This document shows, piece after piece, positions 1 to 64,000 of a DNA stretch of 64,000 bases (positions are counted from its first letter, which is position 1; the number at the start of each line of letters is the position of its first letter). Below the pieces are notes generated by a model. It did no database searches. It had not been told where the DNA came from and saw only the letters and a program-made list of their open reading frames with translations. Position numbers and translations under genes: made by a program. Source of the stretch: a virus; IMG/VR virus record IMGVR_UViG_3300045988_119718, positions 32,001 to 96,000 of that record; one strand, given 5' to 3'.

Positions 1-955
1 TACTTTATTGGTAACAGCATTTCTTTCAACCGGAACTTCAAGCATGAAGCGTCTGTTGAAAATACGGTCATTGGAGCCATAGCCAGGGGTGAACTTACCT
101 TCTACGTCGAAAATAAGGGTAGCATCTTTGACATCCTTGTCAGCTACCTTAATATGACCAGCAAGGTCAGTCTTAGCAGCTTCTACATCATCGATGTATT
201 TAGAACCAGCAACAGCAAGACCCTTAATGAGAATCTTAGATACGAATGTCTTCATAGAAAGAGCAGTCAGCGGCATGTTCATTGCCGAAACCTGCTGTTC
301 AGTGAAAGCATCATGAATAAGATCACCAGTAGCAGCACCACGACCACCGATTTCAGTGGTTACATAGTTAGAAGTTCCATCATCAACCCAAACAAAGTCA
401 GCGGTCGGGATGGATTCATCTACTGCGTCTTTAATCTTATTCTGTTCATAGAACATATCGTATTCATTGCCCTTGGTATCAACAAGAGTACGAGTTTCCA
501 TGGTAAGGGTGAACTTCGGTGAACGAGCTACATCCTTCGGCATAACCTGATCAAATACAGCATTCATAAGAATGTTTTTGTGCATCGGAAGAGTCATACC
601 TACAACTGGGTTATATACACCAAGCGGAGAGGATTCGTTCATGATATGGTTGGTATCGTTATCAAAGATAGCGTCCATGTTGCTGAGATGGTTTTCGAGT
701 ACAGCAGTGTTCTTGTACTGCGGATCAGAAGCATCATAAGATCCTTCTCTAAACGCAGCCTTAAGTTCTTCTCTATACATGCTATCTTTAAGAACAGCAG
801 AAGGATCTCTTACCATATCGTAAGCACCTTGAGATTCCTGTTTAATAGCATTGATAGTATCAACATAGTCCTGAGCTACACTATGCATTTCATTAGTTGC
901 ATAGCTGCTAAGATCTACTTTGGTATCTTCATTAATTGGTTTAATTGCAGCCATT
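1..955 (-). CDS. Major capsid protein, T4 gp23-like (5' part only; gene continues beyond window start)
   Basis: Minus-strand reading frame from ATG at 955 (RBS GGAGGAAAGC upstream) is open to position 1. Translation MAAIKPINEDTKVDLSSYATNEM... contains VVGMTLPMHKNILMNAVFDQVMPKDVARSPKF, resembling the T4 gp23 block VMGMVRRAIPNLIAFDICGVQPMNSPTGQVF. Region is visibly G+C-richer/codon-optimised, as expected for an abundant structural protein. Plus-strand ORFs here look like antisense artefacts. Confidence 0.6.
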
Positions 956-1056
956 ATTAGCTTTCCTCCTTAAATCGATTATATTTTGGAAATCAATTTT
1001 ATGGGTTATATATTATCTTATAAAATTGATTATAAGTTTACAGTCTATTTTAATTT

Positions 1057-2589
1057 TTATTCTCTCTTATTTTTATTATTGCTATTATTCTCTAATTGTT
1101 TCTTGTTGCTTATCTTTTCTAATATCTTGATAAGCATTGTGTATATAGTAATGAACCGTTCAAGAATTATTTGATTCTCCACAAAACTTCTTGTATTAAA
1201 GGAATCTGTTAAAGAATCCTTTATCATCTCTCTTAGATCGGAAAGAGAATCATTTACATAGTTAAGTGTATCAACTATATTAGAATCTTTATTTACTACT
1301 GATAATCTCTCTAGTATACCAGTAATATCATTGAAAAGATCAATAAATTGTTGTTTTTGATTATTGGTTTTTATTCTTAATTGATCTTGTGTCAAATTAG
1401 AAAAGACATCTTGTTGTAATCCCTGAATTTCAGAATTAGCTTGAGAATCTCTAGAACCACCATCGTTCATTGTAGAATCATCAGTTGAATTTGCATCGTC
1501 TTGACCATCTGTTCCATCTTCTGAGCCATCCCCTGCATCATTATCTGTATCAGTATAGTCTTCACTAGCATCATCACCATCAGAACTACTGGTGTCGGCT
1601 GGTTGGTTTGGATTTCCTGTAGCTGCATCATTTTGTTCAGTATCATCATTAGGAGTATCCGACCTTACAGTATTGTTATTATCATCTATATTTGAATCTT
1701 GAGAATTATCAGTATCAGTATAATCTGCGGAATTATCATCATCTGATGAGGTATCTTGAACGTTTGTATCAGCCGCTGTATTACCATTACCATCATCATA
1801 ATCTTGCGTATAATCAGTACCTGTATCATCTGGTGTAGAAGTATCTACAGCATTTGCTGGTTCTTCAGTATCATTAGTATAATCCTCAGTATCATCTGAA
1901 GTAGAAGTATCTGCTACATCACTATTATCTGTATCCGCAGTATAATCTTCTTCTGACCCAGAATCATCACCGTTATCAGCAGTATCTACGACCTCTTCTG
2001 GTTCTTCAGTATCGCCAGTATAATCATCTTCTGTATTATCATCTGATGAAGTATCCTGTACTTCTGTATCGGTTTCTTCAGGTTCATCATCAGTAGGAGT
2101 ATCATCTGTATCATTAGTATAGTCTTCTTCTGTATCCGTATCATCATCAGATTCAGAAGCATCACTATCTACTTCTTCTGGCTCATTATCTTCTTCAGGT
2201 TCATCTTCATATTCAGTATAATCATCAGTATCATTATCGTCAGCAGTATCTACTACTTCAGTTGGTTCTTCATCTTTCTTTTTATCAGCCTCTAAGATTA
2301 CATTCATATTATTAGTAAAATCGCCATAGTAAGATTCATTTAAGGTTTTATATACTTCAGAATCTTCACTTACTTCAACATTAAATTTCTTAGCAGCTTT
2401 CATTATATTTCTAGCTAATTCTTTTTTCTTATTTTTATCACAATGATTAAAATAAGCCATAGCAGAACGTACATGGTTAGCATCGTTTAATGGATATTTC
2501 TTTTCAGATGGTAATCCGTAAATAGATGCTGGCAATTCTTTTCTATCTTTAGTAGATAATTTTTCTTCATTATAAATATTAATCATCAT
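1057..2589 (-). CDS. Prohead scaffold/core-like protein with ~330-aa D/E/T-rich acidic low-complexity region and C-terminal coiled coil
   Basis: 510-aa ORF immediately upstream of the gp23-like gene (T4 gp22 position). Extreme acidic composition (DTDD/EEPEE runs). C-terminal helical segment. Start overlaps stop of upstream ORF by 11 nt. Confidence 0.5.
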   Translation of the reverse strand: MMINIYNEEKLSTKDRKELPASIYGLPSEKKYPLNDANHVRSAMAYFNHCDKNKKKELARNIMKAAKKFNVEVSEDSEVYKTLNESYYGDFTNNMNVILEADKKKDEEPTEVVDTADDNDTDDYTEYEDEPEEDNEPEEVDSDASESDDDTDTEEDYTNDTDDTPTDDEPEETDTEVQDTSSDDNTEDDYTGDTEEPEEVVDTADNGDDSGSEEDYTADTDNSDVADTSTSDDTEDYTNDTEEPANAVDTSTPDDTGTDYTQDYDDGNGNTAADTNVQDTSSDDDNSADYTDTDNSQDSNIDDNNNTVRSDTPNDDTEQNDAATGNPNQPADTSSSDGDDASEDYTDTDNDAGDGSEDGTDGQDDANSTDDSTMNDGGSRDSQANSEIQGLQQDVFSNLTQDQLRIKTNNQKQQFIDLFNDITGILERLSVVNKDSNIVDTLNYVNDSLSDLREMIKDSLTDSFNTRSFVENQIILERFITIYTMLIKILEKISNKKQLENNSNNKNKRE

Positions 2590-4837
2590 GTCTCAACCCC
2601 AATTCTGATCCAGCATCATCAATATCTTTCTTAAACATAATTTCATCATTCCACTTAGTCTTGCTATTTACAGCTACTTTGGCCAAATAAGTAATTAGCT
2701 TTCTCTTTAATAATCTTAACTTTCTTTCTTTCTTATAATCTTTACTATCTTCAGCATCTCTGATTCTTCTATCAATCATTTCTAATTCTACTTCTAATTC
2801 ATCAGCAACAGCTTGTCTTTCTTCTTTAGCAGCTCTCTTTGAATTTACAAATCTAACCACTAAAGACAATAACCCTACAAAAGGATGAACTAATACTGAT
2901 AACCCACCAGCTATTATAATAGATTTAATGCATCTAGACATTGATGGTAAGAAACTATTCTTAACTACTTGCATTCTAGCTTCTCTTTTATCTTCTTCTG
3001 TATTAATCTTCTCTATAGTATCAGCGAATCTATCAATGTTGTTCCAAGCTGTTTTTTGAGCATCCATTAATGTAGAAGCAGTTTTCTTTAGTCTATCTAA
3101 ACCTAAAGTTACATAAGATGAAAGTTTCATTTCATGCATAGCTTCTTTAGCTATATTATTAGCTAAAATAGTATCTTCATTATAATACTTAGCTATTTTA
3201 TCAATAGTGTAAGTTCTCATTTTATCTTGATTATAATCTTTGATAGGGATAATATTAGCAGATAGTACTTTTTCATCTGTCTCATCATCATCTTTCATAC
3301 TATCTTGATTTTCATCATGATAATTTTTTACTTTATTTATAATTTCTTTTAAATTAGAAATTTTAGATACATTATCTGGAGTAGTTGTATCTTTTCTAAT
3401 TTCTTTAACCGCTTCATTTAAAGACAATAATAATTTAGATTTATCTATAAGAGGATAATGCTTTTCATAAGACTCTTCAATGTACTCCAATAAGTCTCTA
3501 TCTGCTTTTATTAATAACTCTTTATCAGTAAATGCAGATATAGTGGATTCTTCTAATACATTAGATTGGAATATAGAGCATGCTTCTTCTATATCATCTA
3601 ATAAAGCATTATCATAATCAGTAAATATACCAGTAGGGTTATCATTTACATCATACGGTTCACCTTTTAGATTATAAACTTTTTTAGCATCATAATATTC
3701 AATACTTTTGCTAAGCATTTCTTTAATTTCTTTTATAGCTTCAATCATAACTTGATAAGATTCGCTATTTTGCGGAATCATTGAAGCTTTAGCCAAGAAA
3801 TCATCAACCATATCATATATTTTTTTGATATAACCATTATGGAATTCATCAGCAAATTTTTTATAAATAGTATCTATATATGTATATAATACTCTTATCA
3901 TATCATCTTTATTATTAGAATAATTTGATACTGCAAAATACTGATAATAAAGTGGTAATACTATTTTAGTCATATCAGATAACTCTTGTAAATTAGAAAT
4001 TGAATCAGCAATATCAGAGAATAGGTCTACTACTTTATCTATACATGTAGAATCACCAGTATTAGAAGGTGATACTTCAAACTCTGCTATTTTATCAAAC
4101 ACATCTGATTGCTTTATACGATTACTAATCTGATTATTACCAATAATATCATTAAGCTTTTGTATGAATACAGAATTATATACTCTTTGTGCAATAGAAT
4201 CTAATACTTTAGCAACTATATCTTCAGTTGTATGAGACGGAGGATAAGTACTAAATAAGTATGAATGCACAGTAGGAATTATATATACTAGCTCTTTATC
4301 TTCTAAACAAGTATATGTATTATAATCATATGCTAATTCTTCTACCATTAATGCAAATTTATCTTGTATAGATAATGAATATGTATCTAATAACTTACAA
4401 ATCTCAATCATACCAAGTTGAGGGAATTCACTACCTATTAATATACGTATAGGATTTATATCAGTATTATTTGTTACATTCATTGAAAATATAGATTTTA
4501 TATTAAATCTCTTATTAATAATCTCATGATTAGCTCTAACTCTATTTAAATCTATTTCATCATGAGAAACTTTAGTTAAATCTTCTTTAGCTTTTTCATC
4601 CGTAACATTATCGTAAATACATTTTTTTAATTTATCAAAAGAAATATTATCAGTAGCTATAATAGCTACTATCATTTGCTCTAATAAACTTTTAGGTTGT
4701 TGTAAATACTCAGATTCAGTAACAGGAATAGCATTAGAATATAATTCTAATGCTTTGCTTAACCTACCAATATTATCTGTTCCTAACTCTTTCCAATTTT
4801 GCAATGACTCTACTAATTGTGAAGAATATGGTTTCAT
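2579..4837 (-). CDS. Hypothetical head-morphogenesis-associated protein (752 aa) with C-terminal hydrophobic segment and charged coiled coil
   Basis: Long ORF, translationally coupled to the downstream scaffold-like gene. Segment IIIAGGLSVLVHPFVGLLSLVV followed by a K/E/R-rich helix. No recognisable catalytic motif. Confidence 0.45.
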   Translation of the reverse strand: MKPYSSQLVESLQNWKELGTDNIGRLSKALELYSNAIPVTESEYLQQPKSLLEQMIVAIIATDNISFDKLKKCIYDNVTDEKAKEDLTKVSHDEIDLNRVRANHEIINKRFNIKSIFSMNVTNNTDINPIRILIGSEFPQLGMIEICKLLDTYSLSIQDKFALMVEELAYDYNTYTCLEDKELVYIIPTVHSYLFSTYPPSHTTEDIVAKVLDSIAQRVYNSVFIQKLNDIIGNNQISNRIKQSDVFDKIAEFEVSPSNTGDSTCIDKVVDLFSDIADSISNLQELSDMTKIVLPLYYQYFAVSNYSNNKDDMIRVLYTYIDTIYKKFADEFHNGYIKKIYDMVDDFLAKASMIPQNSESYQVMIEAIKEIKEMLSKSIEYYDAKKVYNLKGEPYDVNDNPTGIFTDYDNALLDDIEEACSIFQSNVLEESTISAFTDKELLIKADRDLLEYIEESYEKHYPLIDKSKLLLSLNEAVKEIRKDTTTPDNVSKISNLKEIINKVKNYHDENQDSMKDDDETDEKVLSANIIPIKDYNQDKMRTYTIDKIAKYYNEDTILANNIAKEAMHEMKLSSYVTLGLDRLKKTASTLMDAQKTAWNNIDRFADTIEKINTEEDKREARMQVVKNSFLPSMSRCIKSIIIAGGLSVLVHPFVGLLSLVVRFVNSKRAAKEERQAVADELEVELEMIDRRIRDAEDSKDYKKERKLRLLKRKLITYLAKVAVNSKTKWNDEIMFKKDIDDAGSELGLRHDD

Positions 4838-4953
4838 TTATAAAATATTCTCCTTTCTTTAAAACCGATTAAAAATTACTATAAAGTTCTAAAAAATAAA
4901 TAGCAAAAAATAATAGAGTAGCACATATGTGCTACTCTATTATTACTTTTTTT

Positions 4954-7221
4954 TTAGAAGTCTTTACCAAAGCATACCTTTTCAAGAGTCTTTACATATA
5001 CCTCAGTAAAAGTGCGTTTCATAACACTTGATGTACCAGTAGGTGCATAATCAGAATAGGGATCACCAAAATTTTCAAGATAATATTTAAGGTTAAGTAC
5101 GTATGGTACAGTATTGCTTGCAATAATGTATTTTGCTAAAAGCTTAGCTGCTTTTCTCTGTCTATTATAGTTGTAGTCATTAAGGGATCTATTAGACCCA
5201 TCTAAAACAAAATAGCAATGCTCGTTATTGGATTCGCTAATATTGCATTTACCAATAAGATTTCCACCCTTAACGATTTCTTTATAAATCTTATAAGAGC
5301 GTCTCTTATGCTGATGAGCAATTAATACATTATTGTATGCATGTTCCATAAACCAAAGGAAAGCAGGGATAAAGTCTCTTTGATAAATAAATTCCGTAAG
5401 AATATAATACATCTTATTGTATTTATTACTATTTGGTCTTTGTTTATTAATAGTTTCCTGTACCTTTTCTTCATTAGTATGTTTATGATCTTCTGCTTTA
5501 GTTTCTTTTGAAACTTCTTCTTCTTTTGGTGAAGATCCTTCAGTATTTTTACCTACAATCTCATCCAGTTTATTAGATAACTCTTTTACAGCTTTGTTGA
5601 AGTCATTCATTGCTTCTTTATTATCTTTTTCTTTTTCTCCATCAAATTCCTGTGTAGCTTTATCATACTTAGGTGCATCATTTTGCATAGATGATGGAAT
5701 ATAATTAATGCTAATTTTCTCCGTAGAAAAACCAGGTGCTCTATAAATATTGATAGGTGCATCAATACCATCAATCGGTTCAATGCCAGTAGTTTTAAAC
5801 ATAATATTTCTCCTTTTCAAAGAATCAGACTCATCATCTACTACGGTATACTGTGAAGAAGATAATCCGACCCAATGCTCATTAAAGCTAGTAGGCGGAT
5901 TTTTAATCTTAACATCCTTAAGTTTAGGACAATTCTTAAACATATCGGTACACCATTTGCAAGATTTCATATCAATGATACCTTTAATAGTAGTAAGATT
6001 GTAGCAGTTTTTAAACATATAAGACATATTTTTTACTTTAGAAGTATCAAAGTTAGATAAATCCAATGTAGTAAGACTAGTACAATCACCGAACATACAC
6101 TCCATATCATCTACATTAGACGTATTAAAACTAGATAAATCTAATGACGTAAGACCATGGCAATTAAAGAACATAAAGCTCATATTGGTTACTTTAGATG
6201 TATTAAAGCCAGATAAATCTAATGTAGTAAGACTACGGCAACTATTAAACATACTACTCATATTAGTTACTTTAGACGTATTAAAGTAAGTAAATAAATC
6301 TAATGAAGTAAGACCACTACAATGATGGAACATATACTCCATATTTGTTATTTTATCATCGATTATAACATTAGCTTGACCTGAAAATTCCAGTATATCA
6401 ATTACATGAGATTCATCAGCCCAAATCTTACTGTACCATGGAGCACTACCTGTAGATAAAAATGCCAATTTGTGATCATACTCATCATCTACTATGGTAT
6501 ACTGAGATTTAGAAAGCCTACTATACTTTTCAAATTTGTCAGGTGGATTCTTAATCTTAACACCTTTAAGCTTAGTACAATTCATAAACATATCACTATA
6601 CCGTTTACATGACTTCATATCGATTACACCTTTAATAGTAGTAAGGTTAGAGCAACCATCAAATATGCTAAGCATATTTTCTACATTAGAAGTATCAAAG
6701 TTAGTTACATCCAATGAAGTAAGACTAGTACACTTACTAAACATAAGACCCATATCTCTTACATTAGAAGTATTGAAGTTGGATAAATCTAATGAAGTAA
6801 GTTTAGAACAGCCACTGAGCATAAAGCTCATATCAGTTACATTAGAAGTATCAAAACTAGATAAATCTAATGAAGTAAGAGAAGAACACTGATGAAACAT
6901 ATTAAACATATCTTTTACTTTAGAAGTATCAAAGTTAGATAAGTCTAATGATGCAAGATTGTAGCAATAGGCAAACATATTCCTCATATTAGTTACTTCG
7001 GATGTATTAAAATTAGACAAATCCAATGAAGTAATACAATGGCATTCATTAAACATACTGCCCATATTAGTTACACCTTTGCATGTAACTGTAGCTTGAC
7101 CAGATATAGATTCATCCATGTTAATAAATTTATCCTCATCAACCCACGGCATCCAATAATAATTACTATCAGTAAACCATGGAGCATTACCTTTGGCTAT
7201 ATATACCTGCTCTTTAGACAT
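4954..7221 (-). CDS. BspA-type leucine-rich-repeat (LRR_5-like) surface/adhesin protein, 755 aa
   Basis: About 14 tandem ~23-aa repeats of the form LTSLDLSNFDTSKVTNMSFMF.C. Two repeat blocks, each preceded by a 'G.APW....ES.SGQA.V' module. RBS AAAGGAGAAG before ATG at 7221. Confidence 0.8.
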   Translation of the reverse strand: MSKEQVYIAKGNAPWFTDSNYYWMPWVDEDKFINMDESISGQATVTCKGVTNMGSMFNECHCITSLDLSNFNTSEVTNMRNMFAYCYNLASLDLSNFDTSKVKDMFNMFHQCSSLTSLDLSSFDTSNVTDMSFMLSGCSKLTSLDLSNFNTSNVRDMGLMFSKCTSLTSLDVTNFDTSNVENMLSIFDGCSNLTTIKGVIDMKSCKRYSDMFMNCTKLKGVKIKNPPDKFEKYSRLSKSQYTIVDDEYDHKLAFLSTGSAPWYSKIWADESHVIDILEFSGQANVIIDDKITNMEYMFHHCSGLTSLDLFTYFNTSKVTNMSSMFNSCRSLTTLDLSGFNTSKVTNMSFMFFNCHGLTSLDLSSFNTSNVDDMECMFGDCTSLTTLDLSNFDTSKVKNMSYMFKNCYNLTTIKGIIDMKSCKWCTDMFKNCPKLKDVKIKNPPTSFNEHWVGLSSSQYTVVDDESDSLKRRNIMFKTTGIEPIDGIDAPINIYRAPGFSTEKISINYIPSSMQNDAPKYDKATQEFDGEKEKDNKEAMNDFNKAVKELSNKLDEIVGKNTEGSSPKEEEVSKETKAEDHKHTNEEKVQETINKQRPNSNKYNKMYYILTEFIYQRDFIPAFLWFMEHAYNNVLIAHQHKRRSYKIYKEIVKGGNLIGKCNISESNNEHCYFVLDGSNRSLNDYNYNRQRKAAKLLAKYIIASNTVPYVLNLKYYLENFGDPYSDYAPTGTSSVMKRTFTEVYVKTLEKVCFGKDF

Positions 7222-7233
7222 AATACTTCTCCT

Positions 7234-7581
7234 TTAGAATTTATCACTAATAGGATTATTTTCATCAGATAACAGTTTAGGCCTATTATCTTCTTCTTCA
7301 TTGAATCCAATAGGTAATAGACCTTTAACCGTAATCTTCATATCTTCTGTGTGACCACAATTCTGGCATACACAAGTGTATTTAGATTGTTTATCCAGTA
7401 CAGCTTGAATCCATCCCCTAGGGGAGATTTTACAAGCTTTGTATTGAGCAATCAATAGAGCCATTGTAGACCCGCATTTAGGACAAATACCAGGTTGAAT
7501 GACTCTAGTAATCACTTTACGAAGTTTCTGTTCCATATTAAATACCAAGACTTCCTTTAGTAAATTTAATATTACGGACAT
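7234..7581 (-). CDS. Zinc-ribbon protein (CPKCG ... CQNCG)
   Basis: 115-aa ORF with two CxxC pairs. Function unknown. Confidence 0.45.
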   Translation of the reverse strand: MSVILNLLKEVLVFNMEQKLRKVITRVIQPGICPKCGSTMALLIAQYKACKISPRGWIQAVLDKQSKYTCVCQNCGHTEDMKITVKGLLPIGFNEEEDNRPKLLSDENNPISDKF

Positions 7582-7783
7582 CCCCTTCTATAAGAACTTT
7601 AGAATCAGGATATCTAATATTATCTCTACTTACTAAAATAGCAGTATATACTTTAGGAGATCCACGTACTATTACAGTACCGAATCTAGGTTCTACGGTT
7701 CCTCTTGATTTCTCAATCTCAATGATTTTATCATGTTGGGTTTGAGAGAAGATGAAAACTCTATAATATATATTATTCGTCAT
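7538..7783 (-). CDS. Hypothetical protein (81 aa)
   Basis: ORF overlapping neighbours at both ends in operon-like arrangement. No motif. Confidence 0.3.
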   Translation of the reverse strand: MTNNIYYRVFIFSQTQHDKIIEIEKSRGTVEPRFGTVIVRGSPKVYTAILVSRDNIRYPDSKVLIEGDVRNIKFTKGSLGI

Positions 7784-9563
7784 ATTTCAATATGTCACTT
7801 CCTTTCGCTATTGGTAAACCAGTTAATGAATCCAGATGTTTTTTAATAATCTGATCATTGGTTTCCATAATACCACCGAGTGCTTCTGTAACATGATTTG
7901 CTACCAATTCAGTTTGGTTAGCAATATCTACATCCTCCGTGGTTACATTATTGTCATCTAATACATTATGTTTAAACTCTATTACCTCTCTAAGTCCTTT
8001 GATTTTTTTATATTCATCACACAGTTCTTTTAGTTCTTGCTCATAAGTAATAGGTTCTTTATTATCAGATAAATAACCATTAGTGTTTAACTTAAGAAAT
8101 GGAATAATAGAACCATTTACACCTGGGTCAGATGGTGAAGATGCATCTGGGTCAAGAATACCCATATTGGAAATATCCAACAGTCTAAACTGGTTTGGAA
8201 TAGATCTAGAACCATTAGAACCATTAGTATCACCTACGCCAGAAATACCTTTATATGTAAATTTAGTTGCTAAAAATGCATCCATATCATTTACGATATT
8301 TCTAAATCCTACTAATTGTGATTTAGTAATTTCTACAATTAACCAATCTGGTTTGATATTGATAGTTCTTTCAATTTCTTTCAGATTAATTTTCTTGCCT
8401 TTATTACTAAGTCTATGAATATTAGTAGTAAGTTTCTTTGCATAAATAGCTGCAATATATTCAGCACATCTTACTTTCTTAGTAGTGATATTCATTGTAT
8501 CTTTCATTTTAAGATTATTGAATTCACATAATAACCATTGAAGTAGAACAAACATATCTTTCTTATATTTCCATGGAAGATAAATCTGTTCTTGGATATT
8601 AATATCCAAGGTAGATTCAAAAGATTTAAGAATAGTAAGACCTTTTTGCAGTTTATTTTGAGTTACAAATCCTCCACCTAATCTTTCAATCCAAATATCT
8701 GTATTATACAGATCATTGAAATTCATAGATGAAGTAATCATATTTAATAAAGTAACTACAGCATGCTGCATAATAGGATTATTCATAAAATATCTATCTA
8801 CATTAATAAAGATTTTATCATTCTTGCTACTGCAAAATGAACAAATATCTTCATTAGACTGATTGTCTGGAGATATAAATAGATAATTAGCCAATCCCAA
8901 GTTCTGTAATGCTTTAACTACACCATACTTAGCAAATAGATATACTATAGCTGGTACAGATTTATTAAATGCAAAACAAGAAAAACTAGTGAATGAATAC
9001 TTATTCCCATCAGTATCACCAACAGGAACTTCAAATCTAGTAATTCTAATTGGCTGGAAATTAGTTTTAAGAGTAATAGTAGCTTTCTTACTATTCTTTT
9101 TAGAAGAAGAATTATTATAAGTAGACGCATCCACAATCTGATACATTGGAGAATAATAATTTCCTTTTAAGAAGAAATAGAACTTATTTACTACTCTTGG
9201 TACTTCGATGATTACATCTAAGTTTTCTCTTTCATTCTTATATGAAGTTTCATAATGAACGATTAAAAGTTTAATCTTAGATTCTTGCAGATCAATATAA
9301 TTAAACCTGTTATCATCAGCAGCTTTCTTACTACCTTTAAGTACTCTTTCATAATGCTTTCTTAAGATAATCTGAATATCATCATAATTATCTGCTACAG
9401 TAAACCCTTTAACTCTTATCGTAAATAAACCATGAGTTTGAATAGAAATAATAATTTTTTCTAATTGATCAATAATTGCTTCATCGGATCTTAGAAATAA
9501 TTGGTCATTAAAATCATCTACATGATTTTGTACATAGTCATGTATAAATCTTTTAATACTCAT
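7773..9563 (-). CDS. Hypothetical protein (596 aa)
   Basis: Long ORF with balanced composition. Start overlaps upstream gene stop (ATGA-type coupling). No motif recognised. Confidence 0.55.
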   Translation of the reverse strand: MSIKRFIHDYVQNHVDDFNDQLFLRSDEAIIDQLEKIIISIQTHGLFTIRVKGFTVADNYDDIQIILRKHYERVLKGSKKAADDNRFNYIDLQESKIKLLIVHYETSYKNERENLDVIIEVPRVVNKFYFFLKGNYYSPMYQIVDASTYNNSSSKKNSKKATITLKTNFQPIRITRFEVPVGDTDGNKYSFTSFSCFAFNKSVPAIVYLFAKYGVVKALQNLGLANYLFISPDNQSNEDICSFCSSKNDKIFINVDRYFMNNPIMQHAVVTLLNMITSSMNFNDLYNTDIWIERLGGGFVTQNKLQKGLTILKSFESTLDINIQEQIYLPWKYKKDMFVLLQWLLCEFNNLKMKDTMNITTKKVRCAEYIAAIYAKKLTTNIHRLSNKGKKINLKEIERTINIKPDWLIVEITKSQLVGFRNIVNDMDAFLATKFTYKGISGVGDTNGSNGSRSIPNQFRLLDISNMGILDPDASSPSDPGVNGSIIPFLKLNTNGYLSDNKEPITYEQELKELCDEYKKIKGLREVIEFKHNVLDDNNVTTEDVDIANQTELVANHVTEALGGIMETNDQIIKKHLDSLTGLPIAKGSDILKYDE

Positions 9564-9564
9564 A

Positions 9565-10209
9565 TTATTCCTCCTCAGTGAGTTTAATACTATATTCTTT
9601 ACCTATTGGATTAACTGCATCTTTCTTATCTCTAATAATAAATTCTCCATCAATATCAAAGCTATTAAGAATCCTTTTTGCTTTAAAGAAACTAATGCTA
9701 TGATTACTAGAAGACTTCAATGCTCTCATATCATTATTGAAGTCAGAAAATGATGGGAACTTATTCTTATAAGAATCTGGATCAATATGTTTATCATTAA
9801 TAGCTTGCTTAATAATTCTAAGCTCAGGGGTATCTTCTTCATAGATATCCAGATGAAGGCAATCATTAACGATAGTTAATCCAGCATTCTTCTCTTCTTT
9901 GATCTTATATACATTATTCAAAACATCTTTAAACGAACTAGAAGAACTAAAATTTACAACTCGTTTAGTAGAGTATTTTTCTTTATCTTCTTCTGTAGTT
10001 GGTAGAACTCCTCTAACAAACAAATCCCCAGGTATAGCACATGGGGTTGCTTTAATATGCTTTGAATATGGTAATACATAATCATCATTAAATTCAACTG
10101 CAATATCAGTATCTAAAGATTTGTTCTTATACATTCTATTGAATTCATCCATAGACACTACACTCATATTCTTGCCGTCAATTACAATCTTTTTAAAATC
10201 TAGATTCAT
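9565..10209 (-). CDS. Hypothetical protein (214 aa)
   Basis: ORF directly abutting the 596-aa gene. Confidence 0.5.
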   Translation of the reverse strand: MNLDFKKIVIDGKNMSVVSMDEFNRMYKNKSLDTDIAVEFNDDYVLPYSKHIKATPCAIPGDLFVRGVLPTTEEDKEKYSTKRVVNFSSSSSFKDVLNNVYKIKEEKNAGLTIVNDCLHLDIYEEDTPELRIIKQAINDKHIDPDSYKNKFPSFSDFNNDMRALKSSSNHSISFFKAKRILNSFDIDGEFIIRDKKDAVNPIGKEYSIKLTEEE

Positions 10210-10294
10210 AATAATACACCCTTTGCATATTTAGATAAAAAATTAAAAGGGATACGATGACGTATCCCTTTTAAAATTTAAATTATTTTAAAAC

Positions 10295-10960
10295 TTATGC
10301 TACAAATGCAACTGGTTTTTCGTCTACTTTTTTATCTTTATCTTCAATTCCAGAGTCTTCTTTGATAATCTGTTTAAGCAGTTCAGATGGAGTAAATTTA
10401 AGAGTTACTTTACCATCATCGGATACTGATGCAGTGAGAATGAAATAATCTTTAAATTCGATATCATGATCATCACTGCTACTTACCAAAGCATCTCTGC
10501 CAAATTCTTTTAGAGTAATTACCATACCTCTAATAACAGAAAACATATTATAAGCTCCGCCAGACTGTACGTTAAAATTATAGGCATGATGCTTATTAGT
10601 ATTCATTGCATTATCAATATATTCAAAAGATTCTTCATCCACAATATCGGTAATTTTAGAATCTTTCGGAATATCATTAGGGTCAAAGCTGAACTGCAAT
10701 GCATATGCATTACCATCTTTACCTTCACTCTTCAACAAAGATGCTGAAAAGATAATAGCAGAATCTTTGTCTTTAAAATCATTTCTAAGTACAAGAGTAT
10801 GATTTTCTTTATCCCCATCCTTAAGGCTCTTAAGGTACTGAGTAATAGATTCAAACAGACTTGTTGTTACAGGGATACTATCAAAAGAATCCCATTCACA
10901 AGCCATATCACGCATTACTTTTACCATACGGGTTTCAAATCCAGAATTTTCAGCGAACAT
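10295..10960 (-). CDS. Hypothetical protein (~222 aa)
   Basis: Start moved to internal ATG (MFAENSG...) preceded by AAGGAGGAAGTAATT. The longer six-frame ORF lacks an RBS. Confidence 0.5.
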   Translation of the reverse strand: MFAENSGFETRMVKVMRDMACEWDSFDSIPVTTSLFESITQYLKSLKDGDKENHTLVLRNDFKDKDSAIIFSASLLKSEGKDGNAYALQFSFDPNDIPKDSKITDIVDEESFEYIDNAMNTNKHHAYNFNVQSGGAYNMFSVIRGMVITLKEFGRDALVSSSDDHDIEFKDYFILTASVSDDGKVTLKFTPSELLKQIIKEDSGIEDKDKKVDEKPVAFVA

Positions 10961-11079
10961 AATTACTTCCTCCTTAAAATAACTTATAAAAATGATATAA
11001 ATATAACCACGATAATAACCTTTTGTTATCATCATGATTATAATATATCATTATAATAACGTTTAAGATGTTTTAAATT

Positions 11080-13464
11080 TTAATTATTACTTAATAGCAT
11101 TGATTCGGCATCCGATATAGGGATAATACGAATATTATGCTGCATAGCCTTAGTAACTTTAGAAGATGTAAATCCAAGATATGGTACAATCAAAATATTA
11201 GTTTTATTAGTAACACCTTTTTTAGAATCACAATCATAACCTGCATTTTTAAGTTGCTCTTCTAATCTAGCATCTCTAACACCGCTAAATCTAATTTGAA
11301 TACCATTGTCTTGTTTTACTCCATAAGACCTGATTATATTTGGCATTTGCTCAATAGTATTCAAATCTACTAAAAGGTCTTTTCTTTCATCTACTATAGT
11401 ACGTGCAATCACATTACCAATACCTTTGATACATCTAATCATATTATACAGATTGCTATCAGTATCTCCTACAGGTGTTCCATGTACTATAGTTTTTAAA
11501 GGAATTTGAGTTAAAATAAGTTTCCATCTACTAGCACTAATAGAGGTAAATCCAATGGCACCAATAATCTGGTAATCATACCAATTCTTAGTTTTAATCT
11601 CATTCATTCTTTCTAATAATTTATCTGTCATTACATCACTACCAATTCTATCTAAAATATCTTTTCTAGATAAATTTAGCAGTTCAGTAAGATTGGTAAC
11701 ACCTAATTTCCTAATATAAGATTCACCAAAGTCTTTAATATTCAATTTCTTAAGCATATTAACAACTTTGTTTAAAACCCTTTCACTACAATTAGGATTA
11801 GAACACCATGCAGTATCTCCTGTATTAGAAAATACTACTGGACTTCCACAATATGGACAATATGAAGGGAATTCGATAGAAGGAACAGTTCGCTCTCTAA
11901 TTGCATTATAAGAATTCTCTGGCTTAGTTAGATAGCAAATTACATCATTCATATATGTGATATTTACAATATCACCTTTTCTTAGATCTAACTGATTAAA
12001 TCTTTTGAAACTATGAATAGTGGTTTTATCATGAATAGTACCAAAGAACTCTACTGGTGTGAAATGAGCCATAGGAGTAATTCTTCCATCTTGCCCTACC
12101 GTATAAGTATATCCTAAGAAATATGCATTTTTAGAACTAGCATTAAACTTAATAGCCATAGACCATAAGTCAATACTATTCTTTCTACCAAATATAGTCT
12201 TAAGAGCAGGATGCGTATAAGAGATTACTACACCATCATATGCAAAATTCATATAAGGTCTAGCATATTCTGCTTCATTAGTAAATCTTTGTACTTGTGA
12301 TAATATTTGATAGAAGTCACCATGCAGCATTGCATATCTCATAGTAACACCCGAAGAATAATAAGCATTCATAAAGTTAATTTCATCTGATACTTTATTG
12401 AATCGCAGACCACTGGTTTTAATAGGAACTAAAGTGATAAAATCTCTAAACATCTTAGCATTCTTAGAAGAGATAATACCAGATACTGCTACTCTAGGAT
12501 TCTTATAAGTAATCCCATATTTATCAGCTAAAATAGCTAAATCAGAATATGTAATAATAGCTTCAAATTTCATCCCAAATCTAGTGGTTTCTCTACCACC
12601 AAAGAATTTTTTATAATCTTTAGCTCTATAGAATTTCTTACCACCAAAGATTTCTGTTAAATCTGTTGCAATATTATTAGCAGTATCTCCTCTACTATTA
12701 GCAGAAATAATAGTATCATTCTCAATCTCTGCTTCTACCGACATACCATCATATTTTAATTCTGCAATCATTTCTACAGGGATATGGTCGTTAAAAGCAC
12801 ATTGCTCAGCAGTTTTAAATGTAGGTGCTAAAAAGTCTCTATCAAATACCATAACAGAGAAATCATCATCTTGTACTCCTACTGCCATAGCGTCTCTAAG
12901 AGAAACAAATTTACACTTATGAAGAGTGCCTACTAATTCTGGAAATTTAGCAGGGATATTTCTAGTAATCTTAGATACTTCAGTTGTATCAGAAGTATCT
13001 CTGTAATAATCCATTCTACTAAATGGAAGGTTATTATTCATGATATTACTAATATACTGCTTATTAGTTTTATCAATTTTAGCAATAACCACTCTATTGT
13101 TCCCAGTTACACTAACTGGATTAAAACTATTGCCACTAGCAATAGTAATCGGTTTAGTAGGAGGAGCACCTACTGGTGCTTCTCCATTAAACAAATTATT
13201 GTACTTAGCTACTACCAAATCATATACACCATCTTCTAATGGAAGTATTTCTTTAGCAGTATTATTATATAAAATATTTGAAATTACTAATGTAGTATAG
13301 ATATCTTGCTTTAATGTACCCGATACTTCATTAGCATTGATGAACTCTATAGCAAGATTATTCATATCTACTATATCATTACCATTGATAATATTACTAC
13401 CTTCAATAAGACTATCTTTGATAAGATACAATCTTTTAGATAAATCATTGTTTATAGTTTTCAT
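11080..13464 (-). CDS. ligA: NAD-dependent DNA ligase (LigA family)
   Basis: Adenylation motif ELKYDGMS (KxDG). Cys4 zinc finger CPYCGSPV...CSNPNC followed by HhH/BRCT-like C-terminus typical of LigA. Confidence 0.8.
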   Translation of the reverse strand: MKTINNDLSKRLYLIKDSLIEGSNIINGNDIVDMNNLAIEFINANEVSGTLKQDIYTTLVISNILYNNTAKEILPLEDGVYDLVVAKYNNLFNGEAPVGAPPTKPITIASGNSFNPVSVTGNNRVVIAKIDKTNKQYISNIMNNNLPFSRMDYYRDTSDTTEVSKITRNIPAKFPELVGTLHKCKFVSLRDAMAVGVQDDDFSVMVFDRDFLAPTFKTAEQCAFNDHIPVEMIAELKYDGMSVEAEIENDTIISANSRGDTANNIATDLTEIFGGKKFYRAKDYKKFFGGRETTRFGMKFEAIITYSDLAILADKYGITYKNPRVAVSGIISSKNAKMFRDFITLVPIKTSGLRFNKVSDEINFMNAYYSSGVTMRYAMLHGDFYQILSQVQRFTNEAEYARPYMNFAYDGVVISYTHPALKTIFGRKNSIDLWSMAIKFNASSKNAYFLGYTYTVGQDGRITPMAHFTPVEFFGTIHDKTTIHSFKRFNQLDLRKGDIVNITYMNDVICYLTKPENSYNAIRERTVPSIEFPSYCPYCGSPVVFSNTGDTAWCSNPNCSERVLNKVVNMLKKLNIKDFGESYIRKLGVTNLTELLNLSRKDILDRIGSDVMTDKLLERMNEIKTKNWYDYQIIGAIGFTSISASRWKLILTQIPLKTIVHGTPVGDTDSNLYNMIRCIKGIGNVIARTIVDERKDLLVDLNTIEQMPNIIRSYGVKQDNGIQIRFSGVRDARLEEQLKNAGYDCDSKKGVTNKTNILIVPYLGFTSSKVTKAMQHNIRIIPISDAESMLLSNN

Positions 13465-15870
13465 TTACTTTTTCTCCGTTACACTTTTAATTACTTTTCT
13501 AAGTATTGGAATACGTCTCTTTTCAAACGTCTTTACTAACTTTACGTTTTCAATGAGTTGTTCATCTGTATTTGAAATCTTAAGAAGAGAATTAATAGCA
13601 TTATTAATTTTTTCTTCTTTGGATACTTCAGAATTTCCTAATACTTTAATATCAGTACTATTATCATACATATCCACCAGCATAGCTCTAGCTTTATTAT
13701 AGCCTTCACCAGTAACTTTAACAGGTAATTTAGTAATGACCTGTCTGTATGAATCTGGTTTAACTCTAGAGATAGCTCTTCTTAAAATTGGGACTCTAAG
13801 TTTCTTAGGAACTTTCTTGAATTCCAATTTAAGACCTAAGCACTTTAAATATGCATTAGCTATTTCTACATTTCTAGATTTAGCATTTTCATCCAATACA
13901 ATATTTCTATCGAATGGATCACCAATCAATAACTGCTTCATCATTCGTCTAGCTGTTGGAGCAGTAGACAACATCATGAGAGCTTCTACAGTGAACTGGC
14001 ATTCTGGTAACTGCATTAACTCAGATGCTTCCATACCACCAATTCTAACTGGAGTTTTAGCTATTGGAGAAATATGCATTTTATTAGCTTTAGTCTTAGT
14101 ATTCTCACCTCTAATATTGGTAGATGCCAATGATACAGCAGAGAACTTTTCTTCAGCTAATTGTTTTAGACGGTAGATATATTTCTTACCAACTACTAAT
14201 GGTCTATTAGTTCTAATCTTTCTAATATTACCGTTAGAATCTTTCTGATTGACGTACAGATACTCTTCTTTAATCCATGGGAATGTATTATAGATATTCT
14301 TAAGAATCTCTAATGTCATCTCATTTTTCATTGGAGTAATTACTACAGGAATATTTCCACTTTCTATGAGATAATCCATATCTTCAACTCTTACTTCAAT
14401 AGGAGTAGACATAATGATTCTATGAAAATCTGTAGCATAATCCATATTAATCAAAGAGAGATATTTAAGTACAGTTTGCTCAGCGACATCGACAACAGTC
14501 GATCTATTAAGATAAGACATGCCCTCCATCAAATCATCATGCTTAGCAGGATACCAATACGTACCAATAGCTTCAAGAAGTTTAGAGCCAATCCAAGTCA
14601 GTTCAGTTTCAAATGACTGACCTGGATTAAGTCTGTTGATAATGGTAGAAGAGTTATAAATTGCATCTACTGGATACCAATTACCATTTCTATAAAATAA
14701 TGGCATTTGATCATCTGGTAAGATAGCGGAAATAACACCTTTACCACCATATCTATCTGTAATCTTATCACCTTTACGCAGTACTTTATTCTCTCTAGTG
14801 ATAATTCTCAGAATGATATTATTGAATACTTTGTCTTTGATATATGGAATACCATTAGCTGTATCTCTGCACTTACGATATACAGATTGCATATCATAAG
14901 TCATTTTAACCCCAGGATGACTATCTAAGAATTTATCAACTGCTTTATAGAGCTTAATACAGAAATCAATATTCTTATCATAATACTCTTTAAGCTGCTG
15001 ATAATACATATCTTCTAGTTTATCTGGGTTATTGCAATATACATCAATATCAACAATTTCCCCATCGGAAATATATGTAGTATCAGAAATCATTAGCTGT
15101 TTAAGTCTTTCTTTAGACTGACTATAAAGAGCTTCATCATCTTTTCTTTCTCTTCTAATAGCACATACAATAGAATCTTTAATCTTCTCTCCGATATTTG
15201 GGAAAGCTTTGTAATAGGTATCATCTCCATACATATTCAATGGGATATCGTTTTCATTAATTACGATTTCAATCTCGTTAAACAATGGGGATTTAAACCT
15301 ATTAGCTGCACTCTGACTAATTACAATAGGGTCTTCTGTAGTCAACCCTAATGCCATATAAACAGTAGTAAGATTAATACCATCAGTCTTATTATCTTCT
15401 TCATCAAATGAATCAGATTTAACCAATGTAGTTCCTTTAGGAATTGTATCTCCTTTATTGAAACTATCTAATCCATCATTGTTTATATTAATACCATAAA
15501 TCTCTGTACGATATTCATAAGTAACTCTTTCTACACAATGAAGCATCTTATGTTCAATATCGTACAATAATGCATAATACTTATTCGCATACTTATAAAT
15601 CTTATCAATCAGTTTATACTGAGCATCTGTTTTAACGTAGTTAGAAGACAAATATGCAAATTTATTTTCATAACCAGTCATAATAATCGGTGTTTCAGCT
15701 TTACATAATTGAATGGATTGTTCTTTCTGAATTCCTTGCATAATCTTTCTGGAACCAGAATTAGTATCATTAAACGGTTGTAATAAGCCTTTACCTAGCG
15801 TATACTCACGCGATGGTAAATTCTTTTCAATTTCATTAGCAGTACTATTTAAATCCAAATTATTTGCCAT
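13465..15870 (-). CDS. Multisubunit RNA polymerase beta subunit, C-terminal half (split rpoB-like, jumbo-phage type)
   Basis: DRYGGKGVISAILPDDQMP...VDAIYN...RLNPGQSFETEL matches rpoB GRHGNKGVISKI.P.EDMP...VDIVLNP...RMNIGQILETHL. N-terminal FNDTNSGSRKIMQGIQKEQSIQL...ETPIIMTGYE matches the rpoB NMQRQAVPL region. GGMEASELMQL matches GEMEVWALEAYG. Confidence 0.8.
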   Translation of the reverse strand: MANNLDLNSTANEIEKNLPSREYTLGKGLLQPFNDTNSGSRKIMQGIQKEQSIQLCKAETPIIMTGYENKFAYLSSNYVKTDAQYKLIDKIYKYANKYYALLYDIEHKMLHCVERVTYEYRTEIYGININNDGLDSFNKGDTIPKGTTLVKSDSFDEEDNKTDGINLTTVYMALGLTTEDPIVISQSAANRFKSPLFNEIEIVINENDIPLNMYGDDTYYKAFPNIGEKIKDSIVCAIRRERKDDEALYSQSKERLKQLMISDTTYISDGEIVDIDVYCNNPDKLEDMYYQQLKEYYDKNIDFCIKLYKAVDKFLDSHPGVKMTYDMQSVYRKCRDTANGIPYIKDKVFNNIILRIITRENKVLRKGDKITDRYGGKGVISAILPDDQMPLFYRNGNWYPVDAIYNSSTIINRLNPGQSFETELTWIGSKLLEAIGTYWYPAKHDDLMEGMSYLNRSTVVDVAEQTVLKYLSLINMDYATDFHRIIMSTPIEVRVEDMDYLIESGNIPVVITPMKNEMTLEILKNIYNTFPWIKEEYLYVNQKDSNGNIRKIRTNRPLVVGKKYIYRLKQLAEEKFSAVSLASTNIRGENTKTKANKMHISPIAKTPVRIGGMEASELMQLPECQFTVEALMMLSTAPTARRMMKQLLIGDPFDRNIVLDENAKSRNVEIANAYLKCLGLKLEFKKVPKKLRVPILRRAISRVKPDSYRQVITKLPVKVTGEGYNKARAMLVDMYDNSTDIKVLGNSEVSKEEKINNAINSLLKISNTDEQLIENVKLVKTFEKRRIPILRKVIKSVTEKK

Positions 15871-15934
15871 GTTTCTTCTCCTTTTCTAATAATAAAATCT
15901 ATTAAAGTAACTTCAATACTATAATATATATTTA

Positions 15935-17167
15935 TTATACGTTTAAGAGATTCATTACTTTTTCATTGATTTTATTATTAGCGATTGTAGTTGGATTTAC
16001 ATTTGCTTCTGGAATCTTTTTAAGCTCTTCAATATATGCTGCGGTAAAAGTATTAAAGAACTCTTCATTATTCTGCATTTTTTCTTTAAAGTTACCCATA
16101 GAGAATTTCATATCTTTATGGTCATCTAAGTACAAACCAATACCTGCACCATGGATTCTATCAGTATTCTGCATAAAGATAAGAGATGACAGGATAGGGT
16201 CAAACCCAGTATCATGGTTGAAAAGTAATGTAGTTTTCTGATTGGATCTAGCAGATCTACTCTTTACCAAAGTAGCTTCTACTAATGAACCCCATACCTT
16301 ATACTTCTCATCACCTTTAAGTTTAGTTACATCATCAAGTCTAATAATAGTATTAGCAAGATAGATAATAGTTTTACCCTTAGGTAAAGTTTCACCTACT
16401 TTAAGATATGCAAGAGATGGTTTCTTTGGTCTGCCAGTAATAGATACATCATCCAAAATATGATTAACTGCAATAAGAATAATATTAGCAGCTTTAAGCA
16501 TCTGGATAATACCTCTAAATACCTGAGTGACTACTTTAGCTCCTGCTGTAGTAGACATTGTACCACCAAGTTCATCCTGCTCTAATACATTCTTAGGCAT
16601 AAGAAGTGCAACGGAGTCAAGAATATATACGGTAGGTTCAAACATCATAATCGGATTGCCAAAGCTATCCAGCTTTCCAGTATCATAGATAAAATCATCT
16701 CTATTAGCAAGCTTCATATCATGAATCATTTTAATACGTTCATAGAAGTTTTCAGCTGTAATGCCTTTATCTCTAATGATGTATCTCTGCTTAAGTTCAT
16801 CACCATAATAGCCAGTAAGCATTTCTCTTCTTTGCCATGTAGCAGATAATGATTCGGTAGAATCTTCAAAGATACAAGATGATTTAAATGGTCTAATAAT
16901 ATTAGCAGCAATCTGTTCACAGAAAGTAGATTTACCACAACCAGATCTACCAATCACCATTACAAATGAACCGTTAGCAATACCAAGAGAATAGTATTCT
17001 TCATGAAGATTTTTAGCTTCATTATTGACAGTTTGAATATATCCATTCATAAAGTCAAAATTAGCAAACCCTGTAGGATAACCTACATCGGTAGTAGCTT
17101 CTACACTCATAGACATATCTTTACTTTTGGATACTTCCTGTCTAAACATATCGGACAATAAAGTCAT
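15935..17167 (-). CDS. uvsX: UvsX/RecA-family recombinase
   Basis: Walker A GRSGCGKST, ILDSVALL and IAVNHI motifs. Overall similarity to T4 UvsX layout. Start placed at MTLLSDMF with GGGGGT RBS. Confidence 0.75.
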   Translation of the reverse strand: MTLLSDMFRQEVSKSKDMSMSVEATTDVGYPTGFANFDFMNGYIQTVNNEAKNLHEEYYSLGIANGSFVMVIGRSGCGKSTFCEQIAANIIRPFKSSCIFEDSTESLSATWQRREMLTGYYGDELKQRYIIRDKGITAENFYERIKMIHDMKLANRDDFIYDTGKLDSFGNPIMMFEPTVYILDSVALLMPKNVLEQDELGGTMSTTAGAKVVTQVFRGIIQMLKAANIILIAVNHILDDVSITGRPKKPSLAYLKVGETLPKGKTIIYLANTIIRLDDVTKLKGDEKYKVWGSLVEATLVKSRSARSNQKTTLLFNHDTGFDPILSSLIFMQNTDRIHGAGIGLYLDDHKDMKFSMGNFKEKMQNNEEFFNTFTAAYIEELKKIPEANVNPTTIANNKINEKVMNLLNV

Positions 17168-17237
17168 TTTATTTACCCCCTGTAAAAAATAAAAATGTAT
17201 TCCCATTACTATTAAAGTTAATGCGTATATCTAAATT

Positions 17238-17276
17238 AAAAAAAAATAAACTGAGTGTGCTACCACACTCAGTTTA
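17238..17276 (-). terminator. Rho-independent terminator (12-bp perfect stem + T9 on minus strand)
   Basis: aaactgagtgtgctaccacactcagttt followed by an A9 run on the plus strand, which is a T-run on the minus strand. Confidence 0.75.
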
Positions 17277-17287
17277 AATTAAATCCA

Positions 17288-18112
17288 TTAAGGAATCATT
17301 GTACCTTCTGAAGCGAATGCATTTAATACATTATGGATATTCTGATACTTTGCATCACAATTTGTAAATCCAAATCTAATAAGATCTGAGTTATAAGACC
17401 GATTTACATATTCATTATAGAATGATTGTAAGCAAGATTTAGCAGACGCAAACTCTAATGAATTTAGAATAATCATTAAAGCGGTATCCATATTCTTATC
17501 ATTTTCTTTAAGTGTATCCGTAACCCATTTTTCTTCTTTTTCAATAGCATCTTTAATTGTAGTATCAAACATACTGTTTACAAACAATACAGAGAAGTTT
17601 TTACTAAAGAAGATAGCATAGATTCTAATAATATTCTCTACAGATACAGTTTTAGTATAAGTAGCAATAGTGAAATTAAACTTTCTAATTCTATCTTTAT
17701 CGTTTAAAGATGAATATAAAGTAATAGCTAAGAAGATACACATTTCACTATCAAATGCTTCTAAAGATTCTAATTGTTTTACCACTTGTTTGTTAGCAGA
17801 TTCCCCTAACATGAAGGCAAGCTTTCTAACATAATCAGTGGTTTTAGTATTTACAATGATATAGTACAAAATAGAATCCAAATAAGTTTTATAAACTGGA
17901 TCAATAGAAATAGTACCATTAAATACTTGATTCAAAATACTTAAAAGATAACTATTTGTAATTAGATTATGGTATTTAGATTTCTTACTATAAAGAGCAT
18001 AAAGAATGGCTTTGTAGTTAGTATTCACATAATCATACATTTCATAATCATCATGAGTAGCAATTTTAGCATATAAAGCACTCATAATAGATTCTTCAGA
18101 ATTCATTTCCAT
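17288..18112 (-). CDS. Hypothetical protein (274 aa) immediately downstream of tubulin gene
   Basis: ORF 12 nt after the PhuZ/TubZ stop. Possible filament partner or modulator. No motif. Confidence 0.5.
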   Translation of the reverse strand: MEMNSEESIMSALYAKIATHDDYEMYDYVNTNYKAILYALYSKKSKYHNLITNSYLLSILNQVFNGTISIDPVYKTYLDSILYYIIVNTKTTDYVRKLAFMLGESANKQVVKQLESLEAFDSEMCIFLAITLYSSLNDKDRIRKFNFTIATYTKTVSVENIIRIYAIFFSKNFSVLFVNSMFDTTIKDAIEKEEKWVTDTLKENDKNMDTALMIILNSLEFASAKSCLQSFYNEYVNRSYNSDLIRFGFTNCDAKYQNIHNVLNAFASEGTMIP

Positions 18113-18123
18113 TGTATCACTCC

Positions 18124-19305
18124 TTAAAACTCTGAGCTAGGAACTACAATCTTTTTTACTTTCTTAAATGTACCATTTTCAGATTCTACTACAGTAGGAT
18201 TAGCACCAAGAGAATTAAAGAAATCTTCTTTAGCAGAATTAATATTCTTTTCTTTTTCTGATTTAGTAAGAGTATCAAATTCATTAGCTTCAGTAGAGAA
18301 GTTCTTACTAAAGAATTCATCCTTAGATACATCTACAGATGCTCTAGTATTAATGAAATCATTATAAACTTCTTCAATATCTTCTACCGGCATCTTAAGC
18401 CCAGAGATAATAAACTGAATGGTATTATCTTCATGAACATTCTGGATGTGAGAGAAGCTTTCATACGGCACACCATATCTATCTTTCAGTACTTTATTAG
18501 AATAATCTACAAAGTAGGATTCTTTATCACTGATATCCAAGATAGTACCAAAGCGTTTGCATGTAGGTTCGGTGGTAAGAGACTTAGAATCATCTGTAGC
18601 AGAAATAAGTCTCTTATTATAGTCATCTACATTTTTAATCTTATTCAGATTAGCAGATTCAATGACCATAAACCCTGGGGTATTAACAAGTTTAAGCAAG
18701 TCAGATTCATCAATATTCTGCTTAGACTCAGTAATAGTACCGCCTAAAAGAATTTTAATATTTTCACAGAATTTCTTATTTGCTAATTCTTCTGCTTTAA
18801 GTCTATTACCATAAGCTTCATCCAAGAATTTCTTATTAGAAATAGCTTCTACAGTATAAGACGGATCAAGTTCTTTAAACAGGTCTACTGTATTCTTCAA
18901 TCCTCTTACATCATCTTCAAATCCTGTAAAGATACAGAAATGAATATGAGTTTTATACACAGAAGAAATATATTTAGCAAGCATAATGCATGCACCAGAG
19001 CCAGTACCGCCTTCAGCACTGGTAACAATAATAGTCATAGCATCTTTATCATCGTATGGATAATCAAATTTATTTGTTTTAAGATTTTCCATCATGATAT
19101 TATTAGCTACAGAACGTTCTTTGGCACAGCCTTTATAAAGACCTTCCAGTTCTACTGCATGTTCACGATATTCCATAGGGATATCTTTCAATGTAGTATT
19201 TACAAGCATAATACTATTCTGCAATTCAGGGATTTCGTTCATAAGTTCAATAGCTGCCTTGTTACCAGCAGCACCAATTCCGATAATTTTTGCATTGAGC
19301 ATCAT
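18124..19305 (-). CDS. phuZ: Tubulin/FtsZ-family GTPase, phage PhuZ/TubZ-like
   Basis: N-terminal GIGAAGNKAA (G-box) and tubulin signature SAEGGTGSGA. RBS AAAGGAGAAAATTATT before ATG. Confidence 0.8.
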   Translation of the reverse strand: MMLNAKIIGIGAAGNKAAIELMNEIPELQNSIMLVNTTLKDIPMEYREHAVELEGLYKGCAKERSVANNIMMENLKTNKFDYPYDDKDAMTIIVTSAEGGTGSGACIMLAKYISSVYKTHIHFCIFTGFEDDVRGLKNTVDLFKELDPSYTVEAISNKKFLDEAYGNRLKAEELANKKFCENIKILLGGTITESKQNIDESDLLKLVNTPGFMVIESANLNKIKNVDDYNKRLISATDDSKSLTTEPTCKRFGTILDISDKESYFVDYSNKVLKDRYGVPYESFSHIQNVHEDNTIQFIISGLKMPVEDIEEVYNDFINTRASVDVSKDEFFSKNFSTEANEFDTLTKSEKEKNINSAKEDFFNSLGANPTVVESENGTFKKVKKIVVPSSEF

Positions 19306-19355
19306 AATAATTTTCTCCTTTACTAATAAAATTTTATAATTACATTAAGGTTATA

Positions 19356-19937
19356 TTAGTCTTTAACTTTAATCCTAATAGTGTATTTATTGATAAATTC
19401 AATGAATGCGTTTCTCACAAAATCATCTTCATAAACTCCATTAGGATCTTTAAGCTTGTATAATTCAATAAATGCTCTACTATATACAGGTCCTCTATCA
19501 TTAAAAATTTCTACTATTTTATGAATAAATTTCTTATCACACTTACTAATAGCATATTTATCATAATAGTGATCTTTTTCATAAAACTTTCGTACATCAT
19601 AATTTGTCTCATAATAATCTAATACATCGTATGAAGAAATATAAAGCGAATCATCATTTTCACTACGTTTACAGAAATCGCAAACAAATAATGAACGGTC
19701 AAATTCTGCTAAATAACAACCATAAACTATATACATGATTATGAATAGCTTCTCGGTACACAAATAATATGAGTTATTATATTTATTACCAAAACGCTTG
19801 TACTTTTTATAGTTATAATGGCAAATTTCTTTAGCTATACTAATAGCATCATAATATTTCCATGCCATAGTTATTGGTACTCCGTCTACTTTATACCTCA
19901 AGTACCAATCTAAAGTTACTACTTTAGTCTTTCCCAT
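19356..19937 (-). CDS. Hypothetical Cys-rich protein (193 aa)
   Basis: ORF with RBS AAAGGAGC and several Cys pairs. Confidence 0.45.
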   Translation of the reverse strand: MGKTKVVTLDWYLRYKVDGVPITMAWKYYDAISIAKEICHYNYKKYKRFGNKYNNSYYLCTEKLFIIMYIVYGCYLAEFDRSLFVCDFCKRSENDDSLYISSYDVLDYYETNYDVRKFYEKDHYYDKYAISKCDKKFIHKIVEIFNDRGPVYSRAFIELYKLKDPNGVYEDDFVRNAFIEFINKYTIRIKVKD

Positions 19938-19953
19938 AATAATGCTCCTTTGT

Positions 19954-20721
19954 TTACAATGCTTGAATAGATTTATTCATAACACTAGAGATCTTGTATG
20001 CCCAATTAGGATCTGTAGCGTAATTACCATTCTTCATAGATTGCAATGTAGTATAACCATTCTTGTAGAAGTTATTACTAATCCATACGGCTCCGTTAAT
20101 AATACCCGCATCAATATCATTGCCCATTACATAACCAGCATTGGGGTTAGCATCAACACAATTAATACCAAAATAATTATGTCGGTTTCTTGCCATATAG
20201 CTTGTTCCCCAGCCAGATTCAATAGCTGCATGTGCTAAAATATAAATAGGATTTAGCCCAGATGCTTTAGATGCTTTGATAAACGCATCTCCTTTATTCT
20301 TAAACTGAGATTGAATACCCATATGCATAATCCAATAATCAATAATCTTATTCATATCTTTAGATGTGATTTTCATATTGCTATTTGATAAATCAGAGTT
20401 TACGTCATATCCAGTACTCTTAATATATGAAATATTGGTAGCATGCTCCTCCAATGTCTTTTTCATAGTTTCATCTTGTTGTTTTTGTCTTTCTTCAATA
20501 CGCTGCTGTTGCTTTTGAATTTCTACTAAAATATTATATACTTTTTGATTAGCAGTATTATCTTCAGACAACTGATCTTCAATATTAGTTACTCTAGTAT
20601 CAATAATAGATACTTTACCCCAAAGTAAAAAGTTAATGATAATAAAAGCTACAACTAAAAATACTGTAATTAACCGTTCCAGAATAAGTTTCTTCTTGGA
20701 TACATTTGTTAAGTTTTGCAT
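19954..20721 (-). CDS. Membrane-anchored peptidoglycan hydrolase (mannosyl-glycoprotein endo-beta-N-acetylglucosaminidase domain), candidate endolysin
   Basis: C-terminal LAHAAIESGWG...HNYFGI...NYATDPNWA matches glucosaminidase family motifs. N-terminal TM helix (LITVFLVVAFIIINFLLWG) and coiled coil. Start set at MQNL with RBS AAGGAGAG. Confidence 0.7.
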   Translation of the reverse strand: MQNLTNVSKKKLILERLITVFLVVAFIIINFLLWGKVSIIDTRVTNIEDQLSEDNTANQKVYNILVEIQKQQQRIEERQKQQDETMKKTLEEHATNISYIKSTGYDVNSDLSNSNMKITSKDMNKIIDYWIMHMGIQSQFKNKGDAFIKASKASGLNPIYILAHAAIESGWGTSYMARNRHNYFGINCVDANPNAGYVMGNDIDAGIINGAVWISNNFYKNGYTTLQSMKNGNYATDPNWAYKISSVMNKSIQAL

Positions 20722-20839
20722 AACTATTCTCTCCTTAAAGATAATAAATATTAAAGTAAATAAACTATATACGATAAAAAGAACTAGAGAGCAATCTCTA
20801 GTTCTTGTAAATAGGGAATTATAAATCTCTTGTTGGAGA

Positions 20840-20974
20840 TTATTTGTTATCGTTCTTTTCTTCTTTTTTAGATTTACGATAAGCTTCCTGATCTTTCTCA
20901 TTAAGCTCATCCACACCAATACCTAAATCACCAACTTCAGTGATTACGGAAATCTTTTCATCATTTTCATTCAT
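20840..20974 (-). CDS. Small acidic protein (44 aa), hypothetical
   Basis: Short ORF with good RBS GAAAGGAAGTG. No TM segment, so not a holin. Confidence 0.3.
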   Translation of the reverse strand: MNENDEKISVITEVGDLGIGVDELNEKDQEAYRKSKKEEKNDNK

Positions 20975-21065
20975 GATATTTCACTTCCTTTCTAAAATTA
21001 ATAACTTGTTAAACTAAATTTCTAATTTAAAACTTCATAATTATAATATATAACTTAAGCTAGTA

Positions 21066-21833
21066 TTAACTTTCTCTTCTAACTTTATTATTATTTCTAA
21101 TATCAGAAGTATAAGGTAGCATATAACTATCCTTAATAGTAATAAGATTGCTCATAACACCTGCACCTAACAGATATACATTCAATGTATTTCTAGCAGT
21201 AGAGTCTGTTTTAGAAACTTCTACATCATTTAACGAAACCATATTCTTTTCAGCAATCGTAGAATAGAACTCATCCTTAGCTTTTACTGTATCTGCTCTA
21301 TAAGTAGCTAATTCTCTCATGGTATTAGATAAACCCATTACAGCAAGACATTCCATTTCTCTATCAGATGTATTACCATTCTTATCTTTATTGATTAATC
21401 TACCACTCTTCATATTTCTTTCATCAGTATTAATAGACATAGAGTTCTTTTTAGCTAAGAACTGCTTCATCTTCTTCAATGGAGCATAGACAACTAATGC
21501 TTCATAATTAGTCTTTACTGGCTTACCATCATTACTGGTATATATAAATGGTAAATATACTTTTTCCATCAAAGGTACATTTAAAGTTTTAGCCGCTTTT
21601 TCTATTTGATACATCTTTGGTTCAATATCAAACAATTTCATTTGAAACTTCAGTGGAAATTCTTGTTTAAAATATTCATAGAACTGTTTATCAGACATAG
21701 AAGCAAACTTCTTTTTATACCAAGAACTATTTGCATTGGATGGGTCTAATATATCCATAATCTTATAAATAAGATTCTCTACTTCTTTTCTAGCTTTTTT
21801 TATATTCTGTTGTGATTCTAATACAGCTTCCAT
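21066..21833 (-). CDS. Hypothetical protein (255 aa)
   Basis: ORF with balanced composition. No motif. Confidence 0.5.
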   Translation of the reverse strand: MEAVLESQQNIKKARKEVENLIYKIMDILDPSNANSSWYKKKFASMSDKQFYEYFKQEFPLKFQMKLFDIEPKMYQIEKAAKTLNVPLMEKVYLPFIYTSNDGKPVKTNYEALVVYAPLKKMKQFLAKKNSMSINTDERNMKSGRLINKDKNGNTSDREMECLAVMGLSNTMRELATYRADTVKAKDEFYSTIAEKNMVSLNDVEVSKTDSTARNTLNVYLLGAGVMSNLITIKDSYMLPYTSDIRNNNKVRRES

Positions 21834-22000
21834 ATTATCACCTCATAAAACGAATACCAATTATTTTTATGTTTTTAGAATTAAGATGCTCACTATTTTT
21901 AAAAAAATAATTACGATATAACAATATAGTGAAGACAAAAATATATTTACCCCAATCTCATTCTATGTCTTCACTTTCTTACAACTTCCCATAATAATAA

Positions 22001-22040
22001 GTATATAACATCTAGCTTATATAAGCTAGATGTTATATAC
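22001..22040. promoter_or_regulatory. Perfect 40-bp palindrome (GTATATAACATCTAGCTTAT|ATAAGCTAGATGTTATATAC) 32 nt upstream of the plus-strand HExxH gene
   Basis: Direct reading: each half is the exact reverse complement of the other. Lies in the divergent intergenic region between 21066..21833(-) and 22072..23166(+). Confidence 0.6.
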
Positions 22041-22071
22041 CGTTGATAACTTTTATGTAAGAGGTGATAAA

Positions 22072-23166
22072 ATGAAAACTTATAATGAAGCATATGTATT
22101 TAAAAAACCTAGAACGTTATTAACCATTGAAAATGAAATAAGAAAAATAAAAATTAAATGGGAAGATAAAATAGATCCAAAAACTGGATCTACTATAAAT
22201 AAAGAAGATAAACCAAAACTTATAAAAGATTTAAGATCATTATGTAAAATTACATATAGAGAATTAGTTAAAGAATTTAACTTTGGTAAAAAGTTTGATT
22301 TTCTTGTAGAAATAGATGATATTGTAAATGCTTGGTCTAGTGATTTTACTTATAAAAACATAGAGTTATCTAACTATAAAAATATTATAGAAATATCTCC
22401 TGATAAGAGAATGAGATTTAAAAATAGAGATATTTGTAATGCTACAGTAACTTTTACTACAGATATTATATTCAATAAAGAAATGAAAGCTGATTACTTA
22501 GTAGCTATTATGCTGCATGAAATAGGTCATATATTTAGTTTCTTATTCTTCAAATTAAATGCTGAATTAAATCTTTTGCAAAATATTTTATTTAATAAAT
22601 TGACTGATAAAGAACTTGTAGAGAAATATAATAATCTTAATAAAAAAGAACAAAGAAAAACTGATAACAAAGCAAATGCTTTAGGTGTATATTTTTTCGA
22701 TAATATGGATTCTCAAGAAGGTGAAAAGTTTGCAGATCACTTTGCGGCATATTATGGATATGGATATGAACTAGCTCAAGGCTTAGCTTTATTCTTTAAA
22801 ATTAATGGGTATATGAAACCAGAAGGGGTATTAAACACATTAACTTTCGATTTAAATTTAGTTTTAACTGATTTATTGGTAAACAACTATCCTAATACTT
22901 TTAATAGATTAAACTATATTCTTAACGCTATGAAGAGAGAATTAAAATACAACAAATCTCTTACCAAAAAACAAAAACAAGAATTATTAGAAAAAATAAA
23001 TAATATCAATAAGCTTAATGCTGAGTTGTATAATACTAAACATTCTAGAACTCCATATGGATTATTACGCAATGTAATATATTCAAATAAAGTAGGTCAA
23101 ACTAAAGACTTAGATAATAGATACAATCAGTTATTAGATGATTATGTAGATAAGAAATTGTTTTAA
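22072..23166 (+). CDS. HExxH zinc-metallopeptidase-like protein (364 aa)
   Basis: Motif AIMLHEIGHIFSF. Start at MKTYNEAY with RBS TAAGAGGTGATAAA. Lone plus-strand gene in a minus-strand block. Confidence 0.55.
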   Translation: MKTYNEAYVFKKPRTLLTIENEIRKIKIKWEDKIDPKTGSTINKEDKPKLIKDLRSLCKITYRELVKEFNFGKKFDFLVEIDDIVNAWSSDFTYKNIELSNYKNIIEISPDKRMRFKNRDICNATVTFTTDIIFNKEMKADYLVAIMLHEIGHIFSFLFFKLNAELNLLQNILFNKLTDKELVEKYNNLNKKEQRKTDNKANALGVYFFDNMDSQEGEKFADHFAAYYGYGYELAQGLALFFKINGYMKPEGVLNTLTFDLNLVLTDLLVNNYPNTFNRLNYILNAMKRELKYNKSLTKKQKQELLEKINNINKLNAELYNTKHSRTPYGLLRNVIYSNKVGQTKDLDNRYNQLLDDYVDKKLF

Positions 23167-23180
23167 ATAAAAAAAAGAAA

Positions 23181-23232
23181 GGTTAGCAAATGAGACTAAC
23201 CGTAACTAGCTAATGAGACTAGTTTACTTTTT
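23181..23232 (+). terminator. Tandem-hairpin rho-independent terminator
   Basis: ggttagcaaatgagactaacc and actagctaatgagactagt followed by ttacttttt. Confidence 0.6.
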
Positions 23233-23323
23233 CTTCGGAATTTTGTGCTTACTATGTCCTTATGCATTCAGACAAAAGAATGCATTTGACTCTTCGGCAC
23301 CCGTAGTAGCTCACCATGAGTGA

Positions 23324-23539
23324 TCATACATCATGATCGTTCATGGTGTTCAGTGCAGCCACATACATGACTACATTAGCCATGTAGTCATGTGCATGTT
23401 CGAGGTCGATGAAGGAACCATCGTTAGCCTCGAGCTGAGCCAAAATGCTATTAAGGCTACTAATAGCACATTTGGTTTCGCACTTAGCTATCTTGAGATT
23501 TTTGAGTTTCAGCTTCTCAAGATCTACGGAGTTTGCCAT
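23324..23539 (-). CDS. Hypothetical small protein (~71 aa)
   Basis: Start moved to MANSVDLEK with RBS AAAGGAGGTGACTATAAT. Region G+C-richer than surroundings. Confidence 0.45.
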   Translation of the reverse strand: MANSVDLEKLKLKNLKIAKCETKCAISSLNSILAQLEANDGSFIDLEHAHDYMANVVMYVAALNTMNDHDV

Positions 23540-23624
23540 ATTATAGTCACCTCCTTTTCTAATAAAATACAACTATGAATATGGATTCACTATAATATTA
23601 TATAAGTATAGAAATATAATATTA

Positions 23625-23672
23625 CAAAATTTAGAGACTGGTATATACCAGTCTCTAAATCATTTTTATTTA
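23625..23672. terminator. Bidirectional terminator (14-bp perfect stem tttagagactggtatataccagtctctaaa)
   Basis: Perfect palindrome flanked by T-runs on both strands. Confidence 0.65.
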
Positions 23673-24844
23673 TTAGCCTGATAGATTGACATTGCTAAGT
23701 ACATTAATAATGCTTTATTATAATTATTTCTAGTTGCTAATCTGTGTTTTCTCTTTCTGTATAATACAGAACCAGTATTAAGCCAATTATCTATGATACT
23801 CTTTAATTCTAACACATGCTCATCTTTAGTATTAGGTTTAGGTGTAATACTATAGGTAATAAAATTCATAGTAAGTATATTTTTATCTTTAGACTGTTCA
23901 AAGTATGTATATACTAAAATACTTATAGCTTTACGAACTAATATCATATTATTCTTATCATTCAGTATAGATTCTATAATAGACTTTAGTTCCTCAGTCT
24001 TTACTGTAGTATTAGATGATAATTTACATAGCTTATAATCAGCACCACTAGCTACTATGAAAGACATAGTTCTTTGTATTACTTTCTCTGCTTTAAATGA
24101 ATCTGAAGATGCTAAATGATAATCGCCACCATTATTCTTAGGATCTTCATTATCAGAGTTATAGACAATGTAGTCTTTATTCTCATATGCTTTATAATAT
24201 GCTTTAGCTATATTAATCATAAAGCTTCTAATTCTAGAGTGTAATTGCCCTATAAGATATACTACATCTTCATCTGAATAACTAATAAATCTTTTCTCAT
24301 AAGTTTTAACCCAAGTTTGGCAAATACTCATTATAGCTGCAAATAGATTACCTTTAGATTTTAATACGAATTTATTATTCAGCATATTATTGATTACATA
24401 TTCCATTACGAAGTCTTGTGGTACTACTTTAGGGAAAGACATATAATGGATACTAGGATAGAATTTACCTGAGAATGCTAAATAGATCATAGATATATCT
24501 AATGATTTATTATCTTTCTTTAATAAGAAATATCTAATTATAGTCAGCATTAATACAGTTAATTCATCTTTAGCTGCTCTAGGGTTAAAGTTAGCTTGAG
24601 GCCCATAATAGGTATTAGATATAGCATCTTTAACTACTTTCTTTTCTATATTCACAGCTTCAAACATTTTAGTTATATCTGATTCTCTATAATATAATCT
24701 GTCTAATGGAGCAGTTTTAAATAATTCTTCATGCCTATCTGTAATAAAAGTTGATAAACAGGTTTTATATTGTGATAATCGTTTAGGCAATATGCTCTCT
24801 ATTTTAGTATAAACATTATCTTTTATAGATGATTTGTTAGCCAT
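23666..24844 (-). CDS. Hypothetical protein (392 aa)
   Basis: ORF with TATAAT-like element and RBS AAAGGAGCG upstream. Confidence 0.5.
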   Translation of the reverse strand: MANKSSIKDNVYTKIESILPKRLSQYKTCLSTFITDRHEELFKTAPLDRLYYRESDITKMFEAVNIEKKVVKDAISNTYYGPQANFNPRAAKDELTVLMLTIIRYFLLKKDNKSLDISMIYLAFSGKFYPSIHYMSFPKVVPQDFVMEYVINNMLNNKFVLKSKGNLFAAIMSICQTWVKTYEKRFISYSDEDVVYLIGQLHSRIRSFMINIAKAYYKAYENKDYIVYNSDNEDPKNNGGDYHLASSDSFKAEKVIQRTMSFIVASGADYKLCKLSSNTTVKTEELKSIIESILNDKNNMILVRKAISILVYTYFEQSKDKNILTMNFITYSITPKPNTKDEHVLELKSIIDNWLNTGSVLYRKRKHRLATRNNYNKALLMYLAMSIYQANK

Positions 24845-24879
24845 AGTACGCTCCTTTCTATATTATAATAAAGTTAAAA

Positions 24880-24930
24880 AATAACAAAAAATAAAGATGG
24901 TCATAGGGCCATCTTTATTTTGTTTTCTAT
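24880..24930. terminator. Bidirectional hairpin terminator
   Basis: aaagatggtcatagggccatcttt with A-run upstream and T-rich downstream. Confidence 0.6.
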
Positions 24931-24938
24931 GCTATTCT

Positions 24939-25232
24939 TTAGTGTCTAGCGATAGCATAGAAAAGTTCATTCACTTCCTCTGTTGGAAGTTTTTCCTCAG
25001 AGCTTCTTACGACATATTTGCCATCAGCTTCATATGCCGAATATACAATTCTCATCAAAGTGCTTTTAGAATTGTTCTTAAGCACCTTGAATCTGAAGTT
25101 ACTGCTAGAAGAATTTTTCTTCTTGCTTTCAACTTCAATTTCCGCATCAACGATGCGGACTCTGGAAGACATTTTCTTCATCTCAGAAAGAATGAAGTTT
25201 CTAATTAAAATAATTTTGCTGTTGTTAATCAT
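24939..25232 (-). CDS. Hypothetical protein (97 aa)
   Basis: RBS AAGGAGGAAACAATC before ATG. The antisense plus-strand ORF 24897..25208 is rejected. Confidence 0.5.
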   Translation of the reverse strand: MINNSKIILIRNFILSEMKKMSSRVRIVDAEIEVESKKKNSSSSNFRFKVLKNNSKSTLMRIVYSAYEADGKYVVRSSEEKLPTEEVNELFYAIARH

Positions 25233-25287
25233 GATTGTTTCCTCCTTTAAGGAAAATAGTCTAGCAATGTGTTAGACTATATAACAG

Positions 25288-25322
25288 AATAAAAATAGAA
25301 GACCGAGATAACTCGGTCTTCA
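25288..25322 (-). terminator. Rho-independent terminator
   Basis: gaagaccgagataactcggtcttc followed by a T-run on the minus strand. Confidence 0.65.
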
Positions 25323-25334
25323 TATTAACAAACT

Positions 25335-25694
25335 TTAGTACAAAACTGCACGAATGCCAGAGATTTCTCTAGCATATGCAAAGAGTTCGTGGACATGTTT
25401 ACGGTGCAAAGCGACATTTTTTTCTTTAGTCACTTTAACACCATTGCTCATTGTGGTGTGTTCACAATGAATCACATCCTGACCGACAAACTTATAATCG
25501 TTGCCAATCCACTGGATGCAGTATGATTGCATCCAGTCACTGATGATGATATACTGCTTATTGCAGCTTTCATCAGTGACGTACAGAGTAGCCTCATCGC
25601 TAAGGTTACCAATAAAATTCTTGAACAAGTCAAGAATCGACTGACTGTCTTTTTCAGACAATGCAGCTCTATTGCTTGCAATAATTTCAACCAT
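25335..25694 (-). CDS. Hypothetical protein (~119 aa), G+C-rich moron
   Basis: Start moved to MVEIIASNRA with RBS GAAAGGAAG. Clearly higher G+C than the flanks. Confidence 0.45.
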   Translation of the reverse strand: MVEIIASNRAALSEKDSQSILDLFKNFIGNLSDEATLYVTDESCNKQYIIISDWMQSYCIQWIGNDYKFVGQDVIHCEHTTMSNGVKVTKEKNVALHRKHVHELFAYAREISGIRAVLY

Positions 25695-25774
25695 GATAAT
25701 CTTCCTTTCTGAATACAAACAACTGGTAAAGTAATATTGCTTTACCTTCATATAAGTTTACTTTCTCACTATTA

Positions 25775-25810
25775 CAAAAAATAAAGGATCGTGAATACCA
25801 CGATCCTTTA
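25775..25810 (-). terminator. Rho-independent terminator
   Basis: aaaggatcgtgaataccacgatccttt plus a T-run on the minus strand. Confidence 0.65.
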
Positions 25811-25847
25811 TCATTAACCAAAGATTGGTTTCTGTAATAAAATCTTC

Positions 25848-26251
25848 TTATTTTTTAATGATGGATGCTAAACATGCAATTCTTTCAGCATGAGTAAAGA
25901 GTGCCTTAGCACAGTCACATGGCATTACACAAACTGTAGATTTCTCTGCTGTACCTGCTCCTTCTTTAGTGTGGTAATGAGTTGTAAATTTAATGTAGGC
26001 ATTATGATCTGATGATTCATCAACAAAACCATAGTTTTTCCATTCAATGATATGATATGTATCAGATTTAGCGAAAAAAGATGTTTTAGTTGCATCATCA
26101 TTATCGTAACCATCGTAGATTTTGATGAGTTTGTTGCCTGTATCATGTTTAATGACAATTTTAGCATGTTTGGTAGAAATACTATTCAGGTAATCATTGA
26201 TGATATCGAAATACTTTTCACCATTTTTTCAATACATGTTTTGTTTTTCAT
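25848..26251 (-). pseudogene. Frameshifted gene (~135-aa Cys/His-motif protein) interrupted at an A6 homopolymer
   Basis: ATG at 26251 with RBS GAAAGGAAG gives MKNKTCIEK... and stops after 21 codons. The adjacent frame continues ...NGEKYFDIINDYLNSISTKHAKIVIKHD...CVMPCDCAKALFTHAERIACLASIIKK* to 25848. Inserting one A into the A6 run (plus-strand T6 at 26224..26229) fuses the two frames. Confidence 0.55.
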
Positions 26252-26523
26252 AATAAAACTTCCTTTCTGCTCTATTATAAGAGCAACTCATAATATATTA
26301 ATAAGACTAATGCCTTATCATAGATATAATATATATATGATTTTTATATTACTTTTTATCAATCTCTGGTCAATAAAAAGTAACATTAAAGTAAGCAATG
26401 TATATTTATATAACGGTGGTGGATATATATTGCTTCATAGATAACGATTAAGGTGCGGATTGTCTATCTATGGCACTGTTGTTGAATTCATCTTTCGGTG
26501 CGATTTTTTTCATGTTACTTCTC

Positions 26524-26578
26524 CTAAAAATAACGGTATATACCCCTAGGCGATAGGACACGCCTAGGGGTATATACT
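26524..26578 (-). terminator. Strong rho-independent terminator (17-bp G+C-rich perfect stem)
   Basis: gtatatacccctaggcg-ataggaca-cgcctaggggtatatac followed by ttattttt on the minus strand, after the topoisomerase medium subunit. Confidence 0.8.
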
Positions 26579-26585
26579 GCCGTAA

Positions 26586-28985
26586 TTATTCCGTTACTGG
26601 AATAATACTTACAATACCTGAACTATCAATAAGCTTATCTCCACTACTAATGGATGAACTATCTTTCAATTCATTAATATTAATAATCTTACTTCCTCTG
26701 TTTGTAATGATATTAAAGCTATCATTATCCTTACAAACTAAGATATTATAAATACCATCATTCTTTCCTAACTTAATCACACTATTACCAGACTTACCTC
26801 TGGAAGATAATGGAATAATATTAAGTGGAACTTTATTTACTCTACCAGAATTTGTAATAGCTACTACATATTTAGAATCTGGAGTAATGCATGTAAACCC
26901 ATCTATTGGATATTTGCTTCTCATAGCTACATTACCCTTAGTACTTCTATTAAGTAATGGAGCTTCCATACCAGACATACGTAATACCTTATTCTTAGAA
27001 TAAATGATAAGTTCATTCATAGGATTCATAAGAATGATATCAGTAATATAGTCCCCTTCATTAAGTTTAGCATACATTAATCCAGATACAGTTACATTCA
27101 TAACTTCACTAATATCCATACGTTTAAATAAGCCATCTTTGGTTAAAATGAAAATATCACATTCAATACCATCTTTCTCAAAGATAGACTTAATATTTTG
27201 AATACCAGATTCTGGAATTAATGTAGAAATACCTTCACCTACATATTTTTTTACTACCATTCTTAAATCTAATCCATTAGAACCAGGTTTAGAGAATGGA
27301 ATCTTATGTACTGGAAGTTTATATACTTTTGCTAATCTACTAAATAGAAGAATACTATCTTTATTATCTACTACAATAGAGAAATCAATCTTATCATTCT
27401 TAATAGAAGATTTATCATTCATATCCATCTTCTTAATGAAACCTTTTTCTGTAAGAACTACTTTAAAAGTTCCTTCGGGAATATTTTCTGCTTCATTAAT
27501 AGAAATAATTCTAGATCTTCTAGGACAACCATACTTCTTCTTAGCATCAATAAGTTCTTGCTTAATGATACTATCAATCTTCTCTACATGAAGACAATAA
27601 TCATAGTATCTATTAATATCTTCTTGCAGTTGCTGGTGCTCTGCTCTATAAGAATTCAGATACCCCAAACTGAGTCTCTTAATATTGGTATTTAATAAGA
27701 ACTTAGCCTGATTTGGTTTTACACCTTTGACTGTTCTCATAATGAATTCAATAAGTTCAGATTCGTCAGAGGATTTCTGCTTTCTAATCTTCTTTACGAT
27801 TTCATCAATCTTACCAGATTCAATTACTCTAATATACAAATCCAGTACATCCATTCTAGTTCTACATTCTTTAAGTTTATTAGAGAACAATCTTCCTTTA
27901 CGTTCTCTTCTAAAGTTAATGAAGTTCAATAAGTACTGTTTGTAATTCCAGCTTACAGGCATATTCTTATATAGAACTTCAAAATTAAGAGATGTAGTTT
28001 TCTCCAAAGAAGTAGTTGCATACAGAACTTGTTTTACAAAGTTTGGATCTGCACCTTTCTTTAAAGAAATAATAACTTGGAATACTTGTTCTGGATTCTT
28101 AGATTTTAAATCTGGAATCTTAGAGTTATTTAAGATATCTACTACCTGTGGAAGCTGATTAGCTTCTTTAAGTTTTTCAATCTTATCTCTAATAGATTCA
28201 AAGAATACCATAGATGGTAAAGTATTAATAAACAACGCTGGTCTATGATGAAATTCACCAATCTCAATCTTAGCCCTAGTTTTAAATTTACCTTTACCAG
28301 TCTTAGACATAGTTACCCAATCAGTATCAATAATATCAGAACCCTGAGGGTCATCTGGAATTAATATTACATCCGAATTTGGATGGTCAATCAAATGAAG
28401 TGTTGCATCAATAACTTCATTAATATTGAACTTAGGAATTTCTGTCTTTAATCCTACCGCAATACCAAAAGTACCATTAATGAGAAGATTAGGAATAGTA
28501 GCTGGTAAAAACATTGGTTCTTTATAATTACCATCATAGTTATCTTCCCAATCAGTAGATGCATAAGTTTCTTTCATATCACCAATTACACAATCTACTG
28601 CATATTTAGATAATGCTACTTCAGTATAACGTGGAGCCGCTGGCCCATCCCCCCAGATATTACCAAATGACCCCTGAGGATTAATCAACGGAACATAGCT
28701 TTCAAACCAATTTGCCATAGGTTTAATTGCCATTGCAACAGAAGTATCACCATGTGGGTGATACTTTTCAATTACTTTACCAGTAACTGATGCAGTCTTA
28801 ACGGTTTTCCCTTTAGCAGTTTGAGGGAAATCATTATAGAGTGCAAATATAATCTTTCTTTGTACAGGTTTTAATCCATCTTCACATGCTGGCAGCATAC
28901 GTTTTCTAGCTACATATACTGCATATGCTGTTAAGTCTTCATTAGTCTGCTTAACAATATTTTCTTCAATAATTTTTTCAGACAT
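26586..28985 (-). CDS. Type II DNA topoisomerase, GyrA-like subunit (T4 gp52-like)
   Basis: N-terminal YAVYVARKRMLPACEDGLKPVQRKI. Catalytic-tyrosine motif AAPRYTEV. HPHGD motif. 799 aa. Confidence 0.8.
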   Translation of the reverse strand: MSEKIIEENIVKQTNEDLTAYAVYVARKRMLPACEDGLKPVQRKIIFALYNDFPQTAKGKTVKTASVTGKVIEKYHPHGDTSVAMAIKPMANWFESYVPLINPQGSFGNIWGDGPAAPRYTEVALSKYAVDCVIGDMKETYASTDWEDNYDGNYKEPMFLPATIPNLLINGTFGIAVGLKTEIPKFNINEVIDATLHLIDHPNSDVILIPDDPQGSDIIDTDWVTMSKTGKGKFKTRAKIEIGEFHHRPALFINTLPSMVFFESIRDKIEKLKEANQLPQVVDILNNSKIPDLKSKNPEQVFQVIISLKKGADPNFVKQVLYATTSLEKTTSLNFEVLYKNMPVSWNYKQYLLNFINFRRERKGRLFSNKLKECRTRMDVLDLYIRVIESGKIDEIVKKIRKQKSSDESELIEFIMRTVKGVKPNQAKFLLNTNIKRLSLGYLNSYRAEHQQLQEDINRYYDYCLHVEKIDSIIKQELIDAKKKYGCPRRSRIISINEAENIPEGTFKVVLTEKGFIKKMDMNDKSSIKNDKIDFSIVVDNKDSILLFSRLAKVYKLPVHKIPFSKPGSNGLDLRMVVKKYVGEGISTLIPESGIQNIKSIFEKDGIECDIFILTKDGLFKRMDISEVMNVTVSGLMYAKLNEGDYITDIILMNPMNELIIYSKNKVLRMSGMEAPLLNRSTKGNVAMRSKYPIDGFTCITPDSKYVVAITNSGRVNKVPLNIIPLSSRGKSGNSVIKLGKNDGIYNILVCKDNDSFNIITNRGSKIININELKDSSSISSGDKLIDSSGIVSIIPVTE

Positions 28986-29132
28986 TTTATAACCTCCCTT
29001 AATAATTAATGAGATGTCGTCATATATATAATATCTAACTTATTTAATATTTATTGAAGAACTATATAGTATGGAGGTAAAAAAGAAAAGTGGTAGTTCA
29101 CCTTTCTTTATAATATAATTTATGAAATAAAC

Positions 29133-29393
29133 TTATTGTTTATAGTCACAAATTCTACATGGCATAGATATAATATCTGCTGGGGTAGCATTGACATCTA
29201 ATACCATGAATGCATAATCATTATTAGAATTTTTATTTTTATCAATAAAAATTTTTCTAATTTGATCCATACTAAGTAACTTGCTATTAATTTTAAAACT
29301 TTTAACAAGTTTATAGTATTTCTCTTTAGCATTATATTTAAATTCGGCAAGACGCTTATCGCAATCCTGCTCAAAAATAATATTATTAAGCAT
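29133..29393 (-). CDS. Small paralog 3 of a tandem family (86 aa; ...NDYAFMVLDV...RICDYKQ)
   Basis: Shares the ND(F/Y)A(F/Y)S/M.L...RICDR C-terminal block with ORFs 29733..30008 and 30190..30465. RBS ATGGAGGTGAAT. Confidence 0.55.
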   Translation of the reverse strand: MLNNIIFEQDCDKRLAEFKYNAKEKYYKLVKSFKINSKLLSMDQIRKIFIDKNKNSNNDYAFMVLDVNATPADIISMPCRICDYKQ

Positions 29394-29494
29394 GCATATT
29401 CACCTCCATTATGATAGTCTTATCTAAATCTACTAGATAGGGCTAGATTAAATATAAACCTAAAGATTCATATTCATAGGTATAATATACAATT

Positions 29495-29530
29495 TAAAAA
29501 ATACTCCATACCAATATTGGTATGGAGTAT
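29495..29530 (-). terminator. Rho-independent terminator (13-bp perfect palindrome + T6)
   Basis: atactccataccaatattggtatggagtat flanked by an A6 run on the plus strand, which is a T-run on the minus strand. Confidence 0.7.
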
Positions 29531-29732
29531 AATAAAAAAAAATAAAAGCTTAAGAAGCAAAAGACTAAACTCGACTTGTTTAATCTATACTTCTTAAGCA
29601 ATAGCAAATGAATAGGTATTAATGTTTAGCAATTAAAGTAGCACAAAAATATTTTGATTGATTAAGAAAATAACTGTAAAGCTAAACTACCTATTCATAT
29701 AAATAATATATAATTATTAATTTTATTATCCA

Positions 29733-30008
29733 TCAACACAATAGTGAGGGATTTAGATTATACTGCTTTCGTTTTGCACGATCACATATTCGCATGCCTG
29801 TATAAATTTCTTGGCATGGCTTATCCGTCACATTGAGTATAGAATATGCAAAGTCATTATTAAATGATTTATTCATTCTAATAAAGCTGTCTTTTATGGA
29901 TTTCATATTCTCTTTTGACGGATTAATGATATACTCGTCAATAAAATGATAGCACTCGTCTTTATCATTGTAAACAAATCTAACGAGTTTTTTAAGATGA
30001 TTATTCAT
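29733..30008 (-). CDS. Small paralog 2 of tandem family (91 aa)
   Basis: Paralogous to neighbours (YHFIDEYI...NDFAYSILNV...RICDRAKRK). RBS GATAGGAGGAATTC. 5'-UTR hairpin upstream. Confidence 0.55.
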   Translation of the reverse strand: MNNHLKKLVRFVYNDKDECYHFIDEYIINPSKENMKSIKDSFIRMNKSFNNDFAYSILNVTDKPCQEIYTGMRICDRAKRKQYNLNPSLLC

Positions 30009-30026
30009 AATTGAATTCCTCCTATC

Positions 30027-30058
30027 ATCCTTCCAATAGTTGCCTCTATTGGAAGGAT
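30027..30058 (-). promoter_or_regulatory. 5'-UTR hairpin (11-bp perfect stem) abutting the RBS of paralog 2
   Basis: atccttccaatagttgcctctattggaaggat on the plus strand. On the minus strand it ends 3 nt before GATAGGAGG. Confidence 0.45.
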
Positions 30059-30116
30059 AAATAAAAATATTTTAATGGATTAATTATCCATAGTTATAAT
30101 ATATAATTTAAACAAT

Positions 30117-30185
30117 ATTTATCTAGTACCTCATATAAGGTACTAGATAAACTTTTGATTTAAGTAGGTGTATGAATAACTAATA
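30117..30185. repeat. Conserved ~70-bp intergenic element, copy A
   Basis: Near-identical to 30552..30620. Contains the 24-nt near-perfect palindrome ctagtacctcatataaggtactag (one mismatch), then aaacttttgatttaagtaggtgtATGaataacTAA. Confidence 0.7.
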
Positions 30186-30189
30186 TTAT

Positions 30190-30465
30190 TTATTTCTTTG
30201 ATATAAAATGTTTATCTTTACGATCACAAATTCTAGTTTTAGTATAGATTCTATTCTTAGGAATATCATGTATACCTATTAAACTAAATGCAAAATCATT
30301 ATTATTTTTATTTAATCTAATGAATTCATCACGTATCGATTGTATTGGAGTTAGATTTAAATCAACTATAAAGTTTTCTACTAAATGATAGCACTTATTG
30401 TCATCATCATAATGATATTTTGCTAACCGTTTTAAATTAGAAAAATTTGTTAAATTATTTGTCAT
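30190..30465 (-). CDS. Small paralog 1 of tandem family (91 aa)
   Basis: YHLVENFI...NDFAFSLIGI...RICDRKDKH. RBS AAAAGGAGGAATTT. TATATAAT upstream. Confidence 0.55.
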   Translation of the reverse strand: MTNNLTNFSNLKRLAKYHYDDDNKCYHLVENFIVDLNLTPIQSIRDEFIRLNKNNNDFAFSLIGIHDIPKNRIYTKTRICDRKDKHFISKK

Positions 30466-30551
30466 AATAAATTCCTCCTTTTATCTTTTCAAATATAGAG
30501 ATAATAAAATATTTGATTTACTCATAAATATATTATATAACTGAAAAAGTG

Positions 30552-30620
30552 TATTATCCAGTACCTCATATGAGGTACTGGATAAACTTTTGATTTAGGA
30601 GGTGTATGAACAACTAAATA
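30552..30620. repeat. Conserved ~70-bp intergenic element, copy B
   Basis: tattatccagtacctcatatgaggtactggataaacttttgatttaggaggtgtATGaacaacTAA. Contains the perfect 24-bp palindrome CCAGTACCTCATATGAGGTACTGG. Confidence 0.7.
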
Positions 30621-30623
30621 TAT

Positions 30624-31175
30624 TTATTTACCAGTAGAACCAAATCCACCAGTTCTAATACCATTAGAGGTATCATCATCTACTGTATAGAATGGTAGAA
30701 TAATACCTTGTGCTATTTTTTCATTTTTATCTATAATAAGAGATGAATCTGTAATATCTAAATTTTTTAATGCTATAATAATATCTCCTTCATTATCAGC
30801 ATTTACATAATCTGAATCGATGATACCGATAGTGTTAGCCAGCATCATTCCTAACCCTTTTTTAGATGCACTAGATCTAGGAGATATTTGAAGAATTTTA
30901 TCTTTATCCAAGAAAATTCTAATACCGGTTGGAATAAATACTCTATCTGTAAAAGTAAGAGTAGTAAATGGATTTTTAAAATCGTACCCTGCTGACCCAG
31001 ATGTAGATCTTGCAGGAACACTAATATTTTCATATGCTTGTTCAAAATAATCCATTAATTTATCGTCTTGAACTTTTAATGAATCATCTTTAATATAATC
31101 ATAAATAATTAAAGTACTTAACCATTTTTTGCAGTCTTTAATAAAAGTTTCTTTAGATACTTTTTCAAATCTCAT
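30624..31175 (-). CDS. dut: dUTP diphosphatase
   Basis: Motifs SPRSSASKKGL, GIIDSDY and C-terminal RTGGFGSTGK. Confidence 0.8.
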   Translation of the reverse strand: MRFEKVSKETFIKDCKKWLSTLIIYDYIKDDSLKVQDDKLMDYFEQAYENISVPARSTSGSAGYDFKNPFTTLTFTDRVFIPTGIRIFLDKDKILQISPRSSASKKGLGMMLANTIGIIDSDYVNADNEGDIIIALKNLDITDSSLIIDKNEKIAQGIILPFYTVDDDTSNGIRTGGFGSTGK

Positions 31176-31186
31176 AACGGTGTCTC

Positions 31187-31705
31187 CTATTCATCATAAT
31201 AATTATCTTGTTCTATTTCAACTACTTCACCTTTTTCAAGGCTAGTCTTAACATCTATAAACCTTTGATTGAAAGAACCTCTAAATGACTGGCTATAGTC
31301 TTTTCTTTCCATTAGAAATGGGCCATCTACGACTACATCGCACAGAGATGCTAACTCTTTTCTAGAACTATCTTTAATTAAGTCTTCCCAAGTAAACCCA
31401 GTATAAGCCCAAATATCTTTATCGGGAAATCTAGACTTAAATTCTTTTACAAAGGGAATTAATTCTTTAGAAGAATAGAAGGGATCACCTCCTGTTAAAG
31501 TAATCCCATCTAATAAATCATTACTCTCAATCTGATCAAATATCTCTAATTGTTTTCCTTCGTCAAATACTTTACCATATTTAAAATTCCATGTTTGAGG
31601 ATTATGGCAGTGCTTACAACGATGATTACAACCAGAGATAAATATTGCCATTCTAATTCCAGGGCCATCTACGATACTATTATCTTCAATACCAGCTAAT
31701 CTCAT
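31187..31705 (-). CDS. nrdG: Anaerobic ribonucleotide reductase activating protein (radical SAM)
   Basis: [15 protein letters not shown] (CxxxCxxC). ~170 aa. Directly downstream of nrdD. Confidence 0.85.
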
Positions 31706-31728
31706 TTTTACTTCTCCTAGTTTATAAC

Positions 31729-34407
31729 TTACAGTGTATGTTTTACCCTATCATTAGTTTCAGAAATTTTACCTTTATTAAACTTACGATAATCAGTGGT
31801 GATATAACCAGTAACTCTACGGAGTCTCTTAATATCATCAGAACCACATGCAGGGCAATGCTCTTCAATTTCTCCACTGAATCCACAATGATTGCATGTA
31901 TCAATAGGGAAATTAATAGCAAAGTATGGAATACGCTCATTATTCATAGCATAGTTAATAATCTTTTCTACAGCTCTAGGATTATTAATTACACCAGAAT
32001 TAAGTTCAATGTAAGTAATGCATCCACCAGTACACATCCATGTGAAATTAGATTCTGTGTCAATCTTATCTCTAATAGAAATATTTTCATAAACTGGTAC
32101 ATGGCAAGAATTAGTAAGATAATCTCTGTCGCAAACATTCTTAATCTTACCAAACTTCTTTTGTAATTTAGTTGCTAATGTATAACATGTACTCTCGGAT
32201 GGAGAACTGTATGCGGAGAAGTTCAAATGATATTTTTCTGTATTCTCTTTAGCTCTATCATAGATAGTCTTAATTACTTTTTTAGCAAATTCCATTACTT
32301 TCTTATCTTGATGGAAGTATTTACCATACATTGCATAGCAAGCATTAGCTAATCCGATGTACCCAAGAGCTTGTGAACCATGCTTCATTGATTCTTTAAC
32401 TCCAAAGAATAATGCTTTATCTGAATCAGCAATAGTACCATTATTGTACATAAAAGAACCGGCTTTAATAGACTGAGAGCAAATATATTTATATCTATCT
32501 AAGAGTTCTTTAGTTGCTAAATCAAGCATATGATTTAATTCTTTAAAGAATCCTTCTTCATCTGGAGTATCTCGTTCACCTAAGCAAATACCATGCTCAA
32601 TACCGATATATGGAAGGTTAATAGTAACTGGGGTTACATTACCTCTACCAAGTTTATTATATCCCATGCCATTTACATCGTTACCAATTAATGTTCTGCA
32701 ACCCATAGTTGCCATCTCAGTATCAGGGTTGTAATTCCATTTTGGATTTGGGTAAGATATATGAATTACTGCTAAATCACTGTAATCAGAAATATGCTTC
32801 TTATGAATATCATACCCAGCCGATTCTGTAGTAATATAAATCTTTTCAATATTACCAAGATCATTAATAGTATAGCTGATATAATAGAGTCTAGTATAAT
32901 GATCACTTTCTCTTCTATTATAATCATTATTACTGCAATTAGAATCTTTAATTAAGAATCTATCTTTATGATTAACCAATTTAATAGTTACTTCTTTATG
33001 GTTGGCAATAACGTCAGCATTATTGCGTGCAATGACTTTCTTAATGAAAGCACCAAGAGTTGTATGTTCTTCTACAGTCTTCTTTTTAAGTTTATCCATA
33101 TAATCGAAGTCTGTTCTAATCATTACTTCATCATTAGAATCTGCCGCTTCGTATTCTTTATTAATAAACTTAATTGGATGCAAATCGGCTTTATTAGAAA
33201 TCCAATCACCATTAGCAAAGTTAGGGTAAATTCTCTTAGTTAATGATTTAATAGCAAGCTTCTTCAAATCATAATTAGGAGTATACACTCTATCATTAAC
33301 TTCTTTTTTATTTACAAAAATAGAAATTGGGAAGATAGAAGTAGAATGATTTTTACCAATACCATCAATAGATGCTTTTAAGCACCATTCTGTAACTTTT
33401 CTACCTTCAAATGAAGTATCCAAACCAAAATTAATAGAAGTAAATGGTACTTGACTGCCAGCTCTGGATTCCAATGTATTAAGGTTATGGTATAAAGCCT
33501 GAGTAGACTGTAAACCTTCTTTTTCAAGAGATTCCATAGCAAACATATACGCCATTCTATTAAAGGCTTTAAAGATGTTCCATTCTGCTGAGATAGATGC
33601 AGTTTCAATATTGAATCCATGGTTTGCAGTAAATGTATCCCAATCACCAGGATTACCAAACCAATGTAAACCATTCTTATAGTGTTTAATGAATGACTTT
33701 CTTACATATGGAGCTAAATGTCTATCAATAGCATTATCAGCTACACCACCAAACTGACACTGAGACTGAATCTGGAAGATTACAGCTAATAACTGGCATG
33801 CAGTAGAGAAACAAGATGCTGGTCTTACATCACCATTTCTAGCTTCAAATCCATTACCCAATAATCTAGGAATATCAGCAAATAAGCAGTTATGCTCACC
33901 AATAGTATATTCAGATAAATCATGAATATATAATCTACCTTCATTATATGCTTCAGTAATTTCAGGATCAATCAAATCATTTAATGCGATTTCTTTTTGA
34001 ATCAGATTAGCTGATTCATTCTTTCTACCACCGAAAGAATACTCATCAATATTAGCATTAGAGTTCTGTACATTAGAGCAATTAAGAATCTTCTTAATGT
34101 TAATCATTGTAGCAGATTTTCTGTTTCTAATGATATTTCTCTGGTTTCTATAAGTAATATACTCTTTAGCAACTTTAGGAAGTTTTTTCATTAACTTCTC
34201 TTCTACAATATCTTGAATATCTTCTACTCCTGGAATAGACTTATTAGCTTTATTAACTTCTTTAACTACTTGGGTAGTAACGTTAGATGCTTCTTTTTCA
34301 TCTACCATGTCTACTGACTTCATAGCTTTCAAAATTGCATTTGTAATTTTATCTTTATTAAAGTCTACAATACTTCCATCACGTTTTTCAATCTTTTTAA
34401 TAGCCAT
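31729..34407 (-). CDS. nrdD: Anaerobic (class III) ribonucleoside-triphosphate reductase
   Basis: C-terminal [18 protein letters not shown] zinc ribbon and glycine-radical motif RVTGYIT. 892 aa, which is long for the family. Confidence 0.85.
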
Positions 34408-34413
34408 AATGAA

Positions 34414-35454
34414 CTATTTCCCTTCTTCATAAATATTATATTTAACTGGTGAACCAGCAGCCTTTTTATGACCACCACCACCATAGGATCTTGCGATCTC
34501 ACTTGCATCTACATTTTCTTTAGCTGTATAGAAGGATACTGTATAACCATCGGAATCTTTGTTCTTTCTAATGAGAGAAACAAAGTCAAAATCATTTATA
34601 TGATTTCCGAATACGGTAGAATTTCCGCTACCATACATATAACAGCAGTTATAAACGTTACCGTTAAAGCTAAAAGTAGTAGGTTTAGCAAACGCTCTAT
34701 ATCTAATTTCATTTACAATCACCGATTCATCATAAAATTCTTTACCAAATTTAAGGGCTTTATCTAAATAATCCCTATTGCAAAGCAATTCAGTTACCAT
34801 ATCAGAACCAATGTATAACTGATTGGAACGCAGAGTAAAGTTATAAATAGACAAGCAATCTTCTCTATCTTTAATACTAAGGAATCCAAATCTATCGTAT
34901 CTATCAATCAATCCAATAGCTTTTTCATTGACTGAATCTGCAAATGTAGCACCATAAGAATTTACACAATCTTTAAAGATATTGTAGCAAAGTCCTACAC
35001 CTGCATTCTTAACACAGATATGCATTCCCAAAGATCTATCATAAATCTTATTCTTATAGAATTTATAATTAGAATCGATTTCTCTCAATGTAGTGAGATG
35101 ATGGTCAATAATGAAAGCACTATTTGCATTTTTCAAAATAGCTTTAATATCATTCATCTTAAGAGAAAGGTCTACTACAATTACATTGCTACCTTTCTTG
35201 ATATACGAAGAAAAATCAAACTGTCTTTCATAGTTATATGGTACGCATGTAATAGAAATTTTAGTATTACCAATAAACTCTTTAATAGCTTTAATTACAA
35301 TCTGAGCAGAAAAGATTCCGTCTGCATCTACATGATGAATGAGGACTAACGGTTTAGTAGAGCCTTCTTGATATTCTTTAAAAATACCAAATTCTAAAGC
35401 ACTATCATGAGACTTGAAATAACGGTCTTTTTCTGCTTTAATAACGATTGCCAT
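34414..35454 (-). CDS. DHH-DHHA1 family phosphoesterase (NrnA/RecJ-like)
   Basis: Motifs LIHHVDADGIFSA (motif I), AFIIDHH (DHH motif III) and GGGGHKKAAGS (DHHA1 GGGH). Confidence 0.7.
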   Translation of the reverse strand: MAIVIKAEKDRYFKSHDSALEFGIFKEYQEGSTKPLVLIHHVDADGIFSAQIVIKAIKEFIGNTKISITCVPYNYERQFDFSSYIKKGSNVIVVDLSLKMNDIKAILKNANSAFIIDHHLTTLREIDSNYKFYKNKIYDRSLGMHICVKNAGVGLCYNIFKDCVNSYGATFADSVNEKAIGLIDRYDRFGFLSIKDREDCLSIYNFTLRSNQLYIGSDMVTELLCNRDYLDKALKFGKEFYDESVIVNEIRYRAFAKPTTFSFNGNVYNCCYMYGSGNSTVFGNHINDFDFVSLIRKNKDSDGYTVSFYTAKENVDASEIARSYGGGGHKKAAGSPVKYNIYEEGK

Positions 35455-35618
35455 TTTACTTCCTCCAATTAAATATAATTACTAAATATAATAGTAGTAA
35501 TGGATTGTTTCTAATATACTTATTTTTAATACCTATAGAATAGGATTACAAAAAATAAAGATAGAATTTATATTATCCCTAATAGGAATAGAAGTATACG
35601 TAATCTTATTATGGAAGA

Positions 35619-35660
35619 TAAAAAATAAAGGGCGGTCATAAGACCACCCTTTATTTTGCT
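35619..35660 (-). terminator. Rho-independent terminator
   Basis: aaagggcggtcataagaccacccttt followed by ttatttt. Confidence 0.65.
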
Positions 35661-35682
35661 TATTCATTTTTGAAATGAATAA

Positions 35683-37314
35683 TTAATGCTTAGGGAAAAC
35701 TACAGGATTGTAGATTCCATCGAAACCTCTAATCGTAGAGTTGAGGTCAGTTACATTTTTGTACAGCTGGCACTCTGGGTTGTACTTGCGAATAGATTTG
35801 AATACTTCACCAACTCTATTCTTTTCATCTTCATCTGAATCCGAGTTATTAACAACCCAGTTTACAATATCAGACAAGAAGATAGCTTTCTTAGCATCGT
35901 AAACAACCTTATCAAAGTCAGTGGATGGAGTTGGGATAGAAACTGGTTTGGGTTCTTCCTTTACCACTTCTTTTACCTCTGGTTCTACAACCTCCTCTTC
36001 TTCTACTGCTGGAGTGCTATTAGCATGAGTTGGGTAATCGATCTTGATTACAGTTGAAGAATTGTCAACAGGAACAAACTCTCTATTGATCAGGTTGTAT
36101 TTTCTAGCGAGATCAATGAACTCATTACTTGCACCTACAGCATTGAAAGCATTGCTGTTGATGTCATGTTTCCACCAATCAATGTATCTTTCATAAGACG
36201 GAATCAAATCAATCAGCCGATTATCGAAAATGTATTTGGCAATGATATTTTTATCAAATACCAAAACATCTTTTACTTCTTTACCGTTATGGCACAGGGT
36301 ATGCTTATCCGGCAAATACCCCATATCTTTAACACCCTCAATGAAATCTTTCAAAGAGAATGTTGCGTCTTTACGGTAGAAGAGAGCATAATACGTTTTC
36401 AGCAACCGCTTCAAACCAACAGGATTGAAAATCAACAGATTCTTTGTCTGAGTTGCACAGACTACGCTGTCGTTCACATTTTCATTGAAGAAGTAATCAA
36501 TGCCCATGTACAGCGGGAAGTACCAAATCAGATTTAACAGTACTCTGCGATAATCATCCACTTTATGCACTGGGGTGCTTACTGTTTTGTGCCCTCCGAC
36601 ATATGGATTGATATCAGTAACGATGAAATTTTCCAAATCACGATTCATACTAGAAGATTTGAGATAATAACTATTAACGTCATTCTCTTCTTCTTTGTCG
36701 AATCTAATAGCTGGTGGTTCTTCTGTTTTGGTAGAAACCACTAAAGTGATATTAGGAGCAGTATTATTAAAGGTTACACCACCCATATTTTTTGCTTTAG
36801 CATCATTAAGCAGCAGCTGTACACCGGCTCTGGTGAAAACATAGACACCAGAGATTTCTTTTGCCAGATATTCATCGACCAGTTGTGGCAGATTCTGCTT
36901 GATGAGATTTTTGATATCTCCATTGTAGTAGACTTTAGAAATTTTGAAGATTTCTTTTACGTCATCTACAGAGAAGATATCTCTGATATCATTGGTGGCA
37001 GGCTTGAAGAATCTGTTTTCTTTCTTCTTGAAATCCATGATAGACTTCTCGATATACTTGTGAATAATTCCTCTCAAAATACCGAGTCTGCCCTGTGCAG
37101 CAGCCTGTACATCATACACTCTGATGAAGCCAGAAACAAGTTCTCTGGTATTTGCTTCATCCAGATTGTAAATAACGTCAGAGAATTTCTCGATGTTTTC
37201 AACCAATGGTTTGATATCGAGATTTGCTTCTTTGCAAATAGCGTCATGAACCGAAACAAAAACCGGTACAATGTATACTTCTTTTGTAACTTTTTCAAAC
37301 AGTTCTTTACTCAT
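35683..37314 (-). CDS. Hypothetical abundant protein (543 aa), codon-optimised
   Basis: Long ORF in a visibly G+C-richer stretch, resembling the capsid gene's composition. No motif recognised. Confidence 0.55.
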   Translation of the reverse strand: MSKELFEKVTKEVYIVPVFVSVHDAICKEANLDIKPLVENIEKFSDVIYNLDEANTRELVSGFIRVYDVQAAAQGRLGILRGIIHKYIEKSIMDFKKKENRFFKPATNDIRDIFSVDDVKEIFKISKVYYNGDIKNLIKQNLPQLVDEYLAKEISGVYVFTRAGVQLLLNDAKAKNMGGVTFNNTAPNITLVVSTKTEEPPAIRFDKEEENDVNSYYLKSSSMNRDLENFIVTDINPYVGGHKTVSTPVHKVDDYRRVLLNLIWYFPLYMGIDYFFNENVNDSVVCATQTKNLLIFNPVGLKRLLKTYYALFYRKDATFSLKDFIEGVKDMGYLPDKHTLCHNGKEVKDVLVFDKNIIAKYIFDNRLIDLIPSYERYIDWWKHDINSNAFNAVGASNEFIDLARKYNLINREFVPVDNSSTVIKIDYPTHANSTPAVEEEEVVEPEVKEVVKEEPKPVSIPTPSTDFDKVVYDAKKAIFLSDIVNWVVNNSDSDEDEKNRVGEVFKSIRKYNPECQLYKNVTDLNSTIRGFDGIYNPVVFPKH

Positions 37315-37325
37315 GATAGACTCCT

Positions 37326-38177
37326 TTACTTGTTATAAATGAATTCCTTCAATTTCTTGTAATCAACACTATTGGAAAGCAGCATATACTCTAAGTACTG
37401 CTTCTCGTCATCGCTTACATAACACGACAACAGTTTCTTGTTCTTCCTCCTCCAATTCTTCAATACACTACTGATGGAAATGTAATTATGTTTTGCTTTT
37501 GTGTACTCCTCCTTGAACTTGCCCAGAGATGGGAGTTGTTTACCAAGCAAATACAGAGTGAATGCTTTCTCAAAACTGGTACCATTGACAACCTCAGTTT
37601 TTTTGAGCTTGTTATATCTCAGTGTCCAATAGATATTCAGGTCAGAGCTTGCTTCAACAAGCTTATGCGAAGATACAAAATCAATGAATTCATCAGATTC
37701 ATTAAGTACATACGCCATCAGAATAATAAATCCCAACAGCTCATCATGATCAACTGCTACCTCGCAATTATTGAGTCTAAACAATTTACCTAATGCAGCA
37801 AGCAATACGTTTGCATTGGTATCATAATAGATCCATGAGCTACCTGTAGTAAGCCTAGTCATCATATCGGCGGTATTAATTGGCAGTGTCTTTTTCTGGG
37901 TATTGGTAATGATATCAATATCACCATTCACAATCCTATCAAGCATGAACTGAATACCATAATAAACCAATTTGGTATCATCAACACCAATTTTGCCTAA
38001 TTTCTCAGTAACATAATTAAGCTGAGATGCCATAGTAAAATCTAAACCTGGTCTGGTTCTGGCAATAGCCCAGATACCACTACGCATGGTGGTTCTGAAC
38101 AAATCTAACTCTTCTTCTACAGACTGGATAGAGTTTGGTTGATTGAAAACATTGAACGAAACTTTCATAACAGTCAT
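37326..38177 (-). CDS. Hypothetical protein (283 aa)
   Basis: ORF 11 nt downstream of the previous gene. Also relatively G+C-rich. Confidence 0.5.
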   Translation of the reverse strand: MTVMKVSFNVFNQPNSIQSVEEELDLFRTTMRSGIWAIARTRPGLDFTMASQLNYVTEKLGKIGVDDTKLVYYGIQFMLDRIVNGDIDIITNTQKKTLPINTADMMTRLTTGSSWIYYDTNANVLLAALGKLFRLNNCEVAVDHDELLGFIILMAYVLNESDEFIDFVSSHKLVEASSDLNIYWTLRYNKLKKTEVVNGTSFEKAFTLYLLGKQLPSLGKFKEEYTKAKHNYISISSVLKNWRRKNKKLLSCYVSDDEKQYLEYMLLSNSVDYKKLKEFIYNK

Positions 38178-38181
38178 CTCC

Positions 38182-38721
38182 TTATCTTGTTAAAAACTCT
38201 TTGAGCTTCTCAATGGAAACCCTTCTCTCAAAGATATCTGTAAGCAACGTAGAAACAATAACTGCGTCCTCTTTAGTAATCTTCTTAGAGTCTCCATTGA
38301 TACCCTCAATGAAATCCTTGATCTTGAAACCGTTTTCAGTAGTGACTCCATCTTTCTCTTTCATCACTTCCTGGACTTTTTCTTGATCCATAATCTGTTC
38401 ACCTTCTTCCTGTAAATCACTTGGGATATCAGAAACTTTAGAAAAAGCAGATTTAAGCTCTTTCTTTGGAAAGATATTGAGTTTTTTAAGCTCAATATAA
38501 GTTGCACCCAATTTGATACATTCATCAATAATCATATTGGGTTGATGCAAGCTATGGTAGCTACTAACAGAGTGGTTATTCACTCCAATGAGAAATGCTG
38601 CCAAATCCTTACTGATTCCGAATTTGTTCATAATCCAATACACAGATGATGCCTTGGATCTTGCTGATGCAATAAGATATTGAATCTGCTTGAACGTGTA
38701 CTTTGATTTATTGCCAATCAT
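38182..38721 (-). CDS. Hypothetical protein (179 aa)
   Basis: ORF. Possible helix-turn-helix near the N-terminus (weak). Confidence 0.45.
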   Translation of the reverse strand: MIGNKSKYTFKQIQYLIASARSKASSVYWIMNKFGISKDLAAFLIGVNNHSVSSYHSLHQPNMIIDECIKLGATYIELKKLNIFPKKELKSAFSKVSDIPSDLQEEGEQIMDQEKVQEVMKEKDGVTTENGFKIKDFIEGINGDSKKITKEDAVIVSTLLTDIFERRVSIEKLKEFLTR

Positions 38722-38796
38722 TTTTTACCTCCTTTAGTATAAAACACAATAAACCTTCAATGATATAATATATAATTATTTTTAAAAATACTTGTC

Positions 38797-38832
38797 AAAA
38801 AATAAAGAAGAGAGGAATAGACCTCTCTTCTA
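38797..38832 (-). terminator. Rho-independent terminator
   Basis: agaagagaggaatagacctctcttct followed by a T-run on the minus strand, just after topo exon 2. Confidence 0.7.
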
Positions 38833-38834
38833 AA

Positions 38835-39010
38835 TTATAAATCAAATCCAGCAATATCTACACCCTGCAATAAAGAAGTATAATTAGAATCAGTTCTACG
38901 AATATCTTCAATTTCTTTAGCAATATTTTCAGAAGTATATCTAATCAAGGTTCTATTATATTCAGGTAATAAAGTAGAAACTGCTAATTGAGCTGGCTTC
39001 ATTTCGCCTA
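38835..39010 (-). CDS. Type II topoisomerase GyrB-like large subunit, exon 2 (C-terminal ~57 aa: GEMKPAQLAVSTLLPEYNRTLIRY...LLQGVDIAGFDL)
   Basis: Aligns with the GyrB C-terminus [25 protein letters not shown]...LMGDAVEPRR. Continues the reading frame of exon 1 once 39011..39328 is removed. Confidence 0.75.
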
Positions 39011-39328
39011 CGTGTTCATCTGTTATCACTAACAGCACTGACTATTTCTTCACTAGGACTAAACGCTAATTAACTGTCCATCATAGTGCTAACCATTTCC
39101 AAATACGTATCAATAGTATTTGTACTCTCCGACAAAGGAGATAGTCGATACAGGTTTAGGTTTAAGAAATTCTATATTTGCTTTCCTCCATTTTAATATT
39201 AAAATACTTAGAAAGCAAACCCTACTTCCCACGAGACATTCTTATTTACAATAAGACGACCCTCGTTAGCTACAAGATTCTGTAACCCCGATGATGAATC
39301 GGAAAGATTAGTTAGGCCTCGTTCACTA
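39011..39328 (-). ncRNA. Putative group I self-splicing intron (~318 nt, no ORF) interrupting the topoisomerase large-subunit gene
   Basis: No ORF in any frame. G+C-richer than its surroundings. Exon 1 ends ...AAAGGCU (terminal U). Intron nt ~9-14 GAGGCC can pair with it as a P1 helix with a U.G wobble. Intron ends ...GAACACG (terminal G) before UAGGCGAAAUG. Boundaries ambiguous by 1-3 nt. Confidence 0.6.
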
Positions 39329-41501
39329 AGCCTTTATAGCGTTGTACATTAGGAGGTGTAAAACTATCAAATGCTTTCATTAATTGATACAGTGATACTT
39401 TCTGGTCATTGAGAATATATCCATTAATGTCAGAATTGACAATGTATTTAGAAATTCTTTCATGACAATCTTTAAGCATATTCTGATTAAATACTGCCAT
39501 TTGAATTTCATCACCAACTAATCCATCAAGTACTAAAATATTATTCTTATTATCTACTTGAATGTACTTATTTACTTTAGCTACAACTTTCTTAATTTGA
39601 TTATACTTGTACCCATTAAGAATCATGCTATATACCAGCTCTAACAGATTTGGCTCAATAGCATAGTTCTGAGAGATAATACTCATATCAATCAAATAGT
39701 TGATATTATTGCAGAGAAGATCCACTACTTGAGTATCACTCATTTTCTTACCGGTAGAACTCTTAACGGTATTATACTTAATGAATCTTCTATATACATA
39801 CTGTACATATTCTCTCTTATCTGTAAAATAAGTAAGACTACCATTCTTATTCTTAATAGAATACAATGGTGGTACAGCCGCATATACTCTACCAGCTTCT
39901 ACAAGTGGTCTATAATAAATCAAAAACATTTTTAACAGTAAACTTCTGATATGCAAGCCATCTACATCTGCATCTCCTAAGAATATAATCTTATCGAATT
40001 TGCATTTATTAGGATCACATCTTCTACCTTCTCCACAATCAAGAATTGTATAAATAGCTTTGCATTCTTCATTCTTAAAGAAGTCTGCTTTAGAACAAGT
40101 CATAGCATTCTTTACTTTACCTCTAAGAGGCATTAAACCCTGCTTAGTAGGATCACATGCTTCACGACAAGTACTCATAGCAGAATCCCCTTCTACCAGA
40201 ATCAATTCAAGATTAGTTCTTCCAGAAGGTTTTTGATATTTAGAAGGTAATCCAGTCAATGTAGATACATTGCTTTTAAGCATTACTATCTTTTCTTTAT
40301 TTGTTTTTAAACGCAGATTGCCAACAGATTTGAAGAAATTACATAGACGCTGTAATTCATTTGAATGTGATTTGCACCATTGGTCTAGACCTACAGTCAC
40401 AAGTTCTTTAATAAATGGAATTGAATCCGTATTACTAAAGATTTCTTTAGCCTGTCCTGAAAACATTGGTTCAATATGCATAATTGCTACCGCTGCTTTA
40501 AGACCAGCTTTAATATCATTATTGATGATTGTCAAATTAGTTTTCTTATTAAGAAAAATCTTATTCATATAATTTCTAAAATAAGTACATAATGCATCAA
40601 TAAATGCTTGTGAGTGTGCAGAGTCTGCACTAATAGTCGGACACATATTAGCAAATGAATAAACAACTTCTTGTTCATCAATACCATTAGCATCATACGT
40701 GAAGGCAATATCAGCTTTCATTCTATCATTACCACCACTAAATGTAATTGGTGGAATAAGTGCTTGATATTTGTCTTTCAGTAAAAAGGTTGAGATACCA
40801 ATCTCGTTTACATACCTTTCATTAAAAACATTTTTACCACTTCTAATACCATGAAAATTAATTACAGCTCCAATTTTCATTAATGGCAATAGAGTACTAA
40901 TAAGAGCATTTACATCTTCACAAGAAGTTGTAATAGTTCCCATAATAGTTGTATCAGGAATAAATGAAACTCTAGTACCCTGCCAGTTATCTGTATTAGG
41001 GCATTTCTTTGGTTCTTTTAATATTGGTTTACCTTCTCTAAATTCAATATATCTACCTTCTGGTTTACCAGTAGGAGAGTACTGAGCACATAAATAAGAT
41101 ACACCAATAAATACTGAAGATAATGCGTTAGTAGCTTTACTACCTACACCATGTCTACCTGAACTGAATTCACCTTTCTTCTTTTTATAGTTAGATGATG
41201 TATGTTCAGAAGAAAAGATTCTTATCATATCTTTAAATGGTAAACCTCTACCATTATCCACACATGTAAATTCTTTACTATCTTCATTATAGGTAATCCA
41301 AATTTCTGTAGCTGGAGATTCCTGTTTCTCTACTTCATCCATAGAGTTCTGTAGAATCTCTCGTATCATATTGATATGACCACGATTACCTAGATAGCCA
41401 ATAAACTGAGTTGGAGTTCTTCTAACTGCATCAGAGAAATTACTTAAAGTTTTAATTTCATTGCCATATTCATTAATGGCTTTTTTAAAGTCAATACTCA
41501 A
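39329..41501 (-). CDS. Type II topoisomerase GyrB-like large subunit (T4 gp39/gp60-like), exon 1
   Basis: GHKL ATPase N-terminus. Toprim motif ILVEGDSA. Ends at ...PPNVQRYKGL, then runs into the intron (VNEA* if left unspliced). Confidence 0.8.
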
Positions 41502-41571
41502 TTCTATCTCCTCCTTTACTCAATAGTTTTCTTACATTCAAAAAATAATTTAAAGTAATTTTTGTATGCTT

Positions 41572-41605
41572 ATAAAACAAGAGTAGGATTTAAATCCTAC
41601 TCTTA
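41572..41605 (-). terminator. Rho-independent terminator
   Basis: aagagtaggatttaaatcctactctt followed by gttttat. Confidence 0.65.
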
Positions 41606-41641
41606 TCTATAAGCTAGCTTTAAATTATTTTATTTTATTTA

Positions 41642-42616
41642 TTAAGCTTCAAATTTAACTGGCTGAGTGCCTACATTAACATTGGTTGTATTTGTAGGGC
41701 CATTGTTTGCAGCTGGTGCAGTGGTTGGCTGTACAGCTACTCCGCTACCAATCGGGTTAGCTGCTGCGGAATAAGCTGGAGCTGCCTGCTGAACTGCTGG
41801 ATTATATCCCTGCTGCTGGAAGGACTGAACAGGTGGCTGCTGATACTGAATCTGTCCCTGAGCCTGAGTTGGCTGAGGATAGCCATAAGCTGGAGCCTGA
41901 GTCATACCTGGAATACCCTGCATACCACCCTGCGGATACATCGGCTGATTCTGCTGCATCTGAGGATTCATTACAGGAGTTGGCTGCTGGAATCCCTGAT
42001 TGTAATATGGCTGTGCCTGATAACCGCCCATATTATAACCATAACCACCATTATCAAATCCTGGAATACCTGCACCAGCGGTAAGATTCATATAAGTGCT
42101 CGACGGAGCATAGTAATTGTTTCCATAGAATTCATTACCCTGCGGCATAGCGGACTTCATATAATTACCGGCTACTCTAAACATATGCGGAAGCTGTTTA
42201 ATAATATTGATTACTGGATAAACACCTGCAAGTTCTGGAGTTGCCTGACCATAATAAGTCTTAATAGACTGAAGTACATCATTAACTTTTTCGCAAGCAG
42301 TATCTACTGCCTGAGTTTCTTCCGGATCTACAAGTGTAAATTCTTCACCACAGATATCACATTTAAATCTACCATCACCGATTGGATGTGCAGTAATCTG
42401 ACCTTTCTGTTTATGGGTGCAGATTGCTCTTAGATTTTCTTCATCGGTTGGAGCTTTAAAGAAATATGTAGATGGCTGACCACCTTTCTGACGAAGGCGT
42501 GCAATCTGTTCATCATTAAGCAGATTGTTCATTTCCATTACTGGCTGCTGCATTGGCTGCATCGGGTTATTAATAGCACCGAATGCTGGATTAAATCCGT
42601 TGTTGAACTGGTTCAT
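41642..42616 (-). CDS. Zinc-ribbon protein with Q/P/G/Y-rich prion-like low-complexity N- and C-terminal regions (324 aa)
   Basis: CTHKQKGQITAH...CDICGEEF motif flanked by long Gln/Pro/Gly/Tyr-rich segments. High G+C caused by the composition. Confidence 0.55.
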   Translation of the reverse strand: MNQFNNGFNPAFGAINNPMQPMQQPVMEMNNLLNDEQIARLRQKGGQPSTYFFKAPTDEENLRAICTHKQKGQITAHPIGDGRFKCDICGEEFTLVDPEETQAVDTACEKVNDVLQSIKTYYGQATPELAGVYPVINIIKQLPHMFRVAGNYMKSAMPQGNEFYGNNYYAPSSTYMNLTAGAGIPGFDNGGYGYNMGGYQAQPYYNQGFQQPTPVMNPQMQQNQPMYPQGGMQGIPGMTQAPAYGYPQPTQAQGQIQYQQPPVQSFQQQGYNPAVQQAAPAYSAAANPIGSGVAVQPTTAPAANNGPTNTTNVNVGTQPVKFEA

Positions 42617-42726
42617 AGTTATTTCCTCCTAAGAAATTAAAATAATAAAATATGTATAAAATATTTTGAGTTTATATCAAACTCATTAATATATTATATC
42701 GTTGATTTTTCATTTAAACTTTAAAA

Positions 42727-43221
42727 TTATTTGTACGGGTATTGCTGTCTATCATTATAGTTAGAATCTCTAGATGCGTTAGTGTTATTAATGTAGTTAT
42801 TAATAATTAATGCTTTCAATCTATCATCAAGTTCTTTCTTTTCTCCATCATGATAGTTATATGCTTTAAATGAACTAAAGTTATTAAGCAGTTTTCTAAT
42901 AGCTTCTTCATTCAGGCACATTTTAATTTCCTGAATTTCGCCATAATCAAATGCGGAAATGCAAGCTGGTACATTTACTTTAGATCTACCAATCATAGAT
43001 GGTACAGTATTTCTAAGCTGATTAAAATGGAAGTAATAGCAAATACCATTTTCATCATCCCAAAATAATTCTTGATTTCTTTCATCTACCCATGCATCAT
43101 TATCCAATTTAAGAATAATATTAATAGAGTATTCTTTTTTATCTTCAGAGCTAACCAGCTTGATAGATTTAAAAAGGTCTCTAATATGAATAACTGTTTC
43201 TTTTTCCATTTCGCACCTCAT
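42727..43221 (-). CDS. Hypothetical protein (164 aa)
   Basis: ORF. Confidence 0.45.
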   Translation of the reverse strand: MRCEMEKETVIHIRDLFKSIKLVSSEDKKEYSINIILKLDNDAWVDERNQELFWDDENGICYYFHFNQLRNTVPSMIGRSKVNVPACISAFDYGEIQEIKMCLNEEAIRKLLNNFSSFKAYNYHDGEKKELDDRLKALIINNYINNTNASRDSNYNDRQQYPYK

Positions 43222-43225
43222 TTAT

Positions 43226-43281
43226 CAAAAAAAAACAACTATAATGAGATTAGACATATAATCTAATTACACTATAGTTGT
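43226..43281 (-). terminator. Rho-independent terminator (long imperfect hairpin + T9)
   Basis: caactataatgagattagacatataatctaattacactatagttg followed by a T9 run on the minus strand. Confidence 0.7.
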
Positions 43282-43296
43282 TTGTATAATCAAATA

Positions 43297-43785
43297 CTAA
43301 ATCAAATATACATCACCAAATTTAATCTTAGAAGGAATACTCTTCAAAATATTAAAATCTGGTGTTCCAAATTCAGAAGACTGATAAAACAATTCAATAT
43401 CTCTATAGAGATAATCATAAACACTACGAGATCTAATCAGTTCATCTGTTTCTTGAACTACTAACTGATCTTGACTGCCATGCCTATTGATATAATCTTT
43501 AAATACTTCAGAATACATAATTCTTCTATTATATTCCTGAAGTACTGCATTATACATCATATAGACAAACGCTTTAGTGAAATACTGTGCAGTCTTCTCA
43601 TAATTAACTGTTCCTTTAGCGATATCTTTCATTAAGAGATGAATGATGTCTTTCTTTAGTGTTCTTACTGATTTAGGATCACTTACAGTAAACAGATAAT
43701 TCTGTGGATAACCAATCAAATACTTATCAAAGAATCTACTTCCTTGTTTTTTCTTAGATGGCTTCTTAATATTATCTCTATGCAT
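43297..43785 (-). CDS. Hypothetical protein (162 aa)
   Basis: ORF. Confidence 0.45.
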   Translation of the reverse strand: MHRDNIKKPSKKKQGSRFFDKYLIGYPQNYLFTVSDPKSVRTLKKDIIHLLMKDIAKGTVNYEKTAQYFTKAFVYMMYNAVLQEYNRRIMYSEVFKDYINRHGSQDQLVVQETDELIRSRSVYDYLYRDIELFYQSSEFGTPDFNILKSIPSKIKFGDVYLI

Positions 43786-43790
43786 TTATA

Positions 43791-44264
43791 TCACTCCTCA
43801 TTCTTTAACTGAAAGAAATTCTTATGCTGAATATCTGCAATAAAGAATTTATCTAAATCTTCTATAGAATCAATACCTTGGTAAGACATATCATCTTGAT
43901 ACTTATCTTCACCAAAGATGTAATCATTAAAATCATCGAGGTTTTCAATACCCCAATTTTCCAGAGTAATATCTTCTGACTCTAAGAATCTTCTGATAAA
44001 AGTATATACAGAAATACTCTTATTCATATTTACTTTTTCAGATAAGATATTAGACTTAAAGAAATTATAATACCCATTTTCTTTCAAGATATCATAGATA
44101 GCATCTACTACTGCTTGTCTACCTTTAATCAATTCCCATGTATTCACAGGATTACCACTATCATCTTCTGTTACATGAAGAACGAGATAATTCATCTCGG
44201 TATTACTTTCTACAGAGCTATTAGCACGGCTAATAACTGATCTCATTTTACTTGCAACTAACAT
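43791..44264 (-). CDS. Hypothetical protein (157 aa)
   Basis: ORF, 5 nt from the neighbouring gene. Confidence 0.45.
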   Translation of the reverse strand: MLVASKMRSVISRANSSVESNTEMNYLVLHVTEDDSGNPVNTWELIKGRQAVVDAIYDILKENGYYNFFKSNILSEKVNMNKSISVYTFIRRFLESEDITLENWGIENLDDFNDYIFGEDKYQDDMSYQGIDSIEDLDKFFIADIQHKNFFQLKNEE

Positions 44265-44287
44265 TTTATTCCTCCTCTTTCTAAACT

Positions 44288-44325
44288 AAATAAAAACATA
44301 TTGAGAGCTATTTACTCTCAATATG
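44288..44325 (-). terminator. Rho-independent terminator
   Basis: atattgagagctatttactctcaatat followed by gtttttat. Confidence 0.65.
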
Positions 44326-44338
44326 ATAATATATAATT

Positions 44339-45547
44339 TTAAAAGAATTTATTTTTACGAAGTACAAATATACAATTATCTGAGAATCTAGTAATACCTA
44401 CATAGTCTAAGTTCTTAGTAATATCTCTTCTCATATATTCAGCAATATATATACCTTTTCTATATTGAGAACCTTGAGATAGATGTGTGGTAATAGCATA
44501 CCCTAGTTCAAATAAATTACCAATTATACCATGTTTACGTCTATAAGATGGGCTTTGCCTAATCAAATCTTTTTTATCTTTATTTGCATTAAAGAAGTTA
44601 TAGCTGCATAGTACATCTACAAACTCCATATCAAACATAGTAGGTTTAAAGTCTATCTTAAACCCATTACCTTTACTAACCAAAGAATGCAGTGATGGAT
44701 AATTTACTACTTCTCCACATAAGCCATTAGCCATACTAATACCATCTACTTCATACTCCCAATTATTCTTTCTACAGATTATTTTTTCTCCATGGCTAGG
44801 AAGTTTTTGTTTTGGGTCTATACCATTTAATTCTCTACATCTATCATTGTAAACTGTTCTAGTCTTATTTAACCCACAAAGAATAATATCTGATTCTTTA
44901 ATCATATCATCAGTAATATCATTTGGAGTAATTACTGTAGCATTACCATAGTTACCCTCTTTAATAGTATGACCTTTTAAAATTTCATTAGCTAAATATA
45001 CTATACCAGACCCTTCATTCTGTCTCATAATCTTAGTAAGAGTATGTATATCCCCAGAATATAGAAATGCTGGAGAATCAGATACTGGTGGTAATTGATT
45101 TAAATCTCCTAAAGCTATAATCTTCTTATGAGAATCTAAAATTACATTTCTCATTTTCATAGGTACTGTTCCAGCTTCATCTATACAGACCAGTCTAATA
45201 CCCTCTGGTATTTCTTTTGGAACAAATATAGTTTTTGTTTCATATCTATCCAGATATGCATTATATCTGTCTAAATCTGGAACTTCTATAGCTTTATAGA
45301 ACCATGAATGAATGGTTTTAGAATTATAAAAACCTTTAGTACGTAATACAATAGCAGCAGCTCCTGTATAAGCCATAGGAGCTACTTCTTCTTGTGCTAA
45401 TTTTAACCTATTAATGATTTCTTTAAGTACAGTAGTTTTACCTGTACCAGCTGAACCACTAATTTGAAATACTTGTTCACTAGAATTATTATACCAATCT
45501 ATTGCTTCGGATATCAACTTCTCTTGCTCATCGTTGAATAAAATCAT
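44339..45547 (-). CDS. dda: SF1B DNA helicase, Dda/RecD/Pif1-like
   Basis: Walker A GSAGTGKTT. Walker B LVCIDEAG. C-terminal motif AITTHLSQGSQY (Dda AITVHKSQGSEF-like). Confidence 0.75.
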   Translation of the reverse strand: MILFNDEQEKLISEAIDWYNNSSEQVFQISGSAGTGKTTVLKEIINRLKLAQEEVAPMAYTGAAAIVLRTKGFYNSKTIHSWFYKAIEVPDLDRYNAYLDRYETKTIFVPKEIPEGIRLVCIDEAGTVPMKMRNVILDSHKKIIALGDLNQLPPVSDSPAFLYSGDIHTLTKIMRQNEGSGIVYLANEILKGHTIKEGNYGNATVITPNDITDDMIKESDIILCGLNKTRTVYNDRCRELNGIDPKQKLPSHGEKIICRKNNWEYEVDGISMANGLCGEVVNYPSLHSLVSKGNGFKIDFKPTMFDMEFVDVLCSYNFFNANKDKKDLIRQSPSYRRKHGIIGNLFELGYAITTHLSQGSQYRKGIYIAEYMRRDITKNLDYVGITRFSDNCIFVLRKNKFF

Positions 45548-45556
45548 AATAGTACC

Positions 45557-46231
45557 TCACAAACGTTTAATAACAGTTCTAAGCTTAATATGATTCTTCT
45601 TACTCAATTCTTCTTCATGGATAGACATTTCTTTATTATAGAAAACATCGAATGGAACCATATCTATACTTTTAATTTCCTCACTATAAAAATCATACGG
45701 CAGAGAGTTATCGAATATCATAATCATATCGTAATACTTTAAGCAGTCTCTAATATAATCATGACCAGTAATACTTAACATAGTTTGATTAAATGATGGG
45801 ATATCAATATACTTATTCATATCTGCATCTCTAAACAATCTAATTTCAGAATGACCGATACAATTCATCTTGTTATTGGTAATAAACATATTTAAGAAAT
45901 CATTATTAATATCAATTTCTTTAATATTAACCAAGTACCATTGTAAACAATAGAGCATTAAAGCCATATTATTATATGGGTCAAATAATCTAATCTCAGG
46001 ATTTTCTTCTGTAATAGCAATCCCTCTTTCAGTAAATTCTACATATCTATATCCATTATATGTAAAAGATTCTGGTGATTTAGTAATAGGGTCTAATATT
46101 CCAGGAGCATAGATAAATCCTTCTGGAGTAATACCTAACTGTAAATCTCTAATAATCATATTAGAAAATTTAATAGAATTTTTAAGTTTCATTTCTTCAT
46201 ATTGCATCTTAATTTTATCACTGAATTTCAT
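45557..46231 (-). CDS. Hypothetical protein (224 aa)
   Basis: ORF. Confidence 0.45.
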   Translation of the reverse strand: MKFSDKIKMQYEEMKLKNSIKFSNMIIRDLQLGITPEGFIYAPGILDPITKSPESFTYNGYRYVEFTERGIAITEENPEIRLFDPYNNMALMLYCLQWYLVNIKEIDINNDFLNMFITNNKMNCIGHSEIRLFRDADMNKYIDIPSFNQTMLSITGHDYIRDCLKYYDMIMIFDNSLPYDFYSEEIKSIDMVPFDVFYNKEMSIHEEELSKKNHIKLRTVIKRL

Positions 46232-46308
46232 AATGTTTATTCCTCCTTAAAAAACACTACTATAATAAAATACGTCATAATTATAATATACAATTTGAGG
46301 TGATATTA

Positions 46309-46677
46309 ATGATTAATAACCCTAATGTACAAGATACCGAGATAGCTATCTTACTGACTACTTGCAATAAGTATGAACCAGGAGAACAAGTTTTTAGAAT
46401 GCAGTCTTTAACTGGGTTAAAAGATAATACTAATAATATAAGTAGAATTAGTTTAAGTAAAACTAATATCTTAAATAAGAATACTGGTAATCTACCTCTA
46501 GGAGATGTAGGTATAGCATCTGCAATAAAGCTTAAAGTTCCTGTAGAAGTTTCAAGACGATACCCTCTTAAATTTATACCTCCTGGAACTAGATTCATAG
46601 TAAGTTTTACAAGTAGTGATATTACTAAACCAGTTATTATAGGAGGAGAATTCTATGGCAACGACAGTAATAGTTGA
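46309..46677 (+). CDS. Hypothetical protein (~122 aa)
   Basis: Start placed at the ATG 5 nt after GAGGTGA. The antisense ORF 46281..46598 is rejected. Confidence 0.45.
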   Translation: MINNPNVQDTEIAILLTTCNKYEPGEQVFRMQSLTGLKDNTNNISRISLSKTNILNKNTGNLPLGDVGIASAIKLKVPVEVSRRYPLKFIPPGTRFIVSFTSSDITKPVIIGGEFYGNDSNS

Positions 46678-47101
46678 TGGTTCTACCAATCCAATGTATT
46701 CTCATACATTAGATGAATTTAAAGCTGCATATAATAACCGAAGTGTAGTACCGATTTATGAAAGCTTTTGTTATCAAGAACAGTCAGGTGGAATAAAATA
46801 TGTAGTGAAAGATGTACTAGACGATTATATGTATGAGCTAAAGAAGTTAGCTATAAATATAGAATTAACTAATGATGAATTAGTTAAGTACAATTATAAA
46901 CCAAAACTGTTATCTGCTGATATATATGGTTTGACAGATTTCTATTATTTGATATTATTACTAAATGGGATATGTAATGTAAAAGAATTCCATAATATCA
47001 ATCCATTAAAACTCATACCAGCTGATACTTTAGGGAACTATTTATCATCTATACTAACAAATGAATCTAAAAATATAAAAAGATTTAATTCTTATCATTA
47101 A
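46655..47101 (+). CDS. Hypothetical protein (148 aa)
   Basis: ORF overlapping the upstream gene by 23 nt. Followed by a terminator. Confidence 0.45.
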   Translation: MATTVIVDGSTNPMYSHTLDEFKAAYNNRSVVPIYESFCYQEQSGGIKYVVKDVLDDYMYELKKLAINIELTNDELVKYNYKPKLLSADIYGLTDFYYLILLLNGICNVKEFHNINPLKLIPADTLGNYLSSILTNESKNIKRFNSYH

Positions 47102-47112
47102 AATCCAAATTA

Positions 47113-47155
47113 TTACAAGATAGCTATATAGCTATCTTGTAATATAATGTTTTGA
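47113..47155. terminator. Bidirectional terminator between convergent genes (13-bp perfect palindrome)
   Basis: ttacaagatagctatatagctatcttgtaa followed by tataatgttttgag. Confidence 0.7.
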
Positions 47156-47160
47156 GATAA

Positions 47161-48750
47161 TTAGAATTCGATAGAATCTACACAGTCGTATTTCTTATTC
47201 TTAAGAATCTTAACAAGAGCTTTAAATGGATCAAGCTCATTATTTACTACCATATTCACCATGCTACTAGAGAAACCAGATAACAAAGTTACTCCATTCT
47301 CATTAGTTCTCAAAGGAACATTCTGATCAGCGTAAATAGAAGTATTCCAGAAAATCAGTTTAGGCATCTTATAACCATGTTTTTCATATTTTTCAATGAG
47401 GTATTCAAACAAAGATTGATCTGGTGTAGCACCACATGCATAATCAAATTGCATATCAGATACGATAACAATTCTTTCTGGCATATCTTCTTGTGCAATC
47501 TTATTCTTAATAGCAGTATTAAGAATCAGATTGAATACTTTTTCGATATTAGTATTACCACAATCGTCATATTCACCCAGAATCTTAAGCTTAGCACAAA
47601 GATGATCAGTAGAAGTAGTCAAATCTACAATCTTTGGTTTGCTAGAGAATGTAATGAATTTGTTTTTGAATTCACCAGTATTAAACTGAGACAAGAAGAT
47701 ACAAATAGAATCCCCAATATCCATCGAAGTGAGAGAAGAACTATGTGAAATACAGTTTACCATAGAATAAGAACCATCTCTTACTACGAGAGTATTAGAC
47801 AGCTTCGCTGGAGTTGGCAGATTCTTCCACAGTTGTTCAAGAGAATCATCTTTAGTAACATTAAACCCGTGAGACATATCGCAATGTTCTCTGTATTTAT
47901 GAATGATATCATACATAAACAAAGTACCAGCATTAATAGTAGTTTTACCTTCTTTAAGTTTAGAAAGATAATCTTTTCTACGCTCAGTATCATGCCGTAA
48001 AAATGCATCTTTATACTTCAAGTTGGCATAGCTAGGAACACGTTCATATTCAATTTCTTTCCAGTTATTAGCACTAGTGTCTACTTCTACCACTTTACTA
48101 TGCTTTCTCAAAATAGAAAGCATTTTTCGATACTGTTTACTAGAGAGTTTAAATTCATTAGCAATCCAATTAGCAATCAATTTAGTTTTCTTAGAAGAAG
48201 TATTAATAGAAGGCATCCATTTACCAAGTAATGAGATATGGCAATCCTCATCCAAACTTGTTGCTTTAGCACATTTCTTAATATCTTCATTAAGCTGCTT
48301 AGTAATAATAAACTTAATGCAATCTGTAATTTCTTTAGACGTATCTTTCAATGCATACCAAATATAGATTAAGTCATCCCATCTACCAAAATCATTTTGG
48401 ATATTGCATTTCTCAATAATTTCAAGAGCTACTTTTGGATATTTCATAGCAAAATCTACGAATAAAACTCTAAATGAGTTTCTTTCACCAGCACCATTCT
48501 TAATGTCTCTCAGATAAAGCAACCATCTAATAGCCAAGTTTTTATCTTCACTATATGCTTTAGTAAAAGTATTTTCAAACTTATAAGGATTATTTCTCAA
48601 AGATGGAATATTATAATTCAAATCCAAAAGATATTCTCCAGTTGAAGCATAAGTGGTAGCACCATTTGCAGTAGTGGTTACTTCATTTAAAGTTTCTTTG
48701 TCCATCAGTTTCATAATATCAGTCATGATTCTCCTCCTAAATAAATACAT
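47161..48750 (-). CDS. Ro60-like protein (TROVE-like N-terminal region + von Willebrand A domain)
   Basis: MIDAS motif LVVRDGSYSM (DxSxS) and IVIVSDMQFD block. Both arrangement and several segments parallel Ro60/Rsr (LLAVDVSASM, FIVFTDNETF). Confidence 0.45.
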   Translation of the reverse strand: MYLFRRRIMTDIMKLMDKETLNEVTTTANGATTYASTGEYLLDLNYNIPSLRNNPYKFENTFTKAYSEDKNLAIRWLLYLRDIKNGAGERNSFRVLFVDFAMKYPKVALEIIEKCNIQNDFGRWDDLIYIWYALKDTSKEITDCIKFIITKQLNEDIKKCAKATSLDEDCHISLLGKWMPSINTSSKKTKLIANWIANEFKLSSKQYRKMLSILRKHSKVVEVDTSANNWKEIEYERVPSYANLKYKDAFLRHDTERRKDYLSKLKEGKTTINAGTLFMYDIIHKYREHCDMSHGFNVTKDDSLEQLWKNLPTPAKLSNTLVVRDGSYSMVNCISHSSSLTSMDIGDSICIFLSQFNTGEFKNKFITFSSKPKIVDLTTSTDHLCAKLKILGEYDDCGNTNIEKVFNLILNTAIKNKIAQEDMPERIVIVSDMQFDYACGATPDQSLFEYLIEKYEKHGYKMPKLIFWNTSIYADQNVPLRTNENGVTLLSGFSSSMVNMVVNNELDPFKALVKILKNKKYDCVDSIEF

Positions 48751-48950
48751 TACTTATTACGTCTATTCCATTTTAACTTTTCAAAATTTTTAAATAGGTT
48801 TATAGAGTCTGTAAACTTAGGTACAGACTCTAAACCACATTTATCGCATTTGAAAGAGTATAATTTATTGGTTTCATCATAAATGATTTTTAAAAAAGAA
48901 TGCTTATTGCATATAGGACATTTTATATTCTTTAACTTAATCTCTATCAT
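48750..48950 (-). CDS. Small zinc-ribbon protein (66 aa)
   Basis: CPICN...CDKCG. Translationally coupled between the helicase and Ro60-like genes. Confidence 0.45.
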   Translation of the reverse strand: MIEIKLKNIKCPICNKHSFLKIIYDETNKLYSFKCDKCGLESVPKFTDSINLFKNFEKLKWNRRNK

Positions 48951-50632
48951 GATGTAACCCTTTCTATTACTACTCTCATTTTGGGTACGTCAGAAATAAA
49001 TCCTTCAAATTCATCTAAATCCGCAATAGGTTCGCTTTCCAACATAGCGTTCTTAGCAAACCGATTATTATCATTAGTAAAGATACTAGCATTTTCATCA
49101 TATACTAAACTATACTTAGCAGCTGGTTGAAAACAATTTACATCTTCTACTAATTTAATAGTATTGCCTTGTACAAATGGCTGATAGAATCTAGTGGCTC
49201 CTGCATCAATATCAACTCTATAACGGTGCTTTGTAATCTTAATACCTAAATATTTTACTCCATCTTTTTCACATGGAATAATAAGAATAGTAGCATCCAG
49301 ATTTTCATCAATAAGAGAAGATTCACCTATATTAGCTCTACCTACACCATTCATCATTTTATCAAATCTATCATTTGTTCTAGCTTCATCTACAGTTCTA
49401 GCAGCTTCTCTATTAAGCTGAGATGCTGTAATGACTGGTATTTTGTATTCTACAGCAAAGTTTTTAAACTCGTTAATTACATTACCAAGTCTAAATCTTT
49501 CATCCATAGTATTACCAAATACTGGTCTAATACGCTTTATATAATCCTGAAATACGGCTATAGTTTCAAATCCTTTATCAGCATATTCCTCTACTAATGA
49601 ATATAGATAACTAGTATCTACAGAATTAATAGGAGCATATCTTAAGTGAATTGCAATATCACCTGGTTCAGAACATCTTAATCCAGATTTTTCCATATTA
49701 GCCATAACTTGTTTTGCTGTTGGCCCATTTGGGTCTTTAAGATTTTCAGTAAATCCTGCAATATTATACATGGACTGAAATTCTTCATCAGGCTGGTTTT
49801 CCATTGAAAGATAGATAATACAAGGTTTCTTTGTTTTATCTTTACATTCATACCCTCTATTGTATAATGCTACTTGGTAAGCTAAGTTCTTAAGTAAAGT
49901 AGATTTACCCTCACCAGCTAGACCAAACATAGAATATACTCTACCGCCTTCAAATCCACCAGCTAGAATTTTATTAAATGCTTGCATCCCAGTTTTAAGA
50001 ATATGAGATGGGCTTCTAATAGTAGTCAAAATCTGATCAATAGCATTACCAGGGTCACCTAAGTTAATACTATTTAAATCATTAGTACTTGCTTGATTTC
50101 TTCTAATCTTATTATTAGCATTCTTAATAATTTCTTTAAGATTATTAGCATTAGTTTGAATAGTACCTGGGTCAGATGTATCTAAAGAAATACATGCAGA
50201 CTTCAGTTCACTAGAGATATCAATCATATCCGCTGTATTCAAATAATCACTAATAACGTTTTGTGCTATCCAAGCTGCATCATTAGTATTTAATTCTGCA
50301 AAGTCATCAGGATTAATGGTTGGATATTTATTTCCAACTACACCAATAGCATCTTTGACATAGAATTCTCTTTTTGTAAGTTTCTTATCCAGCTTAGCAT
50401 GAAGAATATCCAAGCAAAAATTATATCTAGCTAATAGATCTGGTTCATTTGCATATAATCCTGGGTTATTTCGTAATAGTAAAGAACGAAGATTAACTAA
50501 ATTAGAAATTTGAATAGACTGATTTTCAGATAGTGCATATTGGCACATCCAATTCAAAGTTTTTAAATCTAATTTCATACTAGATTTATCTTCATCATCT
50601 TTACGTATTTTTTTATAGCTTCTTCCACTCAT
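48947..50632 (-). CDS. Replicative DNA helicase, DnaB/gp41 family
   Basis: Walker A GLAGEGKSTLL. VFQDYIKRI block (DnaB Walker B-like). ITASQLNREA (LSQLNR motif). Confidence 0.7.
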   Translation of the reverse strand: MSGRSYKKIRKDDEDKSSMKLDLKTLNWMCQYALSENQSIQISNLVNLRSLLLRNNPGLYANEPDLLARYNFCLDILHAKLDKKLTKREFYVKDAIGVVGNKYPTINPDDFAELNTNDAAWIAQNVISDYLNTADMIDISSELKSACISLDTSDPGTIQTNANNLKEIIKNANNKIRRNQASTNDLNSINLGDPGNAIDQILTTIRSPSHILKTGMQAFNKILAGGFEGGRVYSMFGLAGEGKSTLLKNLAYQVALYNRGYECKDKTKKPCIIYLSMENQPDEEFQSMYNIAGFTENLKDPNGPTAKQVMANMEKSGLRCSEPGDIAIHLRYAPINSVDTSYLYSLVEEYADKGFETIAVFQDYIKRIRPVFGNTMDERFRLGNVINEFKNFAVEYKIPVITASQLNREAARTVDEARTNDRFDKMMNGVGRANIGESSLIDENLDATILIIPCEKDGVKYLGIKITKHRYRVDIDAGATRFYQPFVQGNTIKLVEDVNCFQPAAKYSLVYDENASIFTNDNNRFAKNAMLESEPIADLDEFEGFISDVPKMRVVIERVTS

Positions 50633-50679
50633 TATGGTACTCTCCTAACAGTGTGATTTTTATTATTAGTTTTGTTGAG

Positions 50680-51810
50680 CTATAAATCTTTTAGTAAATT
50701 GACCAAATCGTCAGCAGTAATATAGATTTCTTTCTTACACTGATTAATATATTTAGCTAACTTAGCTTCTGGAGTTAAATTTCTATCAAAGATATAATCA
50801 AAATCTTTATACTTTTCCACTATTTCTTTAGTCTCTTTAGTAATCTCTTCTTTACGAGATTTATCGTTAATTACAACTTCTTTGTTTCCTCTAAAGTAAG
50901 TCTGCAACAGATTAATAGCTTCTGGATTAGATACTGTGAAATCGATTCTAATATACTTAATATTTTCTTCTACTTTTTTTCTCAAAATAAATTGAATTAT
51001 ATCTTTAGGGTCATTATGAATCATATCGTCTAAATTTATAATTGCATATTTATCAGAAATAATGGGTTCATATTGTACTGAGTAAGTATGAGTTGCTATA
51101 TCCTGTAATAAGAATATAAACCCTTTATCTACATCAGCATCAGCAAAGCTCCATCTATATGGAGAACCACAATAATAGAAATGAGAATCAAAGCATCTAG
51201 CATTATGTACATGGCCAGAAATAATTGGCCCTAAGCAATAACCAAAATCATTCATACAGAATACCGGTTCTCTTTGAGAATCTAAATCTGGTAATTCTTT
51301 TCCGTAAATAGAACCAGCATAAGTACCATGCATATAACAACTATCGTATAAACCATTTCCATACATTAATTCTCTGTAGAACTGTTTTCCTTTACCATAT
51401 AATTCTGGAATGCATAAGATACGTTTACCTTTTACGTATTCATATCTACACTCTTCTACAATTCGTATATCACAAACATTTTTAGCCTGTTCTGCTAATG
51501 GATAGAATAATTTAATCTGGTCGGCATCATGAGAGAATGTACCACCAATAATGATTAGAGTAGCATGTTTCATAGCACATACTGCAATTAAATCTTTAAT
51601 GAAGTATTGTGCAACTGTAATAGCATCACTAGATGCCATAAACTTATGGTCAAAAACATCACCATTAATAGATACGATATCTAGAATAGGCATTTTAATC
51701 AGTTTATTAATAAACTGATCTTTTAAAATATTATATTGTAAATTTGGATTCATAGCTCCAAAATGGGTATCTGCAATATGGGCTTCTACAAACATACCAT
51801 CATTAATCAT
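50680..51810 (-). CDS. Calcineurin-like metallophosphoesterase, Mre11/SbcD (T4 gp47)-like nuclease
   Basis: Motifs IADTHFG, NGDVFDH, GHVH. 376 aa. Confidence 0.55.
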   Translation of the reverse strand: MINDGMFVEAHIADTHFGAMNPNLQYNILKDQFINKLIKMPILDIVSINGDVFDHKFMASSDAITVAQYFIKDLIAVCAMKHATLIIIGGTFSHDADQIKLFYPLAEQAKNVCDIRIVEECRYEYVKGKRILCIPELYGKGKQFYRELMYGNGLYDSCYMHGTYAGSIYGKELPDLDSQREPVFCMNDFGYCLGPIISGHVHNARCFDSHFYYCGSPYRWSFADADVDKGFIFLLQDIATHTYSVQYEPIISDKYAIINLDDMIHNDPKDIIQFILRKKVEENIKYIRIDFTVSNPEAINLLQTYFRGNKEVVINDKSRKEEITKETKEIVEKYKDFDYIFDRNLTPEAKLAKYINQCKKEIYITADDLVNLLKDL

Positions 51811-52409
51811 AACTTTTTACCTCTAACTTCTTTAGACTCATTTTTAATCTCTTCCATTACCATTTCCATATTAGCCATAGCATACGGAAGATATGATTCA
51901 GTGTATTCCATTATCTTAGTTCTAAGTATAGTGATAATATCATTTTTATGTTTCATAATATCTGAAACTGAAGAATATGTAATGGGTATTCCATCTCTGG
52001 ATAAAGTACATGTAAGTTTAGTCAATGCTATAGTATTAGAAATATTAAGGTTAATGGTAACACTAAAATCAGCATCTTTATTATAGAATTGGCATGCAAT
52101 AAAAGTTATCCTGCCGTCTCTATCTTTTCTAGCCTTATACGAAAATTTAGTATTATCATTATTCTTAATAGACATAAATTGATCTTTAATAAACAATTCT
52201 CTTTGTACTTGAGTCTTATCTAAAAAATCAATATATTCAAACAATAGTTCTTCTATAGAATCTATATTCCATACTCTATTTTCAATTTCTTTAGAGATAA
52301 TAAAGTTTATAATTTTGAGTGCGATTTTCTTTAAAAACGAATGTTTATTTAAAAACTCGATAGTATTGATAAAGTAATAATTAGTCATAACTATATCTGA
52401 AATAAGCAT
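51807..52409 (-). CDS. Hypothetical protein (200 aa)
   Basis: ORF overlapping the downstream start by 4 nt. Confidence 0.45.
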   Translation of the reverse strand: MLISDIVMTNYYFINTIEFLNKHSFLKKIALKIINFIISKEIENRVWNIDSIEELLFEYIDFLDKTQVQRELFIKDQFMSIKNNDNTKFSYKARKDRDGRITFIACQFYNKDADFSVTINLNISNTIALTKLTCTLSRDGIPITYSSVSDIMKHKNDIITILRTKIMEYTESYLPYAMANMEMVMEEIKNESKEVRGKKL

Positions 52410-52524
52410 TTTACACTCCTCCTTATCAATTAATTTAATGTAATTTTAGAAATAGATTGCTATATTTTAGAACTATAAAAACATACTAATAATTTAATCA
52501 TTTAAAAGAAAGGATGTAGCTTTT

Positions 52525-53466
52525 ATGTCTGATAAACCAGTTGCAACTCCAATTTCACAATGCTATTTATACAGCAAAATGAATGGATATACAAAAGTAA
52601 TGGCTAATGCTATTCTAAACGCTAAGCGTATTGATAGAAACACTACAGAATTTGCAGAAGATGTAGGATTAGAAATTAAACGTTCTAAAGCCCCTGTATA
52701 TCTTCTTAAAATATTAACTTCTAAAAATACCCATTTAATACAGCCTGAGAATCCATTGCCAAAACCTATTCGAGTATTTGCTGCTAAAGATCTTAAAGGC
52801 AATAGGAAGATTAATGCTTTTATTGATATCAGCAATATAATTGCAGAAACGAATAATAATAGATATAAAGTTAATACTTCAGTATTGATTGCTTATTTAT
52901 TATCAGCTAAGCATAATATGATGTATTATGGTATCCCAGGAGCATTTAGTTCTAAATCTCAATTAGTATTATTAGAAACTAGAGCTTTTGCTAAATTGTT
53001 TACTCATGTAATTGATTATCTCGGTAATATCTCTATTATAGCTGAAAATAGAGAAAAGATGATGTATCTCTCAGCCGAATATTTCTTATACAATCATCTT
53101 AAACTTACTGATGAAGATAGAATTCATGAAATTGCTATGAGAGTAGCAGATATTAATGAATCTCAGCAAAATATATTTAATATTGTATCTGAGGGGAAAG
53201 ATTTAAAGACTTTACCAGGATTTGTAGATGCAGTTAAAGAAATCTTTAAGATGAATAAACTCACCTTATCATTAGTAATAGAAAAATGGATGTTCTTATA
53301 TGGTGCAGCTACCGTATTATCATTAGAATTCTTGCCATCTTTCTTAACTATGATTACTGATGCATACAGCGGTGTATATTTAAACAATCAGAAATCTATT
53401 GAAAAGATTTTAGCTAAAGACTTAGTAGAATTGGGTAAAATGCTTATTTATGATATTACGGTTTAA
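52525..53466 (+). CDS. Hypothetical protein (313 aa), first gene of plus-strand structural block
   Basis: RBS AAAGAAAGGATG. Terminator follows. Confidence 0.5.
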   Translation: MSDKPVATPISQCYLYSKMNGYTKVMANAILNAKRIDRNTTEFAEDVGLEIKRSKAPVYLLKILTSKNTHLIQPENPLPKPIRVFAAKDLKGNRKINAFIDISNIIAETNNNRYKVNTSVLIAYLLSAKHNMMYYGIPGAFSSKSQLVLLETRAFAKLFTHVIDYLGNISIIAENREKMMYLSAEYFLYNHLKLTDEDRIHEIAMRVADINESQQNIFNIVSEGKDLKTLPGFVDAVKEIFKMNKLTLSLVIEKWMFLYGAATVLSLEFLPSFLTMITDAYSGVYLNNQKSIEKILAKDLVELGKMLIYDITV

Positions 53467-53472
53467 AATATT

Positions 53473-53504
53473 GGATGAAGGGTTAAATCCTTCATCCATT
53501 TTTC
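53473..53504 (+). terminator. Rho-independent terminator
   Basis: ggatgaagggttaaatccttcatcc followed by atttttc. Confidence 0.65.
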
Positions 53505-53520
53505 ATATAGGAGTAATAAT

Positions 53521-56500
53521 ATGGATTATGAAACCTTGATAAATCTAAAGTTCAAACGAACTGAAGGTAGTGTAGATTTAACCAAGTCTAAATGGTCTTC
53601 AGTAGTAATAAATGAAGCTAACTATAGAGAAGAAACGGTGGACTATAGTTCAGCTGGAAGATTTGATAACGGAGAAGCCGCATATTTAGACGGTGAATTT
53701 TCGGTTATTAATAAGATTACTGGCAAGAACCTAAGCCTAGATTTAAATGCGGACGAATTTACGTTTGCATTATGGGTAAACTGTGATTTTACTAAGATGA
53801 ATATGAAGCAGTATTTACTCTGCGGTAATAATCAAATTAAAAACTCTAATAACTCTATATACCTACAACCAGACAAATTTAAAACTAATATGTCTATAGT
53901 ATTAGTTTCATCTACTGGTACTAAAATAGAAATTCCATTTATTGAAAATAGTGGATTAATATTAACTGGTAGATGGGTATGGCTAAGATTAACTAAATCT
54001 AATGATAATAAAATTAATTTTTATATAAATAATGAATTAATAGGAACTTCTAGTGTTATAACTTCTTCTTTTAAATTAATATTTAATAATAATGAAACCT
54101 GCATAGGTAAAGGCTATGATGCTGATTATCTGTATTACCCACATTTTAAAGGATATATAGATGATTTTGTATTAGTAAAAGGATTATCATATAATAAAGC
54201 TAAAGTACCTAGTACATATTTCTTAAATGAAATAGATCCATCTTTATTAGAAGATGCAGCTAATGTATGGGATGAAAAAGAAAGAGAATTTTCACAGTAT
54301 GATTCTATTACTAATGCAATAGAATGGAAAAGGTTTAATACTAAAGAAGAAATAGATAAAAGAGAACAAGCTTTAATTCCATATATGCTTACTCCTATAT
54401 GGAAACAATGCGATATTAATCTTCCTACTTGGATTAAACCTGTATTAACCAATCCTTATAGAATCAATGATAAAGTAATTTATAATATAAACCAAATTTA
54501 TAATAATACTATAGACTTTAATACAGAATATCCTGATGCAGCTAATGGGTGGAAACTCATTCATAATACCTTAGATGATATTAAAGAATGGGAAAAACCT
54601 AATAAATACTATAATTATATGGATAAAGTGTTATATAATAAGAGAGTCTATCAATCTCAAGTAAATTATAATACAGAGTTACCAGCTGCATGGATGGTAT
54701 TAACGGCTCTTACTAATTCAGAAAAAGAAGAATTAGATGATGATATCTATAAATGGAATAAAGAAATAGAATATGCATTTAAAGATAGGGTAAAATATAA
54801 TAACAAATATTATATTTCTATTATGAATAATAATTTAGGGTATATACCAGGAGATACTACATATTGGAAAGAAGTAGGTGGTGGTACCAGTTTTATTACA
54901 GATTGGGTTAAGCCTACTACTTACAAAAATGGAGATATAGTTTCTTATAATGGTAAATATTATCATTCTAATATCGATTATAATATCTTAACTCCAGGTA
55001 ATCATCATGTAGAATGGACTGAAATAACTTATTGGGAACAACCAAAGTATAAAAATGTATATGTAGATGGTGATAAAGTATTCTATAAAGGAAAGACTTA
55101 TATTTGTAATTTAGCTAAAGATAGTTCAGGAAATTACAAATACCATGAATACTCTATAGTAGCACCAGATAAATATGTAAATAAAAAGTATTATAAAGCA
55201 TTATATCATATAATCCCAGAAGGTGGGAATTACTATGATCCAAGAGATGTAGAATCAATATTTTGGCAGGAAATACCTAAAACTCAAATAACAGATTACT
55301 CATTATATAAGGAATGGGTTAGAGGTAATGTATATAATACTGGTGATTTAGTAGTAGCTACTGATTATGACTGGAAACAAACTTTTATATCTGAAGGGTT
55401 CTTCCAGAATAAGCAGTTTACTATAGATCGAGATGATACCACTATTAAGATTAAACTCTATGATGCTTGGGATAATCATTATTTGAGTAATGATAAAGAT
55501 AGAATCTATTTTAAGAAAAACTATCTAGAAGCATTTAATCTAATTGAAGTTGATGGATATATCTTAATGATAAATAATAAATTTATTAAATGGACTGATA
55601 TAGATATAATTAGATCAGATAGATTTGTAACTTTATCTATTAAAAAACCATCTTCATTTGTAGTTAAAGATGTGGTATTAATTAGATTACCATGTAAAGT
55701 TATTTATTCTGAAACTGGATATATGCCAGACAATGGTATTAAACTGTTTGGTTTTGATACTAATGGCAATTTTGGTAGTGATATAAATATCTATGCTGTA
55801 AATAATAGACTTAGAGAATTAGTTTATACTGATACTAAGTTTGATAATATATTTATAGATACAAACTTAGATCATAAAATTACTAGGTCTAATCTATTCG
55901 TATTTGATGAAGATGGTAAATTCATAACTAGAGATAATTATACTATCTCTTCTGCTAATATATTTACCTATATACCTATTGATACTGATAAAAAGTATAC
56001 TTTATATTGTATATGGGATGATACAGAGAACTCTAATGAAGATAATTTAGCTTTAATACCTAATGATATTAGAGTTAGACAATATCTTAGAAATTATAAT
56101 ACCAATACAAATATGGATAATGATTATCCTGTAGATTTGCAGCAATTAAATAAAGAGTTTGATTATAGTGTAGTACGGCATACTAGTGATAAACGTTATG
56201 ATGATAATATCTCTAATTCTATGAATGGTATATTTAATTATAATAAGAATAAGTTTGATTCTGTATATGAAGAAGTAAGACCAGTAAACATAGAGGAATA
56301 TTCTGAGGCTTATATGAACTCTTTAAAGAGAAATATAAGGATAACCATAGATGAAACTAATTTGCCTCAATTACTTCATTCTTATATAGTAGAAGGTACT
56401 GACTTAATAGAACTTTGTGATGAGAATAAAAATAAATATATTGGTAAAACAGTAATAATGAAATTAAGACAATATCTTTCGGTTACTCTTACTAAAAGTA

Positions 56501-58119
56501 ATATAGATTCTTATGTAGGTAAAGTAGCTATAGATGGTTCTGATAATATCATTATTACAGAAGATAATAAGAATAATCTTATTGGTAAAACAGTTAAGTT
56601 TAATACTAGTGGTTTATTTATTGATAATACTGTAAATAATTTTGATAGTATTATAATGAGTAGAGATATTTATAATAAGTATGATTATAAAAACAATACT
56701 TATGTAATGCTATTTAAACGTGGTATGCTGCCAGAATGGTATAATAAAATTCAATATACCAATGATAAATTCTATTTCACTGATATACCTAGAGCTGATT
56801 ATAGGACTATTTATATGGAAGAGTATGAAAAGCAATATATCCAAGTAATGGGTAAAGAAGGGGAATTTTACAATGGTAAAACTACTAGATCGTTTAAAGT
56901 AGAAGATGGGACTGATTTTGAAACTGGTTATGAAATATCAGTAATTGCAGATTATGGCTATACAGCTGGTAAGGTTAAAGAATCCCCTGGTATTGTAACT
57001 AGTGATTCTTGGATTAGAGCTTATGAACCAGAAATAAACTTCTATACTGTAACTGTAGTTACCTCTCCTCATCAACATATTAAAGCCACTATTATCAGCA
57101 ATAAAGAAGGATATGATTTATCTACTTTGGAAAAATTATCATATACTGATACTACATTTAGAGTTCCTTACAATACTACAGTTAATTTTGAATTAACTGC
57201 TGATAAAGGATATACAGCTGGAGAATTAAATTATAACTCTATTGTTGTAACTAAAGATACTACTATTAAAGCTGCAAGAGAAGCAGACACTAATGATTAT
57301 ACTATTAGAACAGCTAATTTGTATAAAGATATTATCGATATAAGTATAGAATATAAAGATAAAGAATATAAAGATGTTACTGTTAATGCTAAATATGCTG
57401 ATACATTTAAGGTCATTATAAAAACTCTTAACGATAGATATGTATACAATGGAATAGAATATAATGAAGATACTATGCACAAAAATGATGATGGTTCATA
57501 TACTTTATTAGAAGATACTGTGATATCTGTAAAACAACCATTAGAAAACGCTCATAGATTCTATATCTACGATAACTCTGATATGGATATAACCGCTAAA
57601 AATTATGGCATTGATAATAAACTGATATCTTCTTGCAGTATAAATGAAGATATGAAAATTATTAATAGAGATATAATTAAAGTCAATGTTAAGCCAAATA
57701 GTAATTATAATGCGGCTATTCCATTATTAATAGAAGGTACTCCTAAAGCATTAGTAAAGCCTGATAACGAAAATAACCAAGCTGAATTAAATTACACTAT
57801 TACTGCTGGAGAAACAGATATTAGTATTAGAGCATCTGATACTAAGATTAGATACTTTACTATTAATATTCCTAATAAAGATAATCAGACTATTACGATT
57901 AAATATGTAAACCCAGTTGATAGTGGTACTTATACTACTATTAAGTCCGTAAGTGTACCATATGGTACTATATATACAATTACAGTAACTCCGAATGAAG
58001 GATATAATGCTGGTACAGCTAATCCTTCTAGTGGTACAGTAACCAGTACTGTAAATATCAATGTAACAGATGCTACTAAGATTAGATATAAAGTTTACCT
58101 TAATGCTGGCAATGGTTAA
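53521..58119 (+). CDS. Giant fibre/receptor-binding protein (1532 aa) with N-terminal LamG/concanavalin-like jelly-roll and C-terminal Ig-like repeats
   Basis: FTFALWVNCDF...GRWVWLRL pattern of LamG_3-type lectin domains. Repeated ...GYTAG... Ig-like modules near the C-terminus. RBS ATAGGAGTAATAAT. Confidence 0.6.
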   Translation: MDYETLINLKFKRTEGSVDLTKSKWSSVVINEANYREETVDYSSAGRFDNGEAAYLDGEFSVINKITGKNLSLDLNADEFTFALWVNCDFTKMNMKQYLLCGNNQIKNSNNSIYLQPDKFKTNMSIVLVSSTGTKIEIPFIENSGLILTGRWVWLRLTKSNDNKINFYINNELIGTSSVITSSFKLIFNNNETCIGKGYDADYLYYPHFKGYIDDFVLVKGLSYNKAKVPSTYFLNEIDPSLLEDAANVWDEKEREFSQYDSITNAIEWKRFNTKEEIDKREQALIPYMLTPIWKQCDINLPTWIKPVLTNPYRINDKVIYNINQIYNNTIDFNTEYPDAANGWKLIHNTLDDIKEWEKPNKYYNYMDKVLYNKRVYQSQVNYNTELPAAWMVLTALTNSEKEELDDDIYKWNKEIEYAFKDRVKYNNKYYISIMNNNLGYIPGDTTYWKEVGGGTSFITDWVKPTTYKNGDIVSYNGKYYHSNIDYNILTPGNHHVEWTEITYWEQPKYKNVYVDGDKVFYKGKTYICNLAKDSSGNYKYHEYSIVAPDKYVNKKYYKALYHIIPEGGNYYDPRDVESIFWQEIPKTQITDYSLYKEWVRGNVYNTGDLVVATDYDWKQTFISEGFFQNKQFTIDRDDTTIKIKLYDAWDNHYLSNDKDRIYFKKNYLEAFNLIEVDGYILMINNKFIKWTDIDIIRSDRFVTLSIKKPSSFVVKDVVLIRLPCKVIYSETGYMPDNGIKLFGFDTNGNFGSDINIYAVNNRLRELVYTDTKFDNIFIDTNLDHKITRSNLFVFDEDGKFITRDNYTISSANIFTYIPIDTDKKYTLYCIWDDTENSNEDNLALIPNDIRVRQYLRNYNTNTNMDNDYPVDLQQLNKEFDYSVVRHTSDKRYDDNISNSMNGIFNYNKNKFDSVYEEVRPVNIEEYSEAYMNSLKRNIRITIDETNLPQLLHSYIVEGTDLIELCDENKNKYIGKTVIMKLRQYLSVTLTKSNIDSYVGKVAIDGSDNIIITEDNKNNLIGKTVKFNTSGLFIDNTVNNFDSIIMSRDIYNKYDYKNNTYVMLFKRGMLPEWYNKIQYTNDKFYFTDIPRADYRTIYMEEYEKQYIQVMGKEGEFYNGKTTRSFKVEDGTDFETGYEISVIADYGYTAGKVKESPGIVTSDSWIRAYEPEINFYTVTVVTSPHQHIKATIISNKEGYDLSTLEKLSYTDTTFRVPYNTTVNFELTADKGYTAGELNYNSIVVTKDTTIKAAREADTNDYTIRTANLYKDIIDISIEYKDKEYKDVTVNAKYADTFKVIIKTLNDRYVYNGIEYNEDTMHKNDDGSYTLLEDTVISVKQPLENAHRFYIYDNSDMDITAKNYGIDNKLISSCSINEDMKIINRDIIKVNVKPNSNYNAAIPLLIEGTPKALVKPDNENNQAELNYTITAGETDISIRASDTKIRYFTINIPNKDNQTITIKYVNPVDSGTYTTIKSVSVPYGTIYTITVTPNEGYNAGTANPSSGTVTSTVNINVTDATKIRYKVYLNAGNG

Positions 58120-58128
58120 ACTATTGTA

Positions 58129-58773
58129 ATGAATCCGGCTTTGAATAGCGATGGGACTTATGATTGGGGAACTAAATGGTCTGCTACATTAGTTGCATGG
58201 AAAGGATTTAAAGCTGGTAGTATATTTAGTGCTACTAGTGGTACTTGCTATAGCGATATATCAGTAAATGCTACTGCTGCATCATTAACTACTGAGTTAT
58301 TATCAGTTAAATACCATACTCCAACTAACAAATATGGGTTTGCTGGAAGCGTTTATGGTCAACAACAGACCGAATATAACCAGATTGGGATACAAACTGG
58401 TATTAAATTACTGAATAATTACGCAAATGAGCCACAAAAATGGGTGGAAATACCAAATAATTTCCATCCTGGCACTTATAATATATCCTACTTACGGACA
58501 TATTATAATGCTATACGTATAACATGCCCATACCAATATTCATGCATTAACATTGATACAAAATGGGTTAATACATCTGATAATGGTAATGGTAATGTAC
58601 ATGGATTTAAAATTATAGATGAGCAGTGCTTAAAAGGATTTTCGATAGCAGGTGGCGGCGGTGATAGAGGCCACTATGGTGAAGGGCAACTACATGTAAC
58701 ACTTACTGTTCCTGGAATTTCTGGTAGTATATCTTTTAAAGCTATTTGGGCTATAAAAAGAAAGGGTTTATAA
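58129..58773 (+). CDS. Hypothetical fibre-associated protein (214 aa)
   Basis: ORF between two fibre genes. Confidence 0.45.
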   Translation: MNPALNSDGTYDWGTKWSATLVAWKGFKAGSIFSATSGTCYSDISVNATAASLTTELLSVKYHTPTNKYGFAGSVYGQQQTEYNQIGIQTGIKLLNNYANEPQKWVEIPNNFHPGTYNISYLRTYYNAIRITCPYQYSCINIDTKWVNTSDNGNGNVHGFKIIDEQCLKGFSIAGGGGDRGHYGEGQLHVTLTVPGISGSISFKAIWAIKRKGL

Positions 58774-58776
58774 ATT

Positions 58777-59326
58777 ATGACAACAACTTTAAAAGGAACT
58801 ATACGGGGGGGGGGTAACCTTTAGTGCCTCTCCAGCTATAATTATACCAAAAATACACTACTACATAGCTAAAGGCTCTAGCCCATGGTATAGTAGTTAC
58901 TGGAAGGATAAGAAATTAGTTACTAATGTAGATGAATCTGTATCTGGGCAAGCTACGGTTACATGCAACACTATAACAGATACGTACTATATGTTCTTTA
59001 ACCTCTCTAATCTTACTACAATAGATTTATCTAATTTCGATACATCTAAAGTAACTGTTATGGCTGATATGTTTGCTCTTTGCTCTAATCTTACTACAAT
59101 AGATTTATCTGGCTTTGATACTTCTAAAGTAACTAATATGAGTTTTATGTTCTATAACTGTTCTAACCTTACTACTATTAAAGGCACTATAGATATGACA
59201 AATTGTGTAAGTTATCACAATATGTTCGATGGTTGTACCAAGCTTAAAGATGTTAATATTATGAATCCACCGGCAAACTTTAATGATGCTAAATTGTCTC
59301 CTTCTCAATATACCATAGCATCATAG
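58777..59326 (+). pseudogene. BspA-type LRR protein paralog, out of frame at a G10 homopolymer (candidate phase-variable gene)
   Basis: ATG at 58777 reads MTTTLKGTIRGGGNL* through G10 (58805..58814). With G9 the frame reads ...YIAKGSSPWYSSYWKDKKLVTNVDESVSGQATVTCNTITDTYYMFFNLSNLTTIDLSNFDTSKVT... to 59326. This is collinear with the N-terminus and repeats of the 755-aa LRR protein. Confidence 0.6.
58805..58814 (+). repeat. Poly-G tract (G10) inside the 5' end of the LRR paralog
   Basis: Directly visible: cggggggggggtaacc. Confidence 0.9.
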
Positions 59327-59358
59327 TATAAATTTAAAAAAATAAAGTAAACTATATG

Positions 59359-59400
59359 CACTGTATCTGTTCCAGGAATGATAAATTAGAATTCCTGGAA
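59359..59400 (+). terminator. Rho-independent terminator
   Basis: gttccaggaatgataaattagaattcctggaac followed by acatttta. Confidence 0.6.
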
Positions 59401-59447
59401 CACATTTTAAACTATTATTTAACTAATAGAAAGGAGGAAAATATTAA

Positions 59448-62400
59448 ATGCCATATGATTATACAACTAATATTCCTGGATATGAAGTTTGTTATTTCAG
59501 AAATATTTGTAATGAAGTTATTCCTTACCCTAAAGATGGGTTAGATTATCTTCCTATAAAAAATAATAATTATTATATACCAGAAAATGATATAGTAATT
59601 TATACCACAGTAAAAGGAGAATATAATCTCTGCCCTATAAAGTATACTATAGATAGAATTAATAATAAGATTATAGTAGATCCTAAATACAAAAAATATA
59701 AATTATATTATGGATCTAGAAATCAGTTTTTGTATCAAAGAATTCCACTACAGTTCCCAGTTCAATCTATACCTTTACCGTATAAATTTAGAACTGGGTA
59801 TAATGAAAATAATTATTTTATATTTGTAAATGGTAGATTATTAAACTCAGCTTTCTATAAAGTATTGATTCCTAATTTAGAGGATAATAGAATAGAAAAT
59901 AAAGTTTTATATTTATCTAAGCCTATATCCTCTGATGATACATTAGATGTATTTTATATCGGTAATAATGCGTTTACAAGAATTAATGGTACTGGTGATT
60001 TAGTGGTTAAACCATTTAGAGTTAAAGCCACTGAACCAATACAAAGATTATTTAAGATACCTAAACCATATAAAGATTATCCAGTAAATGATTATAACTC
60101 ATTTATGATATTTAAACATGGTACTAGAATTAGTACAGATAAGTACAATATCATTTCTATATACAATAAAGAAACTGAATCAGTTGATTATTATATAGAT
60201 TTATTAGATATAGATGAGTATTTAATCTATGATGATGATTTAATATTTATATTTCCATACTATAAAGCAGAGTGGGAAACTACTAATGCTATATCTAAAA
60301 CTAATCCATTAAAGTTTATTACTCTATATAAGAAAACTACAACTAATACAAATACTGTAGTATTTGATTCTTCTTCTATAGGAAATTTTACTAATGATGA
60401 ATTTATTTATGTATTTGAAGAAACTAAACTTTTAAATACTGATGAATATTCTGTAGTAGGTAAGAATACTATTCGATTTAATAAAACTATACCAGCAAAT
60501 ACAGAATTAGCTGTAGTTATAGAATCCGATAAAGATGATATTACTAATGATTCTACTATATTAAACTATCTTAATATACCAGTAATGAATGATGGTCAAT
60601 GGTTTTTTAATGTTCCTACTAATAACTTCAATGAATATTTTTTATTTAGAAATGGCGAATTAGTTCCTAAGGATCATTATTCTATTTCTAATAAAAAACT
60701 TATATTCGGTAGAAACTATAACGATTTACGGGCAGGGGATACACTTACAGCTGTATACGCTAATGATGGTTCAGAAGATATAAATAGTATCAATCTTCAT
60801 GAGTACAATGTTACAGCTAAAGCGGATAATGAAATTATAGTTCCTAATGATGTAGGTATTAAATATACAAATGAAAATATTATAGTATTTATTGATAATA
60901 GATTTATAAGCAATACCTACTATAATATTATTGGTAATACTATAGAATTCAAAGATAATATAGTAGTAAAAGGTAGTGAAGCTAATATTTATTTAGCTTA
61001 TAAAACTATAGATAGCTCTAAAATAAATTATAACTTAAATAAATCCAGTGTAATTCAATTTATAGAGCAGAATAATACAGTAGAATCTGATAATCAATCT
61101 ACATTTAAAATTAATTATCCAGATAGTTTACCAAAATATGTAGTTGATTGTCCAGTATTAGTATTCATTAGAGGTATACTAGTAGCTGATGCTAATTATA
61201 CTATTACTAAAGATGATGAAAATACCGAAGCTGTATTAAAGCTTAATTCTAAATATTCTTCAGTATTAAAACAAGGAGATATTATCGATTTTGTATTCTG
61301 CTATTTACCATCTTCAGGCTCAATATCTAAAAAAGAATATGAAACTAAATTATCTTCTAAAACTATTCAATTACCATATGTATATGCTGAACCTATAGAC
61401 TTATCTGAAAGAGTATTAGTATTTATTAATGGTAGTTTTATAGAGAGTGATAATTATACTATAGATAAAACTAATCGTACTATTACTCTTAACGATAATA
61501 TAACCATAAATAAAACTAGTGATATAAACTTTGTATTTTTATATACTGGTAGTAATACTTCTGGCTCTGTAGGATATGTACCCCAATCTGGGTATTTATT
61601 CTTCGATGAGCATACTATAGATAGAAACTTAAGTAATGAAATGATGATGGTATTTGTCAATGGGTTATTAGTTCCTAAATCAGAAATACATGATATTTCC
61701 AATTCTCTTAAAAAGATAACTAGAAATATTAAAACAAGATATGATTTAAATATTGTAACTTGTTCTCCATTAGTAACTGAATTTAAGAAACTATACGACC
61801 CAGAAAATAACTCATTAAAATATAGATTTGAAATCATTCAAACTCCAAATCAAATTATTAAAGTTTCTATAGATGATAAAGTATATTATAATTCCTTTGC
61901 TTATAAGAGCGGAGAGATTAGTAAATTTAAAGTAGAAGTTATTCCTAATAAAGGATATATAGCTGGTAAATATACACTGGATGGACAAACTAATTACAAC
62001 TTATCTTGGCTGGATGATAATCATACCATAACTGCTACACCAGCTACTAAAGGAACTATGAGCAAAGTTACTATTAAACAATCTTTAAATCAAATGATAA
62101 GTGTAACCTGTAATGGTAAAACGTATAATACTGATTTTGAAGATTTAGTTGGTAGTGACCTTATAGCAAATATAGTTTCTACTAGAGATGGATTTACTCC
62201 TGGGGTTATAAGTATGAGTAGCACTAAGATTACTAGTAGTGGGGTTACTGTATCTGCTGCTAATGCTACTATAGAGACATTTACTTTAAATATTTTAAAT
62301 AAGAACTTAGATAATCAGGATATATCAATTAGAATTACTAATCCTAATACTGGGGAAGTAATAGTTAATAACGTTAAAGCTCCATGCAATCTTACTAATA

Positions 62401-63065
62401 TTCCATTTGGTAGTAAATTCATAGTATATGCTAAAGCTAACAGTGGTTATAGAATAGGAAGTAGCATTGGGCCTTATAAGTTAAACCAAATGTATTACAT
62501 AGATTATAAATACCCATTAGATAACTTAGTAGTAGATCCTGTATCTAAGGTTACATTCCATACAGTAACTATGACACCAGCTAATAATGTAACTCTAGTT
62601 ATGTATAACTGGGATGAATATTCTGATAATGGTAAGACTAGATATGAATGTAGGGATGTAGTAGAAAAGGTAAAAGTAGCTGATGGTAGTATATATGAGT
62701 TTAAGGTAGAACCAGATTATGAATATAGTAGTGGTGCTATAATTTCTTCTACTGGAGAATTAGCTGGTGTAGTAAACACAGATATTTCTGTAACTACAGA
62801 AGATGCTGTAAAAGAATTACCTATTGTAATTATAGAAAGGGAAAATAATGTCTCTGAATTTTATAGCATTAAAGTAGAATTTTCTGATAACTATCATCCA
62901 GCTGGTGAAGGTATTTATAGAATATCTGAAGGTACTTCGTTTACAGCTAGATGTATATTACATGGCGTAGTAAATTATTCTATAAATGGTATAGTAGAAT
63001 CTGGAGTTAATAGAATTAAATTGCTTCAAGACGGTACTATTAATATTTCTAAAGAAGAGGTTTAA
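59448..63065 (+). CDS. Fibre protein (1205 aa) built from ≥7 tandem ~90-100-aa repeat modules plus C-terminal Ig-like domains
   Basis: Recurring F(I/V)F(V/I)NG.(L/F)...(Y)..(I/L) cores: FIFVNGRLLNSAFYKVL, FMIFKHGTRISTDKYNI, YFLFRNGELVPKDHYSI, IVFIDNRFISNTYYNII, VLVFIRGILVADANYTI, LVFINGSFIESDNYTID, MMVFVNGLLVPKSEIHDI. RBS AAAGGAGGAAAATATTAA. Confidence 0.6.
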   Translation: MPYDYTTNIPGYEVCYFRNICNEVIPYPKDGLDYLPIKNNNYYIPENDIVIYTTVKGEYNLCPIKYTIDRINNKIIVDPKYKKYKLYYGSRNQFLYQRIPLQFPVQSIPLPYKFRTGYNENNYFIFVNGRLLNSAFYKVLIPNLEDNRIENKVLYLSKPISSDDTLDVFYIGNNAFTRINGTGDLVVKPFRVKATEPIQRLFKIPKPYKDYPVNDYNSFMIFKHGTRISTDKYNIISIYNKETESVDYYIDLLDIDEYLIYDDDLIFIFPYYKAEWETTNAISKTNPLKFITLYKKTTTNTNTVVFDSSSIGNFTNDEFIYVFEETKLLNTDEYSVVGKNTIRFNKTIPANTELAVVIESDKDDITNDSTILNYLNIPVMNDGQWFFNVPTNNFNEYFLFRNGELVPKDHYSISNKKLIFGRNYNDLRAGDTLTAVYANDGSEDINSINLHEYNVTAKADNEIIVPNDVGIKYTNENIIVFIDNRFISNTYYNIIGNTIEFKDNIVVKGSEANIYLAYKTIDSSKINYNLNKSSVIQFIEQNNTVESDNQSTFKINYPDSLPKYVVDCPVLVFIRGILVADANYTITKDDENTEAVLKLNSKYSSVLKQGDIIDFVFCYLPSSGSISKKEYETKLSSKTIQLPYVYAEPIDLSERVLVFINGSFIESDNYTIDKTNRTITLNDNITINKTSDINFVFLYTGSNTSGSVGYVPQSGYLFFDEHTIDRNLSNEMMMVFVNGLLVPKSEIHDISNSLKKITRNIKTRYDLNIVTCSPLVTEFKKLYDPENNSLKYRFEIIQTPNQIIKVSIDDKVYYNSFAYKSGEISKFKVEVIPNKGYIAGKYTLDGQTNYNLSWLDDNHTITATPATKGTMSKVTIKQSLNQMISVTCNGKTYNTDFEDLVGSDLIANIVSTRDGFTPGVISMSSTKITSSGVTVSAANATIETFTLNILNKNLDNQDISIRITNPNTGEVIVNNVKAPCNLTNIPFGSKFIVYAKANSGYRIGSSIGPYKLNQMYYIDYKYPLDNLVVDPVSKVTFHTVTMTPANNVTLVMYNWDEYSDNGKTRYECRDVVEKVKVADGSIYEFKVEPDYEYSSGAIISSTGELAGVVNTDISVTTEDAVKELPIVIIERENNVSEFYSIKVEFSDNYHPAGEGIYRISEGTSFTARCILHGVVNYSINGIVESGVNRIKLLQDGTINISKEEV

Positions 63066-63071
63066 AATATT

Positions 63072-63458
63072 ATGAATACTAATATAAGAACCAAAGTCGT
63101 AAACGATACTAATGAATTGATATTTAAAAATAAAGATTTGTTAGTAGATAACTCTCCTGACTCAGATACTACTATTGCCGCGGATAATGTAACTGTAACC
63201 ATAGTTCAACCTAAAGATACTAAGTATAGCATTATAGTTTATATCATGGAATATAGACGAAGTGATGAAGGGGATATCTTTGAAGCTGATACTGATGAAG
63301 GGCATAAGGAAACATTTAAAGCTGCAAAAGGAAGTGTATATTTAGTAGTATTATTGGATAATACTACTAATAGTACTTCTACCGACTATTATCGTCTTAA
63401 TACATCTTCTAGAGGTAAACTTACTAGCGACATAACTATTAAATTTAAAGATGAATAG
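63072..63458 (+). CDS. Hypothetical protein (128 aa)
   Basis: ORF 6 nt after the fibre gene. RBS AGAGG. Confidence 0.45.
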   Translation: MNTNIRTKVVNDTNELIFKNKDLLVDNSPDSDTTIAADNVTVTIVQPKDTKYSIIVYIMEYRRSDEGDIFEADTDEGHKETFKAAKGSVYLVVLLDNTTNSTSTDYYRLNTSSRGKLTSDITIKFKDE

Positions 63459-63462
63459 TAAA

Positions 63463-63505
63463 TTATCCCATAGGGCATAAAACCCTATGGGATAATACGT
63501 GTTTA
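63463..63505 (+). terminator. Rho-independent terminator
   Basis: ttatcccatagggcataaaaccctatgggataa followed by tacgtgttt. Confidence 0.6.
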
Positions 63506-63541
63506 ACAATTATGTAACCGATTAAAGAGAGGGTGATAACT

Positions 63542-64000
63542 TTGAGTGAAAACAGCTATCTTATAACTCTTTTACAAAAAGAAAATCAAACTATAATAGC
63601 TTATGAATTGAATGATAAAGGAGAATATACTGGTGTAAGCCATACTGAATCATTCTTTGCTAAAGCTAATTCTAAATGGAAATTTACTGTAATACCCGAT
63701 AAATTTCATGAAGATTATTGGATTCATATTATACAATCTGATCATCAAACAATTATAGTTAGAGATAACGCAAGATTTCATGATTATAGAGCTGGTGTAT
63801 TAGTATCTTATCCAGATGATGATAAGCTTACTGGTATTCAAGCTGGTGATTTAAATAGTGGTATTTATCCAGAAACTAATTATGATGTTGCTGTAGAAGA
63901 ACCACATGATAGATATAAATACTTAGTAGTTAATCAAAATTGTAGAATCTTTGCTACATTAGCTAGAGATTTATACAATAATACTGATTATCATACAGTA
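63542..64000 (+). CDS. Hypothetical protein, 3' partial (possible TTG start)
   Basis: Open frame LSENSYLITLLQKENQ... to the window end, preceded by AGAGGGTGATAAC. Confidence 0.35.
   Translation, partial: MSENSYLITLLQKENQTIIAYELNDKGEYTGVSHTESFFAKANSKWKFTVIPDKFHEDYWIHIIQSDHQTIIVRDNARFHDYRAGVLVSYPDDDKLTGIQAGDLNSGIYPETNYDVAVEEPHDRYKYLVVNQNCRIFATLARDLYNNTDYHTV

Follow-up and report, generated by a model that had tools for sequence, protein, structure and literature searches.

The 40-bp perfect palindrome at 22001..22040 of the window (the whole 64,000-nucleotide stretch analysed) is probably the DNA image of an RNA stem-loop, P2, of 18-21 bp, which would act in cis within a ~141-nt late leader of a zincin gene. 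Transcription would start at an AR9-type late promoter (AACA-N6-TG, with G21931 as +1), and the RNA would carry in order a helix P1 with a C-rich loop, a pyrimidine-rich single strand (ACUUCCCAUAAU), P2, the pyrimidine-rich UAACUUUUAU, and the ribosome-binding site. P2 would work on the RNA after initiation and set the amount of protease, with no protein-binding DNA operator involved; we infer the effect of P2 on expression. The features are collected in Table 1.

Table 1. Features of the protease locus and long palindromes of the window
Feature	Coordinates	Strand	Remarks
AR9-type late-promoter motif, minus-strand sequence AACATAAAAATA	21862..21873	-	predicted start 21862, leader 29 nt
AR9-type late-promoter motif AACA-ATATAG-TG, AACAATATAGTG	21920..21931	+	predicted start G21931, 141-nt 5' leader
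Predicted helix P1, 5'-terminal stem-loop GAAGACA / UGUCUUC	21931..21972	+	RNAalifold and pair counts
Conserved single-stranded motif ACUUCCCAUAAU	21984..21995	+	pyrimidine-rich, complementary to ribosome-binding site
40-bp palindrome, predicted RNA helix P2	22001..22040	+	18 bp and UAUA loop; +71..+110 of predicted leader
Invariant UAACUUUUAU, then ribosome-binding site AAGAGGUGA	22047..22067	+	invariant columns in the relatives' alignment
M48-like zinc metallopeptidase gene, 364 aa, soluble	22072..23166	+	HEIGH 149-153, E218-x3-D222, P274, R279
Two tandem hairpins, near-identical 9-nt loops	23181..23236		GGTTAG-CAAATGAGA-CTAACC and AACTAG-CTAATGAGA-CTAGTT
Window palindromes, start (arm nt)	22001 (20), 4909 (18), 47111 (17), 30554 (16), 23629 (16), 29501 (15), 41579 (13)		

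An exact 20+20 inverted repeat without a spacer, with arms GTATATAACATCTAGCTTAT and ATAAGCTAGATGTTATATAC, had been described in the sequence-only reading and was reproduced on re-check. The same reading judged a chance origin unlikely, and chance is now excluded: none of 60 first-order Markov simulations gave arms of 12 nt or more, and the longest zero-spacer arm in the simulated windows was 11 nt. The window itself has seven zero-spacer palindromes with arms of at least 12 nt, so the one at 22001..22040, the longest, is non-random but one of a class. The six others all lie directly 3' of genes and look like terminators. Intrinsic terminators of the same genome (4909..4944, 23629..23660, and 47111..47144) are likewise long, perfect, and AT-rich, with an ATAT or TATA centre; they stand 3' of genes and mostly have T4-T9 along the direction of transcription, whereas 22001..22040 is 5' of a gene and is followed by a T run of 2. 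Long perfect palindromes in AT-rich phage genomes of this kind would be ordinary RNA punctuation rather than operators. The palindrome ends 31 nt before the protease ATG, and in the predicted transcript the P2 stem-loop is stable. Rfam gave no match at gathering score across the whole window and, at a relaxed threshold, solely microRNA-precursor hairpins at 18-21 bits, compared with gathering scores of 65-150.

Promoters of the AR9 late type have deoxyuridine in the template strand, and late transcription is carried out by a holoenzyme containing gp226. The plus-strand motif upstream of the protease gene shares with the AR9 late consensus, which was determined experimentally (PMC7598289) and is read here on the non-template strand, AACA at -11..-8, T at -1, and A/G at +1. 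In nine relatives the AACA and TG are invariant and the N6 is variable, and in each of the three lineages found, including the distant G2 and G3, AACA-N6-T(A/G) precedes the ATG by 132-157 nt. A putative minus-strand motif, found by motif scan, would serve the RNA-polymerase-beta-like gene at 21066..21833; aligned with L001, L003, and L006, it keeps AACA and TA while the six intervening bases vary. The palindrome, earlier placed between divergent promoters, is in fact downstream of the predicted plus-strand start site. Matches to sigma-70-type promoters were not enriched (25 versus 29.7 expected), and C-run counts in the window were uninformative. Long 5' leaders are known in AR9 (PMC5312081).

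The predicted leader has a minimum free energy of -37.5 kcal/mol (z = -6.4 versus shuffled versions). P1 begins exactly at the predicted +1, contains G·U pairs that are valid on the plus strand only, and has CCCCAAU in its loop (21950..21956). The motif ACTTCCCATRAT is found once per locus, confined to the protease leader, in lineages G1 and G2, and has one exact copy in the window. The ACUUUU of the UAACUUUUAU region is able to pair with AGAGGU, and RNAalifold predicts a local helix there; this helix shows no covariation because the region (22047..22067) does not vary. Two other candidates were rejected: a helix between 21975..21983 and 22056..22064, complementary to the ribosome-binding site in a single-sequence fold, is not conserved and its upstream segment is deleted in L006, and a leader peptide of nine codons from ATG 21964 is not conserved, the relatives having CTG or another frame.

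Conservation of this leader bears on what the palindrome is. Loss or decay of the palindrome in close relatives that keep the gene had been set as the observation that would speak against it; the palindrome is instead kept at the same position in eight relatives with 71-99% protease identity. P2 has 18 pairs, of which 12 are invariant among nine close relatives, six are changed on both sides, and none is changed on one side only. The single mismatched cell is an A·A in L004, and 99.2% of the cells are paired, compared with 25-47% after the partners are slid by 1-3 columns. L011, with a protease 95% identical, already has two adjacent compensated changes, and in L017 the centre is 3 nt shorter, with CTTAAAG replacing CTTATATAAG. 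Two distant lineages were found at ~31% and ~24% protein identity. In G2 (L019-L022; ~31%) an unrelated 18-bp stem, whose 7-nt loop TGTATTG is asymmetric, occupies the same position and spans -70..-28 relative to the ATG. The hairpin at the equivalent position in G3 (L047, L061-L069) has a shorter stem, whose bulge and U·G and G·U pairs would be tolerated on the plus strand only, while the stems of G1 and G2 have 18-23 unbroken Watson-Crick pairs, about two helical turns, without wobble or bulge. In the three-lineage alignment, which was fitted to the helix model, both sides are changed in 15/18 P2 pairs and 4/7 P1 pairs, and 95-98% of the cells are paired versus 32-63% in slid controls. This pattern fits selection on base pairing and not on a repressor half-site, and the alignments show a putative plus-strand RNA structure conserved through compensatory changes within a conserved predicted late leader. 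P2 is without any G·U pair in the window's own clade, so the strand is undecidable within that clade, where correction of one arm by the other at the DNA level could also have preserved the perfect match. A pattern search with the palindrome core matched one unrelated contig, L099, by chance. In many sequencing runs, the assembled contigs end at the palindrome.

The same comparisons bear on a role for the palindrome as DNA, either as an operator bound by a symmetric protein dimer or as a cruciform affecting the divergent late promoters. In the window's clade the two-fold symmetry is perfect, including the centre, and free of G·U-type asymmetry; the two predicted start sites are ~70-110 bp and 140-180 bp away from the palindrome; and HTH_17 genes are located a few genes away in some relatives. 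The recognition sequence, however, is not kept (6/18 positions differ in both arms among close relatives and 15/18 across lineages), the half-site spacing shifts by 3 bp in L017, the G2 centre of 7 nt is asymmetric, and the wobble pairs of G3 would become A·C mismatches on the opposite strand. By the family matches of the neighbouring genes, no HTH gene is adjacent to the palindrome in the window. No extra half-sites were found within the 64 kb: ACATCTAGCTTAT with up to three mismatches gave 38 matches versus 55.6 expected, and an IMG/VR scan with a 14-nt half-site returned only scattered single chance matches on unrelated contigs. The ATCTAG and CTAGAT hexamers, earlier seen as recurring half-sites, each occur 20 times in the window versus ~21 expected from base composition and are due to chance. 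Of the original proposal, a non-random and conserved palindrome stands, while an operator for a dimeric repressor does not, given that the arms co-vary, the length of the centre shifts, and extra half-sites are lacking; the cruciform suggested along with it is disfavoured because the G·U pairs of the distant lineages work on the plus strand only.

The gene that follows the leader is preceded by the ribosome-binding site AAGAGGTGA, and its start is taken at 22072, the 22030 given by the ORF lister being an in-frame upstream ATG. It had been described as the only plus-strand gene of a long minus-strand block, which is not the case, as the ORF at 46655..47101 is also on the plus strand and has a ribosome-binding site and weak matches to baseplate-wedge proteins. 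The genes of the block mostly have the early-type motif TATATTATA. The tandem hairpins beyond the gene are flanked by A/T runs, with a minus-strand terminator flagged by the scan at 23201..23181, and probably serve as a convergent terminator pair, ending both the protease gene and the minus-strand unit that comes from 23324..23572. INPHARED searches of DNA and protein with the locus and the protease found nothing, and only the RNA polymerase beta protein linked the window to AR9/PBS1, the nearest known phages by that protein (34%). The source is an uncultivated giant phage and a distant relative of AR9/PBS1.

The HEIGH motif noticed earlier is confirmed as H149-E150-x-x-H153, and motif and profile comparisons support a HExxH zincin of the M48 type. 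H149, E150, H153, E218, and D222 are invariant among 32 sequences that are 19-81% identical to the window protein, and the M48 features (HExxH, the downstream Glu in E-x3-D, and the C-terminal P-x4-R) are all invariant in the family alignment. The window protein has no match to PF01435 at E ≤ 0.01 and is below the Pfam gathering threshold, while 11/32 relatives match at E ≤ 0.01 (best 2.4e-8), so its membership is that of a distant superfamily relative. The family profile aligned to Ste24p at E = 0.004. Unlike Ste24, HtpX, and BepA, the protein is soluble, with a model that lacks membrane helices; it also has an N-terminal alpha/beta domain of its own, and Tyr replaces the usual His of HPxxxxR (YPNTFNR). 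The structure model from the 32-sequence alignment had a pLDDT of 83; a model from 10 close homologs (pLDDT 40) was discarded. Foldseek against BFVD found the AR9 zincin A0A172JHV9 (E = 2.8e-9), and structural relatives in phiKZ-like phages bear virion-protein annotations, those in PhiPA3, Miami, Eowyn, and RP12 being named virion structural proteins. In IMG/VR, members of the family were found on giant-phage contigs, in at least 127 stretches. The alternative identity suggested earlier, ImmA/IrrE (M78, PF06114), has no Pfam match in the protein or its relatives, and the pairing with an adjacent HTH repressor gene is absent, the neighbours being the RNA-polymerase-beta-like gene and an 82-aa ORF. 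Rather than ImmA/IrrE, the protein is a zincin of M48-like type that is conserved among giant phages. An anti-defence role is left unsupported by a zincin family found on many giant-phage contigs, a late AR9 ortholog, and structural relatives annotated as virion proteins.

If P2 acts in the leader RNA, none of three mechanisms (translation clamp, termination, or RNase processing) is well supported. A tentative proposal, with rather less than an even chance, is a static clamp in which P2 and two elements flanking it, each complementary to the ribosome-binding site, would keep translation initiation low and stabilise the leader. The ribosome-binding site has a predicted pairing probability of 0.91 versus a median of 0.68 for 33 genes of the window, but it ranks 28th of 33, so the predicted sequestration is not distinctive, and this was counted against the clamp. 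When the leader was shortened in silico by its upstream half, the ribosome-binding site was not consistently released.

Somewhat unlikely, P2 may be a promoter-proximal intrinsic terminator or pause site, an attenuator after which most late transcripts end as a ~110-nt leader RNA, with the protease mRNA made by read-through that is possibly aided by an antiterminator. Lambda PR'-tR' with Q and the small RNAs derived from 5' leaders in phage 201phi2-1 would be comparable arrangements. AR9-like phages have no known antiterminator. In style the hairpin matches the palindromic ones located 3' of genes here and in the relatives, GUUUUUAAC follows the stem directly in L001, L006, and L008, and a simple scan calls the hairpin terminator-like, albeit on the minus strand. 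The T runs, uneven among the relatives, were counted against termination: the longest run after the hairpin is 2 in the window and L011, T3 in L003 and L019 (G2), and T5 in L001 and L006, with none after the G3 hairpin, while most 3' hairpins of the same genomes have T4-T9. In giant phages, 5' leaders are documented sites of premature termination, with a conserved leader RNA among the reported cases (PMC11512511).

It is unlikely that P2 is the target of an RNase III-type double-strand endoribonuclease, or a block to a 5'-3' exonuclease, with cleavage splitting the upstream leader from the coding part and altering mRNA stability or translation. Processing sites of this kind are present in phages T7 and SP82 and in the lambda N leader. 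The two helical turns of unbroken Watson-Crick pairs in G1 and G2, and the location of the hairpin after a structured stretch of leader and ahead of the ribosome-binding site, are consistent with such a target. Equally long perfect stems are the general terminator style in the AT-rich genomes of the window and its relatives, so stem length alone is not diagnostic for an RNase site, and the G3 stem with its wobble pairs and bulge is a poorer fit. To our knowledge, no sequence test for RNase III sites exists.

A role in trans is improbable: the RNA from 21931 to ~22045 would be a phage small RNA released by termination or cleavage at the palindrome, the protease mRNA again arising by read-through, and two conserved C-rich stretches left unpaired, CCCCAAU in the loop of P1 and ACUUCCCAU between the two helices, would base-pair late in infection with the ribosome-binding sites of mRNAs from the host or the phage. 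Small RNAs of the RsaE/RoxS type in Firmicutes use C-rich seeds in a similar way.

Highly improbable is a minus-strand fail-safe terminator or insulator that stops early antisense transcripts running through the protease gene before the late gene at 21066..21833. The minus-strand block around the protease gene has mostly early-type motifs, a perfect palindrome functions both ways, and the window has the minus-strand tail UUAUUAUUAU and a scan call in that direction; this tail, however, is not kept among relatives, reading CUAUAUUUAUGGG in L001 and UAUCAUGGG in L003, the G3 wobble pairs favour the plus strand, and a convergent terminator pair is already present at 23181..23236. A DNA-level element, operator or cruciform, is likewise highly improbable.

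A leader stem-loop acting in cis is the preferred explanation, and the locus provides a covariation-supported candidate cis-regulatory leader RNA in AR9-related uncultivated giant phages, for which there is no such family in Rfam. Sample names suggest that the phage family seems to be at least partly from human-associated samples. The AR9 late-promoter code, AACA-N6-T A/G, has so far been defined in one cultured phage group, and the predicted leaders suggest that it may be used far more widely; if so, temporal classes would be predictable in metagenomic giant-phage genomes.

Several known systems are comparable. AR9 g051 is homologous to the window gene and is annotated as a "zincin protease" in its GenBank record (Pfam M48), although its identity to the window protein is low, with a single segment at 34%. 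The IMG/VR locus L039 is presumably AR9 g051, which GenBank annotates at the same coordinates. Like the window gene, g051 is a lone opposite-strand gene, near gyrA, and it has an experimentally mapped late start site with the same motif (AACA-N6-TA) and expression values of 1.6, 45, and 1223 at 5, 20, and 40 min; g052, the gene divergent from it, is late as well. The shared placement and late promoter of the giant-phage zincin show an arrangement that is probably ancient. The g051 leader is 29 nt long without a hairpin, while that of the window clade is predicted to be 141 nt with two conserved helices. That the AR9 ortholog does without any such hairpin was counted against the leader-hairpin model.

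A conserved uncharacterised zincin-like metallopeptidase has been reported in "Group 1" giant phages, which encode multisubunit RNA polymerases, and a role in virion maturation was proposed (PMC7824862); the window protease would belong to this family (cited accession AMR59696.1). For the leader, the closest parallel is sRNA005 of 201phi2-1 and its phiKZ counterpart upstream of gp182 (PMC11512511). These Pseudomonas phiKZ-like phages differ from the AR9-like window in phage group, gene, and sequence, and the 3' ends of the 201phi2-1 RNA were mapped by sequencing, while the window leader is predicted from its sequence and its T run is inconsistent. Like the predicted leader of the window, that RNA is structured and conserved among related giant phages, and it lies immediately after a late start site and ahead of a virion-related gene.

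The palindrome upstream of the protease gene is real, conserved and functional-looking, and comparison of related loci places it as a predicted stem-loop (helix P2) in the structured, conserved leader preceding a late zincin gene. It is an exact 20+20 inverted repeat, GTATATAACATCTAGCTTAT followed with zero spacer by ATAAGCTAGATGTTATATAC, as the sequence-only reading had described, and ends 31 nt before the protease ATG, which is preceded by the ribosome-binding site AAGAGGTGA. The claim that it is unlikely by chance is borne out: when the window was simulated 60 times under a first-order Markov model, no zero-spacer palindrome with arms of at least 12 nt arose, while the real window has seven, this being the longest. 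The proposed recurrence of its half-sites did not hold up, with 20 copies each of ATCTAG and CTAGAT in the window against about 21 expected from composition, and 38 matches in a window search with the 13-nt half-site (up to three mismatches) against 55.6 in shuffles, which is rarer than expected.

Metagenome homologs of the protease are 69-98% identical to it; syntenic contigs with the upstream region were retrieved, and eight relatives (protease 71-99% identical) were aligned to the window. All eight have a palindrome at the same place with a different sequence (arms GCATTTATCATCTAGTCTAT in L001, ATAGTATATATCATCTAGACTAT in L003, GGTATATATCATCTAGACTATATA... in L006 and GTATATGTCATCTAGCTTAT in L011, the last with 95% protein identity). 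Among these close relatives, 12 of the 18 P2 pairs are invariant, six have changed on both sides and none on one side only. P2 cells are paired in 99.2% of cases, versus 25-47% when stem partners are shifted by 1-3 columns; the sole mismatch, A·A in L004, resembles a transitional state from A-T to T-A or the reverse. In L017 the centre is 3 nt shorter and the arms are intact. All five short Logan contigs with the protease gene (L005, L007, L008, L009 and L010) start inside the palindrome, a break point to be expected from a de Bruijn assembler; evidently, perfect palindromes fragment these assemblies and upstream regions are systematically lost. Some relatives have two or three extra HTH_17-domain genes between the protease gene and a 392-aa gene, absent from the window and L003.

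Searching 1.84 billion representative proteins with a profile gave 340 protease relatives, and a scan of IMG/VR gave at least 127 related stretches; 80 loci were kept, mostly from contigs about 50-340 kb long. A search with a covariance model built on the leader of the window's own clade (G1) extended this architecture to two more lineages, again immediately upstream of the gene. In G2 (L019-L022, about 31% protein identity) an unrelated stem of 18 bp, with the asymmetric loop TGTATTG, lies at -70 to -28; in G3 (L047 and L061-L069, about 24%) the stem is 10-15 bp long, with a bulge and with G·U and U·G pairs, all tolerable on the + strand only. In the three-lineage alignment, which is fitted to the model, 15 of 18 P2 pairs have changed on both sides and 97.8% of cells are paired. 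The pattern in these alignments indicates selection on + strand base pairing, and shows a conserved structure on that strand. The dimeric-repressor operator suggested earlier is not supported, since the arms differ on both sides among relatives while pairing persists; a half-site read by a dimeric protein is ill-suited to such change across lineages.

The AR9 late-promoter consensus, A(-11)ACA-N6-T-A/G(+1) (PMC7598289), is matched on the + strand by a predicted promoter in which all relatives keep AACA and TG unchanged and N6 is variable; its distance to the ATG is 132-157 nt in all three lineages. An equally conserved copy on the minus strand predicts a 29-nt leader for the RNA-polymerase-beta-like gene. 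The palindrome would occupy +71 to +110 of a predicted 141-nt late leader, and therefore lies downstream of the predicted + start site rather than between divergent promoters, where it had been placed. The 5'-terminal stem-loop, P1, begins exactly at the predicted +1 in each lineage, and its sequence differs between them (GAAGACA/UGUCUUC in G1, AGAAAU/AUUUCU in G2, and AGAGAUC/GAUUUCU, G·U pairs included, in G3). CCCCAAU sits in the loop of the leader's first helix; the single-stranded motif ACUUCCCAU(A/G)AU is identical in G1 and G2, with no copy elsewhere in the 98 loci searched, and UAACUUUUAU is invariant directly before the ribosome-binding site. The fold of the leader is much better than that of shuffled sequences (z = -6.4), and the leader matches no Rfam family.

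It is fairly probable that P2 is a cis-acting RNA hairpin that would set protease expression after initiation. Within this reading a static clamp and stabiliser, acting with flanking elements, is tentatively favoured over termination and processing. Each of the two flanking pyrimidine-rich elements is able to base-pair with the ribosome-binding site, and the pairing probability of that site is predicted at 0.58-1.0 across nine leaders. The window value of 0.91 ranks just 28th of 33 genes, and the invariant elements give no covariation. Premature termination at the hairpin is somewhat less likely, although the hairpin is styled like this phage's terminators and GUUUUU directly follows the stem in some relatives; T runs never exceed two in the window and L011, L019 in G2 has T3, no T run occurs in the sequence after the G3 hairpin, and 3' hairpins of the same genomes mostly have T4-T9. 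With 18 to 23 pairs and no interruption, the stem would make a suitable substrate for an RNase III-type enzyme; stems of equal length are common in these genomes. Processing is a slightly weaker candidate still. It is improbable that the stretch from promoter to hairpin works in trans as a C-rich small RNA.

In an alignment of 32 family sequences (19-81% identity to the window protein), H149, E150, H153, E218, D222, F224, G229, P274 and R279 are invariant, corresponding to the HExxH, E-x3-D and P-x4-R motifs of M48 peptidases; 11 of the 32 match PF01435, and profile alignment to Ste24p gave E = 0.004. Of the two earlier assignments, the motif residues and the PF01435 matches in relatives fit M48-like; the protein is not an ImmA/IrrE protease, and nothing points to an anti-defence role. 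A confident structure model (pLDDT 83, pTM 0.87) has no significant match in the PDB; among predicted viral structures, it matches the AR9 zincin and several phiKZ-like phage "virion structural proteins". According to a comparative-genomics review, a conserved uncharacterised zincin-like peptidase is typical of this giant-phage group, with a suggested role in virion maturation (PMC7824862).

The window is part of a giant phage genome, with genes for a PhuZ-like tubulin, split RNA-polymerase beta-like proteins, a UvsX-like recombinase, DNA ligase and type II topoisomerase. The reference phage collection has no match to the locus or the protease; judged by RNA polymerase beta, the phage's closest cultured relatives are Bacillus phages AR9/PBS1 (34% identity), followed by Staphylococcus S6-like phages and Yersinia phiR1-37. 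TATATTATA, similar to AT-rich early-promoter motifs of such phages, precedes many minus-strand genes, and (T)TATATATTATA, which recurs on the coding strand upstream of many of them, probably serves as this phage's early promoter, used by the virion RNA polymerase. Each of the six remaining long perfect palindromes lies directly 3' of a gene, most with T runs along the direction of transcription, so palindromic hairpins are ordinary punctuation in this genome. The protease gene is not the sole + strand gene of the minus block, as had been thought. The likeness of the hairpin after the gyrA-like gene to the leader palindrome is either chance or a local copy. Every copy in the paralog array also carries a palindromic hairpin; the two hairpins show a compensated T>C / A>G difference, and a mismatch in one of them would read as G·U on the minus strand. 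The ten-G run, in a genome of about 30% G+C, may be an assembly artefact or else a tract prone to slippage.

Positions of features in the window and, where named, in related loci
Feature	Position	Strand	Remark
Protease gene	22072..23166	+	364 aa, HEIGH in protein
Palindrome (P2)	22001..22040
Predicted late promoter	21920..21931	+	AACA-ATATAG-TG, match to AR9 consensus
Second promoter motif	21873..21862	-	AACATAAAAATA, upstream of RNA-polymerase-beta-like gene
(T)TATATATTATA examples	7762..7770, 11039..11047, 15920..15928, 21042..21050, 38764..38772, 46282..46290		coding strand of minus-strand genes
Extra HTH_17 genes	L001 7470..8866; L008 1289..2311; L009 1618..3007; L010 1640..2962
Second + gene	46655..47101	+	in minus block; weak baseplate-wedge similarity
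17+17 perfect palindrome	47111..47144		closes second + gene, common to convergent gene 47161..48750
Two tandem 6-bp hairpins	23181..23236		9-nt loops nearly identical (CAAATGAGA and CTAATGAGA); separate convergent protease gene and 82-aa ORF
82-aa ORF	23324..23572	-
Unusually G+C-rich stretch	23240..23400		overlaps 3' part of 82-aa ORF; holds 12-bp hairpin 23365..23393; no Rfam match
Hairpin after gyrA-like gene	26536..26577		GTATATAC...CGTT in common with end and flank of leader palindrome
Small array of 91-aa paralogs	29733..30623		each with leader hairpin with CCUUCC beside ribosome-binding site, e.g. 30027..30058
Palindromic paralog hairpins	30118..30151, 30554..30585
Ten-G run	58805..58814		in intergenic gap 58774..58990

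The AR9 homolog of the protease, g051 ("zincin protease", Pfam M48), is likewise a lone opposite-strand gene near gyrA, and is the experimental anchor; its late primary start site has been mapped by dRNA-seq (...AACAttttatTA, 29-nt leader). Its expression climbs from 1.6 at 5 min through 45 at 20 min to 1223 at 40 min, and the divergent gene g052 is served by a late start site of its own, 40 bp from that of g051. Unlike the window clade, AR9 has no hairpin upstream of g051. Long leaders have been noted in AR9 (PMC5312081). In other giant phages, transcripts are reported to end prematurely within 5' leaders, and a conserved leader RNA has been described (PMC11512511). The predicted leader of the window protease would itself be a giant-phage cis-acting leader RNA.

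Follow-up and report, generated by a model that had tools for sequence, protein, structure and literature searches.

The question raised by this locus is whether a run of ten G residues near the start of a small gene, which in the sequence at hand ends the gene's product after 15 amino acids, is a flaw in the assembly, the mark of a dead gene or a working switch. The window, by which we mean the whole 64-kb stretch of viral DNA that was analyzed, carries this run 9 codons into an open reading frame (ORF) that opens 3 nt after the stop of the preceding gene. This placement had been given in an earlier note and was confirmed when we read the sequence: the leader ATG at 58777 follows the upstream ORF's stop TAA (58771..58773) with 3 nt between them, and the tract begins 28 nt into the ORF. 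The elements of the locus are as follows.

58761..58766, plus strand: Shine-Dalgarno-like AAAGGG, 10 nt 5' of the leader ATG; a plausible Shine-Dalgarno sequence, from reading the sequence
58777..58804, plus strand: leader, ATG plus 8 codons (MTTTLKGTI) and the C that opens codon 10; abuts the tract
58805..58814, plus strand: G10 homopolymer, GGGGGGGGGG; candidate switch, in the OFF phase here, from reading the sequence and a homopolymer count
58814..59326, plus strand: body reading frame, 170 codons from GTA (the V of VTFSASPA) to the TAG at 59324..59326
58822..58824, plus strand: OFF-phase stop TAG, which closes the 15-aa peptide when the G10 state is translated

The window is AT-rich (30% GC; G 13.6%, C 16.5%), and the claim that it contains no other long G run also held. 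In a homopolymer count over the 64 kb, the longest other G or C run was a C6 at 28649 and none was of at least 7 nt. All G8 words fell within the tract, and dinucleotide-preserving shuffles gave a mean of 0.09 matches. A G-quadruplex role was considered and rejected by reasoning, as an intramolecular quadruplex is impossible from a single G run.

Translated from the ATG at 58777, the G10 state gives MTTTLKGTIRGGGNL followed by a stop, a peptide of 15 aa. A tract of G9 or G12 joins the leader to the body and gives proteins of 182 and 183 aa, respectively, in agreement with the ~183-aa LRR protein that had been predicted for these two lengths. G11 gives 13 aa, and the products of G8 and G11 range from 12 to 13 aa. 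At G10, the first start codon in the body frame is the ATG at 58991, which opens a 111-aa ORF (58991..59326). Replacing the tract with GGTGGAGGT codons would give an ON-locked version of the gene.

The body encodes a conserved head motif and then a capped DUF285/BspA LRR domain. The repaired protein, read in the ON frame, matched Pfam DUF285 (PF03382) with 64.2 bits against a cut-off of 25 (E 1.2e-17) and LRR_5 with 29.2 bits against a cut-off of 27.7. An AlphaFold2 model built with an alignment of 50 homologs (mean pLDDT 89.6) placed residues 28-182 in a confident capped LRR of about four repeats and predicted residues 1 to ~22, which comprise the leader, the glycines and VTFSASPA, to be disordered on their own (pLDDT <50). 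Foldseek returned BspA-family LRR proteins of metagenomic myoviruses (E 2e-11) and a weak fold match to 4gt6, a solved LRR surface protein of a gut Firmicute (E 0.02). The window also encodes a longer BspA-like protein, with which collinearity had been claimed. That claim stood, since the repaired protein aligns collinearly with each of the paralog's two DUF285 modules (BLASTP E 1e-33 to 3e-39, 39-54% identity); one correction is that the paralog gene lies on the minus, not the plus, strand.

4954..7221, minus strand: 755-aa paralog with two DUF285 modules, without leader and without poly-G tract

The genes that flank the small LRR gene bear on what its product might do, and three features around it are relevant here.

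53521..58773, plus strand: fibre-like gene with CBM5/12 repeats, ~1746 aa, directly upstream of the DUF285 gene
59368..59402, plus strand: 12-bp hairpin 3' of the DUF285 gene (RNA fold -20.6 kcal/mol, z = -3.05)
59448..63065, plus strand: 1205-aa protein with no family match, downstream; syntenic in all close relatives

The gene order in all close relatives is a 313-aa structural protein, the ~1746-aa fibre-like protein, the DUF285 gene and the 1205-aa protein. The DUF285 gene also lies 3' of a PhiKZ-vertex-like structural protein, and its neighbors are without a proven tail-fibre annotation. In relatives, the fibre-like gene is a single ORF of 1722-1748 aa, and in the window it is cut into 1532 aa and 214 aa by an in-frame TAA at 58117..58119. 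The same codon is CAA in the sister contig (L006), and long ORFs are normal in code 11, so a recoded stop was rejected. The C-terminal 214 aa are the most divergent part of the fibre-like protein, with 66-68% amino acid identity between lineages compared to 93-95% elsewhere, and no related loci were confirmed in IMG/VR for this 214-aa neighbor. The hairpin is a possible transcript end; it was not called by a consensus terminator scan.

The window further encodes split RNA-polymerase-beta-like proteins (beta-like ORFs at 13465..15870 and neighbors), an NAD ligase and a helicase with 33% identity to those of Bacillus phage AR9 and Staphylococcus jumbo phages. Together with the PhiKZ-vertex-like protein, these genes indicate an uncultivated jumbo phage of ~250 kb. 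Over the locus compared, the window was 100% identical to ENA contig k119_143398 (252,690 bp, sample ERZ27229725). GenBank phages yielded no close relative, either by megablast of the locus (57500..60500, no match) or by tblastn of the repaired protein, which among 50,697 phage records matched only Listeria, Butyrivibrio and fecal fragments. One of the latter, the fecal phage fragment MT839659 (40% identity), has no poly-G.

Metagenome assemblies supplied the relatives, and all heterogeneity reported here is therefore heterogeneity between assemblies. Orthologs with 86-90% identity were recovered by a search with the repaired protein; every one had been called from the tract onward, as a 174-aa protein with MGGGVT as its N-terminus. 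Comparison with homologous phages had been proposed in the earlier note as a check on the reading of the tract as a slipped-strand switch, and the DNA of the ortholog loci showed every length from G8 to G12 in the same or a near-identical gene:

G8: L011
G9: L009 and L010
G10: L008 and the window, which is identical to L007
G11: L001 to L006, of which L006 has the window's leader
G12: L017

The architecture of the leader was identical across all of these loci (L001-L011 and L017) despite the spread in tract length. In several pairs, the tract was the only difference. L001 and L017 matched over 6552 bp with 0 mismatches and differed by a single 1-nt gap in the tract (G11 vs. G12), L008 and L011 matched over 2733 bp with 0 mismatches and differed by a 2-nt tract gap (G10 vs. 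G8), and L021 and L022, two more distant loci, matched over 7258 bp with 0 mismatches and one 1-nt gap, again within a G tract. The members of such pairs come from different samples, and the identical spans cover 2.7-7.3 kb. All indels of 1-2 nt between near-identical loci lay in poly-G tracts, in sequence that holds no A/T runs of at least 8 nt as an internal control. These observations support the slipped-strand reading.

Once duplicate records had been removed, we counted 40 non-redundant tracts: one G8, seven G9, 18 G10, 11 G11 and three G12. Twelve of the 40 (30%) were in frame with the leader and 28 were out of frame. A share of ~30% ON is what random drift over three frames would produce, and there is thus no sign that the ON state is favored in the sampled populations.

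The same variation surfaced in called proteins when these were grouped in clusters at 90% identity, so that forms of the same gene could be compared. The head-bearing clusters P0001 and P0026 were heterogeneous in called length and N-terminus. A control cluster of head-less DUF285 proteins (P0047) was uniform, with eight of 10 members at 226 aa and with the same N-terminus. The called forms and the tract lengths that they imply were these:

182 aa, N-terminus MSQTL.GTIWGGVT: G9
183 aa, N-terminus WGGGVT: G12
174 aa, N-terminus MGGGVT: G11
173 aa, N-terminus MGGVT: G8
111 aa, N-terminus MFFNLS (P0121, identical to the window ORF 58991..59326): out of frame

The gene is functional rather than dead, and its tract is kept. 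In the four lineages compared, the 510-nt body contained no indel in any lineage and had a dN/dS of 0.17-0.35 at a dS of 0.09-0.30, and this purifying selection was seen even though leader and body are out of frame in the consensus of most of these contigs. An uninterrupted run of G8-G12 was kept in 24 of 24 distinct head-bearing genes, the lone exception being contig L018, where the tract is interrupted (GGGGTGGGGG). GGG is a rare glycine codon in the window (9.7% of Gly codons), yet the run has been kept in all of these genes, and we conclude that the homopolymer itself is maintained.

Length variation in DNA need not be the only source of frame changes at such a run. The phage RNA polymerase could stutter, or the ribosome could shift, on GGG-GGG-G, so that any tract length would yield some full-length protein and the length of the DNA tract would tune the amount made, a mechanism that is compatible with switching at the DNA level. 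A G run reads as GGG (Gly) in whichever frame, so that the tRNA would re-pair perfectly, the phage has genes for a multisubunit RNA polymerase of its own, and leaky OFF alleles would easily explain why the consensus is mostly out of frame and the body is nevertheless under purifying selection. The DNA-level variation in length, however, is directly observed, and no single direction of slippage would serve the locus, as the frame would be restored by +1 at G10 and by -1 at G11 and is already open at G9 and G12. Neither the fixed, conserved direction nor the downstream structure of a programmed ribosomal frameshift was found, with RNA folding of the downstream sequence close to that of shuffled sequences (z = 0.18). 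Efficient transcriptional slippage, moreover, is best documented for A/T runs. We regard slippage in RNA or on the ribosome as unlikely to be the main explanation, though it may contribute leaky expression.

A sequencing or assembly artefact would imply one fixed in-frame length, G9 or G12, in an intact gene, with the other lengths being homopolymer errors. Short-read platforms make errors at long G runs, and all of our data are metagenome assemblies; L023, a contig that differs from its counterparts at two tracts, has only ~5.5x coverage by its contig name, and the interrupted tract of L018 is odd. Against this, the same lengths recur in independent samples, with G11 in three (L002, L003 and L004) and G9 in loci from two different studies (L009 and L010). 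The out-of-frame lengths are the majority rather than rare deviants, and the spread covers G8 to G12. The earlier note had held that a uniform G9 would reduce the case to an assembly error in a simple intact gene; instead, independent assemblies carry G8-G12, with 12 of 40 tracts in frame. Nor would an artefact explain the conservation, at 30% GC, of a homopolymer made of a rare codon in 24 genes that have diverged. We therefore give this explanation little credence.

The leader might alternatively be a separate mini-ORF, with the protein starting at the tract, on an ATG, GTG or TTG completed by the first G, or later, and with the tract regulating translational coupling. Gene callers do start 24 of 145 DUF285 homologs at MGGG or MGG. 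Where a lineage has T as the base ahead of the tract, AT and the first G form an ATG, in frame at G8 and G11, and the leader carries a Shine-Dalgarno-like AAAGGA 5-6 nt before it; judged from their sequence, such lineages may be productive in two phases, or translation may in reality begin at this ATG. The window lineage has C at 58804 instead of T and hence no ATG at the tract, and several paralogs likewise are without a start codon there. Among the 145 homologs, 17 are continuous from leader to body, 26 begin at the tract or just behind it, 10 have the truncated form expected of the OFF state, and the rest are head-less; the continuous proteins occur in many lineages (e.g., P0053, P0007, P0026 and P0125). 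The leader is also conserved as a peptide. Seventeen distinct leaders of relatives keep M-x-T/Q-T/S-L/M/I-K-G-T/I/V, each with a purine box (AAAGGA, AGGAGG or similar) equivalently placed 5' of it, and entropy by codon position was highest at third positions (1.03), lower at first (0.79) and lowest at second (0.42). By this measure, the pattern of variability is that expected for a translated sequence, and an independent mini-ORF seems very improbable.

That the window's frameshift is a fixed loss of function in a redundant paralog is the least credible reading: the window lineage has no ATG at the tract and is out of frame in both of its assemblies (G10 in the window and L007, G11 in L006), and the same contig carries a nonsense mutation in the neighboring fibre gene, but the degraded pseudogene that the earlier note had allowed for is contradicted by a body that is intact, free of indels and constrained across lineages, by its identity in the window to the body of ON alleles (P0125, G9), by the existence of such G9 alleles for the window's own haplotype (P0125, L009 and L010) and by the absence of tract decay by substitution in 24 of 24 genes.

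More distant relatives suggested that the tract belongs to a larger unit, which the earlier note had not described. The 5' ends of their genes share a cassette consisting of a Shine-Dalgarno sequence, ATG, a leader of 8-9 codons, G9-G12 and a conserved VTFSASPA-type peptide. The leader takes the form M-A/S/P/T-T-T-L/M/I-K-G-T/I/V-I or MSQSISGVIV, and the peptide after the tract is usually (V/T/L)T(F/I)(S/T)ASPA, with NIYSSPT in the MSQSISGVIV genes. In the stretches examined, ~4-12 kb per related genome, we found arrays of two to five neighboring genes with the cassette (L012, L014-L016, L019-L023, L029 and L035, the last two on a single 231-kb IMG/VR contig). The domains behind the head are unrelated to one another and include the DUF285 LRR domain, three kinds of small, beta-rich domain of 130-150 aa, a protein of 204-259 aa and a 435-aa protein. 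None of the cassette paralogs other than DUF285 had a Pfam or PHROGs match above threshold. Three of these contigs (L021, L022 and L023) represent one phage in three samples, and in them the tracts differ independently: tract 1 reads G10/G9/G9, tract 2 reads G10/G10/G11, and tract 4 reads G10/G10/G11.

Pattern searches for further cassettes returned little. The first exact poly-G pattern had 0 matches in IMG/VR, and a degenerate leader pattern, which was limited to G9 and to tracts preceded by T or G, found none in IMG/VR or in GTDB genomes. A looser pattern, G9-N(2-9)-TTTAGTGC, matched at 15 viral loci and 80 genome loci, nearly all of which were chance matches in unrelated genomes; the true cassette was present only in L029 and L035, and the MAG loci that this pattern returned had no leader-plus-poly-G cassette. 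We put forward, tentatively and with somewhat less than even confidence, that the cassette is a portable "switch-and-dock" unit whose copies flip independently to give combinatorial decorations of the virion, with the disordered head acting as a plug into one fibre or baseplate site.

For the window itself, we think it likely that the tract is a slippage-driven contingency locus that switches a small accessory LRR protein, a putative adhesin, in a jumbo phage. The locus combines a slip-prone repeat within an ORF, frame switching, length polymorphism, and purifying selection with the tract retained. In the mechanism that we propose, the polymerase would slip on the G run during replication of the phage DNA, adding or removing a G. 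In the window lineage, only G9 or G12 would fuse the 9-codon leader to the 170-codon body, and at G10 the ribosome would stop after 15 aa and the body would not be made. Since slippage would move the tract between ON and OFF, a population is expected to consist of particles with and without the protein. The ON product, of 182 or 183 aa, would consist of a flexible head of ~22 residues (the leader, the tract's two or three glycines and VTFSASPA) and a small capped DUF285/BspA-type LRR domain.

The position of the gene, 3 nt after a hypervariable fibre-like tip, and the presence of the head on unrelated domains together suggest that the head docks exchangeable binding modules. Its predicted disorder, combined with strong conservation on unrelated domains and its place after a divergent fibre-like tip, likewise points to a docking peptide. 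Switching would then vary host recognition as a form of bet-hedging. The labels "receptor-binding" and "adhesin" are putative ones, based on gene position and fold; the location of the protein in the virion, its binding to a receptor and the docking role of its head are likewise inferred, as are the rate of slippage and how far it reverses in a single population.

In bacteria, the phase variation of surface antigens is textbook knowledge. To our knowledge, it has been shown experimentally in phages in very few cases, namely in Fletchervirus and recently in T2 and T4. Our comparative evidence suggests that human-gut jumbo phages of an abundant, uncultivated family rely on it too and that, in relatives of the window phage, switching covers whole sets of putative host-binding modules that have one 5' cassette in common. 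If this is true, a single assembled genome under-describes the host-recognition repertoire of such a phage, and gene callers systematically mis-annotate its genes, as the same gene stands in public databases at called lengths among which are 111, 173, 174, 182 and 183 aa. In metagenomic time series, poly-G tract lengths in the reads would then also be an easily scored sign of arms races between phage and host. The case further shows that a gene which is frameshifted in a phage genome assembled from metagenomes is not to be dismissed as an error or a pseudogene.

Several known systems resemble this locus in part. The LRR domain is of the kind found in DUF285/BspA-type surface proteins (PF03382 and PF13306; solved examples 4gt6 and 4h09), to which it is linked by an above-cut-off Pfam match and a capped LRR solenoid. 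The phage protein differs from these in being very small, in being without a signal peptide or cell-wall anchor and in adding a phage-specific disordered N-terminal head. Its genomic position is reminiscent of the gp38-type adhesins of T2-like phages, which are small proteins encoded after the distal tail-fibre gene that sit on the fibre tip and set host range. Here, too, a small gene directly follows a very large fibre-like gene at its variable C-terminal end, but there is no similarity in sequence or fold to gp38-type proteins, and attachment to a fibre is putative for the DUF285 protein.

As a genetic switch, the tract is most readily compared to bacterial contingency loci. Poly-G phase variation in bacteria has been described for lgt genes (PMC2192423) and for the N-terminal poly-G tracts of Campylobacter cj1421 and cj1422 (PMC8713573). 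Bacterial loci of this type, including Neisseria opa with its CTCTT repeats, resemble the phage locus in that the repeat lies just after the start and one or two of the three phases are productive, and their families resemble it in that many paralogs switch independently to give combinatorial surface variation. The switch-and-dock cassette would be a viral counterpart of the opa family. It differs from the bacterial families in that the locus is viral and would be replicated by the phage's own machinery, and in that the phage paralogs have only the ~20-residue head in common.

Among phages, Fletchervirus offers the closest parallel in the way the switch would work. According to the account of Sorensen et al. 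(2021, Cell Rep 35:109214) that is given in 10.1101/2025.10.21.683753, tracts of 7-11 G in the receptor-binding genes of these Campylobacter phages create phenotypic diversity. The two systems are alike in having G runs in host-recognition genes (putative ones here), changes in run length that frameshift the gene, and mixed progeny. They have no detectable homology, as no Campylobacter phage was among the tblastn matches from the 50,697 phage records, and the window phage belongs to another lineage, an uncultivated jumbo phage known from sequence alone, in which unrelated genes have the tract in common as an element of a conserved 5' cassette. Homopolymer contingency loci have also been reported in the coliphages T2 and T4 (Gomez, Barrick and Waters 2025, 10.1101/2025.10.21.683753), and these would share with the present locus the slippage of homopolymers in phage genes, reversible frameshifts and population heterogeneity. 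The T2 and T4 runs are homopolymers of at least 6 bases that occur in genes of all classes and are reported to be under-represented in coliphage tail-fibre genes (10.1101/2025.10.21.683753), whereas the runs of the jumbo phages are G9-G12, are kept against a GC content of 30% and are concentrated on putative host-recognition modules.

Full-text literature searches turned up no account of a poly-G switch in either gut jumbo phages or phage DUF285 genes. Taken together, the sequence comparisons support the view that the mechanism is one already known and that the phage lineage and the gene family are new, with the locus probably working like those of Fletchervirus without being homologous to them. 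Its distinctive trait, at the level of sequence, is that a shared leader, a poly-G tract and a putative docking peptide form one cassette carried by heterogeneous paralogs.

Around the DUF285 gene, the small BspA-type LRR gene whose poly-G tract leaves it out of frame as assembled, three features of the window bear on its neighbours:

58117..58119, in-frame TAA in the fibre-like gene (53521..58773, + strand), where the sister contig L006 has CAA
59368..59402, perfect 12-bp hairpin GTTCCAGGAAT...ATTCCTGGAAC, 3' of the DUF285 gene (-20.6 kcal/mol, z = -3.05)
63072..63458, 128-aa ORF whose match to a 511-638 aa protein of the related loci L001/L002 is confined to that protein's N-terminal module

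The fibre-like gene is present in the window as two ORFs, one of 1532 aa (53521..58119) and one of 214 aa that begins at ATG 58129 in the same frame. Since the codon corresponding to the TAA is CAA in L006, and relatives encode a single protein of 1722-1748 aa, the window's strain carries a nonsense mutation. The mutation lies immediately ahead of the most variable tip of the fibre-like protein, a probable receptor-binding region.

The junction with the DUF285 gene has also changed. In the lineage of the window and the related locus L008, 29 nt have been lost from the stretch that separates the fibre-gene end from the Shine-Dalgarno sequence of DUF285 (window 58750..58760 vs. L006 2700..2790), a deletion that alters the final residues of the fibre protein and places the DUF285 ATG 3 nt past the fibre-gene stop. 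When window and L008 were compared with each other (58760..58790 vs. 520..560), the Shine-Dalgarno sequence and first four codons of the DUF285 gene stood out as locally divergent (ATGACAACAACT vs. ATGCCGCAAACT, with small indels in the Shine-Dalgarno region). The presence of such a patch inside flanks of 99.7% identity suggests that the cassette has undergone recombination or replacement of this patch.

The hairpin may be a terminator, and it received no terminator call in a consensus scan. Farther downstream, the 128-aa ORF keeps only the N-terminal module of its L001/L002 counterpart, the L001 version of which contains DUF285; the remainder has been replaced or lost in the window, which marks the stretch 3' of the 1205-aa gene as a zone where LRR genes are swapped.

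The tract itself is broken as GGGGTGGGGG in one contig of the L002 lineage (L018 3040..3060). This could be an assembly error, or a genuine mutation that stabilises the tract and so locks the switch. Assembled tract length also determines how the gene is called: in the public protein database clusters of homologues P0001, P0002, P0004, and P0026, one gene is listed with called lengths that span 85 to 183 aa, and this artefact of annotation is systematic for DUF285 proteins bearing the poly-G head. Among the relatives with arrays of head-bearing genes (L012, L014, and L021-L023), several head-bearing proteins of 130-150 aa, belonging to no known family, have in common the C-terminal motif Y(I/V)GVTP...(Y/W)SPEIN..TP..TDY and may represent a new family of small, putative binding domains.
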